Source: an uncultured bacterium (lineage in GTDB: Bacteria > Chloroflexota > UBA5177 > JANWHV01). Taken from it: DNA of 64,000 nucleotides. Each line of letters opens with the position of its first letter. Positions within the stretch are counted from its first letter, which is position 1. Positions 1 through 64,000 of this stretch are shown piece after piece. The translations under genes and the position numbers were made by a program. Below the pieces are notes generated by a model. That model did not search any database and was not told the origin of the DNA. It saw only the letters and a list, made by a program, of their open reading frames with translations. The stretch is from positions 1,184,001 through 1,248,000 of the forward strand of contig CAVSOU010000010.1 in assembly GCA_963729625.1 (NCBI GenBank), read 5' to 3'.

Positions 1-349
1 AGATGCTCTCGAGAAGCTCTACACAGAGTACCTGCCGGCCGGCTGGGCGGCGATGATCGATGAAGCGAACGGCCAGTACGTGGCCTTCACATTCGACAGG
101 GCGGTGGTGCCATTCGTAGGCATGGCCGTCAACCGAGACGGCTGGCCATTCGATGGAGTTCCATCGTCGAGCCTGATACTCGAGCCGTGCACTGGCTGGC
201 CTGACCGCCTGGACGAGGCCGTCAGCCGGGGTGCGTACGTGACCATTCCCGCGGGCGAGGTGGTTCGGTGGCATGTCGACATGCATGTCGGAAGCGGCGA
301 AACTGAATTGTCGCACGTGATCGCGTTGGACGGTACCCAGGCCACCTGA
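1..349 (+). CDS. galactose mutarotase/aldose 1-epimerase-like protein, C-terminal part (5' end outside window)
   Basis: Frame is open from base 2 (DALEKLYTEYLPAGWAAMID...). The C-terminal LILEPCTGWPD...IPAGEVVRW is typical of mutarotase-like folds. Confidence 0.55.
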   Translation, partial: DALEKLYTEYLPAGWAAMIDEANGQYVAFTFDRAVVPFVGMAVNRDGWPFDGVPSSSLILEPCTGWPDRLDEAVSRGAYVTIPAGEVVRWHVDMHVGSGETELSHVIALDGTQAT

Positions 350-387
350 ACGGACTTCTTGCGGAGAAGCCAAGAAAGGTCACGACT

Positions 388-1578
388 ATGGAAGGACAAT
401 CAGCGGCGACACCGCTCACTCCAAGCGAGCGCGCGCACTTCCAGCAACTGTTCGAGAGGCGGCTCGAGGCCGTAAAAGCGAAGACGGACGACTTGTTCGC
501 GTTTCGGGAAACCGAGGTCCCGCCGTTTATTGTGAACGGCGCCTTCTACACGATATTCGGCATCGATACGGATGCACTTCCCGACACGTACTTCGAGGAT
601 CCAGCGCAAATGACCAATTTCCAGGAGCGCATGTACTACGAGCAGGTAGAGGCCATCGACGATGCCTTTGTCCCTTACCTGATGCCATGGTTCGGCACCG
701 CCGTTGTCCCCTCGGCCTTCGGCTGCAAGATTGAGTTCTACCCGAAGCTGGACCCGGCAGCCGATCCGCACTTCTATCCCGTTGTGACTGTCGAGGACGT
801 CAAGAAGTTGCAGATTCCCGATCCGAATCGGGACGGCCTGATGCCCAGGGTATTGGCGTTCCAGCGTTACATGCGCGAGACCAGCTTCTTGCCTGTGGGG
901 GTCACTGATCTGCAGGGTCCGTTGACGACGGCAAACCAGCTCATGGGCTACGACAAGCTCATTTACTTGATGACCGACGAGCCTCAGGCGGCGCACGAGC
1001 TGATGGACAAAGTAACCGAAACGCTTATCCAGTGGATCAAGGCACAGAAGAAGGTGATTGGAGAATCGCTCACCGAATGCGTCGGCGTCCAGCAGTTCTA
1101 CACGGGAAGACACGCCGGGATCTGGATCTCCGACGATGACGCAGTGATCATGTCGCCCAAGTACTATCGCGAGTTCGTGGTGCCGTACAACTCCAGACTG
1201 CTGCAAGCGTTCGGCGGTGGCTGCGTGCACTTCTGCGGGGGCGGCGCGCATCAGATAGACAACCTGCTCGCAACCGACGGCCTCGTGGCAGTACACAATT
1301 TCGTGCTGCATAACAGCCGAGCTTTCCACGCACTGCGATCGCGCCTCGAAGGGCGTATCGTCATGTTCGCCTGTGAAATGACGCCGCTCGACTACGAGAC
1401 ATACTACAGCGAGCTGCTCGAGGGTGTGTCGCTGCCTGGCCTCGAGCTCAGCTCGTGGTATTCGCCGAACGTCGCGCTCCTGCCCGGCGGGAAATACCAG
1501 GCTGTAAACCGCGATATGCGATCCGGCCGCCAACGCGTATACGAGTATCTCAAGCGGCGCTTTCAGGCCCGTCCCTAG
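388..1578 (+). CDS. uroporphyrinogen decarboxylase / MtaA-CmuA family protein
   Basis: Motifs TDLQGPLTTA, SDDDAVIMSPKYYREF and HFCG (putative Zn ligand H-x-C); RBS AAGG upstream. Confidence 0.8.
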   Translation: MEGQSAATPLTPSERAHFQQLFERRLEAVKAKTDDLFAFRETEVPPFIVNGAFYTIFGIDTDALPDTYFEDPAQMTNFQERMYYEQVEAIDDAFVPYLMPWFGTAVVPSAFGCKIEFYPKLDPAADPHFYPVVTVEDVKKLQIPDPNRDGLMPRVLAFQRYMRETSFLPVGVTDLQGPLTTANQLMGYDKLIYLMTDEPQAAHELMDKVTETLIQWIKAQKKVIGESLTECVGVQQFYTGRHAGIWISDDDAVIMSPKYYREFVVPYNSRLLQAFGGGCVHFCGGGAHQIDNLLATDGLVAVHNFVLHNSRAFHALRSRLEGRIVMFACEMTPLDYETYYSELLEGVSLPGLELSSWYSPNVALLPGGKYQAVNRDMRSGRQRVYEYLKRRFQARP

Positions 1579-1627
1579 CGGCAGAGGCCAGCCGAGGGGG
1601 CAGATCACCCACAAGGCCGAAGAGCTT

Positions 1628-1651
1628 CAGATATCTGATATACTAGATATG
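1628..1651 (+). promoter_or_regulatory. putative GntR operator (ATATC-T-GATAT) overlapping extended -10 TGATATACT
   Basis: AT-rich palindrome upstream of gntR; the same core occurs near 4809 and 8137. Confidence 0.6.
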
Positions 1652-1917
1652 ACTGGAGCCCTGGATTGCTCGCGCGTCCTGAAAGGAGAGGATTCGCCGC
1701 TCGCGGTAGGTGCGCCACGAGTGTCGGGCGCACGCTGACGCGGGCCGCAGTGGCCCGATGGGCACACCCGTCAGATCGATAGTGATGGTGCCCTCGTGGA
1801 GATGCCGGCGTTGCACACGCCATGGCAGGCGTCCCCGGCCCGGGATGGCTCATTGGCGCGTGTCATCCCTGGTGGACAAGCGCAGGCCAGAAAGGAACCC
1901 GCGGGCTGAATCGGCAG

Positions 1918-2718
1918 ATGGTTAACGTTGTCGCCGACGATCAAGTCAGGAAGCCTGCCCCGCGCGAAGGCTATGCGGCGGGCACGCTGGCCCGTGACGC
2001 AAACTTCAAGTTCAGGGTCTATCGCACGATTCGCAAGGCCATTGTAGATGGTGCGCTCCCGCCAGGGGCGCGCTTGGTCGAAGCGAGCCTCGCGGCGCAG
2101 TTTGGTATCAGCAAGACGCCGATACGTGAGGCCCTGCTGATGTTGCAGGCCGAGAATCTGGTTACCATACGCCCTCACAAAGGTTACTGGGTAAGGCACC
2201 TGTCGCTGTCGGAGTTCAGCGAAGCGCTCTTTCTGCTCGACGCGCTGGAGTTTGCCGCCTTACAACCAGCGCTGGCAGGCGTGACGCCCGCGCGTCTCGA
2301 GCGCGCGCGCGCGCTCGCGGCAACCATGGCCACGGCCGTATCCGAACGAGACATCGACGCGTACCGCCTGGCGCAGCGCACCTTGCATCGGGTGGTGCAC
2401 ATCCCTCCAGGCCACCCGCTCCTGGCGAGCTCCATTGAGCGGCTCATGGACATCACGGATCGGTATCATCGTCTCACCATCGCCGCGCGCCCTGAGCAGC
2501 TTTCGCGGGATATCGAACGATCAGCGGCCCGCGTCGCCGCGTTGGAGACTGGCGACGCTGCTCGCATGATAGCCTTCATTCGCGATAGCCACCGGCAAGT
2601 ACTGAATACCCTTCGCGAGGCCGTGGCCGCGGACCAGGGCGGCATCGCTGCGCTGTTCGTACCAGACGAGGACACGGCGGCGGGGGATGAAACGGCGCTG
2701 CTTGACGTTCTGGCGTAA
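1918..2718 (+). CDS. GntR family (FCD) transcriptional regulator
   Basis: wHTH LPPGARLVEASLAAQFGISKTPIREAL plus FCD C-terminal domain; start codon uncertain. Confidence 0.9.
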   Translation: MVNVVADDQVRKPAPREGYAAGTLARDANFKFRVYRTIRKAIVDGALPPGARLVEASLAAQFGISKTPIREALLMLQAENLVTIRPHKGYWVRHLSLSEFSEALFLLDALEFAALQPALAGVTPARLERARALAATMATAVSERDIDAYRLAQRTLHRVVHIPPGHPLLASSIERLMDITDRYHRLTIAARPEQLSRDIERSAARVAALETGDAARMIAFIRDSHRQVLNTLREAVAADQGGIAALFVPDEDTAAGDETALLDVLA

Positions 2719-2825
2719 CATGCTGCGCCGAGGGCGCCAGTTCGACCAGGGTGCACCTGCCAGCCTGGGATCCCTCTATGCCGCACGATCCCGGCTACTT
2801 CGCTCATCCGCGGACGCGCCTAGCG

Positions 2826-3701
2826 TCACAGCGGCGCGGTCTGGCCAAGGCGTGCACGTTGACGCAGCGTGTCCGCTACCTTCTGATCGACCGACAGCGC
2901 GCTCGCATGCCGGGCCCCAGGAGGAAACTGGAACTCTTCGGTCACAATCTCCCAGGAGAAACCGTCCGCGCTGACGGAAGCGCCGAGGCCGCCTCGAATG
3001 AAGCAGTCGTACAGCAACGTCCAGCGGCCACCATGCCAGAAGAGTGATGGCCGCTCCACGGGAGAGAGTGTCTCCACGCTGACCGGATCACCAAATGTCG
3101 CGCCCAGTCCATTCAAGCGCACCGGGCAGACCCAAAAGGCCGATCCCGGAGTCTCGTCCTCAGGCTGGCCGCGCTCGGCCTTATAAGCCATCAGGCATTC
3201 GCCATCGCGACTCCAGACCGACGAATCGCTTACGGCATAGCCTGGGTCGAAGAACATCTTCGACGGTGAATAGTAACGGAAGTCGCGCGTGGCGCTGGCC
3301 CAGATGCGGTGTTCCCATTGCGCCCCGTGTCCGGGGGGACGGACCGCGGAAGTCCAAACGATACGGTAGAGCTCGGCAAGCGGGTCGAAGATACAGGTCG
3401 GCGCGCACGCGGTTGCGGCGCCCGGCACGCCGGCCATGACCGGCAGCAACTCTTGCGGAGTCCAGCACTGCAAGTCGCGCGACGTGCTGTGCACGATGCT
3501 CGTGCTCCGCCAGCCGTCCGAATAGAACAGGTGGAACGTGCCGTCATTCGCCTGAATCACAAAGGGATCGCGCATGGTTCGGGCTCCGGCTACTGGCCGG
3601 AGCGGAGCCTCGTCGAACAGCGCATTCCACACCAGGCCATCTGCACTTATCGCCAGGTGCAGCGCCTCGTTCGTCGTTTGAGAATACGTTAGCACTAGCA
3701 C
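2826..3701 (-). CDS. GH43-like five-bladed beta-propeller glycoside hydrolase
   Basis: LHLAISADG, MRDPF, STSRDL..W, ATRDFRYYS..FFDPGY and ERP motifs. Confidence 0.75.
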   Translation of the reverse strand: MLVLTYSQTTNEALHLAISADGLVWNALFDEAPLRPVAGARTMRDPFVIQANDGTFHLFYSDGWRSTSIVHSTSRDLQCWTPQELLPVMAGVPGAATACAPTCIFDPLAELYRIVWTSAVRPPGHGAQWEHRIWASATRDFRYYSPSKMFFDPGYAVSDSSVWSRDGECLMAYKAERGQPEDETPGSAFWVCPVRLNGLGATFGDPVSVETLSPVERPSLFWHGGRWTLLYDCFIRGGLGASVSADGFSWEIVTEEFQFPPGARHASALSVDQKVADTLRQRARLGQTAPL

Positions 3702-3867
3702 TGCGGGCGCCCCCTTGCCACGACCACTCAGACGACATAGTATTCGCGGCTAGGAGCGATGCCTATGCGGAAAAGTTCGAATTTCATGCTGACTGGTGCG
3801 CAATCCTTGCCTGCCGCCAGCCGAGGCCGCAGGCTTGTTTTGCACCTGAGCGTATGTGCTGGGCGGG

Positions 3868-4710
3868 TCAGCTGCCGCGTGTCAATGGAATCGGCTGGCC
3901 GATTTCGGGAATGACCACCCGCCCGCGTCCGCCTAGCCGACCATACGTCTCGGCGAAGACTGTCGGATCCAGGGTGGCCTCATCCCCGGCGGTGTTGGTG
4001 GCCCAGAGATAGTGATGTATGGGTATCACCAACTTGCTGCCCAGTTGCCACGCCAGCAGCGCGGCCTCGTGAGCGTTCATGTTCCCGCCAACGCCGTTGA
4101 TGCAGACCATACACACGTCGAGCTGCCGGGCGCGCAGGAGGCGCAGGCGAATATCGTACTCCGTGTCGCCGCAGTGGTAGATCGTGAGATCACCGACGGT
4201 AAGAATAATCCCCATCGCGTCCGGGACTTCCCAACCGGGGGTGTCGACCACGTGGCGCGCCGGCGCATGCGAGATCGTGACATCATCGAATTGCACGGTC
4301 TGACCATCGGCCAACGCCGACGCCCGGTCGCGTGGCACACCCCAGCCAAGCGCGCGCGACAGCGCGGTAGGTGGCATGACAAATCGTGTCGCGGGGCTGT
4401 GTCGCGCAATCAGCGGAATTGTGCCAGGGTCAAGGTGATCCTCATGCCAGTGCGACGACACCACCACCGTCGGGCGCGCATCGGCTGGGGAGATCGGAGG
4501 TGGGAAGGCCCGAGCCTGACCGAAGATGTCGTTCACGCTATCGGACAGATAGGGGTCGAGATAGACCTGTGTTCCGGCGGCAGTCTTCAATACGAAACCC
4601 GATCCTCCCAGCCACCAGGCTGTCACCTGGCCTTGCGGCACGCTCGTTGCCGCGATGCGGTTCACCAAGCTGGTCTCGTTCACTGAGCCGTCCACCACTA
4701 CCCCTCCCAT
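3868..4710 (-). CDS. MBL-fold metallo-hydrolase, UlaG-like lactonase
   Basis: WWLGGSGF, LDPYLS, SHWHEDHLD, YHCGDT and IPIHH motifs. Confidence 0.85.
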   Translation of the reverse strand: MGGVVVDGSVNETSLVNRIAATSVPQGQVTAWWLGGSGFVLKTAAGTQVYLDPYLSDSVNDIFGQARAFPPPISPADARPTVVVSSHWHEDHLDPGTIPLIARHSPATRFVMPPTALSRALGWGVPRDRASALADGQTVQFDDVTISHAPARHVVDTPGWEVPDAMGIILTVGDLTIYHCGDTEYDIRLRLLRARQLDVCMVCINGVGGNMNAHEAALLAWQLGSKLVIPIHHYLWATNTAGDEATLDPTVFAETYGRLGGRGRVVIPEIGQPIPLTRGS

Positions 4711-4792
4711 CTATTGCCTCGCTCAGGCAGCCGCCGCGTCCGCCCAGGCGATGGCGTAAAGGCGCGCCCGTGGCTCGCGTCACCTCCGCTGC

Positions 4793-4834
4793 CTTGACGC
4801 GCTGTCAGAATATCATATATTATCCATCATATCC
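4793..4834 (+). promoter_or_regulatory. sigma70-type promoter (TTGACG...TATTAT) with embedded putative GntR operator
   Basis: Near-copy of the element at 8122-8163; lies in a divergent intergenic region. Confidence 0.65.
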
Positions 4835-5027
4835 AAGAGGCGCCGCCCGACGACGGCAGCGGTGCAGGCTGCTGCATGTGTTGGGGCTCGAGCGATAGCA
4901 GTGCGTTCGTTGTTCGACGAGGGGCCATGCACAGAGGTGGGCGCGGGCGTTGAAGCGGCAGAGGACGCTCTTCATGAGGTACATCTGCTGAAGCTTGAAT
5001 TCTGAAGCTGAAAGCGGGAGACGAAAC

Positions 5028-5861
5028 ATGATCGCCGACTGGTTCGACCTCTCCGGGCACGTGGCAATGGTAACCGGGGCAGGCGCAAACGGAGGAAACG
5101 GCCACGCGATCGCCGTGGCCTTCGCGCGCTCGGGCGCCGACGTGTTCGTAAGCGACATCGACGAGCACGGCATGGACCAAACTAGGCGCGAGATAGAAGA
5201 CCTGGGCCGTGTCTGCAGCGGCTGTCGTTGTGACAACGGCGATCCGACACAGATCGCGGCAATGTTCGAGCAGTTTGATCGCGCGTTCGATTGCATCGAC
5301 ATTCTGGTCAACAATGTGGGAATCGGCTGCCGATCGCATCCCGAGGATCTCACGCTGGAGCGATGGCGTAGGGTGATGGCCGTTAACCTGGAAGGGACAT
5401 TCCTGTGCGCGCGTGAAGCGGGTACGCGCATGATCCGGCGTGGTCGCGGCGGCAACATCATCAACATCGGGTCGATTGCCGGCGTGACGGCTCTCGGCCG
5501 GGGTAACTTCGTGTATAGCGTCACCAAAGGCGGCATAAACCAGCTTACTCGCGAGCTCGCGGTGGAGTGGTCGCCGCACCAAATCAGAGTAAACGCGATC
5601 CTGCCTGCACAGATTCTGACCCCGTTGCTCCAGCAAATGTTCGATGATCCGCGCCTGAACACGCAGCGGCTGCGCGAACGCCTGCTGGCAGGCATTCCCC
5701 TGGGTCGGCTGGGCGAGCCCGACGACGTCGCCAAGGCGGCGGTCTTTCTGGCTTCCGATGCCGCCTCGTTTATTACCGGTCACCTGCTGCCTGTAGACGG
5801 AGGCAATCTCGCTCTGAACGGCGGCGGCAGCCGCGTGTGGCCCAGCGACGACGAAAGCTAG
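5028..5861 (+). CDS. SDR family oxidoreductase
   Basis: TGAGANGGNG, NNVG, YSVTK and ITG motifs; GGGAG RBS before ATG 5028. Confidence 0.9.
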   Translation: MIADWFDLSGHVAMVTGAGANGGNGHAIAVAFARSGADVFVSDIDEHGMDQTRREIEDLGRVCSGCRCDNGDPTQIAAMFEQFDRAFDCIDILVNNVGIGCRSHPEDLTLERWRRVMAVNLEGTFLCAREAGTRMIRRGRGGNIINIGSIAGVTALGRGNFVYSVTKGGINQLTRELAVEWSPHQIRVNAILPAQILTPLLQQMFDDPRLNTQRLRERLLAGIPLGRLGEPDDVAKAAVFLASDAASFITGHLLPVDGGNLALNGGGSRVWPSDDES

Positions 5862-5946
5862 GACGAAATCAGCCTCCGGCCGCAGCCGGCAGGCCCACGC
5901 CGCAGTGGGGATCCCGTTCCATCCGGACGCACACGGAGGCCATTTT

Positions 5947-7116
5947 TCAGACTGAAGATGGCCGCGCGGCATCGCGCGGTATCTCCAACAGCGAGTCCGC
6001 GGAATAGAGACCTAGCCCACGCGGAATACCAGGGTGCGCGCGGGCAACCTCTTCGTTGAGGTCGATGCCCAATCCAGGTCCATCCGGGACGCGCACCTTG
6101 CCGCCCACGACGCGGATTGGCGGCGACGCCAGATCATCCCGCCAGGGCGCGTCACCAGGGTCAAACATCTCCTGAATCTGCACGTTCGGCAGCGTGGATA
6201 CGACCTGCAGGGTTGCAGCCGAGGAGATCGGGCCGGCCGCGTTGTGAGCGGCCACGCCGACAGAATACGCTTCAGCCATCACGGCAATCCGCTGCAGCTC
6301 TGCAATCCCGCCCACATGGATGACGTCGGGCTGGATCAACGGCACCAGCCGGGCCTCGAGCAGGTCCCGATAGTGCCAGCGCGAGTACAAGCGTTCGCCA
6401 AGCACGATTGGAATCCGGCACTGCCGTACCAGCTGCACGATGGCCGCGGGATCGTGAGGATGCACAGGCTCCTCGACGAAGAATGGATCGTAGGGTTCGA
6501 GGCGCTGAAGAAGGCGTAGAGCGCTGAGCAGGCCGAAACGTCCGTGTGCATCGAGACCAATGCGCATGCCGGCTCCGACCGCGGCGCGCACGGCGGCCAC
6601 GGTGGCGACGCCGCGCTCGATCTCGTCGCCGCTCTGCGCGAACGACGCGCGCCCGAAAGGATCAAACTTGAGTGCCCGGTAACCCAACGCGAGTGGCTGG
6701 CTCGCGGCCGAGGCGAACTCGGCAGGCGTGGTGGCCCCGAAGTACCAGGCGTTGGAGTAGGCCTCGACCTCGTCGTGCAGCTTGCCGCCGAGCAACGCGT
6801 GCACGGGCACACCGAGCGATTTGCCCAGGATATCCCAGAACGCCATCTCCAGCCCGCCCATGGCGCTACGCAGAACGGGCCCGTCCATCCAGAACGAATC
6901 GCGGGTCATCGTGCGACGATGCTCCTCGATGCGCCGCGGATCGCGTCCAAGGAGCTCGCGCCTGTAATCTGCTACCGCGCCCTGCACGGCAGACTCTTTG
7001 CCTTCCAGGCTGCATTCACCCCATCCTACGATGTCCACGTCCGTAGAGACTTTGACAAAAACGAAGTTGCGATAGAGTCCGTCCACGAACAGCGTCTGGA
7101 TATCTTCGATCTGCAC
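5947..7116 (-). CDS. mandelate racemase/MLE family dehydratase (galactonate dehydratase-like)
   Basis: GWGE, LKFDPF, LDAHGR, FVEEP, GERL, QPDV and AAHN motifs; GTG start at 7116 after AAGGG. Confidence 0.9.
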   Translation of the reverse strand: MQIEDIQTLFVDGLYRNFVFVKVSTDVDIVGWGECSLEGKESAVQGAVADYRRELLGRDPRRIEEHRRTMTRDSFWMDGPVLRSAMGGLEMAFWDILGKSLGVPVHALLGGKLHDEVEAYSNAWYFGATTPAEFASAASQPLALGYRALKFDPFGRASFAQSGDEIERGVATVAAVRAAVGAGMRIGLDAHGRFGLLSALRLLQRLEPYDPFFVEEPVHPHDPAAIVQLVRQCRIPIVLGERLYSRWHYRDLLEARLVPLIQPDVIHVGGIAELQRIAVMAEAYSVGVAAHNAAGPISSAATLQVVSTLPNVQIQEMFDPGDAPWRDDLASPPIRVVGGKVRVPDGPGLGIDLNEEVARAHPGIPRGLGLYSADSLLEIPRDAARPSSV

Positions 7117-7379
7117 GAGCCGGTCCCTTCTGTCGCTGAGTACATCTGGTCGCGGTGTCGGGGATGCGGAGGCGCTCAGCCTTACCCGACCCGCGATCAC
7201 TGCAAGATACGAAATACGAGCTGCCGCCGGCGGCAGCTCCCCTCGGCCTCTCGATACGCCGCATCAGCCAGGTCGGCCCGGGCCGAACACCCGCCCGGGT
7301 CAAGTGAACGATAGCTCGATGAACGATCCACGACTCATCGATCCGGCCCGACGTCAGGAGACAGACTGCCATGTCCCGA

Positions 7380-8117
7380 CTATAACGTGTTGCCGATCCG
7401 CTGCAGGGCTGCCGGCATGACCACCAGCTCCGGCACCAGCACGCGTGGCGGCAGTTGCGCCAGGAAGGTGATGATGCTGGCAAGGTCGTCAGGCACCAAT
7501 GCCTTGGCCAGCACGTCAGCAGCCGGCGGCTCAGGCCGCGCGTTCAGCAATGGAGTATCAATGAGACCGGGGCAAACCGCAGTGACACGCACGCCGTATC
7601 TCTGCTCCTCCAGGCCAATCGCATGGGCCATCCCCAGTACCGCGCGCTTGCTGGCTTGATAGGCTGGTCCGGAGGCATCAGGCCAGCGCGCCGACACCGA
7701 GGCGATGATCACCACGAGGCCGGCGCGCGCCCGCAGCATCTGGAGGCACGCCTGTGTCACATTGAAGGCGCCCGTGGCATTCGTATCGAGGATGCGCTGC
7801 CAGTCCTGGCTCGAAAGTTCTTCGAATCTGCGACGCTTCACATTGATGCCGGCGGCGCATACCAACAGATCCAATCCGCCGTAGTCGTCGTGCAATTGCG
7901 CCGCGAGCGTATCCACCTCCGGCCGGCTCGTGACATTTAGCGGCAAAACGCGCACGTTCGGCGCTTCCGCCGCGAATTCCTGCAGCGTGGGATTGTCGAG
8001 AGCGGCGCCGACGATCGTGAATCCTGCCGCGGCCAGGTGCAGGCAGGTAGCCCGGCCAACTCCGCTACTCGCGCCCGTCACCAACGCCACGCGACCTTTT
8101 GCACCGGGATTGACCAT
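7380..8117 (-). CDS. SDR family oxidoreductase
   Basis: TGASSGVG, YQASK and CPGLIDT motifs. Confidence 0.9.
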   Translation of the reverse strand: MVNPGAKGRVALVTGASSGVGRATCLHLAAAGFTIVGAALDNPTLQEFAAEAPNVRVLPLNVTSRPEVDTLAAQLHDDYGGLDLLVCAAGINVKRRRFEELSSQDWQRILDTNATGAFNVTQACLQMLRARAGLVVIIASVSARWPDASGPAYQASKRAVLGMAHAIGLEEQRYGVRVTAVCPGLIDTPLLNARPEPPAADVLAKALVPDDLASIITFLAQLPPRVLVPELVVMPAALQRIGNTL

Positions 8118-8121
8118 ACTG

Positions 8122-8163
8122 CTTGACGCCCTTCCGAATATCAGATATTATCGACCATATTCC
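8122..8163 (+). promoter_or_regulatory. sigma70-type promoter TTGACG-N17-TATTAT with palindrome AATATC-A-GATATT
   Basis: Canonical spacing; the palindrome overlaps the spacer and -10; shared with the element at 4793. Confidence 0.7.
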
Positions 8164-8343
8164 AAATTTGCTGCCATAGTAGCAAACGGCGTCTGCTGAG
8201 TCAAGCGCCCGATCTCGACGGCGCTGCTTCACTTGCTGACCGGAGATCGTCGGTGCGGTTACCGGGGCGCCACATGTGCCAGTGCCAGGTTTGCCTTGAG
8301 CGGGCATGAGGACATGTACCGGGCGAGAGAAAGGCGGAGCCCG

Positions 8344-9141
8344 ATGCTCGTCGGGTTGAACCAGGCGTCGTTTCCAGGAGTGTCGACGTCGGAGTTCATG
8401 GATATTGCCGCTCGAGCCGGCGCGGAGAACGTGTCGCTCCACCCGTACCGGGGTTCCGAGACCCATGCGGAGATCATTGCGCAGGCGCGGGCCGGAGGAG
8501 TCCGTGTCGCCGCCGTCGACGAGCTGATGGATTGGGCGCTTCCCGACGATCCATACCCGCATCCCGCGTTCGAGTCGTTGATCGAGCTGGCAAAGTCGGT
8601 CGGAGCACCCCTGCTCGTCTGTGTGGCCCCCCTCCGTCGCGAGGGGCTGCCTCCGCCGTCGACCGTCATGCGGTCTGCCGCTGAACGACTCTCCCTGCTT
8701 GCGGAGACTGCCAGGTCGCATGGCATCTCTCTCGCGCTTGAGCAGGTTGGGCGCTCGTCGACCCGGCCGGACGTGCGGAGCGGCATACGATCGCTCGCAA
8801 ACGCCTTGACGATCGTGGAACAGGCGGCTGATGACGTGCTGCTCGTCCTGGATGCGTTCAATATCGCGACGGCCGACGACGGATTCGACCAGATGCGCAA
8901 GCTGCCCGCCAGGCGCATCGGCATTGCTCACATAAACGACGCCGATGCGCAACTGCTGTCGCGCGTGTCGCTCGGCGAGGGCGTCCTTGACCTTCCGGGC
9001 TTCGTGCAAGCGCTTCACTCCCGCGGCTACGAGGGCTCGCTTTCACTCGAGCTGTTTCCAAGCGCGCCATGGCCTGATCCCTACGCAGAGGCCGCAAAGG
9101 CGGTGCAGGCTATCGTTCAACTGCTGGCAGCAGCGGCCTGA
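8344..9141 (+). CDS. sugar phosphate isomerase/epimerase (xylose isomerase-like TIM barrel)
   Basis: LALEQ, LDAFN, HINDA, R...GEG and GYEGSLSLELF motifs. Confidence 0.8.
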   Translation: MLVGLNQASFPGVSTSEFMDIAARAGAENVSLHPYRGSETHAEIIAQARAGGVRVAAVDELMDWALPDDPYPHPAFESLIELAKSVGAPLLVCVAPLRREGLPPPSTVMRSAAERLSLLAETARSHGISLALEQVGRSSTRPDVRSGIRSLANALTIVEQAADDVLLVLDAFNIATADDGFDQMRKLPARRIGIAHINDADAQLLSRVSLGEGVLDLPGFVQALHSRGYEGSLSLELFPSAPWPDPYAEAAKAVQAIVQLLAAAA

Positions 9142-9417
9142 CCTGCTCGCGGCGCGCCACGTTCTCCAATGCGCCAGGCAGACACGGCGTCCGCGTCCGC
9201 AGCAAGACACACACCGTCGATCGCCTCTTCCGCCTCCCGGTGGTCTGGCCCGTTTGATCTACGAAATGGCCGTGCTGCGCTAGAATGAGCGTTGAAAGGC
9301 GGCGATGCACCGCCTGAGCGGGCAGATCGGCCCGACGCGTGGGTGCATTCCCGACCTCGATCGCCCGGCGCCGTTTGTTTGCCATGCGGTCGCTGCAGAC
9401 CTGAAGGAGAACTGGAT

Positions 9418-10611
9418 ATGAAAATCACCGAGATCGAGACGTTGCGGTCAGCCGAGTATCCAAACTTGATCTGGGTGCAGCTTCATACGTCGGAGGGACT
9501 GGTCGGGCTCGGCGAGACATTCTACATCCCCGGGGCCGTTGAAGCCGTGATCCACGACTTTGCCGCACCGCTTCTGTTGGGTCAGTCGGCGTTTGACCGC
9601 GAGCGGCACTGGCAGAACCTGTTCTCCTATGCCAATTTCTTCGGTTTCGCCGGTGCTGAAATGCGAGCCATCTCCGCATTGGATATCGCGTTGTGGGACG
9701 TGATCGGTCAGTACCTCGGTCAGCCGATTGCTAACCTCCTGGGAGGGCGTTGCCGCGAGTCGATACGCGTCTACAATACCTGCGTCAACACGCCACTCTA
9801 TGCCGACCAGGACGGCTTCGTCGAGCGACCAGGCGAGCTTGCCGAATCGCTCCTTGCCCAGGGCATCACCCAGATGAAAGTGTGGCCGTTCGACCGTTTT
9901 GCTCCCCAGATCTCCATCGCAAGTGTCACCGGGCCGGCCGGCTGGTCCGCCGTCGGCCCATGCGGTCACTCGATCACTCCGGCCGACCTGCAACAAGGTC
10001 TGTGGACCGTCCAGGAGATCCGCAAAGCCGCCGGGAGCAGCATGGAGATCGCCATTGAAGGCCATTCCCGTTGGGATCTCAACACGGCACTCCGCATCGC
10101 ACGAGCACTGGAACCGTACGACGTCGTCTGGATGGAAGACATAATCCAGCCGGACTGCGTGGATGATCTGGCCAGGTTGGTGTCGGAGACGCGCGTGCCG
10201 CAGTGCGTCAGCGAGCGGCTGTTCACCAAGTACGCCTTCCGCGAGGTACTCGACCGGCGCGCGGCACACATCGTGATGCCGGACATCATCTGGACCGGCG
10301 GGATTACCGAAGCGTGCAAGATCGCTGCCATTGCCGATGCTCATCACCTGGCGATCGCGCCGCATGATTGCACCGGCCCGGTGAATCTGTTCGCCTGCCT
10401 GCATCTGTGCGCCGCCGTACCCAACGTTATGGTCATGGAGACGGTGCGCGGCTTCTGCGAAGGATACTACCGTGACGTCGTGACGAAGCCTGTAACCATT
10501 CGCGATGGTTCGGCCTACGTGGACGACACGGCCGGACTGGGAGTAGCACTGCGACCTGAGCTGCTGGCTCGCGCCGACATGCAGCGACGAATCTCGACGG
10601 CCCAGCACTGA
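9418..10611 (+). CDS. mandelate racemase/MLE family enzyme
   Basis: GLGET, MKVWPF, IEGHS, WMED, SERL and PHDCTGP motifs; AAGGAG RBS. Confidence 0.9.
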   Translation: MKITEIETLRSAEYPNLIWVQLHTSEGLVGLGETFYIPGAVEAVIHDFAAPLLLGQSAFDRERHWQNLFSYANFFGFAGAEMRAISALDIALWDVIGQYLGQPIANLLGGRCRESIRVYNTCVNTPLYADQDGFVERPGELAESLLAQGITQMKVWPFDRFAPQISIASVTGPAGWSAVGPCGHSITPADLQQGLWTVQEIRKAAGSSMEIAIEGHSRWDLNTALRIARALEPYDVVWMEDIIQPDCVDDLARLVSETRVPQCVSERLFTKYAFREVLDRRAAHIVMPDIIWTGGITEACKIAAIADAHHLAIAPHDCTGPVNLFACLHLCAAVPNVMVMETVRGFCEGYYRDVVTKPVTIRDGSAYVDDTAGLGVALRPELLARADMQRRISTAQH

Positions 10612-10702
10612 AGGTCGTCGGTCGAAGCGATCTCCGGCAGCGCCGGCCTGGCATTGGCGCTTGCATGGCTTCCACTCCTCCTGCAGGAGTAAAGGTCGCG
10701 TC

Positions 10703-12034
10703 TCAGGTGAGCCCTCGCAGCGTCTTGCCGTCGAGAAACCCGAAGGCGTATGCACCGGCATAGCCGACCATATCCGCGCACTCCTCCTCGATACGGAGCA
10801 GGCGGTTGTACTTGGCCAGTCTCTCCGAGCGTGCTACAGACCCAACTTTGATCTGGCCGGAACGTGTTCCCACGGCAAGGTCCGCAAGCCAATCGTCCTC
10901 CGTCTCCCCGGAACGGCCGGAAACAACTGTCGCGTAACCGGCTTCGCGAGCCATGCGGAGAGTATCCAAGGCGCCGGACAACGTGCCTGCCTGGTTGACC
11001 TTGACCAATACGGCGTTTGCAACACCGTCTGAAATACCCTTGCGCACCCGCGACGCATCGGTCGCGAAAAGATCATCTCCGATCAGCTGCACGCGAGCGC
11101 CCAATCTGCTGGTCAGCACCTGCCAACCTTCCCAGTCATCTTCGCCGAGCCCGTCCTCGATGGAGATCAGCGGGTAGCGGTCCACCCATTGCTCCACCCG
11201 CGCAATCATCTCCGCGCTTGTGAGCCGCGGCTGCGGCGAGCCCTCGTGCCGGAGGTCATAGGTGAGCCCGCGGCAGAACTGCGTCGCGGCGACGTCGAGG
11301 GCCACGGCAACGTCGATTCCGGGTCGCAGCCCGGCTCGCTCGATGGCCCGAACGACTGCCGCCAGCGCGTCTTCATTCGTGGGCAGCGCAGGGCCAAATC
11401 CTCCCTCATCGCCGACCAGCGGTGTGTGTCCCATCTCGATCAAGAGCGATCGAAGCGCCCAATACACGCTTACGACCGCTTCAAGCGCAGCCGAGTAGGT
11501 GTTGGCGCCAACAGGCATGGCCAGAACGTCCTGGATGTCGAGGTTCCCCCCGGCATGGGCTCCGCCCGAGATCAGATTTACCATCGGGAGCGGCAGTATC
11601 GGTTGCACGCCGCAAAGCTGAGCGATGTACCGGTAGAGCGGCACGCCGGTTGCCTCGGCCGCGGCACGCGCAGCGGCCAGCGAGATCGCGAGCGCGGCGT
11701 TGGCTCCGAGCCGAGCAAATCTTTCGCTGCCGTCCGCGAGAGTGAGGGCGTCGTCGAGCCCGGCCTGATCGCGCGCGTCGCGCCCGAGCACCGCTGGTCC
11801 AAACATGTCGCACGCGTTGCGTACTGCGCGATAGACACCGCGCCCCGCCCACCCGCGCTCGCCGTGGTCACGAAGCTCATGGGCTTCGTGCGATCCGGTG
11901 GACGCGCCTGACGGCACGCTGGCCCGCCCCATGATGCCGGAGACGAGAGTGACATCTGCCTCAACCGTCGGCGCGGCGCGCGAGTCCAGAACCTGGCGGG
12001 CCGCGACTGCGGCAATAGCGTGGCTGTTCTTCAC
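10703..12034 (-). CDS. eno: enolase paralogue (phosphopyruvate hydratase-like, altered active site)
   Basis: VPSGASTG, GDEGGF, SIEDG, GDDL, KVNQ, RSGETED, QIK and RSERLAKYN retained; DIQE->DIQD and SHRS->SGRS. Confidence 0.85.
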   Translation of the reverse strand: MKNSHAIAAVAARQVLDSRAAPTVEADVTLVSGIMGRASVPSGASTGSHEAHELRDHGERGWAGRGVYRAVRNACDMFGPAVLGRDARDQAGLDDALTLADGSERFARLGANAALAISLAAARAAAEATGVPLYRYIAQLCGVQPILPLPMVNLISGGAHAGGNLDIQDVLAMPVGANTYSAALEAVVSVYWALRSLLIEMGHTPLVGDEGGFGPALPTNEDALAAVVRAIERAGLRPGIDVAVALDVAATQFCRGLTYDLRHEGSPQPRLTSAEMIARVEQWVDRYPLISIEDGLGEDDWEGWQVLTSRLGARVQLIGDDLFATDASRVRKGISDGVANAVLVKVNQAGTLSGALDTLRMAREAGYATVVSGRSGETEDDWLADLAVGTRSGQIKVGSVARSERLAKYNRLLRIEEECADMVGYAGAYAFGFLDGKTLRGLT

Positions 12035-13095
12035 CTTTCCTCCACCCTGCCAAACAGCTCGTCGACTCCAGTGACCGTGCCGCGCAGCAGGGCGGCCCCC
12101 AGGACTCGTGCCGTGGCAAGACCGGCGGCATCCAAGTACTCGACTCGGGACTTCCCGTCGGCTCGGGCTCGTATGAGACAGCCGGCCTGCCGCAGGGCGC
12201 CATCAGTGGCCTCGCTCAATCCGCGCCTCTCGACGGCAGCTGCGTAGCCCTCGAGAAAGGCATGAGCTGCATCGGCCAGCGACGCGGCCGCGGCCGGGCG
12301 GTGGATCGCCTTCAAGGCGAGATGCGTGAGCAGGAACGCGGTGTCGAAATCCGGATTGCCCCAGTGCACCACCTCAAAATCGATGGCCATTACACCTCCC
12401 GCGGTCACGAGCAGATTCTTGGGACTGTAGTCGCCGTGAACGAGCGTAGAGCGCCGGCCGGTCATCGCATTGGCGCCCTCGCGCAGCAAGCGCGCCACGT
12501 CGTGCTCGCCTCGTTCGTCGGCCACATCGGCGGCCCGCCCGTGATAGGGGTCGAGACGCAGCTGCCGGAACAGATCAAGGTTGCGGAATTGCGACGCGAT
12601 CTCCATGTCGTCCCAGGCGGCCCGATGCATCCGTCCGAGCAACGTTCCGACTTCGCGAGCAACATTCGGATCGACATCGCCTCTGAGCAGCGCGTCTTTC
12701 CATGGCGTGGCCGCAGCCGGCGCGCACGCCATCCCCACCAGAGAGGCTGACTCATCGACGAAGAGCACACGCGGAACACTGCCGTGAGGTAATCGTGCAC
12801 CAAGTGCGGCCATCGCGCGGCCTTCGAGCACGGCACGCGTTGGATCTGCCAGCCACAGCTCAGGCACCCGCAGCCGGGCGAGAGCGCCTTTCACCACGAC
12901 GCCGCCATTGCACTCGAAAAGGACGACCCAGTTGGAAATCCCCCCTGACAGCAGTCGCCATGGCGGCAATGAGCCACCATTGACGTAGCCGAGCCGGCGA
13001 AGGTGCGTCAGCGCGGCCGCGAAGAAATGCTGTGGCGGCTCGGATTGATTCGCGTCTGCCAGGTCCGGGAGCGTAGAATCATGCTCGTCGCTCAC
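12031..13095 (-). CDS. APH / methylthioribose-kinase-like phosphotransferase
   Basis: LSGGISN, VVKGA, QLRLDPY, HGDYSPKN, IDFE and DGKS motifs; GTGA overlap with the enolase. Confidence 0.85.
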   Translation of the reverse strand: MSDEHDSTLPDLADANQSEPPQHFFAAALTHLRRLGYVNGGSLPPWRLLSGGISNWVVLFECNGGVVVKGALARLRVPELWLADPTRAVLEGRAMAALGARLPHGSVPRVLFVDESASLVGMACAPAAATPWKDALLRGDVDPNVAREVGTLLGRMHRAAWDDMEIASQFRNLDLFRQLRLDPYHGRAADVADERGEHDVARLLREGANAMTGRRSTLVHGDYSPKNLLVTAGGVMAIDFEVVHWGNPDFDTAFLLTHLALKAIHRPAAAASLADAAHAFLEGYAAAVERRGLSEATDGALRQAGCLIRARADGKSRVEYLDAAGLATARVLGAALLRGTVTGVDELFGRVEER

Positions 13096-13205
13096 AGAGA
13101 TTCTCCGTCCTCGCGCCTCGGAAGTGGCCGGTCAGTCATCTCATGGATTGTAACGTAGGAGCTCATTTGCGCGAGCCTGGCATTGTCAGATACAGTGTGC
13201 TGCGG

Positions 13206-14177
13206 ATGTCCGCTACATTGCCGGATGGACGTGTCGGTTTGATACTGTCGACTGCCGAGACACTTGGTGCTCTGCCCCCTTCGCTCAAGGCTGTGGCAGA
13301 GCGGCAGCTGGTGGCGTCTGAACCTGTGCTCGGTGCAGTATACCTCGTGAGCTTCAGAGATCCGCCAGCCGTTCTCTCGCGAAGCAGGAGCGGCGGCAGG
13401 CTGCCGAGAGTGCCGGGACGGGCGCTGATTGTCACCCAGGCACGCGTGCTCGTACTTGACGACCCTGCGGATCGTGCAAGCACCAGCGCCGCGCACCAGT
13501 TCGTCACCGCTGCGTGCCCGCTCGACGCGATTATCGGCATTGAGCTTCGCTCGCATCTATTGGATTGCGCTTTCACGCTGGTGCTGGCGGCACCCGATGG
13601 AGCGCGCCGCGTGACGATCGGGTATAACGGCGTGAGCGAGCCCGACGTTGTTGGCGCCGTGCACCTGATTCGTAGGGCGATGGATCTCCCAGAAAGATCG
13701 GCCTCGGCCGATTCCCACGAACCTGTATCCGCCGAGCAAGGTGACGCATCGCGGCGCGCATTACACGGGCTGAGCCTCCGGCAACGCAACTACGTGCGGA
13801 AATATGTGCCCTCGCCCGAGCAACTGCGCAGTTTGCTGGCAATTCCTGCACTACCGCGTGGCCGATCTTGGCGCCGCTTCAGTTTGCTGGCACACGAGCA
13901 GCCCGCCGCGCTGCTAGCAAGAACGGATCGGCAGGTCTTGCTGGTCGAGAACGCGCCACGGGTGCTCCGCCGGGCGGCTTCCAACGGGTGTGACGCGTGG
14001 TTCATGCCGGTGCGTTCACTTTCTTGGGCGGAGCTCCGGCAGGGTCAGTCAGAATCCACGCTGGCCTTTGGCCTTGGAGGAGCGAAAGCATGTTATACCG
14101 TGGAAGTTGCCGTGCCCGCGAGCCTCTCGCAACAGGCGGCGACATTTTCCCGGACGATTCACTCGAACGTGCGCTGA
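13206..14177 (+). CDS. hypothetical protein, possibly tandem PH-like domains
   Basis: Long ORF directly before glcF with two similar blocks (ALIVTQARVLVL and LLARTDRQVLLV); start at 13143 or 13206. Confidence 0.55.
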   Translation: MSATLPDGRVGLILSTAETLGALPPSLKAVAERQLVASEPVLGAVYLVSFRDPPAVLSRSRSGGRLPRVPGRALIVTQARVLVLDDPADRASTSAAHQFVTAACPLDAIIGIELRSHLLDCAFTLVLAAPDGARRVTIGYNGVSEPDVVGAVHLIRRAMDLPERSASADSHEPVSAEQGDASRRALHGLSLRQRNYVRKYVPSPEQLRSLLAIPALPRGRSWRRFSLLAHEQPAALLARTDRQVLLVENAPRVLRRAASNGCDAWFMPVRSLSWAELRQGQSESTLAFGLGGAKACYTVEVAVPASLSQQAATFSRTIHSNVR

Positions 14178-14192
14178 TCCAGAGGTGTATCC

Positions 14193-15563
14193 GTGCATGA
14201 CCAAGAGACGGATGTGCCGTCACTCCGGAAAAGCCCGGTAACGAACCGGCAGCTGGGGCTGCTCGACCTACCGAGCGTCAGCGCCCTCGAAGCCTGCATT
14301 CGCTGCGGCCAGTGCCTGTCTGTCTGCCCGACGTACAGACCTACCCGGGTGGAGGCCAAGTCGCCGCGGGGTCGCATCGCGCTTGTAAAGAACATGGTCG
14401 AGGGGCAGCTTGACCTGCGCAGTGCCGCCTTGTCGCAGCACATGGATCTCTGTCTCCAGTGCATGGCGTGCCACACATCCTGTCCAACGGGCATCAGTGC
14501 CGGCGAGGTGGTCGCCCAGTCCAAATCATACATGCGTGCGGCCGCGCGCCCCGGCAGAGTAGAGCGGATGGTCAAGACGCTGATCTACAAGCAGCTGTTG
14601 CCGCACCATCGGCGGATGGAGCTCGCATCGTTGCCGATCCGCATCTATAACCGCAGCGGACTACAGCGAATGACCCGTCGGCTGGGTCTGAACCGCTGGC
14701 TGCCTGGACCCCTGCGCCGCATGGAAGAGCTGCTTCCCGCCCGCATCGCGCGGCCGCTTCGGCCACGTCTCGCCGACCGGATACCCGCTGTGGGCGCCGA
14801 GCGCGCCGAGGTGGCGTTTCACCTGACTTGCGTGAATAACGTGCTGCTGCCCGAGGCCTCCGCGGCATCCGTCCGGGTGCTGGCCTTCAACGGCTGCACG
14901 GTCCTGCGCGCGCCGGGGGCCGGCTGCTGCGGTGCCCCGCATGAGACCAAGGGCGAGATGGAGATCGCGCGCGACCTCGCCCGGCGGAACATCGCTGCCT
15001 ATGAGGCGCTGGGAGACTGCGTGGTGATCTGCGATGCCGCTGCCTGCGGCGCCACGTTGAAGCACTATGGGCACTGGTTGCGCAACGACCCCGTCTGGGC
15101 CGAACGCGCGCGCCGTTTCAGCGCCCGCGTGCGCGACATCCACGAGTACCTCGTCGAACTCGGCCTGGTCCAGCCGTCAGGTGAGCTGCGCCGGAGGGTG
15201 ACCTATGCGGATCCGTGTCACCTGTGCCATGCCCAGGGCATCGGCAAGGAGCCTCGGGAGCTGCTACGGGCTATCCCTGGCATTACCTATGTGGAGCTCA
15301 AGGAAGCGACGTGGTGCTGCGGCAGCGCAGGCACGTACAACATCGAACAGCCGGAGATGGCCGACACAACCCTGGAGGCCAAGATGACGCACATTCGCCA
15401 GACCGGAGCAGCGGTGGTAGCTTCGGCGAACCCCGGCTGCTTGCTGCAGCTGGAAGCCGGCGCGCGTCGCTACGGCGTGCCGGTTCGAGTGCAGCAGCTG
15501 ACGCAGCTCCTGGACGAGAGTTACCGCAAGGGCAGACAGAAGCCGAGACGGGAGGGCAACTGA
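14193..15563 (+). CDS. glcF: GlcF-like Fe-S oxidoreductase (2x 4Fe-4S plus CCG domains)
   Basis: CIRCGQCLSVCP, CLQCMACHTSCP, CCGA, DPCHL, CCGSAG and NPGC motifs. Confidence 0.85.
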   Translation: MHDQETDVPSLRKSPVTNRQLGLLDLPSVSALEACIRCGQCLSVCPTYRPTRVEAKSPRGRIALVKNMVEGQLDLRSAALSQHMDLCLQCMACHTSCPTGISAGEVVAQSKSYMRAAARPGRVERMVKTLIYKQLLPHHRRMELASLPIRIYNRSGLQRMTRRLGLNRWLPGPLRRMEELLPARIARPLRPRLADRIPAVGAERAEVAFHLTCVNNVLLPEASAASVRVLAFNGCTVLRAPGAGCCGAPHETKGEMEIARDLARRNIAAYEALGDCVVICDAAACGATLKHYGHWLRNDPVWAERARRFSARVRDIHEYLVELGLVQPSGELRRRVTYADPCHLCHAQGIGKEPRELLRAIPGITYVELKEATWCCGSAGTYNIEQPEMADTTLEAKMTHIRQTGAAVVASANPGCLLQLEAGARRYGVPVRVQQLTQLLDESYRKGRQKPRREGN

Positions 15564-15564
15564 A

Positions 15565-17016
15565 ATGAACGCTGACGGGCAGACCGTGATCGACATCGTG
15601 CACGGCACGCCGCTCACCGGCGCCAGCTTCAATGCGATCTCGGATCGAGGGGTCTCGCAGCTCAAGCACCTGCTCGGCGCGGAGCGCGTGCTCACTCTGC
15701 CTGAGGACCTTCAGTCGTATGCGTACGACGGCACCTTCCTCGAGCACCGCCCGGACGTAGTCGTGCTGCCGCGAACGACCGCTGAAGTGCAGGCAGTGCT
15801 CAGGCTTGCCAGTGCCGAGCGAGTGCCGCTTGTGACACGAGGCGCCGGCACGGGCCTCGCAGGGGGCTCCGTGCCTATAGCCGGGGGTATCGTGCTCGCG
15901 CTGGCGCAGATGAATCGGGTGCTCGAGCTCGACGATGTGAACATGCTCGTGCGCGTGCAACCTGGAGTGGTGACCGCCGACTTGCAGGCACTGGTGCTCG
16001 AGCACGGCCTGTATTACCCACCCGACCCTGCCAGCCAAAAGCAGTGCACGATCGGCGGCAACGTCGCCATGTGCGCGGGCGGTCCCCACGGACTCAAGTA
16101 TGGCGTGACCAAGGACTATGTGCTCGGCCTCGAGGCCGTGACCTCGGACGGCTCCGTGCTGCGCACTGGCGGCAAGATGATCAAGAATGTGACGGGCTTC
16201 AACCTGACACAACTCCTCGTAGGCTCGGAAGGCACGCTCGCGGTGATTACCGAGATCATCCTCCGCCTCGTGCCCAAGCCTCGCTCGGCGCGCACGGCCA
16301 TGGCGGTGTTCGACGACATCGACGTGGCAAGCCGAATGATCACCGCCATACTCAACGCCGGGATCGTGCCCGCCACGATAGAGATCATGGATCAGGATTC
16401 GATTCGTGTCGTCGAAGAGTGGCTCCACGCCGGCTTGCCCGTCGACGCTGAAGCAATCCTGCTCATCGAGGCGGACGGAGATCCCGCGGCGGTCGACAAT
16501 GAGCTGCGTGACGTCGAACGGCTGTGCCTGGAGGCCGGCGCCCGCGAGGTTCGTGTGGCGAAGAATGCAGCGGAGAGCGAGACGCTGTGGACGGGACGCC
16601 GCGCCGTGTCCGCCTCAATGGCCCGAGCGCGTCCAACAAAGCTGGGCGAGGATATCAGCGTGCCGCGCAGCGCGATCCCGGAGATGCTGCAAGCCATTCG
16701 TGCCATCGCCGTGAAGTATCACCTGCTGATCCCCGTCTTCGGGCACATCAGCGACGGCAACCTGCACCCCGAAGTCCTGTTCGATCGCCACGACGAAGAA
16801 GAGGTGACGCGCGTGAATCAGGCGGCAGGCGAGATTTTCGATGCCGCGATTCGCCTCGGCGGCACGCTAACCGGGGAGCACGGCATCGGCGCCCTGAAAA
16901 AGGAGTTCATGGGCAGAGCGCTGGACCCAGTCGAGCTGGAGCTGATGCGAAGAGTGAAGAGCGTCTTCGACCCCCAGGGGATTCTCAACCCAGGCAAGGT
17001 GTTTGGCGCTAGATAG
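15565..17016 (+). CDS. glcD: GlcD-like FAD-linked 2-hydroxyacid oxidase subunit
   Basis: RGAGTGLAGG, PPDPAS, GSEGTL, GHISDGNLH, GEHGIG and LNPGK motifs. Confidence 0.88.
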   Translation: MNADGQTVIDIVHGTPLTGASFNAISDRGVSQLKHLLGAERVLTLPEDLQSYAYDGTFLEHRPDVVVLPRTTAEVQAVLRLASAERVPLVTRGAGTGLAGGSVPIAGGIVLALAQMNRVLELDDVNMLVRVQPGVVTADLQALVLEHGLYYPPDPASQKQCTIGGNVAMCAGGPHGLKYGVTKDYVLGLEAVTSDGSVLRTGGKMIKNVTGFNLTQLLVGSEGTLAVITEIILRLVPKPRSARTAMAVFDDIDVASRMITAILNAGIVPATIEIMDQDSIRVVEEWLHAGLPVDAEAILLIEADGDPAAVDNELRDVERLCLEAGAREVRVAKNAAESETLWTGRRAVSASMARARPTKLGEDISVPRSAIPEMLQAIRAIAVKYHLLIPVFGHISDGNLHPEVLFDRHDEEEVTRVNQAAGEIFDAAIRLGGTLTGEHGIGALKKEFMGRALDPVELELMRRVKSVFDPQGILNPGKVFGAR

Positions 17017-17112
17017 TCGCGCCCGCTCATTGTCCGCCGCCGAACGCGTGCGTTTTACACTTGAATGCTCAACAAATGTAATGAAGTGGTCGGCACGAAA
17101 GGACACGGAAGC

Positions 17113-17973
17113 ATGGCCTCTACAACCAGGATACGCTTCGGCATCAAGACCGCGCCTCAACACACGACCTATGAGGATATCCTGCGGGTCTGGAAGGAGG
17201 CCGACGAGCAGCCTCTGCTCGAGCATGCATGGCTCTTCGACCATTTCATGCCGATCTTCAGCGATCCGACGGGCCCCTGCCTGGAGGGCTGGACGCTCGT
17301 CTCGGCGCTTGCCGCCTCGACGCAGCGCCTGCGTGTAGGCCTCATGGTAACTGGGAACACGTACCGGCATCCGGCCGTGCTGGCCAACATGGCGGCTACG
17401 GTCGATGTGATTTCGCACGGGCGGCTGGACTTCGGCCTTGGCGCCGGTTGGAACGAGCTCGAGCATCACGCCTATGGCATTCCACTTTACCCGGTGGGCG
17501 AGAGGATCCGCCGTCTTGGCGAGGCCTGCGAGGTCATTCGACGCATGTGGACTGAGCATGCCGCGTCATTCGAGGGCAAGTACTACCAAATCAGCGAGGC
17601 GTACTGCGAGCCGAAGCCGGTGCAGAAGCCGTACCCTCCGATCGTGATCGGCGGCAGTGGTGAGCGGCTGACGCTCCGCGTCGCGGCCCGATACGCGGAC
17701 ATCTGGAACTATGTCACGGGACCGGTCGAGGAATTCACGCGAAAGAGCGCCGTGCTTGACCAGCACTGCGACGCGGTCGGCCGCGACCCGGCGGTAATAC
17801 AGCGCTCGGTCCAACTGGCCATGGATCCTGGTGACTGGCCGGCCAGCCGGACGCTGGTGCGCAACTTCATCGCCGCGGGAGCGACACACGTGATCCTGAA
17901 TCTGCGTCCGCCCTATCCCGAGCGCATCGCGCGCAGCCTGGTGACGGAGGTTGTCGAACCGCTGTCGTCATAG
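17113..17973 (+). CDS. LLM class, probably F420-dependent, oxidoreductase
   Basis: WLFDHF, EGWT, YRHPAVLANMA, GLGAGW and PKPVQ.P.PPIVIGGSGE motifs. Confidence 0.88.
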   Translation: MASTTRIRFGIKTAPQHTTYEDILRVWKEADEQPLLEHAWLFDHFMPIFSDPTGPCLEGWTLVSALAASTQRLRVGLMVTGNTYRHPAVLANMAATVDVISHGRLDFGLGAGWNELEHHAYGIPLYPVGERIRRLGEACEVIRRMWTEHAASFEGKYYQISEAYCEPKPVQKPYPPIVIGGSGERLTLRVAARYADIWNYVTGPVEEFTRKSAVLDQHCDAVGRDPAVIQRSVQLAMDPGDWPASRTLVRNFIAAGATHVILNLRPPYPERIARSLVTEVVEPLSS

Positions 17974-17988
17974 CAGCCTGCGATTATG

Positions 17989-19101
17989 TCATGACTCGCC
18001 GCCCGGCCCCAGTGCAGCTTGCACCATCTCTCGATACTGCGGTAGAGCCGCGGCCACGCCGCGTAGCAGCCCGAAGCAGCCGCAGAGCATCATGTCGCCG
18101 TGGGGCACGGCCAGATACGGCCGCAGCGGCGATCCGGCCAGCAGCCTGCGGCGAGGCCCCGTCACGGCCAGAAGGTCGGGGACGGTGCGCGGCGGCGCGA
18201 GCGATAGGGCGCCGTGGCCGCGGTCGTCGAAGATCGTCTCTCCCTGGAGCGAGCCATCCGCCAGCGCCTGCACATAGCGCTCCAGCTTCGGGCGATCGAT
18301 TTCCCCGGTGTGGTGTTCGAAGAGGGCACGAATGCGCCCATCTTCCAGGTGGAACGCCAGGGTGTGGAAATTGCCGACATTTACCAGCAGCGTGCTGGAA
18401 GAGTCACGCACCCGGGGATCCTCCAACGCGCCGAGCACCGCGGCTGCACCGGTGTCCATCACGACTACCGGTACGTCGCCAGGCACGTCCGCGGTCAGCG
18501 CCACGAGACGCGTGAGCGAGGCAGGCAGGCGATCCGGCGTATAGGCGAACGAACGCAGATCGTCTCCGCGGCCAAGAGTTCCGCGAAGGAAATCGAAACG
18601 AAAACGCCGGTCGCTGTACCCAGGCGGGGCAGCGCCGTGGTCGAAAGCGGCGAGCGCATAGACGTCGAAGCGGGCGGACACGCCAAAGGCAGACAACGCC
18701 GTCGCAATAGCCCCGGGCATGAAGTCACCGAGTCTCACCCTGCAGGTGCCGGACATCCGATCCGCGTCCTCGTCAGCTACGACCTGCACGCCCATGCGAG
18801 CCACCGCCTCAAGATCGTCATCGAGCGTGCGCGCCGCGTCCGGTGTGGCGAAGACCGGTAACCCGGCCCGCAGGTGGGCATCCACGGCCCACGCGCACGG
18901 GCCACCGCCCATGGTCGCGCCCGTGAGCAATAGCGCCTCGCCGCGGGCAGTGGCAGCCTCAATGAGGCGGGCGACCAGCACGGTCGGCGACGGCATGACC
19001 AGCTTGATGGCGTTCTCAATCTCCTGGCCGGCCTCCAGAATCAGGATGTCCTGCGTGCCTGTTCCGATGTCTATTGCCAGGATCCGCGTCGGATCGCCCA
19101 C
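17989..19101 (-). CDS. DUF1786 family protein (ASKHA-like fold)
   Basis: IDIGTGTQD, MGGGP, DHG, SDR..RF, NVGNFHT, FEHHT and GDMMLCGCFGL motifs. Confidence 0.8.
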   Translation of the reverse strand: MGDPTRILAIDIGTGTQDILILEAGQEIENAIKLVMPSPTVLVARLIEAATARGEALLLTGATMGGGPCAWAVDAHLRAGLPVFATPDAARTLDDDLEAVARMGVQVVADEDADRMSGTCRVRLGDFMPGAIATALSAFGVSARFDVYALAAFDHGAAPPGYSDRRFRFDFLRGTLGRGDDLRSFAYTPDRLPASLTRLVALTADVPGDVPVVVMDTGAAAVLGALEDPRVRDSSSTLLVNVGNFHTLAFHLEDGRIRALFEHHTGEIDRPKLERYVQALADGSLQGETIFDDRGHGALSLAPPRTVPDLLAVTGPRRRLLAGSPLRPYLAVPHGDMMLCGCFGLLRGVAAALPQYREMVQAALGPGGES

Positions 19102-19319
19102 GTGTCTGCTCCTTGCATCCAGTGTAGCGGGTGCGTGCTGACGGACATGCCCGTGCAGTGCCGGGCACGTGTCGGCAACAAGTGGTCGACGATGTCCAGC
19201 CGACCGCTGTCAACAGTCGCTCGTGCCGGCCGGTCGTGTTGGTTGCGGGCGGCGGACAACCTGGCCGTGGCTTTCCCGCCCGAACGCTTGCGCCACAGCT
19301 TGGCGATGCGGGTCTTGCG

Positions 19320-20294
19320 CTAACTGGCGGTAAAAGTGCCCGTCGCCGACTTCCCCTTGCTGACCACCGTCATGGTCACCTGGCCGTCTATTCCTTTGGG
19401 AATGCTCCACATGTAGATGAGGTGGCCGTCGGCTCCAGCCTTTTGCTGCTTAACGTCCTGCGTGCCGTTTGGATAGTCGATCACGATGGCAACCAGAGCG
19501 TTCTTCGATGCGACGATCTGCGCCACCTGCTGGCTGCCGGCGCTGACCGTGGCAGTAAGGAACTTAAGGCCGAGCGCACCGCTGCTCGGTGTGGCCGGCA
19601 CGGCTGTGGCCATTCCGGGTCCGGTAGCCGGCCCGAAGACCTGTACTTCGCCTAGGTAGGCAACAGTCGAATTGGTCTGGGTGCTCAATATACGGATCAT
19701 CACGTAACGTGCATCCACTGGAGGGAACTTGGCTGCCTGCCCCGTTCCGAGCTGCGGCGCCAGAAGATACTTCCCCACCGGCGTAAACGTCGACTTGAGC
19801 GCCGGGTAATCCGCAGGCTTCAACAATGGTTGGGCGCTGGTGGATACCAGGACCTCATACTGGCTAACCGTGAAGGCTTCACTGTAGTTAGATTGCCACA
19901 GCACCACGCTATCGATGGTCATCTGGCTTGTCTTGGCGAAGGTAAAGATCAGGTCGATTGGAGTTGCCGGCGACAAATTGTTGCCTCCCCAGTCGCAGCC
20001 CCCGTCACAGTCCGTGCTTGCTGTGGAGGCATGGCCATCGATGAGCTTCATGGCTCCATATTGCAGGCTGCCTGTCGGCGCCCACCCGGGCTGACCCGCG
20101 GGAAGACTGGCGAAAGACATGTCGCTGGTGGCAAATGCTGCATTGCCCCCGTTGGTGCGCGCGACGAGATCCGTATTGAGTTTGGTAACAAGAGTGCTCC
20201 CCGCAGCACGGGTTGTTCCGGCTATGGGGATGAGCAACGCGGCCGCTACACATGCCGCCGCAAGTCGAGCCAGCGTCGTCTTCACTGTGTTCAT
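19320..20294 (-). CDS. secreted protein with discoidin/F5-8-like galactose-binding domain
   Basis: Signal peptide ending TRA-A; LIDG...W...DL.F...IDSV.L...Y.V.VS...ARYV.IRI...LGEVQVFG. Confidence 0.65.
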   Translation of the reverse strand: MNTVKTTLARLAAACVAAALLIPIAGTTRAAGSTLVTKLNTDLVARTNGGNAAFATSDMSFASLPAGQPGWAPTGSLQYGAMKLIDGHASTASTDCDGGCDWGGNNLSPATPIDLIFTFAKTSQMTIDSVVLWQSNYSEAFTVSQYEVLVSTSAQPLLKPADYPALKSTFTPVGKYLLAPQLGTGQAAKFPPVDARYVMIRILSTQTNSTVAYLGEVQVFGPATGPGMATAVPATPSSGALGLKFLTATVSAGSQQVAQIVASKNALVAIVIDYPNGTQDVKQQKAGADGHLIYMWSIPKGIDGQVTMTVVSKGKSATGTFTAS

Positions 20295-20711
20295 GGTTAC
20301 CCTTCTTCGTCACACACTGAACAAGCTGCCTATCAGCCAACCGGTGCACGCGCGCAGGCACGTGTCGAAAATCGGACGTCGGACAATCCTGTACTGTTGT
20401 CTATGTCCGCGTTGCGCCACTCTGTCCTATGTGCACGAGATACGCATCCCGGCTGTCTTCTGCACCTCCTTCCGGCGCAGGAACGCGCTCTACTCAGGAC
20501 TCTCGTGGTCGACCTCTTTGGCTGTATCTTTACGGCAAGCGGTCTGAAGTCATGTCTTCATCGACCCAATACGATGCAGTTGGCCAGCCTAGGCCCAAAT
20601 AGACCCCGTGCGCACGCCATGTCCTGCCATGCCTGACGACGGCACGCCGCGCATCCACAAGCAGCGCGGTGCCCGCACGCAGCACATGTCTCGCCGTCAG
20701 CGCTACTGTTC

Positions 20712-21476
20712 TCACTGCCCGACAAGTGGGGCAAGGTGCGGTAGTCGGATCAGGGTCATCGACGCATGCCACGTGTAGTCGCCGCTGCCCTTGAAGCCGA
20801 GACACCCATAGCAGTCGTCTGTGCTCGTCACGGGTACAGGAATCCGCCCACTGGCCTGCACGGTGACCTGGTCTTGCTTTTCCAGATCTGCCACCATCTC
20901 GACCTTCTTGAACCACGTGTCGGGCGCAGCGAAACCCTCGGGGGAGCACTTCTGACCGGTACTGCGCTCAGAAAGATCGGGCCAGATGATGGTGATGGCC
21001 TCGTTGATCAGATTCGGGTGTCTCGGGTTCGACGGTGCTTCATCGAACCCGACCTCCTCATACGAGGATCCGCTGAGCAGAGTGCCGGCATCACGACAGG
21101 AAGCCGGTGGATGCTGTTCGGTCTTCGTGACCGAGTAGATGGTGTACGTAGCCTTGACCGGAATACGTGGCAACTCGACAATGTAACCGCGGATCGGCAT
21201 CGGAACAATCGTGAGCACCGGCCTGCGAAACGCTGAAGCCCGCATGTTCTCAGTCCAGCTCGCTCCCCCCTCGGCGGTCTCCCAACCTGAGTTGTTGGAT
21301 TGGTTGGTCACAGACCAGCCCCAGGTCTCGTGCGCCCCGGCACTGAAGCCGCTGACCTCAAAACCAACCCCCTCCAAGCCGGTCGACGCCGGCGTAGCTG
21401 ACACCGGCACCGCGCCCCCCAGAAGCAGCACAACTCCCAGCCCCACCGCAGGCAACCCGCCAACCTTCGTCTTCAT
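20712..21476 (-). CDS. secreted hypothetical protein
   Basis: Signal peptide MKTKVGG...VSA with GAGGAAG RBS; no recognisable domain. Confidence 0.6.
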   Translation of the reverse strand: MKTKVGGLPAVGLGVVLLLGGAVPVSATPASTGLEGVGFEVSGFSAGAHETWGWSVTNQSNNSGWETAEGGASWTENMRASAFRRPVLTIVPMPIRGYIVELPRIPVKATYTIYSVTKTEQHPPASCRDAGTLLSGSSYEEVGFDEAPSNPRHPNLINEAITIIWPDLSERSTGQKCSPEGFAAPDTWFKKVEMVADLEKQDQVTVQASGRIPVPVTSTDDCYGCLGFKGSGDYTWHASMTLIRLPHLAPLVGQ

Positions 21477-21841
21477 CACTGCTCTCTTCCTCGTAGTCCA
21501 GTGACCACAATGCGTGTCGCTGATTGAAGCTTCCGGCGAACGATGCCGCACACTCGGCCAGCCGATGTCGCCGTGGGCGCCGGAGATCCGGCGACGCCGT
21601 CATCCCCGTAGTGCTATTCTTCATGGCCACTTCGGTGACCGCCGCATTGGCCTGGCTGTCGCTTGAAGCGCAGTCCCTGCCGAAGCCAGCCTGGTCATTG
21701 TTGCCGCCAATCTCCTTTCGCGCTACGCAGGGCCGTACCAGAGGCCGCTGCGTGTGGCGAAGTGATTCACTCGCATGTAACGCGCATGCACATCGCGCAA
21801 ATCCCGGCATCCGAAGGTCCCTGGTCCGCCCCAGGCAGCAG

Positions 21842-21876
21842 GAAACCGGCACGCGACACTTGTCGTGGCCGGTTTC
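21842..21876. other. strong GC hairpin in long intergenic leader
   Basis: GAAACCGGC...CGACA-CT-TGTCG...GCCGGTTTC. Confidence 0.5.
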
Positions 21877-22305
21877 ACCAGTGGCTCGCTGCAGTCGGGG
21901 TGACCAAGCGAAGGTAGGCGTCAAGAGGAGCTAACGCTCGCTACATCGTCAGCACCGGATAGCGTCGAACCCTCTCAAAGACTACAGATCATAGCATCCA
22001 CCACAACCTCCATCGTACACCCGTGAGTCAAGCGCTGTTTCCGTCAGGACGCCTCGTGCACAGGTTTTCTGTGCATGAGGCGGTCTGGGTGGAGGTCTGT
22101 CGGCTCCAGCAGGAGCCACAGTGCGCGGCGGTCTTTAGCGCATGTGGAAGGTCTGCACTGTCGTCTGGAGCATGGGGATAAGGCTATCCTGTGCAGCAGC
22201 ATTACCAATGCGTGCCGATGTTCACCCGCCGGAAGGCAATGTCCGGGTCGGGGCATCGCGCGCCGCGGGCGCAGTCGACGCACCGGCCGGTACAGCCAGG
22301 CTGAT

Positions 22306-22402
22306 GCTCCGCATTGAGCCGGTCCGTCTGCTGCACCAGCAACCCCCGCACGTACTGTTCACTACGTCGCTTCGCTTCCTTGCGCCCGAAGAGCGGCGCA
22401 GC
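22306..22402 (-). mobile_element. IS701-family transposase N-terminal remnant
   Basis: Translates as APLFGRKEAKRRSEQYVRGLLVQQTDRLNAE, resembling the IS701 N-terminus (F.R...Y.RGLL...R.N.E); the rest is absent. Confidence 0.6.
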
Positions 22403-22436
22403 AGTATCCGGCGGCGTGCTTGCTCGGGCCTGCACA

Positions 22437-22972
22437 TTAGAGATGTGCCTGGACCAGCGCATCCTGCAGAGATCCGATGTACGACTCGCTTGTATACGTT
22501 GCGCCGGAGACGCCATTGATGTTGGCGCTCTGCGCCTGCAAGGTCTCGCTGCGCAGCATGGGGACGGCCTGCGAGTTAATGTACGCCGATCGCCCATTGT
22601 CCTGCGGTGCGGTGATGATCACATCCGTGATCCGGTTCCCCGTGACCACCAGTGTTGCTTGCACGGTGCCGAATCGGTTTTGCACCGCGGTGCCTGTGTA
22701 CGACCGAGAGGTGCCGGCCGCGGAGCCGGCAGTCTGAGGCGCGGCTGCCCCGCCAGAGCCGGAGGCCCCGTTTGGCGCTGAACTGCCCGGTGCTGGCGCG
22801 CTTACCGCAGCCCCGGCCGACTGGCCGGAGATTGCCGCGGACCGAGAGCCACCAGCCTCGCCGGCGGCGACGCGTGTGCCAGGATGTCTGCCGCGGTGAC
22901 GGCCGGGATCGCTGTGGCAAACGCGACCATCATGGCAGGAATGAGCCGTGCCGCTTTGCTTCTTGCTTTCAT
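22437..22972 (-). CDS. exported FMN-binding protein (flavinylation motif SGAT), apparent frameshift near 22850
   Basis: Signal-like MKARSKAARLIPAMMVAFA in one frame; YTG..V.NRFGTVQ...INGVSGATYTS in another. Confidence 0.75.
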
Positions 22973-22999
22973 GCTCGTGCCTTCTGTGGCTGCATCGCG

Positions 23000-24469
23000 C
23001 TAGAACGCGAATTCGTCGACGTGGATCAGCGGTGCCGGCACGCCGAGCTTGCGCAGGGCGCGCGTAAGTGACCGGACCATACTGGTCGGGCCACACAGAT
23101 AGACGTCCCGTGTGGCGATATCGGGAACCAGGCTGCGCAGATGATCGCGGGACAGGAGATGTGCGTTGCCTGGGGTGCGGCGGTCGCCGAGGACGTACTG
23201 GACCCGCATACCCCGTTCGCGAGCGAGGCGCTCAAGCTCGTCTCGGAACACGATCTCCCCCGCGTGCCCGGCACGGTAGACCAGGACGATATCCCCCTGC
23301 ATGTCGTCCAGCAGCGCGCGGATGGGTGTGATGCCCACACCGCCAGCGATGAGAGCCACTCGCTCTTTGCGTCCGGGCCTCCTCTGTGAAAGAGCCAAAT
23401 GGGCCTTCCGCCATCACGAATGTGCCAGGCTTCACGCTGGCCAGGCCTCGACTGAAATCTCCCAGATCCTTGATCGTGATGCGGAACGACGAACCGTCCG
23501 GAGCAGCCGAAAGCGAGAACGGGTGTGACTCCCGCCAGCGCTCTCGGTCGAGGAACCGCCAGCTGGAACCACTGCCCAGGCCGCGCATTCAACCAGTCCA
23601 GGTGGCGCCCGCTGATGCGCAGCGATACTACTCCCGGCGCTTCCCGCCTCACTTCTGTTACCCGCATCCGGTGCCAGAGGAAGCCAACCAGCGGTTGGAG
23701 CACGCGAAAGAGCAGCACGAGCTGGAACGTCGCAACATAGAGCGCGGTCCAGAACGCGGCCGCCAGCGGACTGCCGAGAAAGTCGCCGCCGGTAGGCACC
23801 TGATGCGACCAAGCCAGGAAGATGCCGAGGTAGGCCATCAGATGGACGCCGTACCAGGTTTCGTAGCGGAGCCTGCGCCGCACGATTACGATCGACGAGA
23901 ATGCCACAAGAATCAGGAGCACCGTGCCCGCGAGGGCCTGCATCATGCCCGGATAGGCTGTCAGGAACGAATTCAGCTCGGCAAGGATGGAGATGCCGGG
24001 TCTGCTGTGCGTAGCCGACAGTGATGGTGGCTACGTGGGCCAGAATCAGCCCCAGGCTCACCTTGCCGTTCAGACGGTGACGTTTCATCAGCCTATCGAA
24101 GCCCACCGTCCATTCCAGGAATGGCAGCCGCGCCAGCAGGAGAATCTGCAGCAGGAGCAGGTAAGCACCAAACAGGCCCGTGAAGCGGCCCACGCTGACC
24201 AGGAGCGTGCCGGTGCTGTGTACACCGGATATGCCGCCATCTTTGAGCCACAGCGCGGCGAAGATGGCGGCGGCGCCATAGAACACGAGCCGCAGGCTCC
24301 AGGTCACGGCATCCTTGAGGTCACTGCCGGCGCGGCGGTCCGCCCGCGCTGCATGAGTTTCACGTCGGCTGGCCATCCGTGCCATCGGCTGGACGGGCTT
24401 CGCGCGGCGGCTCAGTCCCGGCATTCGCTGCAGCGGTCGAGCGACGCCGGCGGCAAGGTCGCTTTGCAT
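23000..24469 (-). CDS. ferric-reductase-like transmembrane + FAD/NAD-binding oxidoreductase, several frameshifts
   Basis: Pieces: GFDRL..RHR..G...LILAH, YETWYGVHL, HPFSLS, EGPFGSFT, AGGVGITP, YLCGP and DEFAF in different frames. Confidence 0.8.
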
Positions 24470-24553
24470 CTGTCTGCTTTCCCTTCAATGTGCGAGGTGG
24501 CGACCGTTTCCGTCAGCCTGCGCACCTACAACTGTCACGGAGTTCATGCTTTG

Positions 24554-24610
24554 AGGATAAGGGGCGCAGGGTGACGGTTTCGTGATGGCTTTATGACAGG
24601 AACCTTACAG
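24554..24610 (-). promoter_or_regulatory. OmpR/PhoB-type 11-bp tandem direct repeats plus -10 TATCCT
   Basis: Minus strand CTGTAAG / CTGTCAT / CCATCAC / CCGTCAC at exact 11-bp period. Confidence 0.55.
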
Positions 24611-24793
24611 GTAACTGAGCTTTTGCTAAGTCCGCTGGATCGAGCTGCGCGAGGGCTTGCGTTGCGCAGCCCGCATCCCGGGACCTTAGGCAGGGGGTAT
24701 CGGTGACCGTCGGCAGATGCCTCTCAGGCATGCACCGGCCTAGACTATCCGAAGAGCTCTAGGGCATGACGCGCGCGCGGAAGGAGGCACGCG

Positions 24794-25237
24794 ATGGCAA
24801 ACGACTTGATGTCCCCGCCTCGCACTGATGCGGTGCGGGACTTGCGCGATGTGCTGCTGGCCCAGCAGGCCATACTGCCGGCCGGAGTGAGCGGGCAGTC
24901 GGTCCCCGCGGGCGCCCTGCAAGTGGAATCCGCGGCGCGAGATATTCTGGCCCTTGTCCAGACCGAGATCGACACGCAGGTCGAGTGGCGGGTGCGGCAG
25001 GCGGTGGCGCGCCTCCGGGCAGAGGGCCTGAGCCCAACGCCCCAGCAGGACTCTCACCCCGCGCAGCGGACCATGGCGGCAGCAATAAGTATCCCCACGC
25101 TGATCTTCAGCATCCCGATCATCGCCATCGCTGGCGGTACCGGCGGCTTTCCAGGGCTGGCCCTGGCGCTGGTCGCGCTGGTCATGATCAACCTGGCGTG
25201 GGCCACCGGATGGACTCCGGGCCGGCATCGGCGCTAG
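24794..25237 (+). CDS. small hypothetical membrane protein
   Basis: AAGGAGG RBS; two C-terminal hydrophobic helices (SIPIIAIAG...LALVALVMINLAW). Confidence 0.7.
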   Translation: MANDLMSPPRTDAVRDLRDVLLAQQAILPAGVSGQSVPAGALQVESAARDILALVQTEIDTQVEWRVRQAVARLRAEGLSPTPQQDSHPAQRTMAAAISIPTLIFSIPIIAIAGGTGGFPGLALALVALVMINLAWATGWTPGRHRR

Positions 25238-25294
25238 CTGGAGAACCGCGGCAGAATCTGGTACGACGGACGTGGGTCCGCGCCCGGCGCCTTC

Positions 25295-26854
25295 CTATCG
25301 CTGCGTCGCCGTGCGCAAGGGAATCTCCTTGAGGAACAGAGAGACAACCAGCGCAATCATCACTAGAGGCACACCGGTAAGAAACACATCATCGATCGCG
25401 TGGGAGAATGCCCCCAGCACGTGCGTCTTGAGCGGCTCGGCCAGGCGCTGGATCGCTTGCACATTATTGATGTCGATCGTGGGCGTCCTGCCGGACGCGC
25501 CCCGTCCCGCAGCCAGACCAGAGCTCATGTAATGTGACAGGCGGGTGGACAGCACCTCGCCGAAAAGAGCCGTCCCTATCGCCGCTCCCGTCTGGCGAAA
25601 GAAGGTCACGGAACTTGTCGCAACGCCCATATCGCGACGGTCCACCGAATTCTGGATGGCCACCATGATCGTCTGCATCGTGAAGCCCAGGCCCGCGCCC
25701 GTGATAAAGGCAATAACACCGATTTCCCAGTAGGCAGTGCCCTGCTGCACCTGCGCGAAGAGCGACATCCCGACAATCAGCACCGCTGCGCCAATGATCG
25801 GAAATATCCTGTACTTGCCGGTCCGACTGATAAGCCGTCCGGAAGTTATCGACATGCCGGCGATACCGAGCGACATGGGAATCATGGAGAGGCCTGACTG
25901 AGTCGGGGACATTCCCTTCACCGCCTGCAGATAGACCGGCAGGAAGATGACGGCGCCAAACATGGCCATCCCGCTGAGAAACGCATAGCCGTTCCCGACG
26001 CTGAAAATGGAGTTGGTGAACAACCGCATCGGAAGCACCGGCTCCGACGCACTCAGCTCGACGAACACGAAGGCAACCGTCAGGACCAGCGCTCCGGTCA
26101 AGAGCGCCAGGCTGCTGGGCGCGGTCCATCCATAGCTGCCGCCCGCCCAGTTCAGATACAGCAGCAGGCAGGTTACCGCAGCGATAATCGTCGCGGCGCC
26201 AAGGTAGTCGATGGCGTGCTGGCGTCGGATAACCGGCATCCGCAGCGCCGACGAGATGACCACGAAGGCGACGGCGCCGACGGGCAGATTGATGTAGAAG
26301 ATCCATCTCCATCCCGGACCATCGGTGAGCCCACCGCCGATCAGCGGCCCGAGCACGCTCGACGTGCCCCACACTGCGCCAAAGTAGCCCTGGTAGCGAC
26401 CACGCTCACGCGGCGGAATCACGTCCCCGATGATCGCCAGCGCGATAGACATGAGCCCGCCACCGCCGACGCCCTGCAAAGCACGGAACGCGATAAGCTC
26501 TCCCATGTTCTGGCTCAGGCCCGACAGCGCCGATCCAACCAGAAAGACCGAGACCGCAAGCTGGAAGATCAACCGGCGACCGTACAGATCGGAAATCTTG
26601 CCCCAGAGAGGCGTGACCGCCGTTGACGTCAGCAGATAGGCGGTGACCACCCATGAGAGCTTGTCCAGCCCGCCCAAGTCTGAGACGATGCGGGGTAGCG
26701 CAGTGCCCACAACACTCTGGTCGAGCGCTGCCAGGAACATGCCCGCCATGACGCCCCAGATGACGATGAGGATCTGACTGTGCGAAAGGTACTGCGGCAC
26801 CTCGTCGGCGCCAGATTGGGGACGCTCACCCGTTGTCGGCTGAGGCGCCTGCAT
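25295..26854 (-). CDS. DHA2 (EmrB/QacA) MFS efflux transporter
   Basis: [24 protein letters not shown] and [12 protein letters not shown] motifs; about 14 hydrophobic segments. Confidence 0.92.
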
Positions 26855-26953
26855 GCAATCCTCGTTTCTTCATCTACAAACGACCCACCTCTACAGATGA
26901 TCTACCTGGCGGCCTCGTATTCACGAAATCAGACCTGGCAACCCGTCGGTCCG

Positions 26954-27362
26954 CTATTTCAAGAGCGCGTAGTAATCAAAGCTGTCGGTACAGGCGGGAT
27001 TGAGCACATAGCGGTGGATCGCGCACCGCACCGCCGTCGTCTCAGGCAGATCGGCGAGCCAGACCGCCGCGGGGTCTGCAACGAGCAACTGTTGCACCTT
27101 CTTGTAAAGCACGGATCGCTTGGCAACGTCTACGGTAGCGTCAGCCTGTGCCAGCAGCGAATCAACCGTGGTGTTCTTGTAGTAACCACCGTTGCTGCCT
27201 GCCCCGGCAACCTGGCTGGAATTATACCGCGGCTAGAGCCAGTCTCATTGTCAGTTCCCGCGCGTACGAAGTCTTGACCGCGGCGGCAGAAAATGGCGTG
27301 CCGTCGTGGAACGTGAGTCCGTGCCGCAAATGAAACGTGTACACCCTGTGGTCGGGGCTATT
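26954..27362 (-). pseudogene. family 5 (peptide) ABC solute-binding protein remnant with internal deletion
   Basis: SPDHRVYTFHLRHGLTFHDGTPFSAAAVKTS joined out of frame to C-terminal NGGYYKNTTVDSLLAQA...LYKKVQQLL...FDYY. Confidence 0.75.
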
Positions 27363-27403
27363 GCTTCACGCATCGCGCAGTATGCTCCATGAGGGCGCCT
27401 GCC

Positions 27404-27446
27404 TGTGACCCAAGTCACCGCTGGGCCGCAGGAAACTCCCTATACT
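27404..27446 (+). promoter_or_regulatory. CRP/FNR-family class II promoter
   Basis: TGTGA-CCCAAG-TCACC centred at about -41.5 relative to -10 TATACT (27441-27446). Confidence 0.6.
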
Positions 27447-27565
27447 GATTCCGGTATGGTGTGACGATATCACGGATACTCGGGTGTCACCTGCGTCGAG
27501 ACCGGCGTCCGGCGCGGCCGGTGGCCGATATGACCCAGGATGCGCAGCCAGGAAAGGTTCCCAGC

Positions 27566-28738
27566 ATGCGTAACCGGCAGCTCCTTCTCACGACCCTGGC
27601 ATTCGCTATCTCGTTTTCTGTCTGGGGCCTGGTCTCCGGCCTCGGTCCGAAGTTCAAGGACGTCTATCATCTCAGCGATTTCCAGGCTGCCACGGCCGTG
27701 GCAGTGCCGGTCATACTTGGCGCGCTGATGCGCTTGCCCATGGGAATACTGGCGGATCGCTACGGCGGCCGCCTTGTGATGAGCTGCTTGATGGCCTTTG
27801 CCATCCTGCCCGCGGCCCTCATCGCCCTCGTCCATTCGTATACCGGCCTGTTGATCGGCGGCTTCTTCTTGGGCGTCGCAGGATCCAGCTTCGCCGTGGG
27901 CGTGAGCGCCACGACCAAATGGTTCCCGCCGGAGAAGCAGGGCCTGGCCCTGGGGCTGTTCGGCATGGGCACCGGTGGGCAGTCGATCGCCGTGTTCTTT
28001 GCCCCCCGCCTGGCGCGCGTTATGCCCTGGGAAGCGGTTTTCTGGATTTTCGGCCTGGCCAGCTTGACCTGGGCCGGAGTATTCTGGCTGACCGGCCGCG
28101 ACGCCTCAGCCGGGCGCGTGGTCCCGTTGTCGCACAGTCTGAAGCTTCTATTGCGAGAGAAGCTGTCGTGGGCGCTGGCGTTCTTCTACTTCATTACCTT
28201 TGGCGGCTTTGTGGCCATGGGCGTGTACTTGCCCACGCTTCTCAAGAATCGCTTCGCCCTCACCGCCGACGATGCGGGACTGCGCACGGCAGGCTTCGTG
28301 GTGGTTGCCGTCCTGCTGCGCCCCGTAGGTGGATGGCTGGCGGACCGCATCGGCGGCGCGCGCGTGCTAGCGGTAGTGTTCGTCCTGGTCGCGGTACTGG
28401 CCGCGCTGCTTATATCCTCGACGATGGTGATCTTCACTGCCGGTGCTCTGACCATTGCCGCCACGTTAGGTCTCGGAAGCGGGGCAGTGTTCCGCCTTGT
28501 TCCCGAGCGCTTCCCGTCGGAAGTGGGAACCGTGACCGGACTTGTCGGCGCTCTAGGTGGCCTCGGGGGCTTCTTCCCGCCCATTGTGCTGGGCGGCCTG
28601 AAGCAGGCCACGGGCAGCTATACCGGAGGCTTCCTGCTGCTCTCGCTGTTCGCGTGCAGCGCGCTGGCTCTGGATGTAGTAGTGTTCCTCCGAGCTCCTG
28701 CACAGCGCCCGATCGCGGCCTGCGCGATACCAGGCTAG
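27566..28738 (+). CDS. narK: NarK/NasA-family nitrate/nitrite MFS transporter
   Basis: RLPMG.LADRYGGR, GSSFAVG, WFPPEKQG, YFITFGGFVA and GGLGGFFPP motifs. Confidence 0.8.
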   Translation: MRNRQLLLTTLAFAISFSVWGLVSGLGPKFKDVYHLSDFQAATAVAVPVILGALMRLPMGILADRYGGRLVMSCLMAFAILPAALIALVHSYTGLLIGGFFLGVAGSSFAVGVSATTKWFPPEKQGLALGLFGMGTGGQSIAVFFAPRLARVMPWEAVFWIFGLASLTWAGVFWLTGRDASAGRVVPLSHSLKLLLREKLSWALAFFYFITFGGFVAMGVYLPTLLKNRFALTADDAGLRTAGFVVVAVLLRPVGGWLADRIGGARVLAVVFVLVAVLAALLISSTMVIFTAGALTIAATLGLGSGAVFRLVPERFPSEVGTVTGLVGALGGLGGFFPPIVLGGLKQATGSYTGGFLLLSLFACSALALDVVVFLRAPAQRPIAACAIPG

Positions 28739-28832
28739 CGGTCGTGCGCGGATGCCGACGCGAGTCGCGCCGGTCAGGTGGGCAGAGGAGCGTGCCCGCG
28801 AGACCCAGGTGGTTGGACGCCGCTGTCTCCCG

Positions 28833-31037
28833 CTACATCGTCACCGTCTCGACCATAGTGTTGCCCAACGGATTCTCCGTCTGCTCCTCACAGGCTTTGA
28901 ACAGCAGCAATTCCGAGGTCATCGCTGCATCCAGGCGAATCACCAGGCCTGAATTGCACAGTTCGCGCCCGCGCATGCGGAATGTCGCGTGCCGGTTATC
29001 CAGTGTGACCTCGAAATCGCGAGCGTGGTCCAGCCCGCGCGGACGGAACACGAACTCATCCTGACCACGTGCGGCGTTTCCACCACTCAGCTTGAATACG
29101 CCTGCATACCCTCGCATCCGGTCCGGGGACCCGTATTCTAGCACACACCAATCGGCTGGCCGCAATAGCCCAATGTCCGGCGTGTGATGATAGACGGCAG
29201 GGTGGCCGACCAGGATTGGACGGCAGACTGCCTTGGCCAACTCAATGTAGCGACGAGTCGTGGCGAAGTAAGGTGTGTTGCGATCGGTACTCTGCGCGCC
29301 AAACCCGACGAATACGGGGTTGGCAAATAAGGCGACCCGCAAGTGGGTATCCAGATCCGCGGTGAGATGCGCATCCATCAGGTGGTCGTGGTAGTAGCAG
29401 ATCGACTCCGGAGGGACGTAAAGCGTCATCGCATTGATAGCGCGAATGCTGAAAGGAAAGGCACTCACATCGGATTCGCACGCGTAGTGGAAACGAGACA
29501 GCATTCCCAGGTCGTTGCGGCCACCGCCGCCCGCGCAGTTCTCCAGGGCCACCAGCGGAAATTCCTGACGAACGCGGTCAAATACACGATAGAGCGTCTC
29601 GTTGTGCCGCCACATCTCCTGCTCGGCATAGCCGTGCCGTATGTGTTGCCCGCCTTCATCAAGGAACTCATTGTAGTCCAGCTTGTAGAAGTCCAGCTGG
29701 TGATCATGGATCACCCGTAGCACCGCGTCCTCAAAATAGCTGGCGGCTTCGGGATGCGCCAGATTCAGGCTTGGGAACCGAAGCCCATCGCTTCTGGTCA
29801 GTTGCCAATCCGGGTGTTCTTTGGTCAACCGGCTCTGTTTCCCCGCCGCCTCCGCTTCCATCCACAGGCCAAACAACATGCCTCTGGCGTGCGCATAGTC
29901 CCGTGCACCGGCAATCCCGCCCGGCATCCAGCTGCCTTCGAACCAGTCACCCCGGTTCTCTGGCCAGGGTCGGAACTCCTCGCCATACCAGCCGGCATCG
30001 ACCATGAAAGCCTCGATACCCATTTCCGCGGCAATGTCCATTTCCCTCAGGATCCACTCGCCAGGCTGTTCCACCACGCGACCGGCGATCGTGTACATCT
30101 CCTTGCCCGCCGGGCGCGCAGGTATGACCGAGGCGCGCATGTGCCGGTGCCAGGCCTGTACGGCTTGATCGAGACCACCGTGATACATCCCGAGGTGTAC
30201 CTCAGGCGACTTCACGGTCTCGCCTGGAGCGATGACTCGCAACGGGGCAGCGCCCAACGGACCTATGTGGAAAGACAGACAGGTATCAAATCGGTGCGAA
30301 AACTCGGCCACGTACGGGCCAGACCAGGCCAGGCCAAGGAAACACAACTCGCCGGTCACTTCATTGTGCAGTACAAAGTAGGGCGAGCCGAATGCGTGCT
30401 CCATCGTTCGCTCGATCCGGAAGGTCTCCAGCGGCAGGGCGCGCCAGGTGAAGTCCCACTCTTCGCCCCACTTCTCTGCTACCTGGTAGCCCAGCGAGTA
30501 CCGGGGATGCGTCGCCGCATCCCAACCCAGTCTCGCGTCCACCCAGTTAGCGGTCCAGAGCACGCCTGACCAGGGCGATACGCGGGAAAGCGCGGCAGGT
30601 GTGCCGCTTGTGTTGGTAATCTCCAGCCAGCGGGCCAGCACAGTGGTGCCGTCCAGGCGGGTCACGACCCGAACGGTGACCGGGCGCAGCTGGTGCTGAA
30701 GCTCCACCACCGCCTCGACCGTGCCCGCCCGTACTCCCAGTCGTTCCGTCGCGCTGGTCCAATCCCACCGATCATTTAGTGATTGACCATCGATCTCCAA
30801 CTCGAAGACGGCACTGGGCCGAGACAACGGATCGAAGCCAGGCAGCGATCCCAGCATATTCTCACGCGCCACCTGACCGGTGGCCGACCAGTAGAGTCCT
30901 GTTAGCCTTCCATGATGCAGTGCTTCTTCGCGGACAGTGGTCGAGGAGACGTACCGGGCGGTGTCGCGATCGCCGACTCTGTGGAACGCGACCTCAATAT
31001 GCCGGGGCCTTGACGCGTCTGGAGCTTGGCGGAGCAT
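28833..31037 (-). CDS. GH36 alpha-galactosidase-like glycoside hydrolase
   Basis: MVDAGWY, FGLWMEAE, YKLDYN and ENCAGGGGRNDLGML motifs. Confidence 0.88.
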   Translation of the reverse strand: MLRQAPDASRPRHIEVAFHRVGDRDTARYVSSTTVREEALHHGRLTGLYWSATGQVARENMLGSLPGFDPLSRPSAVFELEIDGQSLNDRWDWTSATERLGVRAGTVEAVVELQHQLRPVTVRVVTRLDGTTVLARWLEITNTSGTPAALSRVSPWSGVLWTANWVDARLGWDAATHPRYSLGYQVAEKWGEEWDFTWRALPLETFRIERTMEHAFGSPYFVLHNEVTGELCFLGLAWSGPYVAEFSHRFDTCLSFHIGPLGAAPLRVIAPGETVKSPEVHLGMYHGGLDQAVQAWHRHMRASVIPARPAGKEMYTIAGRVVEQPGEWILREMDIAAEMGIEAFMVDAGWYGEEFRPWPENRGDWFEGSWMPGGIAGARDYAHARGMLFGLWMEAEAAGKQSRLTKEHPDWQLTRSDGLRFPSLNLAHPEAASYFEDAVLRVIHDHQLDFYKLDYNEFLDEGGQHIRHGYAEQEMWRHNETLYRVFDRVRQEFPLVALENCAGGGGRNDLGMLSRFHYACESDVSAFPFSIRAINAMTLYVPPESICYYHDHLMDAHLTADLDTHLRVALFANPVFVGFGAQSTDRNTPYFATTRRYIELAKAVCRPILVGHPAVYHHTPDIGLLRPADWCVLEYGSPDRMRGYAGVFKLSGGNAARGQDEFVFRPRGLDHARDFEVTLDNRHATFRMRGRELCNSGLVIRLDAAMTSELLLFKACEEQTENPLGNTMVETVTM

Positions 31038-31172
31038 GCTGGTTCATCCTTTTCATCGTGATTCGATGGCGGACTTAACGATTGCACCTCCGAGACATCG
31101 TAGAGCATCGAGTCTCTCAGACACCAGGCTCGCTGGCCTTGGCCGCCTGACGAAGGGGTGGAGGCGGGCGAG

Positions 31173-31979
31173 CTACTGCGTGGCCGTGATCCCGCCGTCG
31201 ATGAACAGGATCTGCCCAGTAATAAACGAGGACGCCGGCCCCGCAAGGAACAGCGCCGCGCCCGCACAGTCGAGAGGGCTCGCGATGCGCTGCAGGGGAA
31301 TGCGGCTAACCAACCCGGCGTAGAATTCCTCGTCCTCGAGGTAGGACCTCACCAGCTCAGTACGGGTAAATGTAGGAGCAATCCCGTTTACCAGGACTTG
31401 CCGCGGCGCCCACTCGGCCGCCAGCTGCTTCACCATCAGGTTTAGCCCGCCTTTGGCACTGCAATACGGTGCATAGCCTCGGTCCCGGAGGGCCAGTTGA
31501 CTGCGGACGGACGACAGGTGGATCTGCCGCCCGCTCCTGGCACGCAGCTGATGACGCCCAGCCGCCTGGGCAAGGAAGAAGGCCCCCTTAAGACTGACGT
31601 CTGTAACGTAGTCCCAGGCCTCCTCGCTCACCTCTTCAGCACTCTCCTCGCGTTGCGCACCGACGCAGTTCACCAGGATGTCGATGGTGCCGAACGCTCC
31701 GGCAACCTCATCGACGTGCCGGCGGATGCTTTCGAGGTCCAGGATGTCGAAGCTCGCCGCATAGGCAGAGTATCCGGCCTCGGCCAGGTCACAAGTCAGG
31801 GCTGTGGCGCGCTCCAGCGATCGGCCGGAGACAGCCACCGTCGCGCCGAAAGCGGCAAATGTCCGGCAAATGGCCTCGCCGATGCCGCCGTAGCCCCCGG
31901 CGACCAAGGCGACCTTGCCGTCGAGGCGGAACAACCCCGACAGCTGTCCCGTATCAAGCCCCACGCCGTACACGCTCAC
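31173..31979 (-). CDS. SDR oxidoreductase (gluconate 5-dehydrogenase-like)
   Basis: AGGYGGIG, YCSAK, APTF and FITGQILFIDGG motifs. Confidence 0.9.
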   Translation of the reverse strand: MSVYGVGLDTGQLSGLFRLDGKVALVAGGYGGIGEAICRTFAAFGATVAVSGRSLERATALTCDLAEAGYSAYAASFDILDLESIRRHVDEVAGAFGTIDILVNCVGAQREESAEEVSEEAWDYVTDVSLKGAFFLAQAAGRHQLRARSGRQIHLSSVRSQLALRDRGYAPYCSAKGGLNLMVKQLAAEWAPRQVLVNGIAPTFTRTELVRSYLEDEEFYAGLVSRIPLQRIASPLDCAGAALFLAGPASSFITGQILFIDGGITATQ

Positions 31980-32028
31980 CGAGTTCTCCTTATCTGCCCC
32001 AGGAGAAACACGCCTGGAAACAGCTCGG

Positions 32029-32880
32029 TCACGTCCGAGCCGCCCGCTGGATCCCTGCTTCGTCGAAGGCCCGTATAAGGGTGTTGAACGTCATAGTGGC
32101 AGCGGCGAGCGGATCGTATCCGGGTCTCCGCTGCACCATCATGCTCACTTCGCCGGTGATGAAGCCATCGTAGCCTGCCTGCTGCATCGCCTTGAGGTAC
32201 CTGACATAATCGAATGGACCCTCGCCGGGAATCAAGAATTCGTGGTCAGGCACCCGACCGCGTTGGTCCTTGACGTGAGTATGGACCGCCAGTGGCGCCA
32301 GCACGGGCACCGTCTCTTCGATCGTGAACCCCAGGACGTCAAAGTGACTGATGTCGAACTGCACCCGCAGATATGGCGAGCCGATCTCGTCGATGACCAG
32401 TTTGGTTGTGTCCGGCGATTCCAGGATGGTGAAGACGTGCGGCTCAACGGCGATGATCACACCTCGCGGCGCCGCGTAGTCCAGGACCATGCGCAGCCGC
32501 TCAACGAGACGCGCGTGCCGCCGCTGGAACTCTCCTGATGTGCCGCCAACGAGATTGTCGATCACAGGCATGCCTTCGGGACCCGCCAGCTCAACCGCCA
32601 GGTCGATGGCTGCCCGCAGGTACGCAAAGTTGGCCGCCCACTCCTGCGGATCGTCGACAACCAGGTCCCGATGCACGGCGATCGACGGCAAGGCCAGCCG
32701 GTGTTTGTCAAGAAGGCGGCGGATGCGCCGCCGCTCAGATGCGTCCAGCCGGCTGAGCTCCGTCGAAAAGCCCGGGAACACAGTCAGCTCGACGCCGTCG
32801 AATCCAAGGCCGGCCACATGATCCAGCGTCACCTCAATCGGCAGCGACGGCATTCCCCACGTGGTGTACCCCAGCAACAT
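32029..32880 (-). CDS. xylose isomerase-like TIM-barrel sugar isomerase/epimerase/lyase
   Basis: GFDGVEL, AVEPH, FDISH, HTHVKD, PGEG and GYDGFITGE motifs. Confidence 0.85.
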   Translation of the reverse strand: MLLGYTTWGMPSLPIEVTLDHVAGLGFDGVELTVFPGFSTELSRLDASERRRIRRLLDKHRLALPSIAVHRDLVVDDPQEWAANFAYLRAAIDLAVELAGPEGMPVIDNLVGGTSGEFQRRHARLVERLRMVLDYAAPRGVIIAVEPHVFTILESPDTTKLVIDEIGSPYLRVQFDISHFDVLGFTIEETVPVLAPLAVHTHVKDQRGRVPDHEFLIPGEGPFDYVRYLKAMQQAGYDGFITGEVSMMVQRRPGYDPLAAATMTFNTLIRAFDEAGIQRAART

Positions 32881-32894
32881 GGCGTCTCTCTTTT

Positions 32895-33944
32895 CTACTC
32901 TGTGGCTGCGTCGTTGCCGGGGCTTGATTGTTCCGTGAAGTACGGCCGGACGGAGCGAGCGAAGAGCCGTACCCCTTCCATGCTCGGGAAGTCCATGAAC
33001 CACAGCATGAAATGGCTGATGCCAAGCGCACGATATGCTTCAAGCCTGGCGATGATCTCGTCCGGTGTGCCGACCAGCCACTGATCCTCGCGAACCCTCA
33101 GCCTGGAATCTCTACCGGCCCCCCCGCTATGGTCCGCGCCCGCTGCATAGTCCAGCAGGGCTGCTACTCGTTCTTGCGTCGGCGCGATCAGTATCTGCGT
33201 CTCCAGCGAGAGTTCCAGCTCGTCCATAGCCCTTCCAACCGTCGCGCATGCGGCCTCGACGCGCACCAACCGAGCCTGAAGTTCATCCACTGAGGCCGGC
33301 GCACTGTTCCAACCATCGGCAAGTTCGGCCACGGTGGCCAGCATCACGTCGTCGGGCGTCTCGCCCAGCCACAGCAGCGGGTGGGGTCGCTGCACGGGAT
33401 GCGGCAGGCAGACCGCCTCGTACGCCGCATAGTTCGTGCCCTTGAATGTAACGGGCCCGCTATCCTGCCACAATCGCAGCATAAGCTCCAGCGCCTCGCG
33501 CATGCGCGTGTTGCGTGCCCGGCTGTCCTCGTGCCAGGGAAAATCATATGCCTCGAATTCGGTGCGACGGTTGCCTGAATCGGCGAAGAACAACAGCCGA
33601 CCATTGCTGAGCACGTCCAGGGTGGCGGCCATCTTGGCCAGCAATGCCGGGTTGCGGAATCCGGTACAGAGGTGAATCGATCCCAGCTTGATCCGGCTGG
33701 TCAGCCCAGCCAGCACGCTCAACGTCGTCCAGCCCTCAAGGATCGCGCCTTCGCGGCCAAGGAATAGGTGGTCCGCGACCCAGAGCGAGTCATAGCCGAG
33801 CAGCTCGCATTCCACTGCCGCTCGCAGCGTGACCAGAGGATCCAACTGTTGGTAACTGGGGGTGCGAAACAAGTCCGGCCCCGGGTGGGCAAAGACGGGT
33901 ACGCAAAAGCCAAACTGGATCGGCCTGACCTGGCTGACGATCAC
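32895..33944 (-). CDS. LLM class flavin/F420-dependent oxidoreductase
   Basis: [27 protein letters not shown] and PHPVQRPHP motifs. Confidence 0.88.
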
Positions 33945-35227
33945 GGGTGCCCCTCGCCAATGCCAAGCGCGGCGTCGATGTCGCGCTGATAGTCTCTCGC
34001 CGCGCCGCTCGCGACATCATCGAAGCTGACCTCTCGGCCGGCCACCGACGACTCGAAGAAACCATAAACGGCGGCGACCGCGTCCAGCCCGCCTTGACCG
34101 TCGACCTCAGGCGGCCGGCGGTCGAGAATCGCCCGCCCGAAGTCCTCGAGCTCCAGGGCCAGCAACTTGCGATCAATCGCTTCGCCCGGCAGGTCGTAGT
34201 TGGTCAGCAAGGAACTGCCGAACAGCCGGCTCGTCGGCTCATCAAGACTGAAGCCAGGTGCGAGCATGCGCACCGTGGCCACATCCAGGGTGTGGAAGCC
34301 TCCCTGAGTGGCCCCGGCGAAACGCACGGGGTGGCCGGACCGATCGCCGGGTGCGTCCAGCGCGCCGTCGCTGCCATAGAACCTGCGCATGAAATAGCCC
34401 TCGCCGTGACCCGAGAGGCTGAGGAGCCACTGTCCGATCGCGCCCCGCGTGAATGTCACCAGTCCGGCGGCTGTATCCTCCGCCGTTGCCATGACTGGCT
34501 CAGAGGATTCGGGAGCGGCGCCATAGTAGGTGGCCATCATGCCACTCATTGGCTCACTGTGTCGCACTGGCTCAAACAGAGCGATACGACCCGTGACGCG
34601 CTCGATCGGGCCGAGGAAGTACAGCCAGAGATCGGCGTAGTGCACGCCCATATCGACCACGATGCCGCCGCGATCCTTATAGTGGCGCCAGGGTGTAATT
34701 GTCACAGTGCGTCCGCCGCCCACAGACTCCTGCAGCGCCATGAACGGAGTCCCGATGGCGCCTTCCCGCAGCAGGGCCGCAACCAGCCGGTTCATGGGAT
34801 CGCGCCGATAGTTCTCGGCCGTCGCCAGCACCATGCCGGCACGCGTTGCCGCGTCGACCAGTAGCCGGCAGGCGCGGACGGTCAGGCCAAGCGGTTTCTC
34901 GCAGAGCACATGTTTGCCGGCCCGAAGAGCCGTAACGCCCAGGTTGTGATGTGCCCCGACATCGGTGACCAGGTCGACGGCATCGAGCAGCCTTCCAGTT
35001 GGGCCGGCAAGCAATGAGGCGAGCCCGGTATGGACTTCAGGCCGCCGCCCGAGAATGTCCTCCGCCACATCCGCGGCACGCAAGACGGCGTCGCGCCGTG
35101 CGTCGCAGACCGCGATCAGCTCGAATGGTGAAAGGCCGGACTTCTCGAGCTCCGCCAGACCCTGGAGGTGGCGCAGACCCATGCCGCCACAGCCAACCAG
35201 CCCGAGTGCGAGTGTCGTGTCACCCAT
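33941..35227 (-). CDS. Gfo/Idh/MocA NAD-dependent oxidoreductase
   Basis: [19 protein letters not shown] and DMGVH motifs. Confidence 0.9.
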
Positions 35228-36221
35228 TGGCTTGTGCCGCCCCGGCAGTGCCTGGCGTCGCGAACGCTGGGAGAACTGATTCGGCGAAGCATTCCAGCTC
35301 GTCGTCGTCGAATGGTTCCAGGGTGATCAGCATGAAGTCGTCAAACCCCATCGCGACGTAGCGCTGAATCTTCTCGATGCACTGATCGGGGCTACCGGCG
35401 ATAAAGCGCTCGGTGGCGCCGTCCGGCGGGTAGCCGCGCGCACGGATGACCCGTTCCACGCGCTTGCGGAGGATGCGCTCGTCTATTGCAACCGCAATTG
35501 GCACTTCAAGTGAGCGACGCAGCGTTGCCGGATCACGGCCGGCATCTGCGCAGAATCGGTCAAGCAACGCTTGCTTGCGGGCCAACGATTCGATGTCCAT
35601 GCTGGGTATGTTCCAGATGTCCGCGTGCTGCGCTACCAACCGCAGAGCGATTTGCTCGCCCAGGGCACCGACCAGAATAGGCAGCAGGGCTTGCACGGGC
35701 TTGATCTCACATGCCGCCTCCTCCAGTTGGAAGTACTTGCCTGAGAATGAGACCACGTCGCCCGTCCACAGCAGGCGACAAATCTGGATCGCCTCGGCCA
35801 GCATGGCCAGGCGTGTGGCCGGAGACGGCATAGGGATCCCATAGGCACGATGCTCATGCTCCGAGACGCCGGCGCCAAGCCCCAACACGAAGCGGCCTCC
35901 GCTGATCTGATCGATCGTGGCCGCGCTGACCGCAGTTATGGCTGCAGTGCGGTGCGTGACGCTGGCGACCAGTGAGCCGATTCGGATCCGCGAGGTACTT
36001 GCGGCAAGCGCCGCAAGTCCGCCCCACATTTCCAGCACCGGATGTGGCGGCCCGGAGCCACGGATGAAATGATCGGCCAACCACACACCGTCGAAGCCGA
36101 GCCTCTCGGCCTTCAGTGTCCAGCGCCGCAATTCTTCCCATGAGACTGTTTGCGGGCCCAGCTGAAGTCCAAGGGTAACTGGCCGCAAGGCCCCGGTCCC
36201 CGGTTCGGTCGCCATAGTCAT
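35220..36221 (-). CDS. LLM class flavin/F420-dependent oxidoreductase
   Basis: VWLADHF, IDQISGGRFVLGLGAG and HADIWN motifs. Confidence 0.88.
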   Translation of the reverse strand: MTMATEPGTGALRPVTLGLQLGPQTVSWEELRRWTLKAERLGFDGVWLADHFIRGSGPPHPVLEMWGGLAALAASTSRIRIGSLVASVTHRTAAITAVSAATIDQISGGRFVLGLGAGVSEHEHRAYGIPMPSPATRLAMLAEAIQICRLLWTGDVVSFSGKYFQLEEAACEIKPVQALLPILVGALGEQIALRLVAQHADIWNIPSMDIESLARKQALLDRFCADAGRDPATLRRSLEVPIAVAIDERILRKRVERVIRARGYPPDGATERFIAGSPDQCIEKIQRYVAMGFDDFMLITLEPFDDDELECFAESVLPAFATPGTAGAAQANG

Positions 36222-36242
36222 CAGCCGAAGCTTCCTTCCTGG

Positions 36243-37160
36243 TTAGCCCTTGATTCCACTTAACACCACGCCCTGGATCATATAGCGCTGAGCCAGGAGG
36301 AAGACCAGCGCGATCGGCAGCACCATCGCGAATGCCACGGCCATCAAGAGTTCCTCGTGGCGCACAGCCAGGCTTCCTGAGTCGGCAGCAAACTGGTAGA
36401 CGCCGAGTGCGAGGGTGAACTTGTCCTGCGAGTTGAGATAGATTACCGGGCCGAGAAAATCCGTCCAGGAGGCCTGAAACCAGAAGATCGCTACCACCGC
36501 GATCGCCGGCTTGGAAAGCGGCAGCATTATTCGCCAGAAGATACCGAAGGTCGAGCAGCCGTCGATGCGCGCCGCGTCGTCGAGATCGCGAGGGATGGTC
36601 TGGAAGAACTGCCGCAAGAGGAAGATGTTGAAGGCACCGCCGCCAAACCACGCCGGGATGATCAGCGGCTTGAACGTGTTCAGCCAGCCGAGATCCTTGA
36701 AGATGATATAGAGCGGCAGCACCGTGACCGTGAACGGCAGCATAACTGACGCAATCACGCACATAAAGATGAAGTCGCGTCCCCAGAAGTGCAGCCGGGC
36801 GAAGCCGAAGGCGCACAACGTTGAAGTAGCCAGAACGCCCACCATCGATGTGACCGTAATGAAGAGCGTGTGATACGTGTAAAGCGTGAAGTTATAGGAT
36901 GTCCAGGCCACCTTGAAGTTCTGCCATTGCGCGACCTTTGGCAGGATGGAAGGTGGGAACGTGTAGTTTTCCTGGAGCGTCTTGAGCGCGGTCAACAACA
37001 TCCACGCGAGAGGGATCAAGAAGATGGCGGCGCCCACGTACAGGACGACATGCAGCACGGCGCGCCGAGCCAGACGCCCATACCGTCGTGACCGCGCCTG
37101 CGTTGTTGCTAGCGGGATATTGGACAGCTCAAGGTTGCCCGGCATTCCCACGCTTCCCAT
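36243..37160 (-). CDS. carbohydrate ABC transporter permease
   Basis: EAA loop LDDAARIDGCS; TGATG coupling to the upstream permease. Confidence 0.92.
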   Translation of the reverse strand: MGSVGMPGNLELSNIPLATTQARSRRYGRLARRAVLHVVLYVGAAIFLIPLAWMLLTALKTLQENYTFPPSILPKVAQWQNFKVAWTSYNFTLYTYHTLFITVTSMVGVLATSTLCAFGFARLHFWGRDFIFMCVIASVMLPFTVTVLPLYIIFKDLGWLNTFKPLIIPAWFGGGAFNIFLLRQFFQTIPRDLDDAARIDGCSTFGIFWRIMLPLSKPAIAVVAIFWFQASWTDFLGPVIYLNSQDKFTLALGVYQFAADSGSLAVRHEELLMAVAFAMVLPIALVFLLAQRYMIQGVVLSGIKG

Positions 37161-38101
37161 CAGCGATCTCCGTAGAAGACCCAGAATCGCTGCGTCCCGA
37201 ACAGGATGAGCGTGATTAACAGGATGATCGCGAACAGCGTCACCGACATCGCGCATGCATAGCCCATCTGCTGGTTGCCGAAAGCCACCTGATAAATGTA
37301 CACGGTGAGGAACAACGTGCTGTTCAGCGGTTCGCCCAGCCCGCCCGTGGCCGTATTCGAATTGCCCAGAATGAACGCCTGGGCGAAGTATTGCAGGGAC
37401 ACAATGAGACCAAGAATGATTTGGTAGAAGATCGTGGGCGAGATCAGCGGCAGAGTCACGTGGCGAAACTGAGCGGGAGTTGAGGCCCCGTCGATCTTCG
37501 CTGCCTCATAGTATTCCTCGGGGACACCCTGCAATCCGGCCAGGAACACGATCATACCGCCGCCAACTCCCCACAAGCCCATCAGCACTAACGATGGCAG
37601 GGCGCTGCCAGGGTCGACCAACCACAAGCCGGTAGGCAGATGCAACGCCCGAAGCGCGTCGTTCAGCAGACCGACATCCGGATTGAGGATCCAGATCCAG
37701 AGTACGGCCGTTGCCACCAGCGGCACGATGGAGGGGATGTAAAAGGCTGTACGCAGGAAGCCAATGCCGCGCACCTTCTGGTTGAGCAACATGGCCATGG
37801 CCAGCCCCAAGACGATACTCGTGGGCAGGAACATCGCCGTAAAGCTCAAGGTGACCTTCACACCCTGCCAGAAGAGGGGATCGTTCCACATATGGACGTA
37901 GTTCCTGACGCCGTGCCACGTGGGCGATGACAGGAGATCATAGCGTGTGAAGCTGAAATAGAACGCGGTGGCGAAGGGTACAAGCGTCCAGCAGAGCAGC
38001 CCAAGCACCACGGGTGAGACGAACAGATAGCCTTCGAGATTGCGCTTCAAGGCGCGCCGGCCCGCTTCCGACGACGAAGTCAACGCCTGAGACACGTGCA
38101 A
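37160..38101 (-). CDS. carbohydrate ABC transporter permease
   Basis: YYEAAKIDGA...FRHVTLPLISP motif. Confidence 0.92.
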   Translation of the reverse strand: MHVSQALTSSSEAGRRALKRNLEGYLFVSPVVLGLLCWTLVPFATAFYFSFTRYDLLSSPTWHGVRNYVHMWNDPLFWQGVKVTLSFTAMFLPTSIVLGLAMAMLLNQKVRGIGFLRTAFYIPSIVPLVATAVLWIWILNPDVGLLNDALRALHLPTGLWLVDPGSALPSLVLMGLWGVGGGMIVFLAGLQGVPEEYYEAAKIDGASTPAQFRHVTLPLISPTIFYQIILGLIVSLQYFAQAFILGNSNTATGGLGEPLNSTLFLTVYIYQVAFGNQQMGYACAMSVTLFAIILLITLILFGTQRFWVFYGDR

Positions 38102-38134
38102 GATCCTCCCCCGCGTCCTTCCGCTTACCGAAGA

Positions 38135-38166
38135 CCGAGGCAGCAGAGCTTCCTCTACTGCCTCGG
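38135..38166 (-). other. intercistronic stem-loop after binding-protein gene
   Basis: CCGAGGCAG-CAGAG-CTTC-CTCTA-CTGCCTCGG. Confidence 0.55.
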
Positions 38167-38195
38167 CCCGGCGGGCGGTCTCGCCCGATCTTCTC

Positions 38196-39524
38196 CTAGT
38201 AACCCAGAGAGTCGATGCACCCGTTGATGGTCGCGTCCGCTGCCTTCGCGGAGTCGGCGACCGATGCGCCTCGATCGATCTTGCTTTCGAGATTCGTTTC
38301 CGCCGTGGCGAAGACGCCGCCGCCGTTGATCGTGCCGCAGTTTATCGCCGAGTCTACTGGCACTAGCTCGGGCGGTGTGACGCCGTACTTGATCGCTTGG
38401 AGGAAGGCATCGTTATTGAGGCCCGGCCTGCGCCAGATTGGGTTGTTGAGCATTGACTTGCGCACCGGCATGCTTGTGCCGGCCTTCGCCAGTATCGTCT
38501 GCCCTTCCACGCTGGCCACGTATTTGACCACGTCCCAAGCCACCAGCCGGTTCTTGGAGTTCTCCGAGACGGCGAAGCCCGCCGTGCCCATGCCATTGAC
38601 GTGCTTACCGTTGGGGAAGCTCGGCAGACCCTGGACATCCCAGGCAAACTTCTTGCCGATTGCCTGTCCCCATCCCCCTACGGCTCCGTGAACGCTCCAT
38701 CCCATGGCCGCCTTGCCGATCAGAAAGGGGTCGCCGGGGAGCTGCACCGTCGGAGGCACTGCTACTTTGTACTTGACGACGAGATCCTGAATCGCCTGTA
38801 GACCGGCGATTGATCCCGGCGCCGAGAAACTCGTGTGCTTGTTATCGGCCGTGAGTACCGAGCCGCCAAAGCCGTCTATCCAGGCGGTCGTCCCGGTCCA
38901 TCCTCCAACAGGATCCATACCCCACTGGACGACTTTGCCGCTGGCGTCGGTCTTGGTCAGTTTCTGGGCCGCGTCCAGGAACTGCGCATACGTCCAGGTT
39001 GACGTGGGAAACGGCACGCCTGCCGCCGTGAACATATCCTTGTTGTAGAAGACTACGATGGCGTCTGCCGAGAACGGAATCATAAAGAGCCCGCTCGAAC
39101 CCGGCAGGCGGCCCAGTGCCAGGAAGTTCTGGTATATATCGCCGAGGTTGTAGCTGGGATCGGCGTTTGCCAGCGGCTGCATGTCGAGGACGATGTGGTG
39201 CGCCGCGAAGGGAATTGTCCATCCATCCGAGGTCAAGATGATGTCGGGCAAGGTGCCGGCCGCCGCCTGAATGAACACCTTCTGCTGATATGTGGCGCCA
39301 TCAACCAGTTGCAGCTCGATGTGTACGTTCGGATGGGTCTTGGTATACCCGGCGATCATCAACTTCGCGATCGGGGGCCAGAACGTATCGTTCGTGACCT
39401 CCCACGTGAGGGTGACTGGACCGGCTGCCGCCCGAGAGACGCGCGTGGAGGGGACCAAAGCAAACACGCTGATAATGCTGGCTACCAAAGCCCAGCGAAG
39501 CCAGGACGGGAGTGTGCGTTGCAT
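38196..39524 (-). CDS. sugar ABC transporter solute-binding protein
   Basis: Signal peptide; AAGTLPDI, FYNKDMF, WTY.QFLDAAQKLT and GKAAM motifs. Confidence 0.9.
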   Translation of the reverse strand: MQRTLPSWLRWALVASIISVFALVPSTRVSRAAAGPVTLTWEVTNDTFWPPIAKLMIAGYTKTHPNVHIELQLVDGATYQQKVFIQAAAGTLPDIILTSDGWTIPFAAHHIVLDMQPLANADPSYNLGDIYQNFLALGRLPGSSGLFMIPFSADAIVVFYNKDMFTAAGVPFPTSTWTYAQFLDAAQKLTKTDASGKVVQWGMDPVGGWTGTTAWIDGFGGSVLTADNKHTSFSAPGSIAGLQAIQDLVVKYKVAVPPTVQLPGDPFLIGKAAMGWSVHGAVGGWGQAIGKKFAWDVQGLPSFPNGKHVNGMGTAGFAVSENSKNRLVAWDVVKYVASVEGQTILAKAGTSMPVRKSMLNNPIWRRPGLNNDAFLQAIKYGVTPPELVPVDSAINCGTINGGGVFATAETNLESKIDRGASVADSAKAADATINGCIDSLGY

Positions 39525-39980
39525 CAAGGCATCTCCTTCGATCTAGATACTGAGAAGTCAGTGCTCCCAGCGGCGTGGTGCGGGGTTCCGGAATCACATG
39601 GTTCCGCGTGGCAGACCATCGCCGCGATCGGCTCAAGCGTCTCGTGCCACCGACCAGTTCTACAGGGCTAGGCCGCCGCTGGGGTAGCCCAGGAATCGAC
39701 CGGTAAGCACGTCATCGCAGGTGGAAGGGTGGAGCAGCCCCGATTTCGGCGCCAGGAACGTGGGTTGTGATCAGCTCCGGCCTCCTTTTCAGTGCACCGA
39801 GAATGGCCAACCGTTGAGGACCTCTCCGGTCACGCTGTACGCCGCAGTCTCCACTGCGGGATGAAAGGGGCAGCGCATCACGGTGGTGGCATGCCAGAGA
39901 CGCTCGTGCCGCGGGCCAATCACGCACCCCGAAGCCGACAGCGCTCGCAGAGGAAGTCTGCTATGAAACTCACTATAATG

Positions 39981-40009
39981 TGCAAACTGTGTGCTGTCAA
40001 CAGTTTGCA
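39981..40009. promoter_or_regulatory. perfect 10-bp inverted repeat, putative operator between divergent ABC operon and gntR
   Basis: TGCAAACTGT-N9-ACAGTTTGCA next to TATAAT. Confidence 0.6.
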
Positions 40010-40081
40010 AATTACACGTCGTGCTGCTACATTGAGATCCAGCAAGCATCCCCGACAATGAACTCCCTTGGTGAGAAGCTG

Positions 40082-40864
40082 ATGCCTGAGCACGTTGCAG
40101 AGCTACCGTGGATGGAACCTTCGTGGGGCAGCAGTGACACGTCAGGCACGGCGCCCATCGTAGCTCAGGCGCCCCAATTCCGGCCGCTGCGTAGTGACGC
40201 CTACGAAGCGCTGCGTGAAGCCATCCTGGTCGGTCGCTTGCGACCAGGCGAGCGGGTGGTCGAGGCCGAAATCGCACGTCAGATGGGGATCAGTCGCGGT
40301 CCCATTCGTGAGGCAGTGCGTCAGCTCGAACACGAGGAAATGGTCGAATACCATCCGCGCCGTGGTGTGGTTGTTGCGCGCCTGACCCGCGAGGCCGTGG
40401 CCGACACCTACGCGGTCCGAGCGGAGCTCGACGGATTCGCCACTCGCCTGGCTGTCGCTCACGTCGACGAACATCACCTGGACCACCTGCACGGCTTACT
40501 CACCAACATGCGGCTGCAGGCCGGTGACGGCGATAGTGCCGCGCTGCTCCACACCGATGTGGAGTTCCACCGCTACATCTACGCTGTGGCAGGCAACAGG
40601 GTGCTGCTGCGTGCCTGGACCAGCCTCGGGCCCCACGCATGGACGCTTTTCAGCGGAATGCGGCTGCGTGGCTATACGCTCCTTCAAATCGCTGACCGCC
40701 ATCGCCCAATTGTCGAAGCCCTGCGCACCCGAGACCCTGTCGTGGCCGAGCACACGGCCAAGGAGCATACACTGGAAATCGCCCGCAATGTGCTGGGCCA
40801 TCTTGATAATGCTGCCCTGGATCTCGCGGCCGGCGCTCTGCATCGAACGCAGGCTACCCCTTAG
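40082..40864 (+). CDS. GntR family (FCD) transcriptional regulator
   Basis: LRPGERVVEAEIARQMGISRGPIREA and DVEFH motifs; start codon uncertain. Confidence 0.9.
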   Translation: MPEHVAELPWMEPSWGSSDTSGTAPIVAQAPQFRPLRSDAYEALREAILVGRLRPGERVVEAEIARQMGISRGPIREAVRQLEHEEMVEYHPRRGVVVARLTREAVADTYAVRAELDGFATRLAVAHVDEHHLDHLHGLLTNMRLQAGDGDSAALLHTDVEFHRYIYAVAGNRVLLRAWTSLGPHAWTLFSGMRLRGYTLLQIADRHRPIVEALRTRDPVVAEHTAKEHTLEIARNVLGHLDNAALDLAAGALHRTQATP

Positions 40865-40954
40865 TCGAACAGGGTCAGGTCGAACGCCACCGGCGGCGCA
40901 ACCCCGTATTTTGCGCAGCGCCAAAGACAACTGGCAGGAGAACAGGATACGGCA

Positions 40955-41683
40955 ATGGGAAGACCCCAACTCATCGACCTCACCATGGAGATCTACCAGG
41001 GTATGCCGACTTACCCAAGTGTCGCCAAGCCCTTCGTCCACGAGTTGGAGAACCACGAGCAGATGGCGCGATCGACCGGAGCCTGGCAGTATGGCCTCAC
41101 TCACGCGCCCAACCACTGCGTTATCGTCAGCGGCGACCATGTCGGCACCCACGTCGACGCCTGGGGGCATGTCAAGCCCGGCGCTCCGCGCGCGGAGGGT
41201 ATCCCGCTGGAGTACTGTTACGGACCAGGTGTGGTGCTGAACCTCTCGCATGTCGCGCCAGGCGAAGCGATCAGCGTGGCCGACGTGACGGATGCGCTGG
41301 CCTCAACTGGGTACGATCTGCAGCCGCTGGATATCGTCCTGATCCGCACCGACGCCTCGCGCTATCGAACGGAGCCGCGCTACCTGACGGAGCATCCGGG
41401 CATGAGTAAGGAGGCCGTGCATTGGCTGCTGGACCGCGGGATCAAGATGATGGGCATCGACGCGATCGGTTTCGATGTTCCCGTCCCTCGGATGTTCGAG
41501 CGGCACGCCTTCTGGGAAGCACACATGGTGATGCGCGACCGCGAGTACTATCATCTCGAGAACCTGATCAACCTCGACCAGATTCCGATCTCACACGGAT
41601 TCACTGTCTCGGTGCTGCCGATACCGTACCGCGGCGCCAGCGCCGCCCCGGTGCGCGCGGTGGCGATCCTTCCCGAAACATGA
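40955..41683 (+). CDS. cyclase family (kynurenine formamidase-like) metal hydrolase
   Basis: HVGTHVDAWGH, GIDA, HLENL.NL and APVRAVA motifs. Confidence 0.88.
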   Translation: MGRPQLIDLTMEIYQGMPTYPSVAKPFVHELENHEQMARSTGAWQYGLTHAPNHCVIVSGDHVGTHVDAWGHVKPGAPRAEGIPLEYCYGPGVVLNLSHVAPGEAISVADVTDALASTGYDLQPLDIVLIRTDASRYRTEPRYLTEHPGMSKEAVHWLLDRGIKMMGIDAIGFDVPVPRMFERHAFWEAHMVMRDREYYHLENLINLDQIPISHGFTVSVLPIPYRGASAAPVRAVAILPET

Positions 41684-41772
41684 TTGCCACGCGTGGCCAT
41701 CGGGTTGTGGAGCGCGCCGATCTCGGTGTTCCTGCCGTTCTCGACCAAACATGAGAATGTGGAAGAGGGCCT

Positions 41773-41995
41773 ATGTCGAAGTACCGCTGTAGCCGAGCTC
41801 CAGGTACAACCTACCGGCTCGACGGGTATGTGGCGGGCTATCCGCAGAGTTTTCGTGACCAGTGGCCGATGATCGCGCCATCCGCAAATCCGGCCATGCT
41901 CGAGATGTTCCGCGATCGGAATCGCCTGCCTTATCGTGATCTTGTTCCCTGGGCTGGCGAGTTCGCGGGCAAGCACCTCACCTCAGCGGTCCAGC
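41773..41995 (+). pseudogene. N-terminal remnant of GH127/GH146-like glycosidase
   Basis: NPAMLEMFRDR..LPYRDLVPWAGEFAGKHLTSA, after which similarity is lost. Confidence 0.5.
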
Positions 41996-42183
41996 ACCCT
42001 TCAGTTCAGCTAACCCGATGCGATGCGTTTGGCCGGACCTCGCGTGAGCGCTCAGCAGGGCCGGTCAATGCCAGGCAGTCATTCTGAGGTCCCGACGCTC
42101 TTTCGCCGGCACCGGCGCCCGAGCAGCAATTTCGGTGAGATATGGGGCGACGTGACTACGTGAACGGTGAGTAGGAGGGTGCC

Positions 42184-43665
42184 TTGCCCGATCATCGGCC
42201 TTGCTTTCACATACAGCCTCCGGCTAACTGGGCGAACGATCCAAATGGGCCATTGTACTGGCGCGGGAGGTTCCACCTGTTCTACCAGCACAATCCCGTT
42301 TCGGTGACCGGGGGCCTGATGCACTGGGGACATGTGGTCAGCACAGACCTGGTGCGTTGGTCGCACCTCCCGGTGGCGTTGGCGCCCGGCCCAGACGGTC
42401 CGGATTCCGGCGGATGCTGGTCGGGCTGCGCGGTCGTCCGCGACGATGCGCCAACGTTGATCTACACCGGAGTGCCGCTTGAAGGGGATCGTCGTGTTGG
42501 GAGCGTGTGTCTGGCTACGAGCTTCGATCATAATCTGGTCAACTGGAGCAAAGACCCGAGCAACCCGGTGATCGCCGGCCCGCCGGCAAGTCTGGAGCTA
42601 GTTCACTTTCGCGATCCTTGCGTCTGGCGCGAGGACGACTGCTGGTGGTGCGTGCTCGGCGGCGCGGACCACTCAAAGGGCGGCATCCTGCTCTTGTATA
42701 GTTCAGCAGACCTTCGGCAGTGGAACTATGTCGGTATGCTTTGCTCGCAGCACGAAGCAGACCGCGCGACCGTCCGTTCTCACGAGGGAGCAGACAGCAT
42801 GCCAATCGGCTCGGGGCGCGTCTGGGAGTGCCCGCAGTTCTTCGCGTTGGGCGAACGACACGCGCTCTTGATCGCTGCCTGGGACAAGCCGGACTTCCAG
42901 CACACGCTGTATTACATCGGGAGCTATCGCGAACGCGTATTCACGCCGGAGCTGCGCGGACCATTCGACCTTGGCGCTGAGTACTACGCTCCCGTCTCGA
43001 TGAACGATCCTCAAGGCCGGCGTCTGGTATGGGGTTGGACGAAAGAGGGACGCAGCGCCGAGGCGCAGGCTCAGTCCGGCTGGGCTGGAGCATTGACTCT
43101 GCCGCGCGTCGTTACCTTGAGGGACGATGGGACGCTCGGCATCGACTCCCTGCCCGAGTTGGCGAGCTTGCGAGGTCGGCATTATCGTCGGCGTGACCTG
43201 GCGCTCGTGCCCCGCTCGCCGCTGCATCTGAATGATCTGCGTGGTGAGAACCTGGAGATTGCGGTCGAGATCGCTTGCGAGCCAACGTCCGTCGTCTCCC
43301 TTCGTATACGGAGGTCGCCCGGGGACGAGGAGTACACGCAGATCCGATATGACCGGCGCGCCGGTCGAATCTCGGTTGATCGAGACCACGCCAGTCTGGA
43401 TCCAGCCGCGTTCAGAGGCGTCCACGGCGGCACTCTGGTGCTCGCGCCCAATGAGCCGCTGACGCTGCGCGTCTTTCTTGATGGCTCGATCGTCGAAGTC
43501 TATGCGAATGGGAGAGCAACCCTCACCGAGAGAATTTATCCAACGCGCGAGGATAGCCTGGGCGTGAGCCTTGGCGTCGAAGGTGGCGATGCGCGCGTGA
43601 TCTGCCTCGATGCCTGGGAAATGCGCAGTGCCGGGCTCAACACGACAGGCCGCGACGGCCTGTAA
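42184..43665 (+). CDS. GH32 beta-fructofuranosidase
   Basis: WANDPNG, WSG, FRDP, WECP and DGSIVEVY motifs. Confidence 0.92.
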   Translation: MPDHRPCFHIQPPANWANDPNGPLYWRGRFHLFYQHNPVSVTGGLMHWGHVVSTDLVRWSHLPVALAPGPDGPDSGGCWSGCAVVRDDAPTLIYTGVPLEGDRRVGSVCLATSFDHNLVNWSKDPSNPVIAGPPASLELVHFRDPCVWREDDCWWCVLGGADHSKGGILLLYSSADLRQWNYVGMLCSQHEADRATVRSHEGADSMPIGSGRVWECPQFFALGERHALLIAAWDKPDFQHTLYYIGSYRERVFTPELRGPFDLGAEYYAPVSMNDPQGRRLVWGWTKEGRSAEAQAQSGWAGALTLPRVVTLRDDGTLGIDSLPELASLRGRHYRRRDLALVPRSPLHLNDLRGENLEIAVEIACEPTSVVSLRIRRSPGDEEYTQIRYDRRAGRISVDRDHASLDPAAFRGVHGGTLVLAPNEPLTLRVFLDGSIVEVYANGRATLTERIYPTREDSLGVSLGVEGGDARVICLDAWEMRSAGLNTTGRDGL

Positions 43666-43729
43666 TCAGCAATAGTTGCGCGTGCCATTGAACCGCACGT
43701 GCTCAAGCACAATCGAAAGGGATTGAGCG

Positions 43730-45811
43730 ATGAAGCCGGATCAGAGAGTCCCACTCGTGACGGGGCGCGACATGCTCAAGAGCCGCAACTGGACGGAACC
43801 ATTCACCTCTGCTCCGGAGCAGCTCCCTATTTCCTTTCTCTACGACAGCGCCAGAATTGCCGGAATCCCCGCCGCCTGGACGCCCGCGCGCAACGAACGG
43901 CGTATCGATGCGAACATCGTGGAAACCGTGTTCACCGGCGTCGATCCGCGAACCGGCCTGCGTATCTGGGTCGAATGTCTACGGTACGCGGATTATCCGG
44001 TCGTGGAATGGACGGCATGGTTGGCAAACGGGAGCAACGCGCCAACGCCGATGATCGAGGATCTGCTGGTGTTGGACGGGGCGTTTGACGGCGCGTCACC
44101 GGTGCTGTCGCATTCCAACGGCGACTTTGCCAGCGAGAACGGTTACGCGCCCACGGACACGGCCATCGCCGGCAGTCAGCCTTTCACCATCGCGCCCACC
44201 GGCGGACGGGCGTGCAATGAGGCGTTTCCCTACTTTCGCATCGAGTTTGCAGGCTGTGGCATGACAATCGCCATTGGGTGGCCTGCCCAGTGGTTCAGTA
44301 CGTTCACCCCAACTGCCGACGGTGTCGCGATACAGGCCGGCCAGGAGCGGACGCATCTGCGCCTGATGCCAGGCGAGACCATCCGCACGCCGCGCATGAC
44401 CATCATGTCGTGGGAGGGCGACCGCACGCGAGCCATCAATCTCTGGCGGCGTTGGTACCTTGCGCACGTCCTGCCGAGACCGAACGGCCAACCGCTGCGG
44501 CCGATACTGGTCGCAGGAGCGACCGACGAGGGCGAGGAACACACCGCCGCTACCGAGGAGAACCAGATCCGCTATATGGATAGGTTCAAGGAGCGCGGAT
44601 TTGATCTCGACGCATGGTGGATCGACGCGGGGTGGTACCCCTGTTACGACGACGATCATGTGCGCCATTGGTATCTGACGGGAACCTGGATGCCAGATCC
44701 GGAACGATTCCCGCGCGGATTACGGCCCGTCTCCGATAACGCCGCTCGCAACGGCACCGACTTGCTGCTTTGGTTTGAGCCTGAACGTGTCGCGCCGAAT
44801 ACCGCGCTGCACAAACAACACCCCGAATGGATGCTGCCCACATCCGGCGACGCGAAGGCATTCTCCCAATGGTCGACGCACCTGTTCGACGATCACCCGG
44901 ATTGGCTGATCGGCGCTTCTGGCCCGCACCAGGGATTTGGGCAATGGTCGTTGATGCTCAACATCGGCATCCCGGAGTGCCGGCAGTGGCTAACCGACCT
45001 CTACTGCAAGCTGATTCAAGACAACGGAGTCAAGATCTACCGTCAGGATTTCAACTTTCCGCCGCTGCTGTACTGGCGTGACAATGAGCCCGCTGATCGC
45101 CAGGGCATCAACGAAAACCTGTACGTGCAGGGCTACCTGCAGCTGTGGGACGACATTCTGGCCCGCAACCCGGGGATCTGGATCGACTCGTGCGCGTCGG
45201 GTGGGCGCCGAAATGACCTGGAAACATTGCGACGCTCAGTCCCTCTGCACTACTCCGACTACGGTTATGGGGATCACAGGCTGAAGTTGGCATTCCAGCA
45301 CACACTCTTCGAATGGATCCCCTACTTCAAGGAATTCACGATGTCGTGGGACATCAGCGGCCCCACCCGGTTCGATCGGCAACTGGACAGCTTCTCGTTC
45401 CACTGTGCAATGGCGGCGATGCTCAACTTAACCCTTGATATCCGCAAGGAGGATTATGACTTCGCGGTGGCATTGCGCATGACGGCGATCTGGCGGAGAG
45501 CATGCAATCTGGTCTTGCACGGAGACTATTATCCGCTCACTCCGTTTAGCAAGAGCCCGGAACGATGGGAAGTCCGACAGTTTGACATTCCGGAGACGGG
45601 GCATGGGATGATCCAGGGAATACGGCTCCCGGCATGCTCGGAGGACCGGATCACTGTGATTCCGCAGGGGCTTATCCCTGACGCGATCTACAGTCTGGAA
45701 AATCCCGAGACTGGTCAGGCCCGAGAGTTGGTCGGCTCCGCGCTGCTGAGCGATGGATTTACTCTTGAGCTTCCGCGGCGCAGCGGCGCCATCTGGTTCT
45801 ACAAGCGATAG
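43730..45811 (+). CDS. GH36 alpha-galactosidase-like glycoside hydrolase
   Basis: WIDAGWY, LWFEPE, YRQDFN and IDSCASGGRRND motifs. Confidence 0.85.
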   Translation: MKPDQRVPLVTGRDMLKSRNWTEPFTSAPEQLPISFLYDSARIAGIPAAWTPARNERRIDANIVETVFTGVDPRTGLRIWVECLRYADYPVVEWTAWLANGSNAPTPMIEDLLVLDGAFDGASPVLSHSNGDFASENGYAPTDTAIAGSQPFTIAPTGGRACNEAFPYFRIEFAGCGMTIAIGWPAQWFSTFTPTADGVAIQAGQERTHLRLMPGETIRTPRMTIMSWEGDRTRAINLWRRWYLAHVLPRPNGQPLRPILVAGATDEGEEHTAATEENQIRYMDRFKERGFDLDAWWIDAGWYPCYDDDHVRHWYLTGTWMPDPERFPRGLRPVSDNAARNGTDLLLWFEPERVAPNTALHKQHPEWMLPTSGDAKAFSQWSTHLFDDHPDWLIGASGPHQGFGQWSLMLNIGIPECRQWLTDLYCKLIQDNGVKIYRQDFNFPPLLYWRDNEPADRQGINENLYVQGYLQLWDDILARNPGIWIDSCASGGRRNDLETLRRSVPLHYSDYGYGDHRLKLAFQHTLFEWIPYFKEFTMSWDISGPTRFDRQLDSFSFHCAMAAMLNLTLDIRKEDYDFAVALRMTAIWRRACNLVLHGDYYPLTPFSKSPERWEVRQFDIPETGHGMIQGIRLPACSEDRITVIPQGLIPDAIYSLENPETGQARELVGSALLSDGFTLELPRRSGAIWFYKR

Positions 45812-45824
45812 TTCTCGCATCTAC

Positions 45825-46793
45825 TCAGTCGCCAGAAATTCCAATCGCGGCCAGGCGCCCTGCGCCTACCAGCCCGCTGTGGGAGCCAAGAAGCGCCGCA
45901 CGCAACGGCACGCCGCGCACCGATGGCAGGGTGCGACGCGCGAAGCTCACGCGGGCAGGAGCGAGAATAGCCTCGCCACCTTCCAGTACTCCGCCGCCAA
46001 GCACGATCAACTCCGGATCGAAGAGCGTCGCGAGATTGGCCAGGCCGATGCCCAGATACCGGCCTGCTGTGGTAAGAATCTCCTGGGCAACCGCGTCACC
46101 ACTCGCCGCAGCCCTGAAGACCATCTCGCTGTTCACAAGTTCCGGACGGGCGCCGCACATCTCCTGCACGCAGGTTGCTTCACCGTGCCGCAGCGCGTCC
46201 CGGGCGCGAGCAGCAATGGCGGTGCCGGAGCAGAACGCTTCCAGACAGCCGTTGTTTCCGCAGGCACACGGCGGGCCGTTCGGCTCGATTACCATGTGCC
46301 CAGCCTCGCCCGCGCAGTCGTGCGCGCCGTGGTACACATGATGGTCGATGACCACTCCCGCACCAACTCCAGTACTGATCGTCACGTACAGGAAATCCTT
46401 GCTACCTGTTGCCGCGCCCCGCCAGCCTTCTCCCAGCGCCGCGCAGTTCGCGTCGTCGTCGATATGAACGGGTAGTGGAAAGTAGGCGGCAAGGGCGTCA
46501 CGGAGCGGAAAGTCGCGCCAGTCGAGATTCGGCGAGAATACGACCACGCCACGCCGCCGATCAAGTGGGCCAGGCACGCTGCAGCCGAGCGCGATCATTT
46601 GCTGCGCTTCCAGGCCCCGGGAAGCGATCAATGCGTTCAACGAAGTGGCTATGCTCGCCACCACAGCCTCGGCGCCCCTCTGGACATCGCTGGGCACGCT
46701 CCGGGAGCAAAGTACGTGCCCCTCGCGGTCGACCAGGCCAGTCAGGATCTTCGTGCCGCCAACATCGATTGCGCCAACATACGTTTCGCCCAT
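45825..46793 (-). CDS. ROK family sugar kinase
   Basis: IDVGGTK, DDANCAALGE, STGVG, GEAGH and CACGNNGCLE motifs. Confidence 0.9.
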   Translation of the reverse strand: MGETYVGAIDVGGTKILTGLVDREGHVLCSRSVPSDVQRGAEAVVASIATSLNALIASRGLEAQQMIALGCSVPGPLDRRRGVVVFSPNLDWRDFPLRDALAAYFPLPVHIDDDANCAALGEGWRGAATGSKDFLYVTISTGVGAGVVIDHHVYHGAHDCAGEAGHMVIEPNGPPCACGNNGCLEAFCSGTAIAARARDALRHGEATCVQEMCGARPELVNSEMVFRAAASGDAVAQEILTTAGRYLGIGLANLATLFDPELIVLGGGVLEGGEAILAPARVSFARRTLPSVRGVPLRAALLGSHSGLVGAGRLAAIGISGD

Positions 46794-46797
46794 CACG

Positions 46798-48090
46798 TCA
46801 TACCGTGCTTGCAGGTGCTGTGCTGTCGCCCGGCTGGCGCACGAAACCTGTAGGCCAGACCGCGTCAAGGATGCCCCGCGCCTGATCCACGGTGGCGATA
46901 AATGGGTTGGCTACAAGGGCACGCAACGCAGTGGTCCAGGATGCTTCCTCCACAGCCTGGATCGTCAGCGTCTCGTAGGCAGCCTGGGCCAGCAGAATTG
47001 CTTGCAGATCCGGCTGGGACAGCGTCACCGCCAGCGGGCGAACGCCGGAGCTATCCACCAGCGCCGGAACCTCCACTGTTGTGTCGACCGGCAGCCAGGG
47101 CAGGAGCGTGCCATTCGGCACATTGACCACTTGCACTGTCGGATGACCGGTGACACTCGCGGCAAGCAACGGCACGATTACCAGGTGATACCAGAGGGCG
47201 CCGCGGCGACGGAGCAGTTCCGGCCTGGGCTCGGCCCCGGGAGCAGCATATTCTTCCAGCAATGCCGTCTCCATTGCCTGTACGGCCGCGGCCCGTGCCG
47301 GCCGGCCCTGTTGTGCCGCCAGCATGCGATCGGGGTGATAGAGGTAGCGCAAGTACGAATTGGGCATCACGCCGGTCGCAACGAGCACTGCCGGGTCGAT
47401 CGCCGCGCCATCGACGCGCGACGCACGCGCCAGTGCAAGCGGCAGCAGATCGGTACTGTCGTCGCACAGGGCAGTAGCCCAACCAATGTGATTGATGCCG
47501 ACGTACGTGTAGGCCAGGCGGTCGAGGGGAAGCTCCACCAGGCGCGCCAGCGTAGCCGCCAGGCTCAAAGGCGCGTCGCAGACGCCGATCACACGTTTCA
47601 AGCCGGCACGGCACAAAGCCTGGCACACGACGCTGGCAGGATTGGTCAGATTGATCACCGTTGCGTTCGGGGCGGCGGACAGGACTTCCTGCGCAATGGT
47701 CCGGATAACCGGAAGTGTGCGCAGGGCGTTCGCGAATCCCCCGGCACCGACGGTTTCCTCGCCAGGCAACCCGAACGCGTGAGGAAATGTCTCGTCCTGG
47801 GCCCGCGCCGCCAACCCGCCAACACGAATCTGGTTGACGATATACTCCGCACCGTGCAGCGCCCGGCTCAGGTCGGTTTGCGCCTCGACCAACAGCGGCG
47901 GCGCCTGGCCATCCGCGATTCTCCGGCAGGCGTTCGCCACTCGCTGCAGCTTCGTCTCGTCTCGCCCGTGGAGCACCAGGCGTATGGGCGGACGGGCGTC
48001 CTTCCATTCAGAGATGGCATAGGCCAGCTCCGGGGTGAATGCACCGCTGCCGCCGAGCACTGTGATCGTAATCGCCGGCAGATTGGTCAT
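46798..48090 (-). CDS. GH4 NAD-dependent (phospho)glycosidase, 6-phospho-beta-glucosidase-like
   Basis: QIRVGG, GEETVGAGG, NLTNP, IGVCD and GINH motifs. Confidence 0.88.
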   Translation of the reverse strand: MTNLPAITITVLGGSGAFTPELAYAISEWKDARPPIRLVLHGRDETKLQRVANACRRIADGQAPPLLVEAQTDLSRALHGAEYIVNQIRVGGLAARAQDETFPHAFGLPGEETVGAGGFANALRTLPVIRTIAQEVLSAAPNATVINLTNPASVVCQALCRAGLKRVIGVCDAPLSLAATLARLVELPLDRLAYTYVGINHIGWATALCDDSTDLLPLALARASRVDGAAIDPAVLVATGVMPNSYLRYLYHPDRMLAAQQGRPARAAAVQAMETALLEEYAAPGAEPRPELLRRRGALWYHLVIVPLLAASVTGHPTVQVVNVPNGTLLPWLPVDTTVEVPALVDSSGVRPLAVTLSQPDLQAILLAQAAYETLTIQAVEEASWTTALRALVANPFIATVDQARGILDAVWPTGFVRQPGDSTAPASTV

Positions 48091-48315
48091 CGGTCAAACA
48101 CGGCTTTCGGCGTGGCGGATCTTTTATCCAGGGTCTGCCGACGACGTCTCGTCTCCACCCGCGCATGCTGCACCGCTGCCCTCGACGCCATCGCCTGTCT
48201 CCTCCTGTGCCTGCAATCTCTCATCTCGGCTCGCCTCATGCCACACGATACCCCGGCCGGCGACTGAGCGGCCTACCGGGGGCGCCCTCATATGCGTTGA
48301 CCACTCAGCACATGT

Positions 48316-48335
48316 GTTGTAACATATCTGACAAC
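48316..48335. promoter_or_regulatory. putative HutC/UTRA-family operator
   Basis: GTTGT-N10-ACAAC inverted repeat in the divergent region just upstream of the UTRA regulator. Confidence 0.45.
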
Positions 48336-48362
48336 CTGAGGAGGTGCACTGGATTGTCTGAT

Positions 48363-49094
48363 ATGATGCAGCCTCGGCGAGATCGCCGTACCCTGGTGAC
48401 GCGCACGCGTGAGCACCTGGTACGCCGCATCCGTGGAGGCGAATTCAAGCCGGGTCAGCGACTGCCGTCCGAGTCGGACCTCGCGCAAGCCTACGACGTC
48501 AGCCGTGTGACGATGCGCGAGGCGCTCAAGGGACTCCAGCAAGAGCATCTGATCTACAGCGTGCACGGCACCGGATCGTTCGTCGCCGATACGGCGATCA
48601 CGCGGCAGGTTACCCATCTGCAGAGTGTGACCGAGTTGGTCGCCGACCTGGGCTATACCATGGAGACACAGGTGCTGGACGTTCGTCGTGAAGGTGCAGT
48701 CGGCGTCGCGGCGACGGCGTTGAGTGTGGCGGCAGGAGCGCCGCTGCTCTGTTTGGAACGTCTTCGCTTGGTGGACGGCCGGCCGGCTATCTACTCCCTC
48801 GACTACTTTCCCGACAGCCTGGCGGACCTGAACCGTGCGGCAGGGGAGTGGGAAGAATCGCTTTTCGCATACATCGAAACGCGAAACAGCCTCTCAATCA
48901 CCCACTCAACCGCGACGATCCGCGCCGCTCTGCTCGCCGCACAGATCTGTGCGCGGATCGGTGCCAAGCGGATCCAGCCCTGGCTCCTGATGGAGCAAAC
49001 GAATTTCACCGCGGATAATCGACCGGTGGTCTACTCGCTCGACTATCACCATGGCGAAATGTTCAGCTTCGACGTGCTCCGCCGGCGCTATTGA
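48363..49094 (+). CDS. GntR family (HutC/UTRA) transcriptional regulator
   Basis: LPSESDLAQAYDVSRVTMREA, GTGSFV and LERLR.VDGRP motifs. Confidence 0.9.
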   Translation: MMQPRRDRRTLVTRTREHLVRRIRGGEFKPGQRLPSESDLAQAYDVSRVTMREALKGLQQEHLIYSVHGTGSFVADTAITRQVTHLQSVTELVADLGYTMETQVLDVRREGAVGVAATALSVAAGAPLLCLERLRLVDGRPAIYSLDYFPDSLADLNRAAGEWEESLFAYIETRNSLSITHSTATIRAALLAAQICARIGAKRIQPWLLMEQTNFTADNRPVVYSLDYHHGEMFSFDVLRRRY

Positions 49095-49156
49095 GACACA
49101 GGCGCCGCGGGCCGATGCCCGACAGGCGCCGCGAGCATACCTACCAGGAGAATACC

Positions 49157-50284
49157 ATGTCCAGGGCAGCCCCTCGTGCCGACAAAGTCATTCCCAGTGA
49201 AGACCTCACGCGCCAGTTTCCTCAGATCGAGCGAGAGGTGATGGCGGCAGTGGTCGACGTGCTGCCGCGGGGCAGGTATACGCTTGGACCGCAGGTCGCC
49301 GCGTTCGAGAGCGAGTTCGCGCAGTATTGCGGGGTGACGCATGCCGTGGGTCTCAGCAACGGCACTGAGGCGCTGCATCTTGCTCTGCTGGCCTGCGGCG
49401 TGGGCGCGGGGGACAAGGTTATCACGGTTCCCAACACCTATGCCGCGACGGTATTCGCCATCAGCTACGTCGGCGCGACGCCCGTGTACGTGGATATCGA
49501 TCCTCGCACATTTAACCTCGACCCCGACCGGCTCGAGGCCGCCGTCACCAAACGCACCAAGGCAATACTACCGGTGCACATGTACGGCCAGCCCGTCGAC
49601 ATGGACCCCGTGCTGGACGTCGCGCGACGTCATGGCTTGCGCGTGATAGAAGACGCCGCGCACGCGCATGGCGCTACCTACAAAGGTCGAGCAGCGGGCT
49701 CGTTGAGCGATATCGGCTGCTTCTCCTTCTACCCCGGCAAGAATCTGGGCGCGTTTGGCGACGGCGGCGCCGCCGTGACGAGCGACGAGGACTTGAGCGA
49801 TAAGCTTCGCCAGCTCCGCTATATGGGCCAGAAGGTCAAGCACGAGCATGAGATCGTCGGCTACCAGCAGCGGCTCGACGAGCTGCAGGCCGCGATCCTT
49901 CGCGTCAAGCTGCGGCACCTGGCGGAATGGAATGCGGAGCGACGTCGGTGGGCAGAGCTCTACGACGAGCTATTGGCCTCCACCCCGGTGACGACGCCTT
50001 ACCGCCAACCGAACGTCCGGCATGTTTACTACATGTACACTGTCCGCGCGCCCCAACGCGACGATCTCCAGTCGTATCTGGGGCAGCGCGGTGTAGGCAC
50101 GCAGGTCATCTATCCCAAGCTGGTGCCGCAACAAAAGGCCTACGAGGGCGCGATGTACCGTCCGGGTTCCTATCCGCAGGCCGAGCAGGCGACCGGGGAA
50201 ATACTGTCGCTGCCGGTCTTTCCTGAGCTCACCGAAGAGGAAGTGCGTTACGTCGCCGGATGCATTATCGAGTTTTACGCCTGA
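49157..50284 (+). CDS. DegT/DnrJ/EryC1/StrS PLP-dependent sugar aminotransferase
   Basis: NGTEAL, IEDAAHAHG, SFYPGKNLGAFGDGG and RLDELQAA motifs; AGGAG RBS. Confidence 0.92.
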   Translation: MSRAAPRADKVIPSEDLTRQFPQIEREVMAAVVDVLPRGRYTLGPQVAAFESEFAQYCGVTHAVGLSNGTEALHLALLACGVGAGDKVITVPNTYAATVFAISYVGATPVYVDIDPRTFNLDPDRLEAAVTKRTKAILPVHMYGQPVDMDPVLDVARRHGLRVIEDAAHAHGATYKGRAAGSLSDIGCFSFYPGKNLGAFGDGGAAVTSDEDLSDKLRQLRYMGQKVKHEHEIVGYQQRLDELQAAILRVKLRHLAEWNAERRRWAELYDELLASTPVTTPYRQPNVRHVYYMYTVRAPQRDDLQSYLGQRGVGTQVIYPKLVPQQKAYEGAMYRPGSYPQAEQATGEILSLPVFPELTEEEVRYVAGCIIEFYA

Positions 50285-50297
50285 TTCACTGCAGCGG

Positions 50298-51030
50298 TTG
50301 GACTTTGCGCGGCGGCCGTATCTACGTTCGGCGCCTCGCCCGGACCTGGCCGAACACCCAGTCCGCGTACTGTCGGCGAGTCCGCAATACTGTGTTTGGA
50401 CGGCTACCGGTCCGATCACCCGCACGCTCGTGGCCGGCACGCCCGACCAACGGCGGCGGGAAGTCTACGACGCGGTCGTCGCCGCGTCCGAAGCAGCCCT
50501 GCGTGGCGCCCACCCGGGCATGAGCGGGGCCGAGGTCGACGCCTTGGCGCGCAACGAGATCGAGCGACGCGATCCACGAGCTACTCGCGACCCTGCAACG
50601 GATGAAGAAGGCATATATCGCCTCACTCAAGGGAGCTCGCTGCGACCTGTCGAGCTCGGTGGCGGCGCGACCTCGTCTACCGTTATTTCGCCAAAGCTGT
50701 TCGACAGCTTTGCTGCCAGATATGACAGCGAGCTCATCGACGCATTCCACGCTGCAGGCCAGCGGGTCGTCTACCACACGTGCGGCGGAACGATGCTATT
50801 GCTCGAGCATGTCGCGGACATGCTTCCGAACGCTATCGAGACGTTTACTCCTCCGGGCATGGGCGCCGATGTCGATCTGGCCTAGGCGAAGCGACGCATC
50901 GGAGACAAGGTGTGTCTGATGGGCGGCTTCGACCAATTCCATTTCTTCGTCGGCTGCACGCCAGACGAGACGAAGGCGAAGGTGCGGCGGGAATCCCGGG
51001 ACAGCGTATCATCGATCGGTGAGAATCCAC
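50298..51030 (+). pseudogene. chimeric remnant: M24 peptidase fragment joined to UroD-family fragment with internal TAG
   Basis: ITRT...VYDAV..A..AA...PGM...EVD, then SSTVISPKLF...YHTCGG...DVDLA*AKRRIGDKVCLMGG. Confidence 0.65.
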
Positions 51031-51055
51031 CGATCGGGCCAGAGGGAGGTCGTTT

Positions 51056-51247
51056 ATGGGACGTAATCGAAAAGCCGGCAGGTTCTTCGGACTGCCGTAC
51101 GACTGGCGGGCGCTGTCGATGGCGCGCGTGAAGCAACGGATGTGGAATCCTGACGACAGGCGGGTACTGACACCAAAGGCATTTGGCTGGGGCTATACGG
51201 TTAACTTCTACGAGTTGGCGCGACGGTTGGGCTTTATCCGCAAGTAG
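51056..51247 (+). CDS. small DUF5808-like protein
   Basis: GGAGG RBS; PYDWR...WNPDD.R...PKAFGWGYTVNF. Confidence 0.75.
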   Translation: MGRNRKAGRFFGLPYDWRALSMARVKQRMWNPDDRRVLTPKAFGWGYTVNFYELARRLGFIRK

Positions 51248-51414
51248 CATACACCTGCCTCAGTGGTCGCCGTTCGAGTTATGCATTGCACTGTCCTGGG
51301 ATGAGTGCAGGTAGCCCATGCCACGTCACAAGCAACACAAACTGGCTGACAGCCACCAATACTGTGGCTTCTGGCAAGAAATGCTGTGACGTGCTAGATT
51401 TGAGTCTGTTCTGA

Positions 51415-54333
51415 ATGGTTCAGAGCGGCAGGGATCGACTACTTCCCGACTTCCAGCGCAACCCGGCCTACGGCGCGGGCGGCGCGCCTGTCATCACACA
51501 GTACGACTTCTCCGGTGACGGAGTTAACGCCACCACGGCCGGCGGCGAGGCGTTCCTCGACGCCAGCTCGATCGCGGCCCAGGGCAACACCGCCTACAAC
51601 CTGGCCCAGTTCGTCGCCGCTCCGCAGGCGGCGCGCTTGCCTGCGTCCGGCTGCTGGATCAAGATCGTCGGAGCGGCTCCCGGCGCCAGCGTCATGGCGC
51701 TCAAGGTATTTGCCGAGAACGACGACACGACCGAGTCCGGGTTTCTCCAGGCCATCCAGTATGCCGTGCAGCACGGCGTTAAGGTCATCAACCAGTCGTT
51801 CGGCGCCACCAACTTCCCGGACACCGTGCAGGACGTCACCCGCGCGGCGGACGACGCCGCCGTGGCGGCCGGAGTGACCGTCGTGGTGAGCACAGGCGAC
51901 GCCGGCAATACCAGCACCATCGGCTCGCCATCCAGCGACCCTAACGTGATCAGCGTCGGAGGCACGACGACGTTCCGCTCCTACGCGCAGGACAACTTCG
52001 GCGGTTTCTACAACCCGTCGGTCGGCAACGGACGCTGGGTGGACAACAACATCTCGTCGCTCTCGTCCGGTGGCTTCACTCAGGCCGGCAACACCATCGA
52101 CCTGGTCGCCCCCGGTGACCTCAACTGGGCGCTTTGCTCCACGAGTATCGGCTCGTACTACGAGTGCACCTCCGACACTGGAGCTCCGAGCCCCATCCAG
52201 CTGTCCGGAGGGACCAGCGAGTCGTCGCCGCTGACGGCGGCAGCCGCCGCCGACGTCATCCAGGCCTACACGCAAGCCCACGGCGCCAATCCGTCACCCG
52301 CGCTCGTGAAGCAAATCCTGATGAGCACGGCCACGGACATCGGTGCTCCCGCCGCCGAGCAGGGTGCCGGGCTGATCAATATCCAGGCCGCCGTGAAGCT
52401 GGCAGCTTCACTGCCTGGCGCGCGCACTGGACCGCCAGCAGGCAGCATACTCGTCAGCCCGGGCCAGGTCAACTTCGTGGCTTCGCCCAACACCCCGCAG
52501 AGCCAGCAGATCTCGGTCACCAATCCCGGATCGGTTCCTGCCTTCGTCGGGCTATCCACGCGGGCACTCACCGATAAGGTCGCGGACACTGGTCTCCAGA
52601 CGTTCAACCTTGACCCCGGCAACCCCACCAGCAACACCGGGACCATGCAGATCTGGAGCGGCGTCACCGAGGTGTACCAGACGGAGACCTTTATCGTCCC
52701 CAGAACTCACCCCTGGACGACGTCGCGGCTGCTCTTCTCCGCCGACTATCAGTACACGGGCCAGACCTCGCTGCCGCACATCGCCCTGTTCGAACCAGAC
52801 GGCACGTACGCAGGCTATACGTTGCCCCAGGGGCTCGGCAACTTCGAAGAAGCGGAAGTGGCCAATCCGCCGGCCGGCACGTGGACGGCAGTGATCTTTA
52901 CTGGCCAGACCACGACAACAGGTATCGTCGGCACCAGTGGCCCAGTGCAGTGGGATGCCAGCACGTGGGAGTTCGACCGGGGCGGGTCGATCAACCCGCC
53001 ATTCCTGGTCATCCCGCCTGGGCGGACGGCCACGGCGACGCTCCGTCTGACCACTCCCTCCGCGGCAGGCGACACCGCCCAGTCGATTGTCATTTCCTCG
53101 CTGGGCGGCCAGACGACTGTCCCCGTCACCGTACGGTCGACCATCCCGGTAGACCCGATCAGCGGCGGCACGTTCAGCGGAATGCTCACCGGCGGCAACG
53201 GCCGTTCCGGGGTCCAGGCACAGAGCAACTCCTATACCTTCACCGTACCCGCGGGCAAGACGGACATGGACGTCAGCGTGGCGCTGGCAAGCGACCCATG
53301 CCAGGAGCTGATCGCCTACCTCGTCGACCCGCACGGCCAGACCGTCGGCTACTCGAGCAACTTCACCTACGGCCTGACGACTACCAGCTGCCCCAACACT
53401 CCCGGTACTGCCGGTGAGGCGACACGGTACGCCCAGCTGTATCACCTGGCCCCGGAGCCCGGGCAGTGGTCGCTTTTGCTGTATTGGGCCAATCCGGTGA
53501 GCGGCAACGAGCTCCAGGAGCAGTTCACCGGTTCTATCAAGTTCAACCAGGTGCGTGTTTCCAGCACGCTGCCGACCTCGGCCGCCACCACCGTTCCGTT
53601 GGCAGGCGGCCCCTACAAGGTCAACGTCAAGAACACCGGAGTGGCTCCCGAGGCCTTCTTCGTGGACGCCAGGCTGTACGGCCAGACCGCCACGGTTCCC
53701 TTGCCGAATTGGAACCCAAGTGTGACGGCCGGCAACTTCCAGATCCCGCTTCCACCGGGCGCCTACTACCCGTACTACCTCGTGCCCACCCACACTACCC
53801 AGCTGCAGGCCAACCTCTCGCGGCTCAGCGGTAGCCAACCGGTCACCTTCGACCTGCAGTACTTCCCCGGAGACCCGGACGTCTCTCCAAACCAGGCCGC
53901 GCCGGGTGTAGCGAATACGTCCAGTGCCGACGGATCCTCCGCCGGCCTCACGTTGGCCGAAACGCCGGAGGTCAGCCCGGGCCTCTGGCTGCTAAACCCT
54001 GCCGAGTTTGGTCCATACCCGTCCGGAGGCGCCACCCCCGAGTATGCCAGCGCCAATCTGTCTGCCGTCACGGAAGCCTTCGACCCGGCGGTGACGTCGG
54101 GCACGGACAACTTCTGGAAGCTGGGTTTCGCTGCAGGCAACTTCCTGCTCCTGCTGCCCGGCCAGACCGGCACGATCAATGTCCAGGTAAAGCCGACGGC
54201 CAGCCCGGGCGCCGTCGTCTCGGGAACGCTCTACGTGGACGACATCACGCTGGCCGCCTTCAGCACGTACAACGCCTTGCCCAATGGCGATGAGCTTGCT
54301 GCCATCCCGTACCAGTACACCGTCGGGAGCTAA
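51415..54333 (+). CDS. S8/S53 subtilase-clan protease with Ig-like C-terminal domains; 5'-truncated, possibly a pseudogene
   Basis: EAFLD, STGDAG and GGTSESSP motifs; no signal peptide or propeptide and no RBS. Confidence 0.7.
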   Translation: MVQSGRDRLLPDFQRNPAYGAGGAPVITQYDFSGDGVNATTAGGEAFLDASSIAAQGNTAYNLAQFVAAPQAARLPASGCWIKIVGAAPGASVMALKVFAENDDTTESGFLQAIQYAVQHGVKVINQSFGATNFPDTVQDVTRAADDAAVAAGVTVVVSTGDAGNTSTIGSPSSDPNVISVGGTTTFRSYAQDNFGGFYNPSVGNGRWVDNNISSLSSGGFTQAGNTIDLVAPGDLNWALCSTSIGSYYECTSDTGAPSPIQLSGGTSESSPLTAAAAADVIQAYTQAHGANPSPALVKQILMSTATDIGAPAAEQGAGLINIQAAVKLAASLPGARTGPPAGSILVSPGQVNFVASPNTPQSQQISVTNPGSVPAFVGLSTRALTDKVADTGLQTFNLDPGNPTSNTGTMQIWSGVTEVYQTETFIVPRTHPWTTSRLLFSADYQYTGQTSLPHIALFEPDGTYAGYTLPQGLGNFEEAEVANPPAGTWTAVIFTGQTTTTGIVGTSGPVQWDASTWEFDRGGSINPPFLVIPPGRTATATLRLTTPSAAGDTAQSIVISSLGGQTTVPVTVRSTIPVDPISGGTFSGMLTGGNGRSGVQAQSNSYTFTVPAGKTDMDVSVALASDPCQELIAYLVDPHGQTVGYSSNFTYGLTTTSCPNTPGTAGEATRYAQLYHLAPEPGQWSLLLYWANPVSGNELQEQFTGSIKFNQVRVSSTLPTSAATTVPLAGGPYKVNVKNTGVAPEAFFVDARLYGQTATVPLPNWNPSVTAGNFQIPLPPGAYYPYYLVPTHTTQLQANLSRLSGSQPVTFDLQYFPGDPDVSPNQAAPGVANTSSADGSSAGLTLAETPEVSPGLWLLNPAEFGPYPSGGATPEYASANLSAVTEAFDPAVTSGTDNFWKLGFAAGNFLLLLPGQTGTINVQVKPTASPGAVVSGTLYVDDITLAAFSTYNALPNGDELAAIPYQYTVGS

Positions 54334-54361
54334 GTCTAGACGGAGCGACGAGCTATGCACA

Positions 54362-54399
54362 AACGGGAGGGGTAGGCGTTCGGCCCGCCCCTCCCGTTG
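54362..54399. terminator. GC-rich hairpin between convergent genes
   Basis: AACGGGAGGGG...CCCCTCCCGTT. Confidence 0.65.
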
Positions 54400-54562
54400 G
54401 TCCGCGTGGACCCGCTCCATTCCCATCCGTTCAGGCTGCCCTTGAGGCTTCCGTCCGACCCCTGAGCGCCGAGCACCATGTCGAACAGCTACGAGAACGA
54501 GCTGTCGACACCACGCTGCACTGGCATCCTGAGCACGCCAGGTTGTCTTTGAAAACTGATTG

Positions 54563-55315
54563 TTACCGTTTCGCTCTCTGGCTTGGCAAGGCCTGCTCCG
54601 CTTGCTGCACACTGAGGGGAGTTTCGGCTGGTCGCATCGCGCGATACACGATCGATGCCAGTGCCCCTCCGCCGAGCGGCGCCACGCTGAACAGCCAGAG
54701 CTCCTGCAGCGCCCAGCCGCCCACAAAGAGCGCCGGTCCAATGCTCCGGGCTGGATTCACCGACGTATTATCCACCGGGATGCCGACCAGGTGAATCAGC
54801 GTCAGCACCAGGCCGATCGCCAGTCCGGCGAAACCGACTGGCGCCAGTCGATCCGTCGCGCCGAGCACAGTAAGCACCAGAAAGAACGTCAGGACGACTT
54901 CCACGAGCAAGGCCGATCCCAGCGAGTACTGTCCGGGTGAGTGCGCGCCGAACCCGTTCGCTCCAAAGCCAGCGGTGCCGGGATCGTAGCCCGTCGGCAC
55001 GCCTTTGGCCACGATCAGCAGCACTGCTGCCGCCAGAATGGCGCCAAGCACCTGCGCCACCAGATAGCCGGGCACATCCTGCACCTTCATCTTGTTGCTC
55101 AGCCACACGCCCACCGTCACCGCGGGATTCACGTGGCAGCCCGAGATTGGTCCGATTGTGTAGACCATCGCGAGCAGGGACAGGCCGAAGGCAAAAGCGA
55201 CACCAACATTGCCGATGTGCGGCCCTGCCAGGACGGCACTGCCAACGCCGCCGAACACGAGCACGAACGTTCCCACAAACTCCGCCATGTACTTCTGCAA
55301 AGACTGGCTGGACAT
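54563..55315 (-). CDS. aqpZ: aquaporin Z
   Basis: AEFVGTF, SGCHVNPAVT, NTSVNPARS and ANGFGAHSPG motifs. Confidence 0.9.
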   Translation of the reverse strand: MSSQSLQKYMAEFVGTFVLVFGGVGSAVLAGPHIGNVGVAFAFGLSLLAMVYTIGPISGCHVNPAVTVGVWLSNKMKVQDVPGYLVAQVLGAILAAAVLLIVAKGVPTGYDPGTAGFGANGFGAHSPGQYSLGSALLVEVVLTFFLVLTVLGATDRLAPVGFAGLAIGLVLTLIHLVGIPVDNTSVNPARSIGPALFVGGWALQELWLFSVAPLGGGALASIVYRAMRPAETPLSVQQAEQALPSQRAKR

Positions 55316-55620
55316 TCTGCGTTCTCCCCCTCTCGTCTGGCCGCATTCGCGTCCTATGGTCTCCGCGCTTGTTGACCGCCCGTTGATCCGCGCGCATCCA
55401 TCGACGTCCAGTTCCCGGTCCATCGTACCTGAAACGATACCGTCCGGAACCGTGAGAAGTACACTACAAGGACACGGCTGTCACCCCTGCAGTTCGCGTG
55501 GGAGGGCTCGCCGCGCCAGTTGTTCGTGTCGACCTTCGTTGTTGCGAGCGCCGCGGCGGTCATGGGCGCGTTCGGTCGCCGAGCCCTGGATGGTCCCGGC
55601 ATAGGTGAAGGAGTCAGCAA

Positions 55621-56220
55621 ATGAGCATCTCGGCGGAAGAATTCAGCAAGGGCTTGACCTACGAAGCGTACATGGCCCAGATCACGCGGAACCGTGAACG
55701 CTTTCTCGCCAATGAGCAACGATTCGAGCCCGATCCGGCGGATCTGGCGGTGTTCCAGAGCCTGCCGGCGCCATTGCACGTGCTGGTCATTGCCGAGGAC
55801 TGGTGCGGCGACGTCGTGGACAACCTGCCCGTTCTCGGCCGATTGGCCGCCAAGAGCGGAAAGCTGGACCTGAGGGTGTTCCCGCGTGACCAAAACCTCG
55901 ATCTGATGGATCGCTATCTCAACCAGGGAAAGTTCCGCTCGATCCCTGTGTTCGTCCTCCTCGACGATCGGTTCCAGGAGCTTGGCAGGTTCGTCGAGCG
56001 GCCGGTCAGCGTGACTGAGCGCCGCGCCCGGTTCAAGCAGGAGTACTTCGGCCGGCATCCCGAGCTCGGATCGCCCGACACGCCTGTCGATCAATTGCCT
56101 GAGGAGCCGCGTGTGCGCTACATGCAGGAGCTCGCGAAACAGCGCGAGGAATGGAAGCCTCTGGACGAGCGGGATGTCGTGCTGGCGCTGCGCTATATCG
56201 TCGAACGCGCCGTGGCCTAG
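55621..56220 (+). CDS. thioredoxin-like protein (WCGD type)
   Basis: AEDWCGD, RDQNLDLM and RSIP motifs; AAGGAG RBS. Confidence 0.85.
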   Translation: MSISAEEFSKGLTYEAYMAQITRNRERFLANEQRFEPDPADLAVFQSLPAPLHVLVIAEDWCGDVVDNLPVLGRLAAKSGKLDLRVFPRDQNLDLMDRYLNQGKFRSIPVFVLLDDRFQELGRFVERPVSVTERRARFKQEYFGRHPELGSPDTPVDQLPEEPRVRYMQELAKQREEWKPLDERDVVLALRYIVERAVA

Positions 56221-56262
56221 TCAGTGAAAGCTAGAAGCGCCAACATGGGTTGGGACGGCGCC

Positions 56263-56550
56263 ATGACGCACCGGCCAATAAAGGTGACCATCGCGTATTG
56301 CAGTGAGTGCGGTTACCAGCCGCAGACTCTCGAGCTTGCTGGGGCTCTGCTCAACGAGTTTGTCTATGGACTCTCGTCGGTGGAGCTGATTCCATGGCAC
56401 GAAGGCACGTTCGAGGTGTCCGTCGACGGCCAGCTGATCCATTCGATGGCCCGGGAAGGAGGCTTCCCCGACCCCGCGACGATAGTGGCGGCAGTCCACG
56501 ATAGGCTGGGTACCGGCTCAGTGCCCCACGCGAACGAAAGTCCGAGCTAG
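56263..56550 (+). CDS. Rdx/SelW-like redox protein
   Basis: IAYCSECGY, GTFEV and GGFP motifs. Confidence 0.85.
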   Translation: MTHRPIKVTIAYCSECGYQPQTLELAGALLNEFVYGLSSVELIPWHEGTFEVSVDGQLIHSMAREGGFPDPATIVAAVHDRLGTGSVPHANESPS

Positions 56551-56680
56551 AGAAGTCCCTAAACACTGTGTCCGCGCGTCGTCTTGAACCAGCACCGGGC
56601 ACAACGCCGTCGCGGTCGAGAATTCGACGACATGACAAGCCTCGACATGACGCAGCCTGCCGACACGTCGCCACGCGGTT

Positions 56681-57850
56681 TCATGCGCGGGCAGTCGGCG
56701 TCGCGGATGCGACCTGCCGCGCGACCTGGTTGGTGACTACTGCGAGGACTATCAGGACGCCGACCGTTGCATACGCCGTGTCGATGCCCACGCGATCGGC
56801 CAGCCCACCAAGCAACAATGGCACGACGCCTATCGCCGTTCCCGAGGCAAGGGTTGCCCTGGCGCTCGCCAGGGCGCTCCGGCCGGGCGCGGTGTCGAGG
56901 GCCTGCGCGAGAGCCAGGGGATACAGCGTGGCGATGCCGATGCCGGTAACAAAGAGCCCAAGGAGCCGCACTGCCGTGATCCCGACCAGCCAGTATATCG
57001 GGAAGCCCACGGCAGTCACTGCGAGGGCCGGCAAGATCATGACTTCTGCCCTGAACACACGCGTAAGCCGGCTTCCCGCAAAACGGCCAACGACCATGGC
57101 GACAAGAAACACGCTGACGAGAGCCGCCGCGGTTTCCTTTTGCACACCTGCGACTACGTGCAGGAAGTCCGCCGTCCAGTAGATCGTCGTGAATTCCAGT
57201 GACACGCAGCAGACGAGCAACAGCCAATATGCCCAGTAGGCGGCCGGCAGCGAACCGCCCCGCAGCGGTTCGCTGCTGGAGATGGAAGCCGGCGGCGTGT
57301 CGAGGCCCTGAAGGCGGCGGACAACGGGCACAAGCAACAGACCGCCGAGCAAGAAGGCCGTGCGCCAGCCAAACGCGGTGCGCGCAAGTGCGCCGACGAC
57401 CAGAGGCGCGATCACCGCGCAGGTGCTTGAGAGCACATTTGCCTCATTGAGCCCAACGGCGCTGAGCGGGCCTTGCTCGTCGGCGATGATGGCAGGCACG
57501 AGAACAAGGACGAGCGTTCCAAGGCCGCCCATCAGCAGGGCGCCGCTCAGGGTGACTGCCGCCGCGCGTCCGGCAACCAGGAGTACGCTGCCTGCTACCA
57601 GACCGCAGAGGCCGTACACCATGGTGTCACGGCGGCCGAAACGGTGTGTCGCACTGTCGCCCAGCAGGCCGGCGGCGACCATGCCCAGCGCAAAAGCGCT
57701 CGAGTGCAGGCTGCCCGCCGCGTAGCTGAGGTGCAGATCGGACCGCAGGAACGGCATCACCGGCCCGAGTCCATTGATGACATAGCCGTAGTAACCCAGG
57801 GCCAGGTAAGCCAGCCAGGTCCGCTGTGACCGAACGAAGGATCGCTGCAC
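56681..57850 (-). CDS. MFS transporter
   Basis: About 12 hydrophobic segments; LGPVMPFLRSDL and LLGGLADRVG; start uncertain. Confidence 0.85.
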   Translation of the reverse strand: MQRSFVRSQRTWLAYLALGYYGYVINGLGPVMPFLRSDLHLSYAAGSLHSSAFALGMVAAGLLGDSATHRFGRRDTMVYGLCGLVAGSVLLVAGRAAAVTLSGALLMGGLGTLVLVLVPAIIADEQGPLSAVGLNEANVLSSTCAVIAPLVVGALARTAFGWRTAFLLGGLLLVPVVRRLQGLDTPPASISSSEPLRGGSLPAAYWAYWLLLVCCVSLEFTTIYWTADFLHVVAGVQKETAAALVSVFLVAMVVGRFAGSRLTRVFRAEVMILPALAVTAVGFPIYWLVGITAVRLLGLFVTGIGIATLYPLALAQALDTAPGRSALASARATLASGTAIGVVPLLLGGLADRVGIDTAYATVGVLIVLAVVTNQVARQVASATPTARA

Positions 57851-58530
57851 TTCAGCCTCGGATCCCCGAGAGTCAGCCCAACTCGATCCTGCTCTCCGGC
57901 AAGGCCTGCCCAGCGCCCGCGCAAAGGGCGTGCGACGACCGAGCCCGCGACGCTCGAGCGGCGTGCAATCCAAGTGGCAATCATGTGGTGAGGGGGGGAG
58001 GGTGGGATAAGGGAAGATGAGTTTTAATATTTTCATCAAAGCGATGAGAGGTGGTGTGCTGGCTAAGGTGAAGAAGGTATTCAATATGTGGCTCTTTATT
58101 GTGGAGTGAGCGCGTTCCCTTGAGATCTTCAGGTCGCCACCGCACATGAAAGCGGTCCGACGACGAGCCGGCCGCAGTCGGTTTCGCTCTGCGCTCGCCG
58201 CAGCTGGTAGGCCCGCTCGTACCTCAAGCATGATGCGCAGGAGGCGCGGGCGGCGGTCAAACCACCCTTGCTCCGAACCGGCTCGATTGCCATTGCGCAC
58301 GTCTCTGCGATTGCTCTTTGCAGGATGGCAGCGTTCGTCAGAGAGGGTGTTGAATCCGTCTCTTGAGCCAGGCACCATGTTCGGGATACAGTAGTTGCAC
58401 GCGATCTAACAGATTGTCCGCGGTACCTCGGCGCCGGCAGACGGCAGCAGGCCGGGCGCTCCCGGGAAGAGGTCCGGAAGGACCTTCGCCTGAAGCAGTA
58501 ATCGGCCCACAGTGTGACGAGGAGTAGTCG

Positions 58531-59651
58531 ATGACCCACCGAGAACGTGTGCTCGCCATACTGAGCTACGCCGCCTACGATAGGCTGCCGCTCGTACATT
58601 TCGGCTTCTGGGAGGAGACGCTTGAAAAGTGGCGGGTAGAGGGGCATCTCACGGACGAAGAAGCCTCCGGCTGGGCGGACGGCAACGAATTGGACCGGGC
58701 CATCTCGGCGAAGCTTGGCTTCGATTTCGACTGGGCGTACCACTATGCCGGCGTAACCGGGTTGTATCCACCCTTTGAGGAGCGCGTGGTGGAGGAGCGT
58801 TCGGACGGTACCTATCTGCTGCAGAACGTTGACGGCGTGATCGTGCTGCAGAAGACCGGTGTGCGATCGATTCCCGCCGAAATGGACCACCTGCTCAAGG
58901 ATCAGCCAGTTGGGAAGAGCATTACCTGCCGCGCCTGCAGTACACATCGGACCGGGTAGACGCGCTGATGGCAGCAGAGATGCTGCGGAATGCTGCACGT
59001 GACGGTCTCGCCATCGGCATCCACTGCGGCAGTCTGTTTGGCAAGATCCGGGAGTGGTGCGGCCTGGTCGGCCTCAGCTACATCGCTGCCGACGACGAGG
59101 ATCTCTTCGAAGAGATGATCGATGTCACTGCGAACGTGTGCTACAGAAGTGACGGAGCAGGTGCTGGCCACTGGCGCGCGCTTCGATTTCGGGCACTTCT
59201 GGGAGGACATCTGCTTCAGGAGCGGTCCACTCGTCAATCCCTCCGTGTTCGACCGCAAGGTCGGTCCCCACTACGCGCGGATAGTGCAGCTGCTCAATGA
59301 CCACGGTGTCACCATCGTAAGCCTCGATTGCGACGGCAAGATCGACGCGGCTGATTCGCACCTGGCTGCACGCCGGAGTGAACACGATGTTCCGATTGAA
59401 GTGGGCACCTGGAACGCCAGCATCGCTCCCTGGCGCGAGCAGTACGGCCCGCAACTCCTCGAGGGTGGGTGGGCATGGACAAGCGAGTCTTCGCGCACGA
59501 CCGTGCCGCAATCGACGTCGAGATCGAGCGGCTTCGCACGTTGGTGGCGCTAGGCGGGTACATCCCCTGTCCCGACCATCGGATCGCCCCGGATGCCGAT
59601 TGGGACAATGTGCGGTACTACTGCGACCGCATGCGGCAGGTATTCGGCTAA
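58531..59651 (+). pseudogene. UroD-family protein, multiple frameshifts (possibly sequencing errors)
   Basis: MTHRERVLAIL, GSLFGKIREW.G, FWEDICF..GPL, LDCDG and GGYIPCPDHRI in shifting frames. Confidence 0.75.
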
Positions 59652-59721
59652 TGGGAGGGGGTCGAGTCGCGCGAAGAAGTGCGGCTGGTGACGATACGTC
59701 GCGCCGACATGCGCTACGGCC

Positions 59722-60517
59722 ATGGATGCTGTAGCCCTGGCGCTTGTTCTGGCGGCCGGCTTTTTCCATGCTGCCTGGAACCTGCTCTTGCACGACACGG
59801 GCGATCGCGTGGCGACCATGGCGGTGGCCGGACTGATCGGCGGCATGCTGTTGCTACCGGCTGCCGCTGTTGCGTCGCCGATTCAGGTGCTCCCGCTTAT
59901 TCTCGTGTCTGCCTGTGCGGAGGCAGCGTAAGCGCTATGCCTGGCGGCAGCATATCAGAGAGGAGCGCTCTCGATGGCCTATCCTATCGGCCGTGGCGTG
60001 GCCCCGCTCCTGGTTACGCTGGGCGGCTGGACGTTGCTCACGCAAAGGCCCTCGCCGCTGGCAGTAGGTGCCGCGATGTCTCTGTATCAGACTGCTGCTC
60101 GTGGCCACGGATGGCCGGGACACGGGCGATCGCGCGGCGATAGCCTTTGCCGTGGCGATGGGTTGCATGATCGCGCTGTACTCGCTCGTTGATGCGCGAG
60201 CCGTTCGGCAGGTTTCGCCGGCAGGGTATCTCTCGATCGTCTTGATCGTGCAGGGTGTGGTTCTCAGCCTGTGCCTGCGTGCATCGCTGCCTCGACTGCG
60301 CCAATCGCTGCGCTTGGGCAGCGCCGTGGCCGCCGGTTCCGTGGCAGCATACCTGCTCGTGCTGCTGGCATTCCAACGTGCCAACGCCGGGCATGTCGCC
60401 ACGGTACGCGAGGCCTCGGTGCTGATCGGCCTGCTCTTGGCGCGCGAGCGGATCGCCTGGCGTACCTGGACCGGTGCCGCGCTAATCGTGGCAGGGGCGG
60501 TGGCGGCGGCCTTCTAG
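59722..60517 (+). pseudogene. EamA/DMT transporter with in-frame stop and frameshift
   Basis: AGFFHAAWN, YPIGRG, IALYSLVD and REASV motifs. Confidence 0.75.
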
Positions 60518-60794
60518 CGCCGGCGCGACACGTTGGCGCCGCAGTCGTTCGGCGACTGGCGGCTATCCGGCCGTTCATGAAGGCCGTCCGCGTCTACCAT
60601 CGGCGGCAGTTCCCGGCGTCGAGGCTGATTGTGCAGCACCTGCAATGCAATGCCCAGCGACGGGTATCATCTTCGGCTGCGGCGAAGGTCCGCCGACGCG
60701 CCGCGAGCGGCGTCGCGTGGTTCCTGCTACAGTGAATGCGCGAACCGTCGCCGGCGCCGGCCTGCGTACGACACAGGAGCGAAGGGAGAACGCC

Positions 60795-61274
60795 ATGACC
60801 CCACTGATAGAGGCACTGCTCGACCGATTGCGGTTTGTTCATTCTGAGGCGCGAACCGTCCTCGAAGCTCTGCTCGCAAACTCCCTCGACTGGGTTCCCG
60901 GGCCGGGCATGAACTCAGTCTGTGTCACGGTCGTGCATCTGATCGGGGCGGAGCGCTTCTTGCTCGGCGATGTGGCAAGCGCCGATCCCTCTGGTCGGGA
61001 TCGCGATGCGGAGTTCACGGCGAGCGGGCTCGGCGCCGAGAACTTCCTCGAGAGACTCGCGCAGGCGGACGCGTATGCCGAGAAGGCGCTCGGCAGCCTC
61101 GATCCCGCCCAATTGGGGACGATCCGGCGTCTGCCGATCCATGGTAGCGAAATCTCTGTGGCATGGGCTGTCGCGCACGCTGTGGAGCACGGCGCACTGC
61201 ACGTGGGGCACCTGCAGATGATCCGACAGCTCTGGGAGCAGTCGAGAAACGCCGGCACGCCGCAGACCGCGTGA
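60795..61274 (+). CDS. DinB family protein
   Basis: NS...VVHL.GAE, RDRDAEF and HAVEH...HVGH motifs; GGGAG RBS. Confidence 0.85.
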   Translation: MTPLIEALLDRLRFVHSEARTVLEALLANSLDWVPGPGMNSVCVTVVHLIGAERFLLGDVASADPSGRDRDAEFTASGLGAENFLERLAQADAYAEKALGSLDPAQLGTIRRLPIHGSEISVAWAVAHAVEHGALHVGHLQMIRQLWEQSRNAGTPQTA

Positions 61275-61628
61275 GCTGAGCGCGACCTTGCTGTCGGATT
61301 GCCGACATGGCGACCGTGTCCTCGAGTCGACTCGAAACATGCTGCCGCGTCCGGTCAGGCTCGTCGCCGCCCCATCCTTGACGCGGGTAGCTCCGCCATG
61401 GACCTCAGATCTTCATGGTCCACGAACCATCACCGCGCATGAATACGTCGATCGCCCGCCGACAGCCGGCGTGCCCACGCCGATGGCGGGGATCCTTCCG
61501 CGGCCCGATGCGCGAGTGATCCGCGGATCGGGGGGCAGTTTGCTACCTCAGTCCATCGAGAGATCTCTGCAACTGCATGAGCTCACCGTGCAACCCGCGA
61601 CGCCCTCGATCGTAGCGTCGATCGCATG

Positions 61629-61701
61629 TTGACAGGGGCAGAGAACACGAGTATAGTAGTACAAGACTGAACGTTCAACTGAACGATGAGCTGAACGTTC
61701 T
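61629..61701 (+). promoter_or_regulatory. consensus sigma70 promoter TTGACA-N17-TATAGT with tandem LacI-type operators TGAACGTTCA
   Basis: Palindrome at 61668-61677, with variants at 61680 and 61692. Confidence 0.75.
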
Positions 61702-61725
61702 AAGAGACGGCCCGCGGAGGGGACG

Positions 61726-62856
61726 ATGGCGACCATCGTGGACGTGGCACGCAAAGCCGAAGTGTCGATACAGACCGTTGCAGTCGTGATGGAAGGTCAA
61801 CCAGGAGCCTCCAAGGCCACGCGCGAGCGCATCCGTCGCATCGTCAAGGAACTTGACTACCAGCCAAATTCCCTCGCGCGTGGCCTTCGCAGCCAGTCCA
61901 CGCGCACGATTGGCATCCTCATCCCGACACTCACCAACCCATACTGGACCGAGATCGTGCGAGGCGCCGAGGATGCGGCGCATCGCAACGGGTACGCGGT
62001 CTTCCTGGGCAACACGGAGAGTGATCCGGAGAAGCACGGCGCCTACCTGCAATCCTTACGACGCCAGCGCGTGGTGGGCATCTTCTTCTGCGACGACGTG
62101 TCGTACGTGGAAGAGGTGGAGCAGCTGCTCGCCGGCGGGGTCCACGTGGTGATCAACATGGCTGGATGGGAGCCACAAGGGAAGGCAGTCTGCCTCGCCA
62201 TCGACGACGAAGCCGCGGGCTATGCCGCGACAGCCCATCTCCTCGACCTCGGCCACCGCCGGATCGGATTCATCGGACCGTGGAACCAGGCGGGCATGAT
62301 CGTGTTCGGACACAATACAGGACTTCCCCGTTGTCACGGCTACGCGCGGGCCTTGCGAGAGCGCGGGATCGAGCCCGATTCCGCCTTGGCCGTCATGGGC
62401 CGGTACGAAGTCGCCGATGGCCAGGCCGCCGCGCTCCGGCTGATGGCAACAGCACCGCCGCCCACCGCCGTTGTGGCCGGCAACGACCTGATAGCCATTG
62501 GCGTTCTCCGAATATTGAGACGACTGGGTATGCGGGTGCCGCAGGACGTGGCCGTGGTCGGCTTTGACGACATCCCCATCGCCAGGCTTTATGAGCCGCC
62601 GCTCACGACAGTGGCACAGCCCCTGTACGAGATGGGGGCCCGCGCCACTCAGGCTATCCTCGACCGCGTGCAAGACCCTGACTTGCCTGGAGGCAAGTTC
62701 ATCTTTCCGACCACCCTGATCGTCCGGCGTTCCACGGTGGCAGGCGCCGACGATGACGTGGATGAACCCCTGCCGAGAGCAGAAGCCGACATGCACGCCC
62801 TCGGCAGGGGCTTGGGCAGCGCCCCGTACCAGTGGCAGGAGGTGCCTATGCTATAG
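61726..62856 (+). CDS. LacI family transcriptional regulator
   Basis: TIVDVARKAEVS, YQPNSLARGL, GHRRIGFI, VGFDD and PPLTTV motifs. Confidence 0.92.
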   Translation: MATIVDVARKAEVSIQTVAVVMEGQPGASKATRERIRRIVKELDYQPNSLARGLRSQSTRTIGILIPTLTNPYWTEIVRGAEDAAHRNGYAVFLGNTESDPEKHGAYLQSLRRQRVVGIFFCDDVSYVEEVEQLLAGGVHVVINMAGWEPQGKAVCLAIDDEAAGYAATAHLLDLGHRRIGFIGPWNQAGMIVFGHNTGLPRCHGYARALRERGIEPDSALAVMGRYEVADGQAAALRLMATAPPPTAVVAGNDLIAIGVLRILRRLGMRVPQDVAVVGFDDIPIARLYEPPLTTVAQPLYEMGARATQAILDRVQDPDLPGGKFIFPTTLIVRRSTVAGADDDVDEPLPRAEADMHALGRGLGSAPYQWQEVPML

Positions 62857-62930
62857 CTTACACACTTTGCACTTCTGATTCGATTGATGCTTCTAGCAGG
62901 CTGTGCTGGCTACGAAAGAGGTATGTACTG

Positions 62931-64000
62931 ATGAAGAGGTTGAGTGCGATTTGCGCACGCTGCGTTGCGCGCGCGGCTGGCGGCGCTAGGCCGCGCTGCC
63001 GGAGTTTTCGCGCGCTGACGGCGCTCGACGGCAAAAGGAAAGTCGTCGTCGATCAGTGCTCAACAACCTGGATTTCACTGGCTCTCCATTGGCGAAGAGC
63101 TTCGTAACTACCTCTTCGACCGCAATTCATAGCTTGTTCCCGCGGCCTGACCTCTGGCGAGCTGATCGACGTGTGCTGCTGAAAGCGCAAGATATTCGGC
63201 GCTACGCGATGAGCGGTACTCTGGGGCTGACGACTGCCTCAACACTCGCAGCTCTGCCCCGGCTATGGCGCCGTTCCGCACACGGCAAGCTCTGGGGCAT
63301 ACCGCTGGGAACTCTGAGCGGAGCCAGTATGCAGACCAACGCGTACTGGCTGAACAAGATCAACATGCCCTACCCGTCAGACCTGAGCGAGATGGCGAAG
63401 GTCTCTGCAGCGCTGAAGAAATACGGCGTCAGCCTCTTCGTGCACCAGGGCGGCTACAAGTATCACTGGCAATCTGGTTCTTCATCCTGTTTGACCAGAC
63501 GTCCGGCAACAAGTCTCTGGAGTTGACCGGAAATGCTGACCGGCAAGCTCAGCTTCAACGATTCTCGGGTCGTGGACGCCTGACGCTTCTGCAGCAGTTC
63601 CAACAGGAAGGGTACTTCTCCCGGACACCGCCTCCCTGCAGTACGCGGGCGCCGAGGGGGCTGGGCCGCCAGCAAGGCGATGTACGGATGGCCGGAACTC
63701 TATGACCTCCTGCAGCGCTGAACAAGCCGCTGAAGAACCTGGTCCTGCAGATGAATCTGCTCCCCGCGTGGTCAGTGATAAGTCCGTGCAGTCGCAATAT
63801 CCCGGTGCGACGTTCCTGGGGGCATCTATGCAAGAGCTAGAACAAGGCTATGGCGGTGCACCTCTCAACGACTGTCGAGCGATCCAATCGAGCAGATCAT
63901 TCTCGGATCTGCAAGCTCGGGCACTCCAACATCCACGTCCACGGTGACCCTACGGCGATGAAGTACGGATTGAACAAGTTGCTGCTCCACCTGGTGGTAT
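62931..64000 (+). pseudogene. sugar ABC solute-binding protein, heavily frameshifted, runs off window
   Basis: Fragments GKLWGIPLG, YPSDLSEM, WFFILFDQTSG and LQQFQQEGYF in different frames. Confidence 0.5.

Follow-up and report, generated by a model that had tools for sequence, protein, structure and literature searches.

An APH-fold kinase and an enolase paralog encoded as a conserved pair probably convert an acid resembling glycerate to phosphoenolpyruvate or a near analogue of it

Introduction

Enolase proper has long been treated as a family with a single reaction. To our knowledge, among the enolase-family proteins described so far, PhpH of phosphinothricin tripeptide biosynthesis alone takes a 2-phospho(no)glycerate analogue as its substrate instead of 2-phosphoglycerate (2-PG). 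PhpH provides a precedent for new substrates in the family; going by its description, it is set apart from the system presented here by its location in a secondary-metabolite cluster, by an accompanying mutase homologue and by the lack of a kinase partner.

The same logic, in which a kinase first adds phosphate to a hydroxy acid and the loss of water then leaves an enol phosphate, is followed by the classical glycerate 2-kinases (class I, GlxK/GarK, PF02595; class II, MOFRL, PF05161) acting ahead of enolase in the glycerate, glucarate, serine-cycle and non-phosphorylative Entner-Doudoroff routes. The conversion of D-glycerate through 2-PG to phosphoenolpyruvate (PEP) is the chemistry of the last two. 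The kinds of upstream enzymes in these routes match those encoded around the pair described below, but the kinase studied here has an unrelated APH/MtnK-like fold and its enolase is a dedicated variant. The MTR kinase MtnK (TIGR01767; PDB 2olc, 2pul, 2pyw) is both the closest solved fold and the closest named family to this kinase. The "enolase" of methionine salvage is of the RuBisCO-like or HAD type, whereas the partner of the present kinase is a true enolase. Glycolytic enolase (EC 4.2.1.11) shares with this partner the two-domain architecture, the metal ligands, the Lys base, the Glu acid and the Arg-Ser pair, and differs from it in carrying Glu, His and Asn in place of Asp, Ala/Gly/Val and Ser/Gly, in forming a separate clade, and in that the paralog almost always adjoins or is fused with a kinase. 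A search of the literature outside subscription journals found no paper on such a kinase–enolase pair.

The Locus

The pair is located in a 64,000-nucleotide stretch of DNA from an uncultured bacterium, hereafter the window, and its features are collected in Table 1.

Table 1. Features of the kinase–enolase locus, with positions in the window.
Feature	Position	Strand	Basis and comments
APH-fold (MtnK-like) small-molecule kinase, 354 aa	12031..13095	minus	PF01636, motifs, AF2 model
Enolase-family paralog, 443 aa	10703..12034	minus	Enolase_N + Enolase_C, motif comparison
GTGA overlap: kinase stop TGA (12033-12031), enolase start GTG (12034-12032)	12031..12034	minus	sequence; predicted translational coupling
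GGAGGA, Shine-Dalgarno-like, within the 3' end of the kinase gene and separated by 4 nt from the enolase GTG	12038..12043	minus	read from sequence
Asp169 codon (canonical: Glu)	11528..11530	minus	D in 69/69 paralogs; E in 25/25 canonical enolases
Gly373 codon (canonical: His)	10916..10918	minus	A/V/G in 63/4/2 of 69 paralogs; H in 25/25 canonical enolases
Ser156 codon (canonical: Asn, NGG motif)	11567..11569	minus	S/G in 63/6 of 69 paralogs; N in 25/25 canonical enolases
Gln252 codon (canonical: Glu; most paralogs: His)	11279..11281	minus	H 43, Q 12, E 8, D 5, R 1 of 69 paralogs; E in 25/25 canonical enolases
MR/MLE acid-sugar dehydratase homologue, convergent with the enolase	9292..10611	plus	family matches; context, not part of the conserved unit
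GlcF-like Fe-S subunit (14193-15563) and GlcD-like FAD oxidase (15565-17016)	14193..17016	plus	family matches; context, not part of the conserved unit

An initial sequence-only reading of the locus had reported two open reading frames, a kinase gene and an enolase gene, overlapping as GTGA, and both were found in this arrangement. It had also leaned on the local context, two MR/MLE acid-sugar dehydratase homologues and the GlcF/GlcD-like genes. These neighbours were described correctly; as backing for a function they fail, being not conserved within the genus. The pair sits among glycosyltransferase genes in one genome of the same genus, and another encodes the kinase without an adjacent enolase. 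Complex prediction for the kinase and the enolase gave a score of 0.00, which speaks neither for nor against binding.

The Kinase

The kinase matches the APH family (PF01636, 59.7 bits, cut-off 23.2) and contains a G-loop (GGISN), Lys69, the catalytic motif HGDYSPKN and the Mg-binding motif IDFE. In an alignment with 35 relatives, residues G52, S54, K69, D222, N227, D239 and E241 are unchanged, and several Arg and Lys residues are invariant as well. The AF2 model (pLDDT 93.6) placed the protein nearest to MTR kinases among solved folds in Foldseek (TM 0.70–0.78, 16–20% identity), and the twelve top-ranked matches listed are all MtnK chains or an MtnK model (9a5i). A profile of the kinase retrieved MtnK from the PDB with E-values of 1e-18 to 4e-19. 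Nevertheless, the best named family, TIGR01767, is matched over residues 63–156 only and far below its equivalog cut-off (34.3 against 275 bits), the identity to MtnK is low, and no methionine-salvage genes lie nearby. A role in methionine salvage was dropped on the latter ground and on the nature of the partner, a true enolase. The Pfam scan gave no match to the glycerate kinase families PF02595 or PF05161/MOFRL, and a search of the ESM Atlas returned generic "phosphotransferase" clusters only. The F420 "lactate kinase" CofB was also considered and dropped, as 2-phospholactate lacks a leaving group at C3 and most of the phyla carrying the pair are not known to use F420.

The Enolase Paralog

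The partner is recognised by both Pfam enolase domains (Enolase_N, 157.0 bits; Enolase_C, 322.7 bits) and passes the TIGR01060 equivalog model (514.8 bits, cut-off 300). The motifs SGASTG, GDEGG, ALDVAA, SIEDG, IGDDL, VKVNQ, RSGE and GQIK are kept, and we take them to supply the metal ligands (Ser loop, Asp, Glu, Asp), the Lys base, the Glu acid, the phosphate-binding Arg-Ser and the second Lys. Fifty columns are invariant over 37 paralogs from many phyla, and these include every metal, base, acid and phosphate residue. Such paralogs carry the label eno, "glycolytic process", in RefSeq, and NCBIfam holds no model dedicated to the pair.

Against this background of retained catalytic residues, the paralog departs from the canonical enolase of its own genome in three motifs (DIQE to DIQD, SHRS to SGRS and LNGG to ISGG), with an overall identity of 49%. 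Asp169 and Gly373 presumably occupy the positions of yeast Glu168 and His373, both beside the C3 hydroxyl of the substrate. The significance of these changes was assessed by a column comparison and a tree of 69 kinase-associated paralogs and 25 canonical enolases from the same genomes (Table 1). The retained residues, the three altered motifs and the near-invariance of the Glu168 and His373 equivalents in glycolytic enolases had all been stated in the initial reading, and the alignment agrees on each point. Nine further family-specific columns separate the paralogs from the canonical enolases, which form an exact clade (support 1.0) with all 69 paralogs outside it. Judged from the aligned sequences, the changes to Asp, Gly and Ser are not a matter of chance. 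A one-base change would restore Glu169, yet Asp is fixed in every paralog and residue 373 is never His, which argues for selection towards something other than the canonical optimum.

Conservation of the Pair

Collections with one genome per species yielded at least 577 confirmed relatives of the kinase, and the kinase profile matches 1,397 clusters at 50% identity (E up to 1e-30). Among the best 80 of the 577 kinase loci, an enolase is present in 69, and in 62 it is the next gene downstream, in the same orientation; every readable kinase-linked enolase in these 80 loci carries QD, S[AGV]RS and [SG]GG. The two proteins are fused in frame at one locus (L054) and in two of the best 150 library representatives, both of the latter with the paralog signature. 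All six plasmid loci inspected in cultured organisms encode a signature enolase, with the gene order reversed in two; on the Rhizobium indicum plasmid it lies about 4.6 kb from the kinase. Dehalococcoidia genomes in which the kinase has no neighbouring enolase encode a signature enolase elsewhere (five of five). The proposal that the QD plus S[GA]RS signature tracks the kinase and that the linkage is conserved has thus held over many phyla, at the level of loci, fusions and whole genomes.

The pair is spread over hundreds of species of Bacteria and Archaea, and the family is of ancient origin and broad distribution. Its carriers include abundant freshwater actinobacteria, soil Acidobacteriota, Planctomycetota, Verrucomicrobiota, Chloroflexota, rhizobia, Rhodococcus and haloarchaea. 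Cultured organisms with the kinase include Paracoccus seriniphilus (p420573), Rhodococcus opacus PD630 (pRoPD630_1), Roseibium aggregatum and Sphingobium sp. TomTYG74.

Co-Existence with Canonical Enolase and Glycerate Kinases

The paralog is not the only enolase of its host, as the genome encodes a separate canonical enolase (658.6 bits) directly adjoining iPGM. A canonical enolase is also present in 36 of 40 genomes with the pair, including genomes of 0.9–1.4 Mb. A profile built on the paralogs fails to separate the two classes by score (609.0 versus 598.3 bits in the host genome), and the number of enolase matches per genome and adjacency to the kinase were used instead. Across 301 genomes of the window's phylum, at least two enolase matches were found in 25 of 26 kinase-positive genomes versus 12 of 275 kinase-negative ones, counts that overstate the number of events because genomes of one lineage are not independent. 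The remaining four of the 40 genomes, which showed the paralog alone, are all metagenome bins of unstated completeness, one of them with part of a second enolase at the end of a contig; in these bins the paralog may serve glycolysis. One 98%-complete genome (G076) encodes the kinase with a canonical enolase only.

A class I or class II glycerate kinase accompanies the pair in 38 of 46 genomes, so that in those genomes the kinase is not merely a stand-in for a missing classical enzyme. Both classes are absent from the other eight, and of five actinobacterial pair genomes of about 1 Mb, four lack both (G005, G006, G007 and G030).

Gene Neighbourhoods

Around the 69 linked loci, the genes encoded up to 5 kb away include those for SDR (16 loci), FAH (11), D-2-hydroxyacid dehydrogenase (9), aldehyde dehydrogenase (8), MR/MLE (7), TIM-barrel isomerase-like (6) and IlvD/EDD (5) proteins, and 28 of the 69 loci have none of these catabolic families within that distance. 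The neighbouring D-2-hydroxyacid dehydrogenases resemble hydroxypyruvate/glyoxylate reductase or PGDH (214–260 bits). In Vibrio hannami the operon encodes a PfkB protein, a class II aldolase, an aldehyde dehydrogenase, the kinase and the enolase, whereas in Microbacterium FAH, SDR, kinase and enolase genes lie beside a galactonate dehydratase (560.7 bits, cut-off 311) and a GH2 enzyme. HpcH aldolases are neighbours of the pair in two loci. Rhizobium indicum has ppc, a D-2-hydroxyacid dehydrogenase and the kinase in one operon; this is the only locus with PEP carboxylase, and such a neighbour favours PEP itself over an analogue as the product. The recurrent neighbours point to the glycerate/PEP node. 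They fit a plain route from D-glycerate through 2-PG to PEP as well as they fit the module proposed below.

The first gene of the Vibrio operon bears a weak likeness to sulfoquinovose isomerase (98.2 bits against a cut-off of 700). Sulfonate genes did not recur in the neighbourhoods examined.

Proposed Function

The pair probably turns a glycerate-like acid into PEP or a close analogue. We see a somewhat better than even chance that it constitutes one self-contained metabolic module, in which a glycerate-like acid undergoes 2-O-phosphorylation followed by enolase-type elimination to PEP or a 3-substituted analogue, with the enolase not serving glycolysis. The acid would be supplied by an FAH hydrolase of the acylpyruvate type or by one of two dehydrogenases, an aldehyde dehydrogenase or a D-2-hydroxyacid dehydrogenase, and the MtnK-like kinase would transfer phosphate from ATP to the 2-hydroxyl of this glycerate-like (2R)-2,3-dihydroxy acid. 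The retained Lys of the paralog would then take the C2 proton, the retained Glu would drive the loss of the C3 leaving group, and the resulting PEP or 3-substituted analogue would enter central metabolism. From the carboxylate, metal and phosphate residues kept in the enolase, the invariant Arg and Lys residues of the kinase and the neighbours, we infer an acid substrate and a PEP-type product; the regiochemistry of the phosphorylation and the exact identity of acid and product are put forward in the same conditional sense.

The surroundings of C3 have been remodelled (Glu to Asp, His to Ala or Gly, Asn to Ser and usually Glu252 to His or Gln), and the 2-phospho acid of the paralog would accordingly be expected to differ from free D-2-phosphoglycerate at C3. 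A substrate larger than D-2-phosphoglycerate, or stereochemically unlike it, had been suggested from the sequence alone. The fixed Asp and Ala at two otherwise invariant positions favour such a substrate, while the recurrent neighbours point to ordinary glycerate and PEP. If the module reading is accepted, a C4 or 3-substituted acid, e.g., tetronate or tartrate, and glycerate itself, handled in some altered way, seem to us about equally plausible, each somewhat short of an even chance, with L-glycerate or another acid as a minor option; these are rough estimates.

A more far-reaching version, which we regard as less likely than not, is that the paralogs represent a second, ancient and widespread enolase branch with its own substrate, catalysing together with the dedicated MtnK-like kinase the ATP-primed dehydration of a C4 or otherwise 3-substituted (2R)-2,3-dihydroxy acid (tetronate, tartrate) to a PEP analogue, and that their genes are mis-annotated. 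Thousands of "eno, glycolytic process" genes would then be mis-assigned. A paralog with its own substrate would add the first new reaction to the enolase family proper, together with a new kinase family. As automatic annotation calls the paralog glycolytic, metabolic reconstructions credit it with a step of glycolysis that it may not perform, and a catabolic route is overlooked.

Alternative Explanations

The pair may instead perform known chemistry, a reading that we consider fairly unlikely. The kinase would represent a fourth, APH-fold class of D-glycerate 2-kinase, so far unrecognised, and the paralog would be an ordinary 2-PG enolase, an operon-specific copy for the catabolic conversion of glycerate to PEP, whose altered residues tune kinetics or regulation and not specificity. 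The neighbours converge on D-glycerate, as judged from the reductase- or PGDH-like dehydrogenases, the FAH hydrolase and SDR beside a bona fide galactonate dehydratase and GH2 enzyme in Microbacterium, the aldehyde dehydrogenase that follows an aldolase in Vibrio, the HpcH aldolases and the ppc gene in R. indicum. The score above the TIGR01060 cut-off and the lack of both classical glycerate kinase classes in eight pair genomes, including most of the small actinobacterial ones, agree with this explanation. It is opposed by the fixation of Asp169, one base away from Glu, and the consistent loss of His373, by the retention of both enolases in streamlined genomes of about 1 Mb, and by the classical glycerate kinases already present in most pair genomes. 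Moreover, mutation of Glu168 in the yeast enzyme cuts enolase activity by orders of magnitude.

We know of no pathway for L-glycerate. In a mirror-image route, the kinase would make L-2-phosphoglycerate from L-glycerate derived from L-glyceraldehyde or L-sugar acids, and the paralog would dehydrate it to PEP with the roles of acid and base swapped. Such a route would account for the fact that kinase and enolase both have to be specialised, and the aldehyde dehydrogenase and aldolase contexts are neutral on stereochemistry. The literature searched on L-glycerate kinase and L-2-phosphoglycerate metabolism yielded nothing beyond tests in vitro of L-2-phosphoglycerate as a substrate for an unrelated cytidylyltransferase (PMC12275187). 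We consider the mirror-image route improbable, as the most recurrent dehydrogenase partner is specific for the D-isomer and, reasoning from the known enolase structure, the changes would enlarge the space at C3 of a D-substrate, unlike what a swapped C2 geometry would need.

A similarly low probability is assigned to a scheme of phosphorylation followed by phosphate elimination, in which the kinase acts on the 3-hydroxyl or another leaving position, and the paralog takes the C2 proton while its enlarged C3 pocket releases phosphate or some other bulky group, for instance the sulfite of 2-phospho-3-sulfolactate. APH-fold kinases often pair with phosphate-expelling lyases, and the LxmK–LxmY dehydratase complex is among the fold neighbours of the kinase; with a good leaving group, the lost Glu/His relay would no longer be needed, and the isomerase-like first gene of the Vibrio operon may be counted, weakly, on the same side. 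However, the residues for the 2-phosphate and the second metal are all kept, acidic side chains still stand beside C3, where they would disfavour an anionic leaving group, ATP would be wasted, and sulfonate genes are not recurrent around the pair.

That the paralog is non-catalytic, for instance serving the kinase as a scaffold or regulator or being a duplicate in decay, is highly improbable given the 50 invariant columns with all catalytic residues and the age and spread of the family, despite the loss of two residues invariant in canonical enolases and one genome in which the paralog is split beside an IS element.

Two further ideas were considered. An antibiotic-resistant enolase was dropped, as no biosynthetic cluster is present. 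The PEP-hydrolase-like domain PF09370 was rejected as a general third partner, occurring in five of 46 pair genomes and never adjoining the pair; it is fused to the kinase in three of the best 150 representatives.

Kinase and Enolase Genes in the Window

In the window, the stop codon of an APH-fold kinase gene overlaps the GTG start of an enolase-family gene (GTGA), and GGAGGA is located four bases 5' of this start. The enolase contains both Enolase_N and Enolase_C domains and scores 514.8 bits on TIGR01060, the enolase equivalog model (cut-off 300). It keeps the motifs SGASTG, GDEGG, ALDVAA, SIEDG, IGDDL, VKVNQ, RSGE and GQIK, and carries DIQD, SGRS and ISGG versus DIQE, SHRS and LNGG in the other enolase of the same genome. 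This comparison bears out the kept motifs and the DIQD, SGRS and SGG changes called in the sequence-only reading; residue roles and yeast numbering follow the literature.

Features of the window in and around the kinase–enolase pair
Feature	Position	Strand	Evidence
SDR	4995-5861	plus	209.1 bits
ORF overlapping SDR, 381 aa	4827-5972	minus	no family match
Enolase-family ORF, 443 aa	10703-12034	minus	ORF reading
Kinase ORF, 354 aa	12031-13095	minus	ORF reading
ORF, 344 aa	13143-14177	plus	gene-like codon GC pattern
F420-dependent LLM oxidoreductase	17065-17973		TIGR03560, 284.2 bits
DUF1786 protein	17989-19101	minus	258.1 bits

In Pfam the kinase matches the general APH phosphotransferase family alone, at 59.7 bits; MTR kinase, the named family that fits it best, gives 34.3 bits versus a cut-off of 275, and the kinase passes no NCBIfam model of the June 2026 release. 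The catalytic apparatus is intact: the glycine loop, Lys69, Asp222-x4-Asn227 and Asp239-x-Glu241 do not vary among 35 relatives. Several Arg and Lys residues are invariant as well and could hold an anionic substrate. The solved folds nearest to the confident AF2 model (mean pLDDT 93.6) are MTR kinases (TM 0.70–0.78, 16–20% identity), with PsiK and the lanthipeptide kinase LxmK ranking after them, and a PDB profile search agrees. Full-text searching of the literature it covers returned no description of the pair, the curated libraries Pfam and NCBIfam hold no dedicated model for it, and the Atlas gives generic names only for the kinase. The putative phosphorylate-then-dehydrate arrangement of an enolase-family enzyme and an APH-fold kinase follows a familiar logic.

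The kinase family also occurs in other arrangements. In three library proteins closely related to it (P0162, P0228 and P0236; profile E-values about 1e-100 to 1e-106), the kinase has a PEP-hydrolase-like TIM barrel (PF09370) fused at its N-terminal side; this domain is found in only 5 of 46 pair-holding genomes and never adjoins the pair. Of two other fusions (P0134 and P0138), one is to an FGGY carbohydrate-kinase N-terminal domain and one to a MobA-like nucleotidyltransferase (NTP_transf_3), the latter reminiscent of enzymes for nucleotide activation of a phospho-acid. Nine genomes of one genus (G125, G179, G188, G215, G233, G242, G258, G282 and G322) match the kinase profile in two stretches, about 6–214 and 212–333, with extra sequence between them and the enolase still adjacent, which suggests that sequence is inserted midway through the kinase.

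Conservation of the Pair

A profile built from the 35 relatives was scanned against one genome per species; the scan confirmed at least 577 kinase relatives, from which the 80 best loci were taken forward. An enolase is encoded at 69 of these 80, and all linked copies readable at the relevant columns carry QD, S[AGV]RS and [SG]GG, so that the co-occurrence of QD and S[GA]RS with this kinase, which the sequence-only reading proposed as a check, is upheld. The enolase starts −60 to +150 nt from the kinase stop on the same strand in 62 linked loci; the remaining seven comprise one in-frame fusion, one upstream enolase, one partial case and four enolases 214–2928 nt downstream. Among the best 80 loci, carriers belong to Acidobacteriota, Planctomycetota, Verrucomicrobiota, Chloroflexota, Bacteroidota, Pseudomonadota, Atribacterota and Actinomycetota, including freshwater lineages of about 1 Mb, and one is a haloarchaeon. 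In a quick tree of the kinases, one Dehalococcoidia clade of six and five scattered tips account for the 11 enolase-free loci; five of five genomes from this clade encode a signature enolase elsewhere, with no kinase within 1.5 kb of it. At four loci of the clade (L022, L034, L055 and L069, the others being L057 and L071), genes for a lumazine-synthase-like protein, an AIM24-family protein and a luciferase-like (LLM) oxidoreductase come after the kinase.

A search of 1.84 billion library proteins with the profile gave 1,397 matching clusters (E up to 1e-30), and two of the 150 best matches are kinase–enolase fusions, both with the signature; in a Gaiellaceae bin (L054) the kinase and enolase likewise share one frame. 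Such in-frame fusions are independent support for a kinase–enolase unit. The signature enolase was also present at all six plasmid or chromid loci inspected in cultured organisms (Rhodococcus opacus PD630, Methylobacterium nodulans, Haladaptatus, Rhizobium indicum, Paracoccus seriniphilus and Roseibium aggregatum), where RefSeq labels it 'phosphopyruvate hydratase, eno, glycolytic process'. The gene order is reversed, enolase first, in Rhodococcus and Methylobacterium, and in R. indicum about 4.6 kb separate the kinase from the enolase, which is on the opposite strand; at a seventh locus, in Sphingobium, a gene annotated eno_2 adjoins the kinase. With linkage at 69 of 80 loci, in multiple phyla, in fusions and on plasmids, the pair is a conserved unit, as the sequence-only reading required.

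In L120 (G068) the paralog next to the kinase (7533-8803) is split between an ORF at 7533-8003 and another at 8141-8803; an IS240-type transposase gene is located 3 kb from it, and it may be a broken copy. The kinase-adjacent paralog enolase match at 374661-375926 of G136 contig C1 is reported with one in-frame TAA, for which a sequencing error, a pseudogene or wrong joining of the match could each account. In a Natronomonas bin (G029 contig C6, 14690-16339), another enolase-family gene is found immediately downstream of a MOFRL-type (class II) glycerate kinase match, and this could represent a parallel adjacency built from a classical kinase.

A Separate Enolase Branch beside the Housekeeping Enzyme

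A whole-genome search found two enolase-family genes in the source genome, 49% identical: the window copy (514.5 bits) and a canonical eno (658.6 bits), the existence of which the sequence-only reading had left to be checked. The latter lies about 650 kb off on the same contig, directly adjoined by a 2,3-bisphosphoglycerate-independent phosphoglycerate mutase gene and about 9 kb from a class I glycerate kinase. A second enolase match with a higher TIGR01060 score is present in 36 of 40 pair-holding genomes, including genomes of 0.9–1.4 Mb; the other four are metagenome bins in which the paralog alone was found, one of them with a 24-residue N-terminal piece of another enolase where a contig ends. 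Among 301 sampled genomes of the window's phylum, the kinase is present in 26, of which 22 show adjacency to an enolase and 25 have at least two enolase matches, the lone exception (G076, 98% complete) encoding the canonical enolase only. At least two matches occur in 12 of 275 kinase-negative genomes, six of these resembling pieces of one split gene, or in 11 of 270 without five genomes flagged unpublished (G083, G190, G218, G271 and G316, all kinase-negative). These figures are descriptive counts given with no statistical test, because related genomes are not independent.

In an alignment of 69 paralogs with 25 canonical enolases, the two sets taken largely from the same genomes, 12 columns (window-protein numbering) separate the two: their conservation is 90% or more among canonical enolases and at most 15% shared by paralogs. 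Glu169 is replaced by Asp and His373 by Ala, Val or Gly in 69/69 paralogs, and Glu252 by His or Gln in 55/69. The other changes are Asn156 to Ser/Gly, Met171 to Leu, Gly208 to Ala, Val324 to Thr/Cys and Thr397 to Val/Ile, while the canonical Gly187, Glu189, Leu194 and Lys195 are variable among paralogs. Canonical enolases form an exact clade with support of 1.0 (FastTree). The paralog is thus a separate enolase branch, retained beside the housekeeping enzyme.

Neighbouring Genes

Genes up to 5 kb from each of the 69 linked loci were labelled by BLAST against Pfam-annotated representatives. No gene is constant beyond the pair itself; 41 loci have at least one of the following families and 28 have none: SDR (16), FAH-family hydrolase (11), D-isomer 2-hydroxyacid dehydrogenase (9), aldehyde dehydrogenase (ALDH, 8), MR/MLE dehydratase (7), xylose-isomerase-like TIM barrel (6), Ldh/Mdh (6), IlvD/EDD (5), aldo-keto reductase (4) and DHDPS-type aldolase (2). 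The Vibrio hannami operon encodes an isomerase-like protein, PfkB kinase, class II aldolase, an unknown protein, ALDH, kinase and enolase, and that of Flammeovirga ALDH, kinase and enolase. Microbacterium has GH2, GntR and galactonate dehydratase on one strand and FAH, SDR, kinase and enolase on the other. In Paracoccus and Roseibium, a tricarboxylate-type transporter is encoded upstream of a run that begins with LacI and continues with kinase, enolase, FAH, SDR and sugar ABC transporter genes. The arrangement common to Paenarthrobacter and Sphingobium is VOC, cupin, hydrolase, 2-hydroxyacid dehydrogenase, kinase and enolase, and R. indicum has PEP carboxylase, 2-hydroxyacid dehydrogenase and kinase with VOC, enolase and cupin nearby. 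At two Planctomycetota loci (L065 and L081), a DHDPS-family aldolase and a bacterial-microcompartment shell protein (BMC domain) are encoded immediately upstream of the pair.

Around the pair, the window encodes MR/MLE dehydratases and SDRs (two of each), GlcF/GlcD-like proteins, and one TIM-barrel and one lactonase-like MBL protein, which fit the general theme of the neighbourhoods. The dehydratases and GlcF/GlcD-like genes noted in the sequence-only reading are present, but this context is not conserved within the genus: one genome has the pair between glycosyltransferases and DUF1206, and another has the kinase without an adjacent enolase. At 4827-5972 the real gene is the plus-strand SDR, not the minus-strand ORF. 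The ORF at 13143-14177, directly upstream of the GlcF- and GlcD-like genes, occupies the place where a GlcE-like subunit might be expected; at a threshold as loose as E 0.01 it still matches nothing in Pfam or NCBIfam. The DUF1786 and LLM oxidoreductase genes adjoin each other.

Possible Substrates

The residues holding the carboxylate, metal and 2-phosphate are unchanged in the paralog, whereas the changed first-shell positions, all of which presumably lie on the C3 side of the substrate, have smaller side chains throughout. For this reason we lean, by a little over even chances, towards a putative module in which the kinase would make a 2-phospho-2,3-dihydroxy acid that is unlike free D-2-PG at C3 and the paralog would dehydrate it.

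Rather less probable is a putative isofunctional D-glycerate module. The operon partners are of types that release a short hydroxy acid from an aldehyde, 2-keto acid or 2,4-diketo acid, the simplest such acid being D-glycerate, and the ppc neighbour suggests PEP as the end product; gene context thus favours glycerate to PEP. However, three observations argue that the pair is more than a duplicate of glycerate 2-kinase and enolase. Across phyla, residue 169 is always Asp and residue 373 always small although Glu is one base away, so selection keeps the paralog at an optimum unlike that of canonical enolase; both enolases are kept in genomes of 0.9–1.4 Mb; and 38 of 46 pair-holding genomes already encode a glycerate kinase of class I (24) or class II (14). 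L-glycerate as substrate, elimination of a bulky leaving group by the paralog, and a non-catalytic paralog are given smaller odds still.
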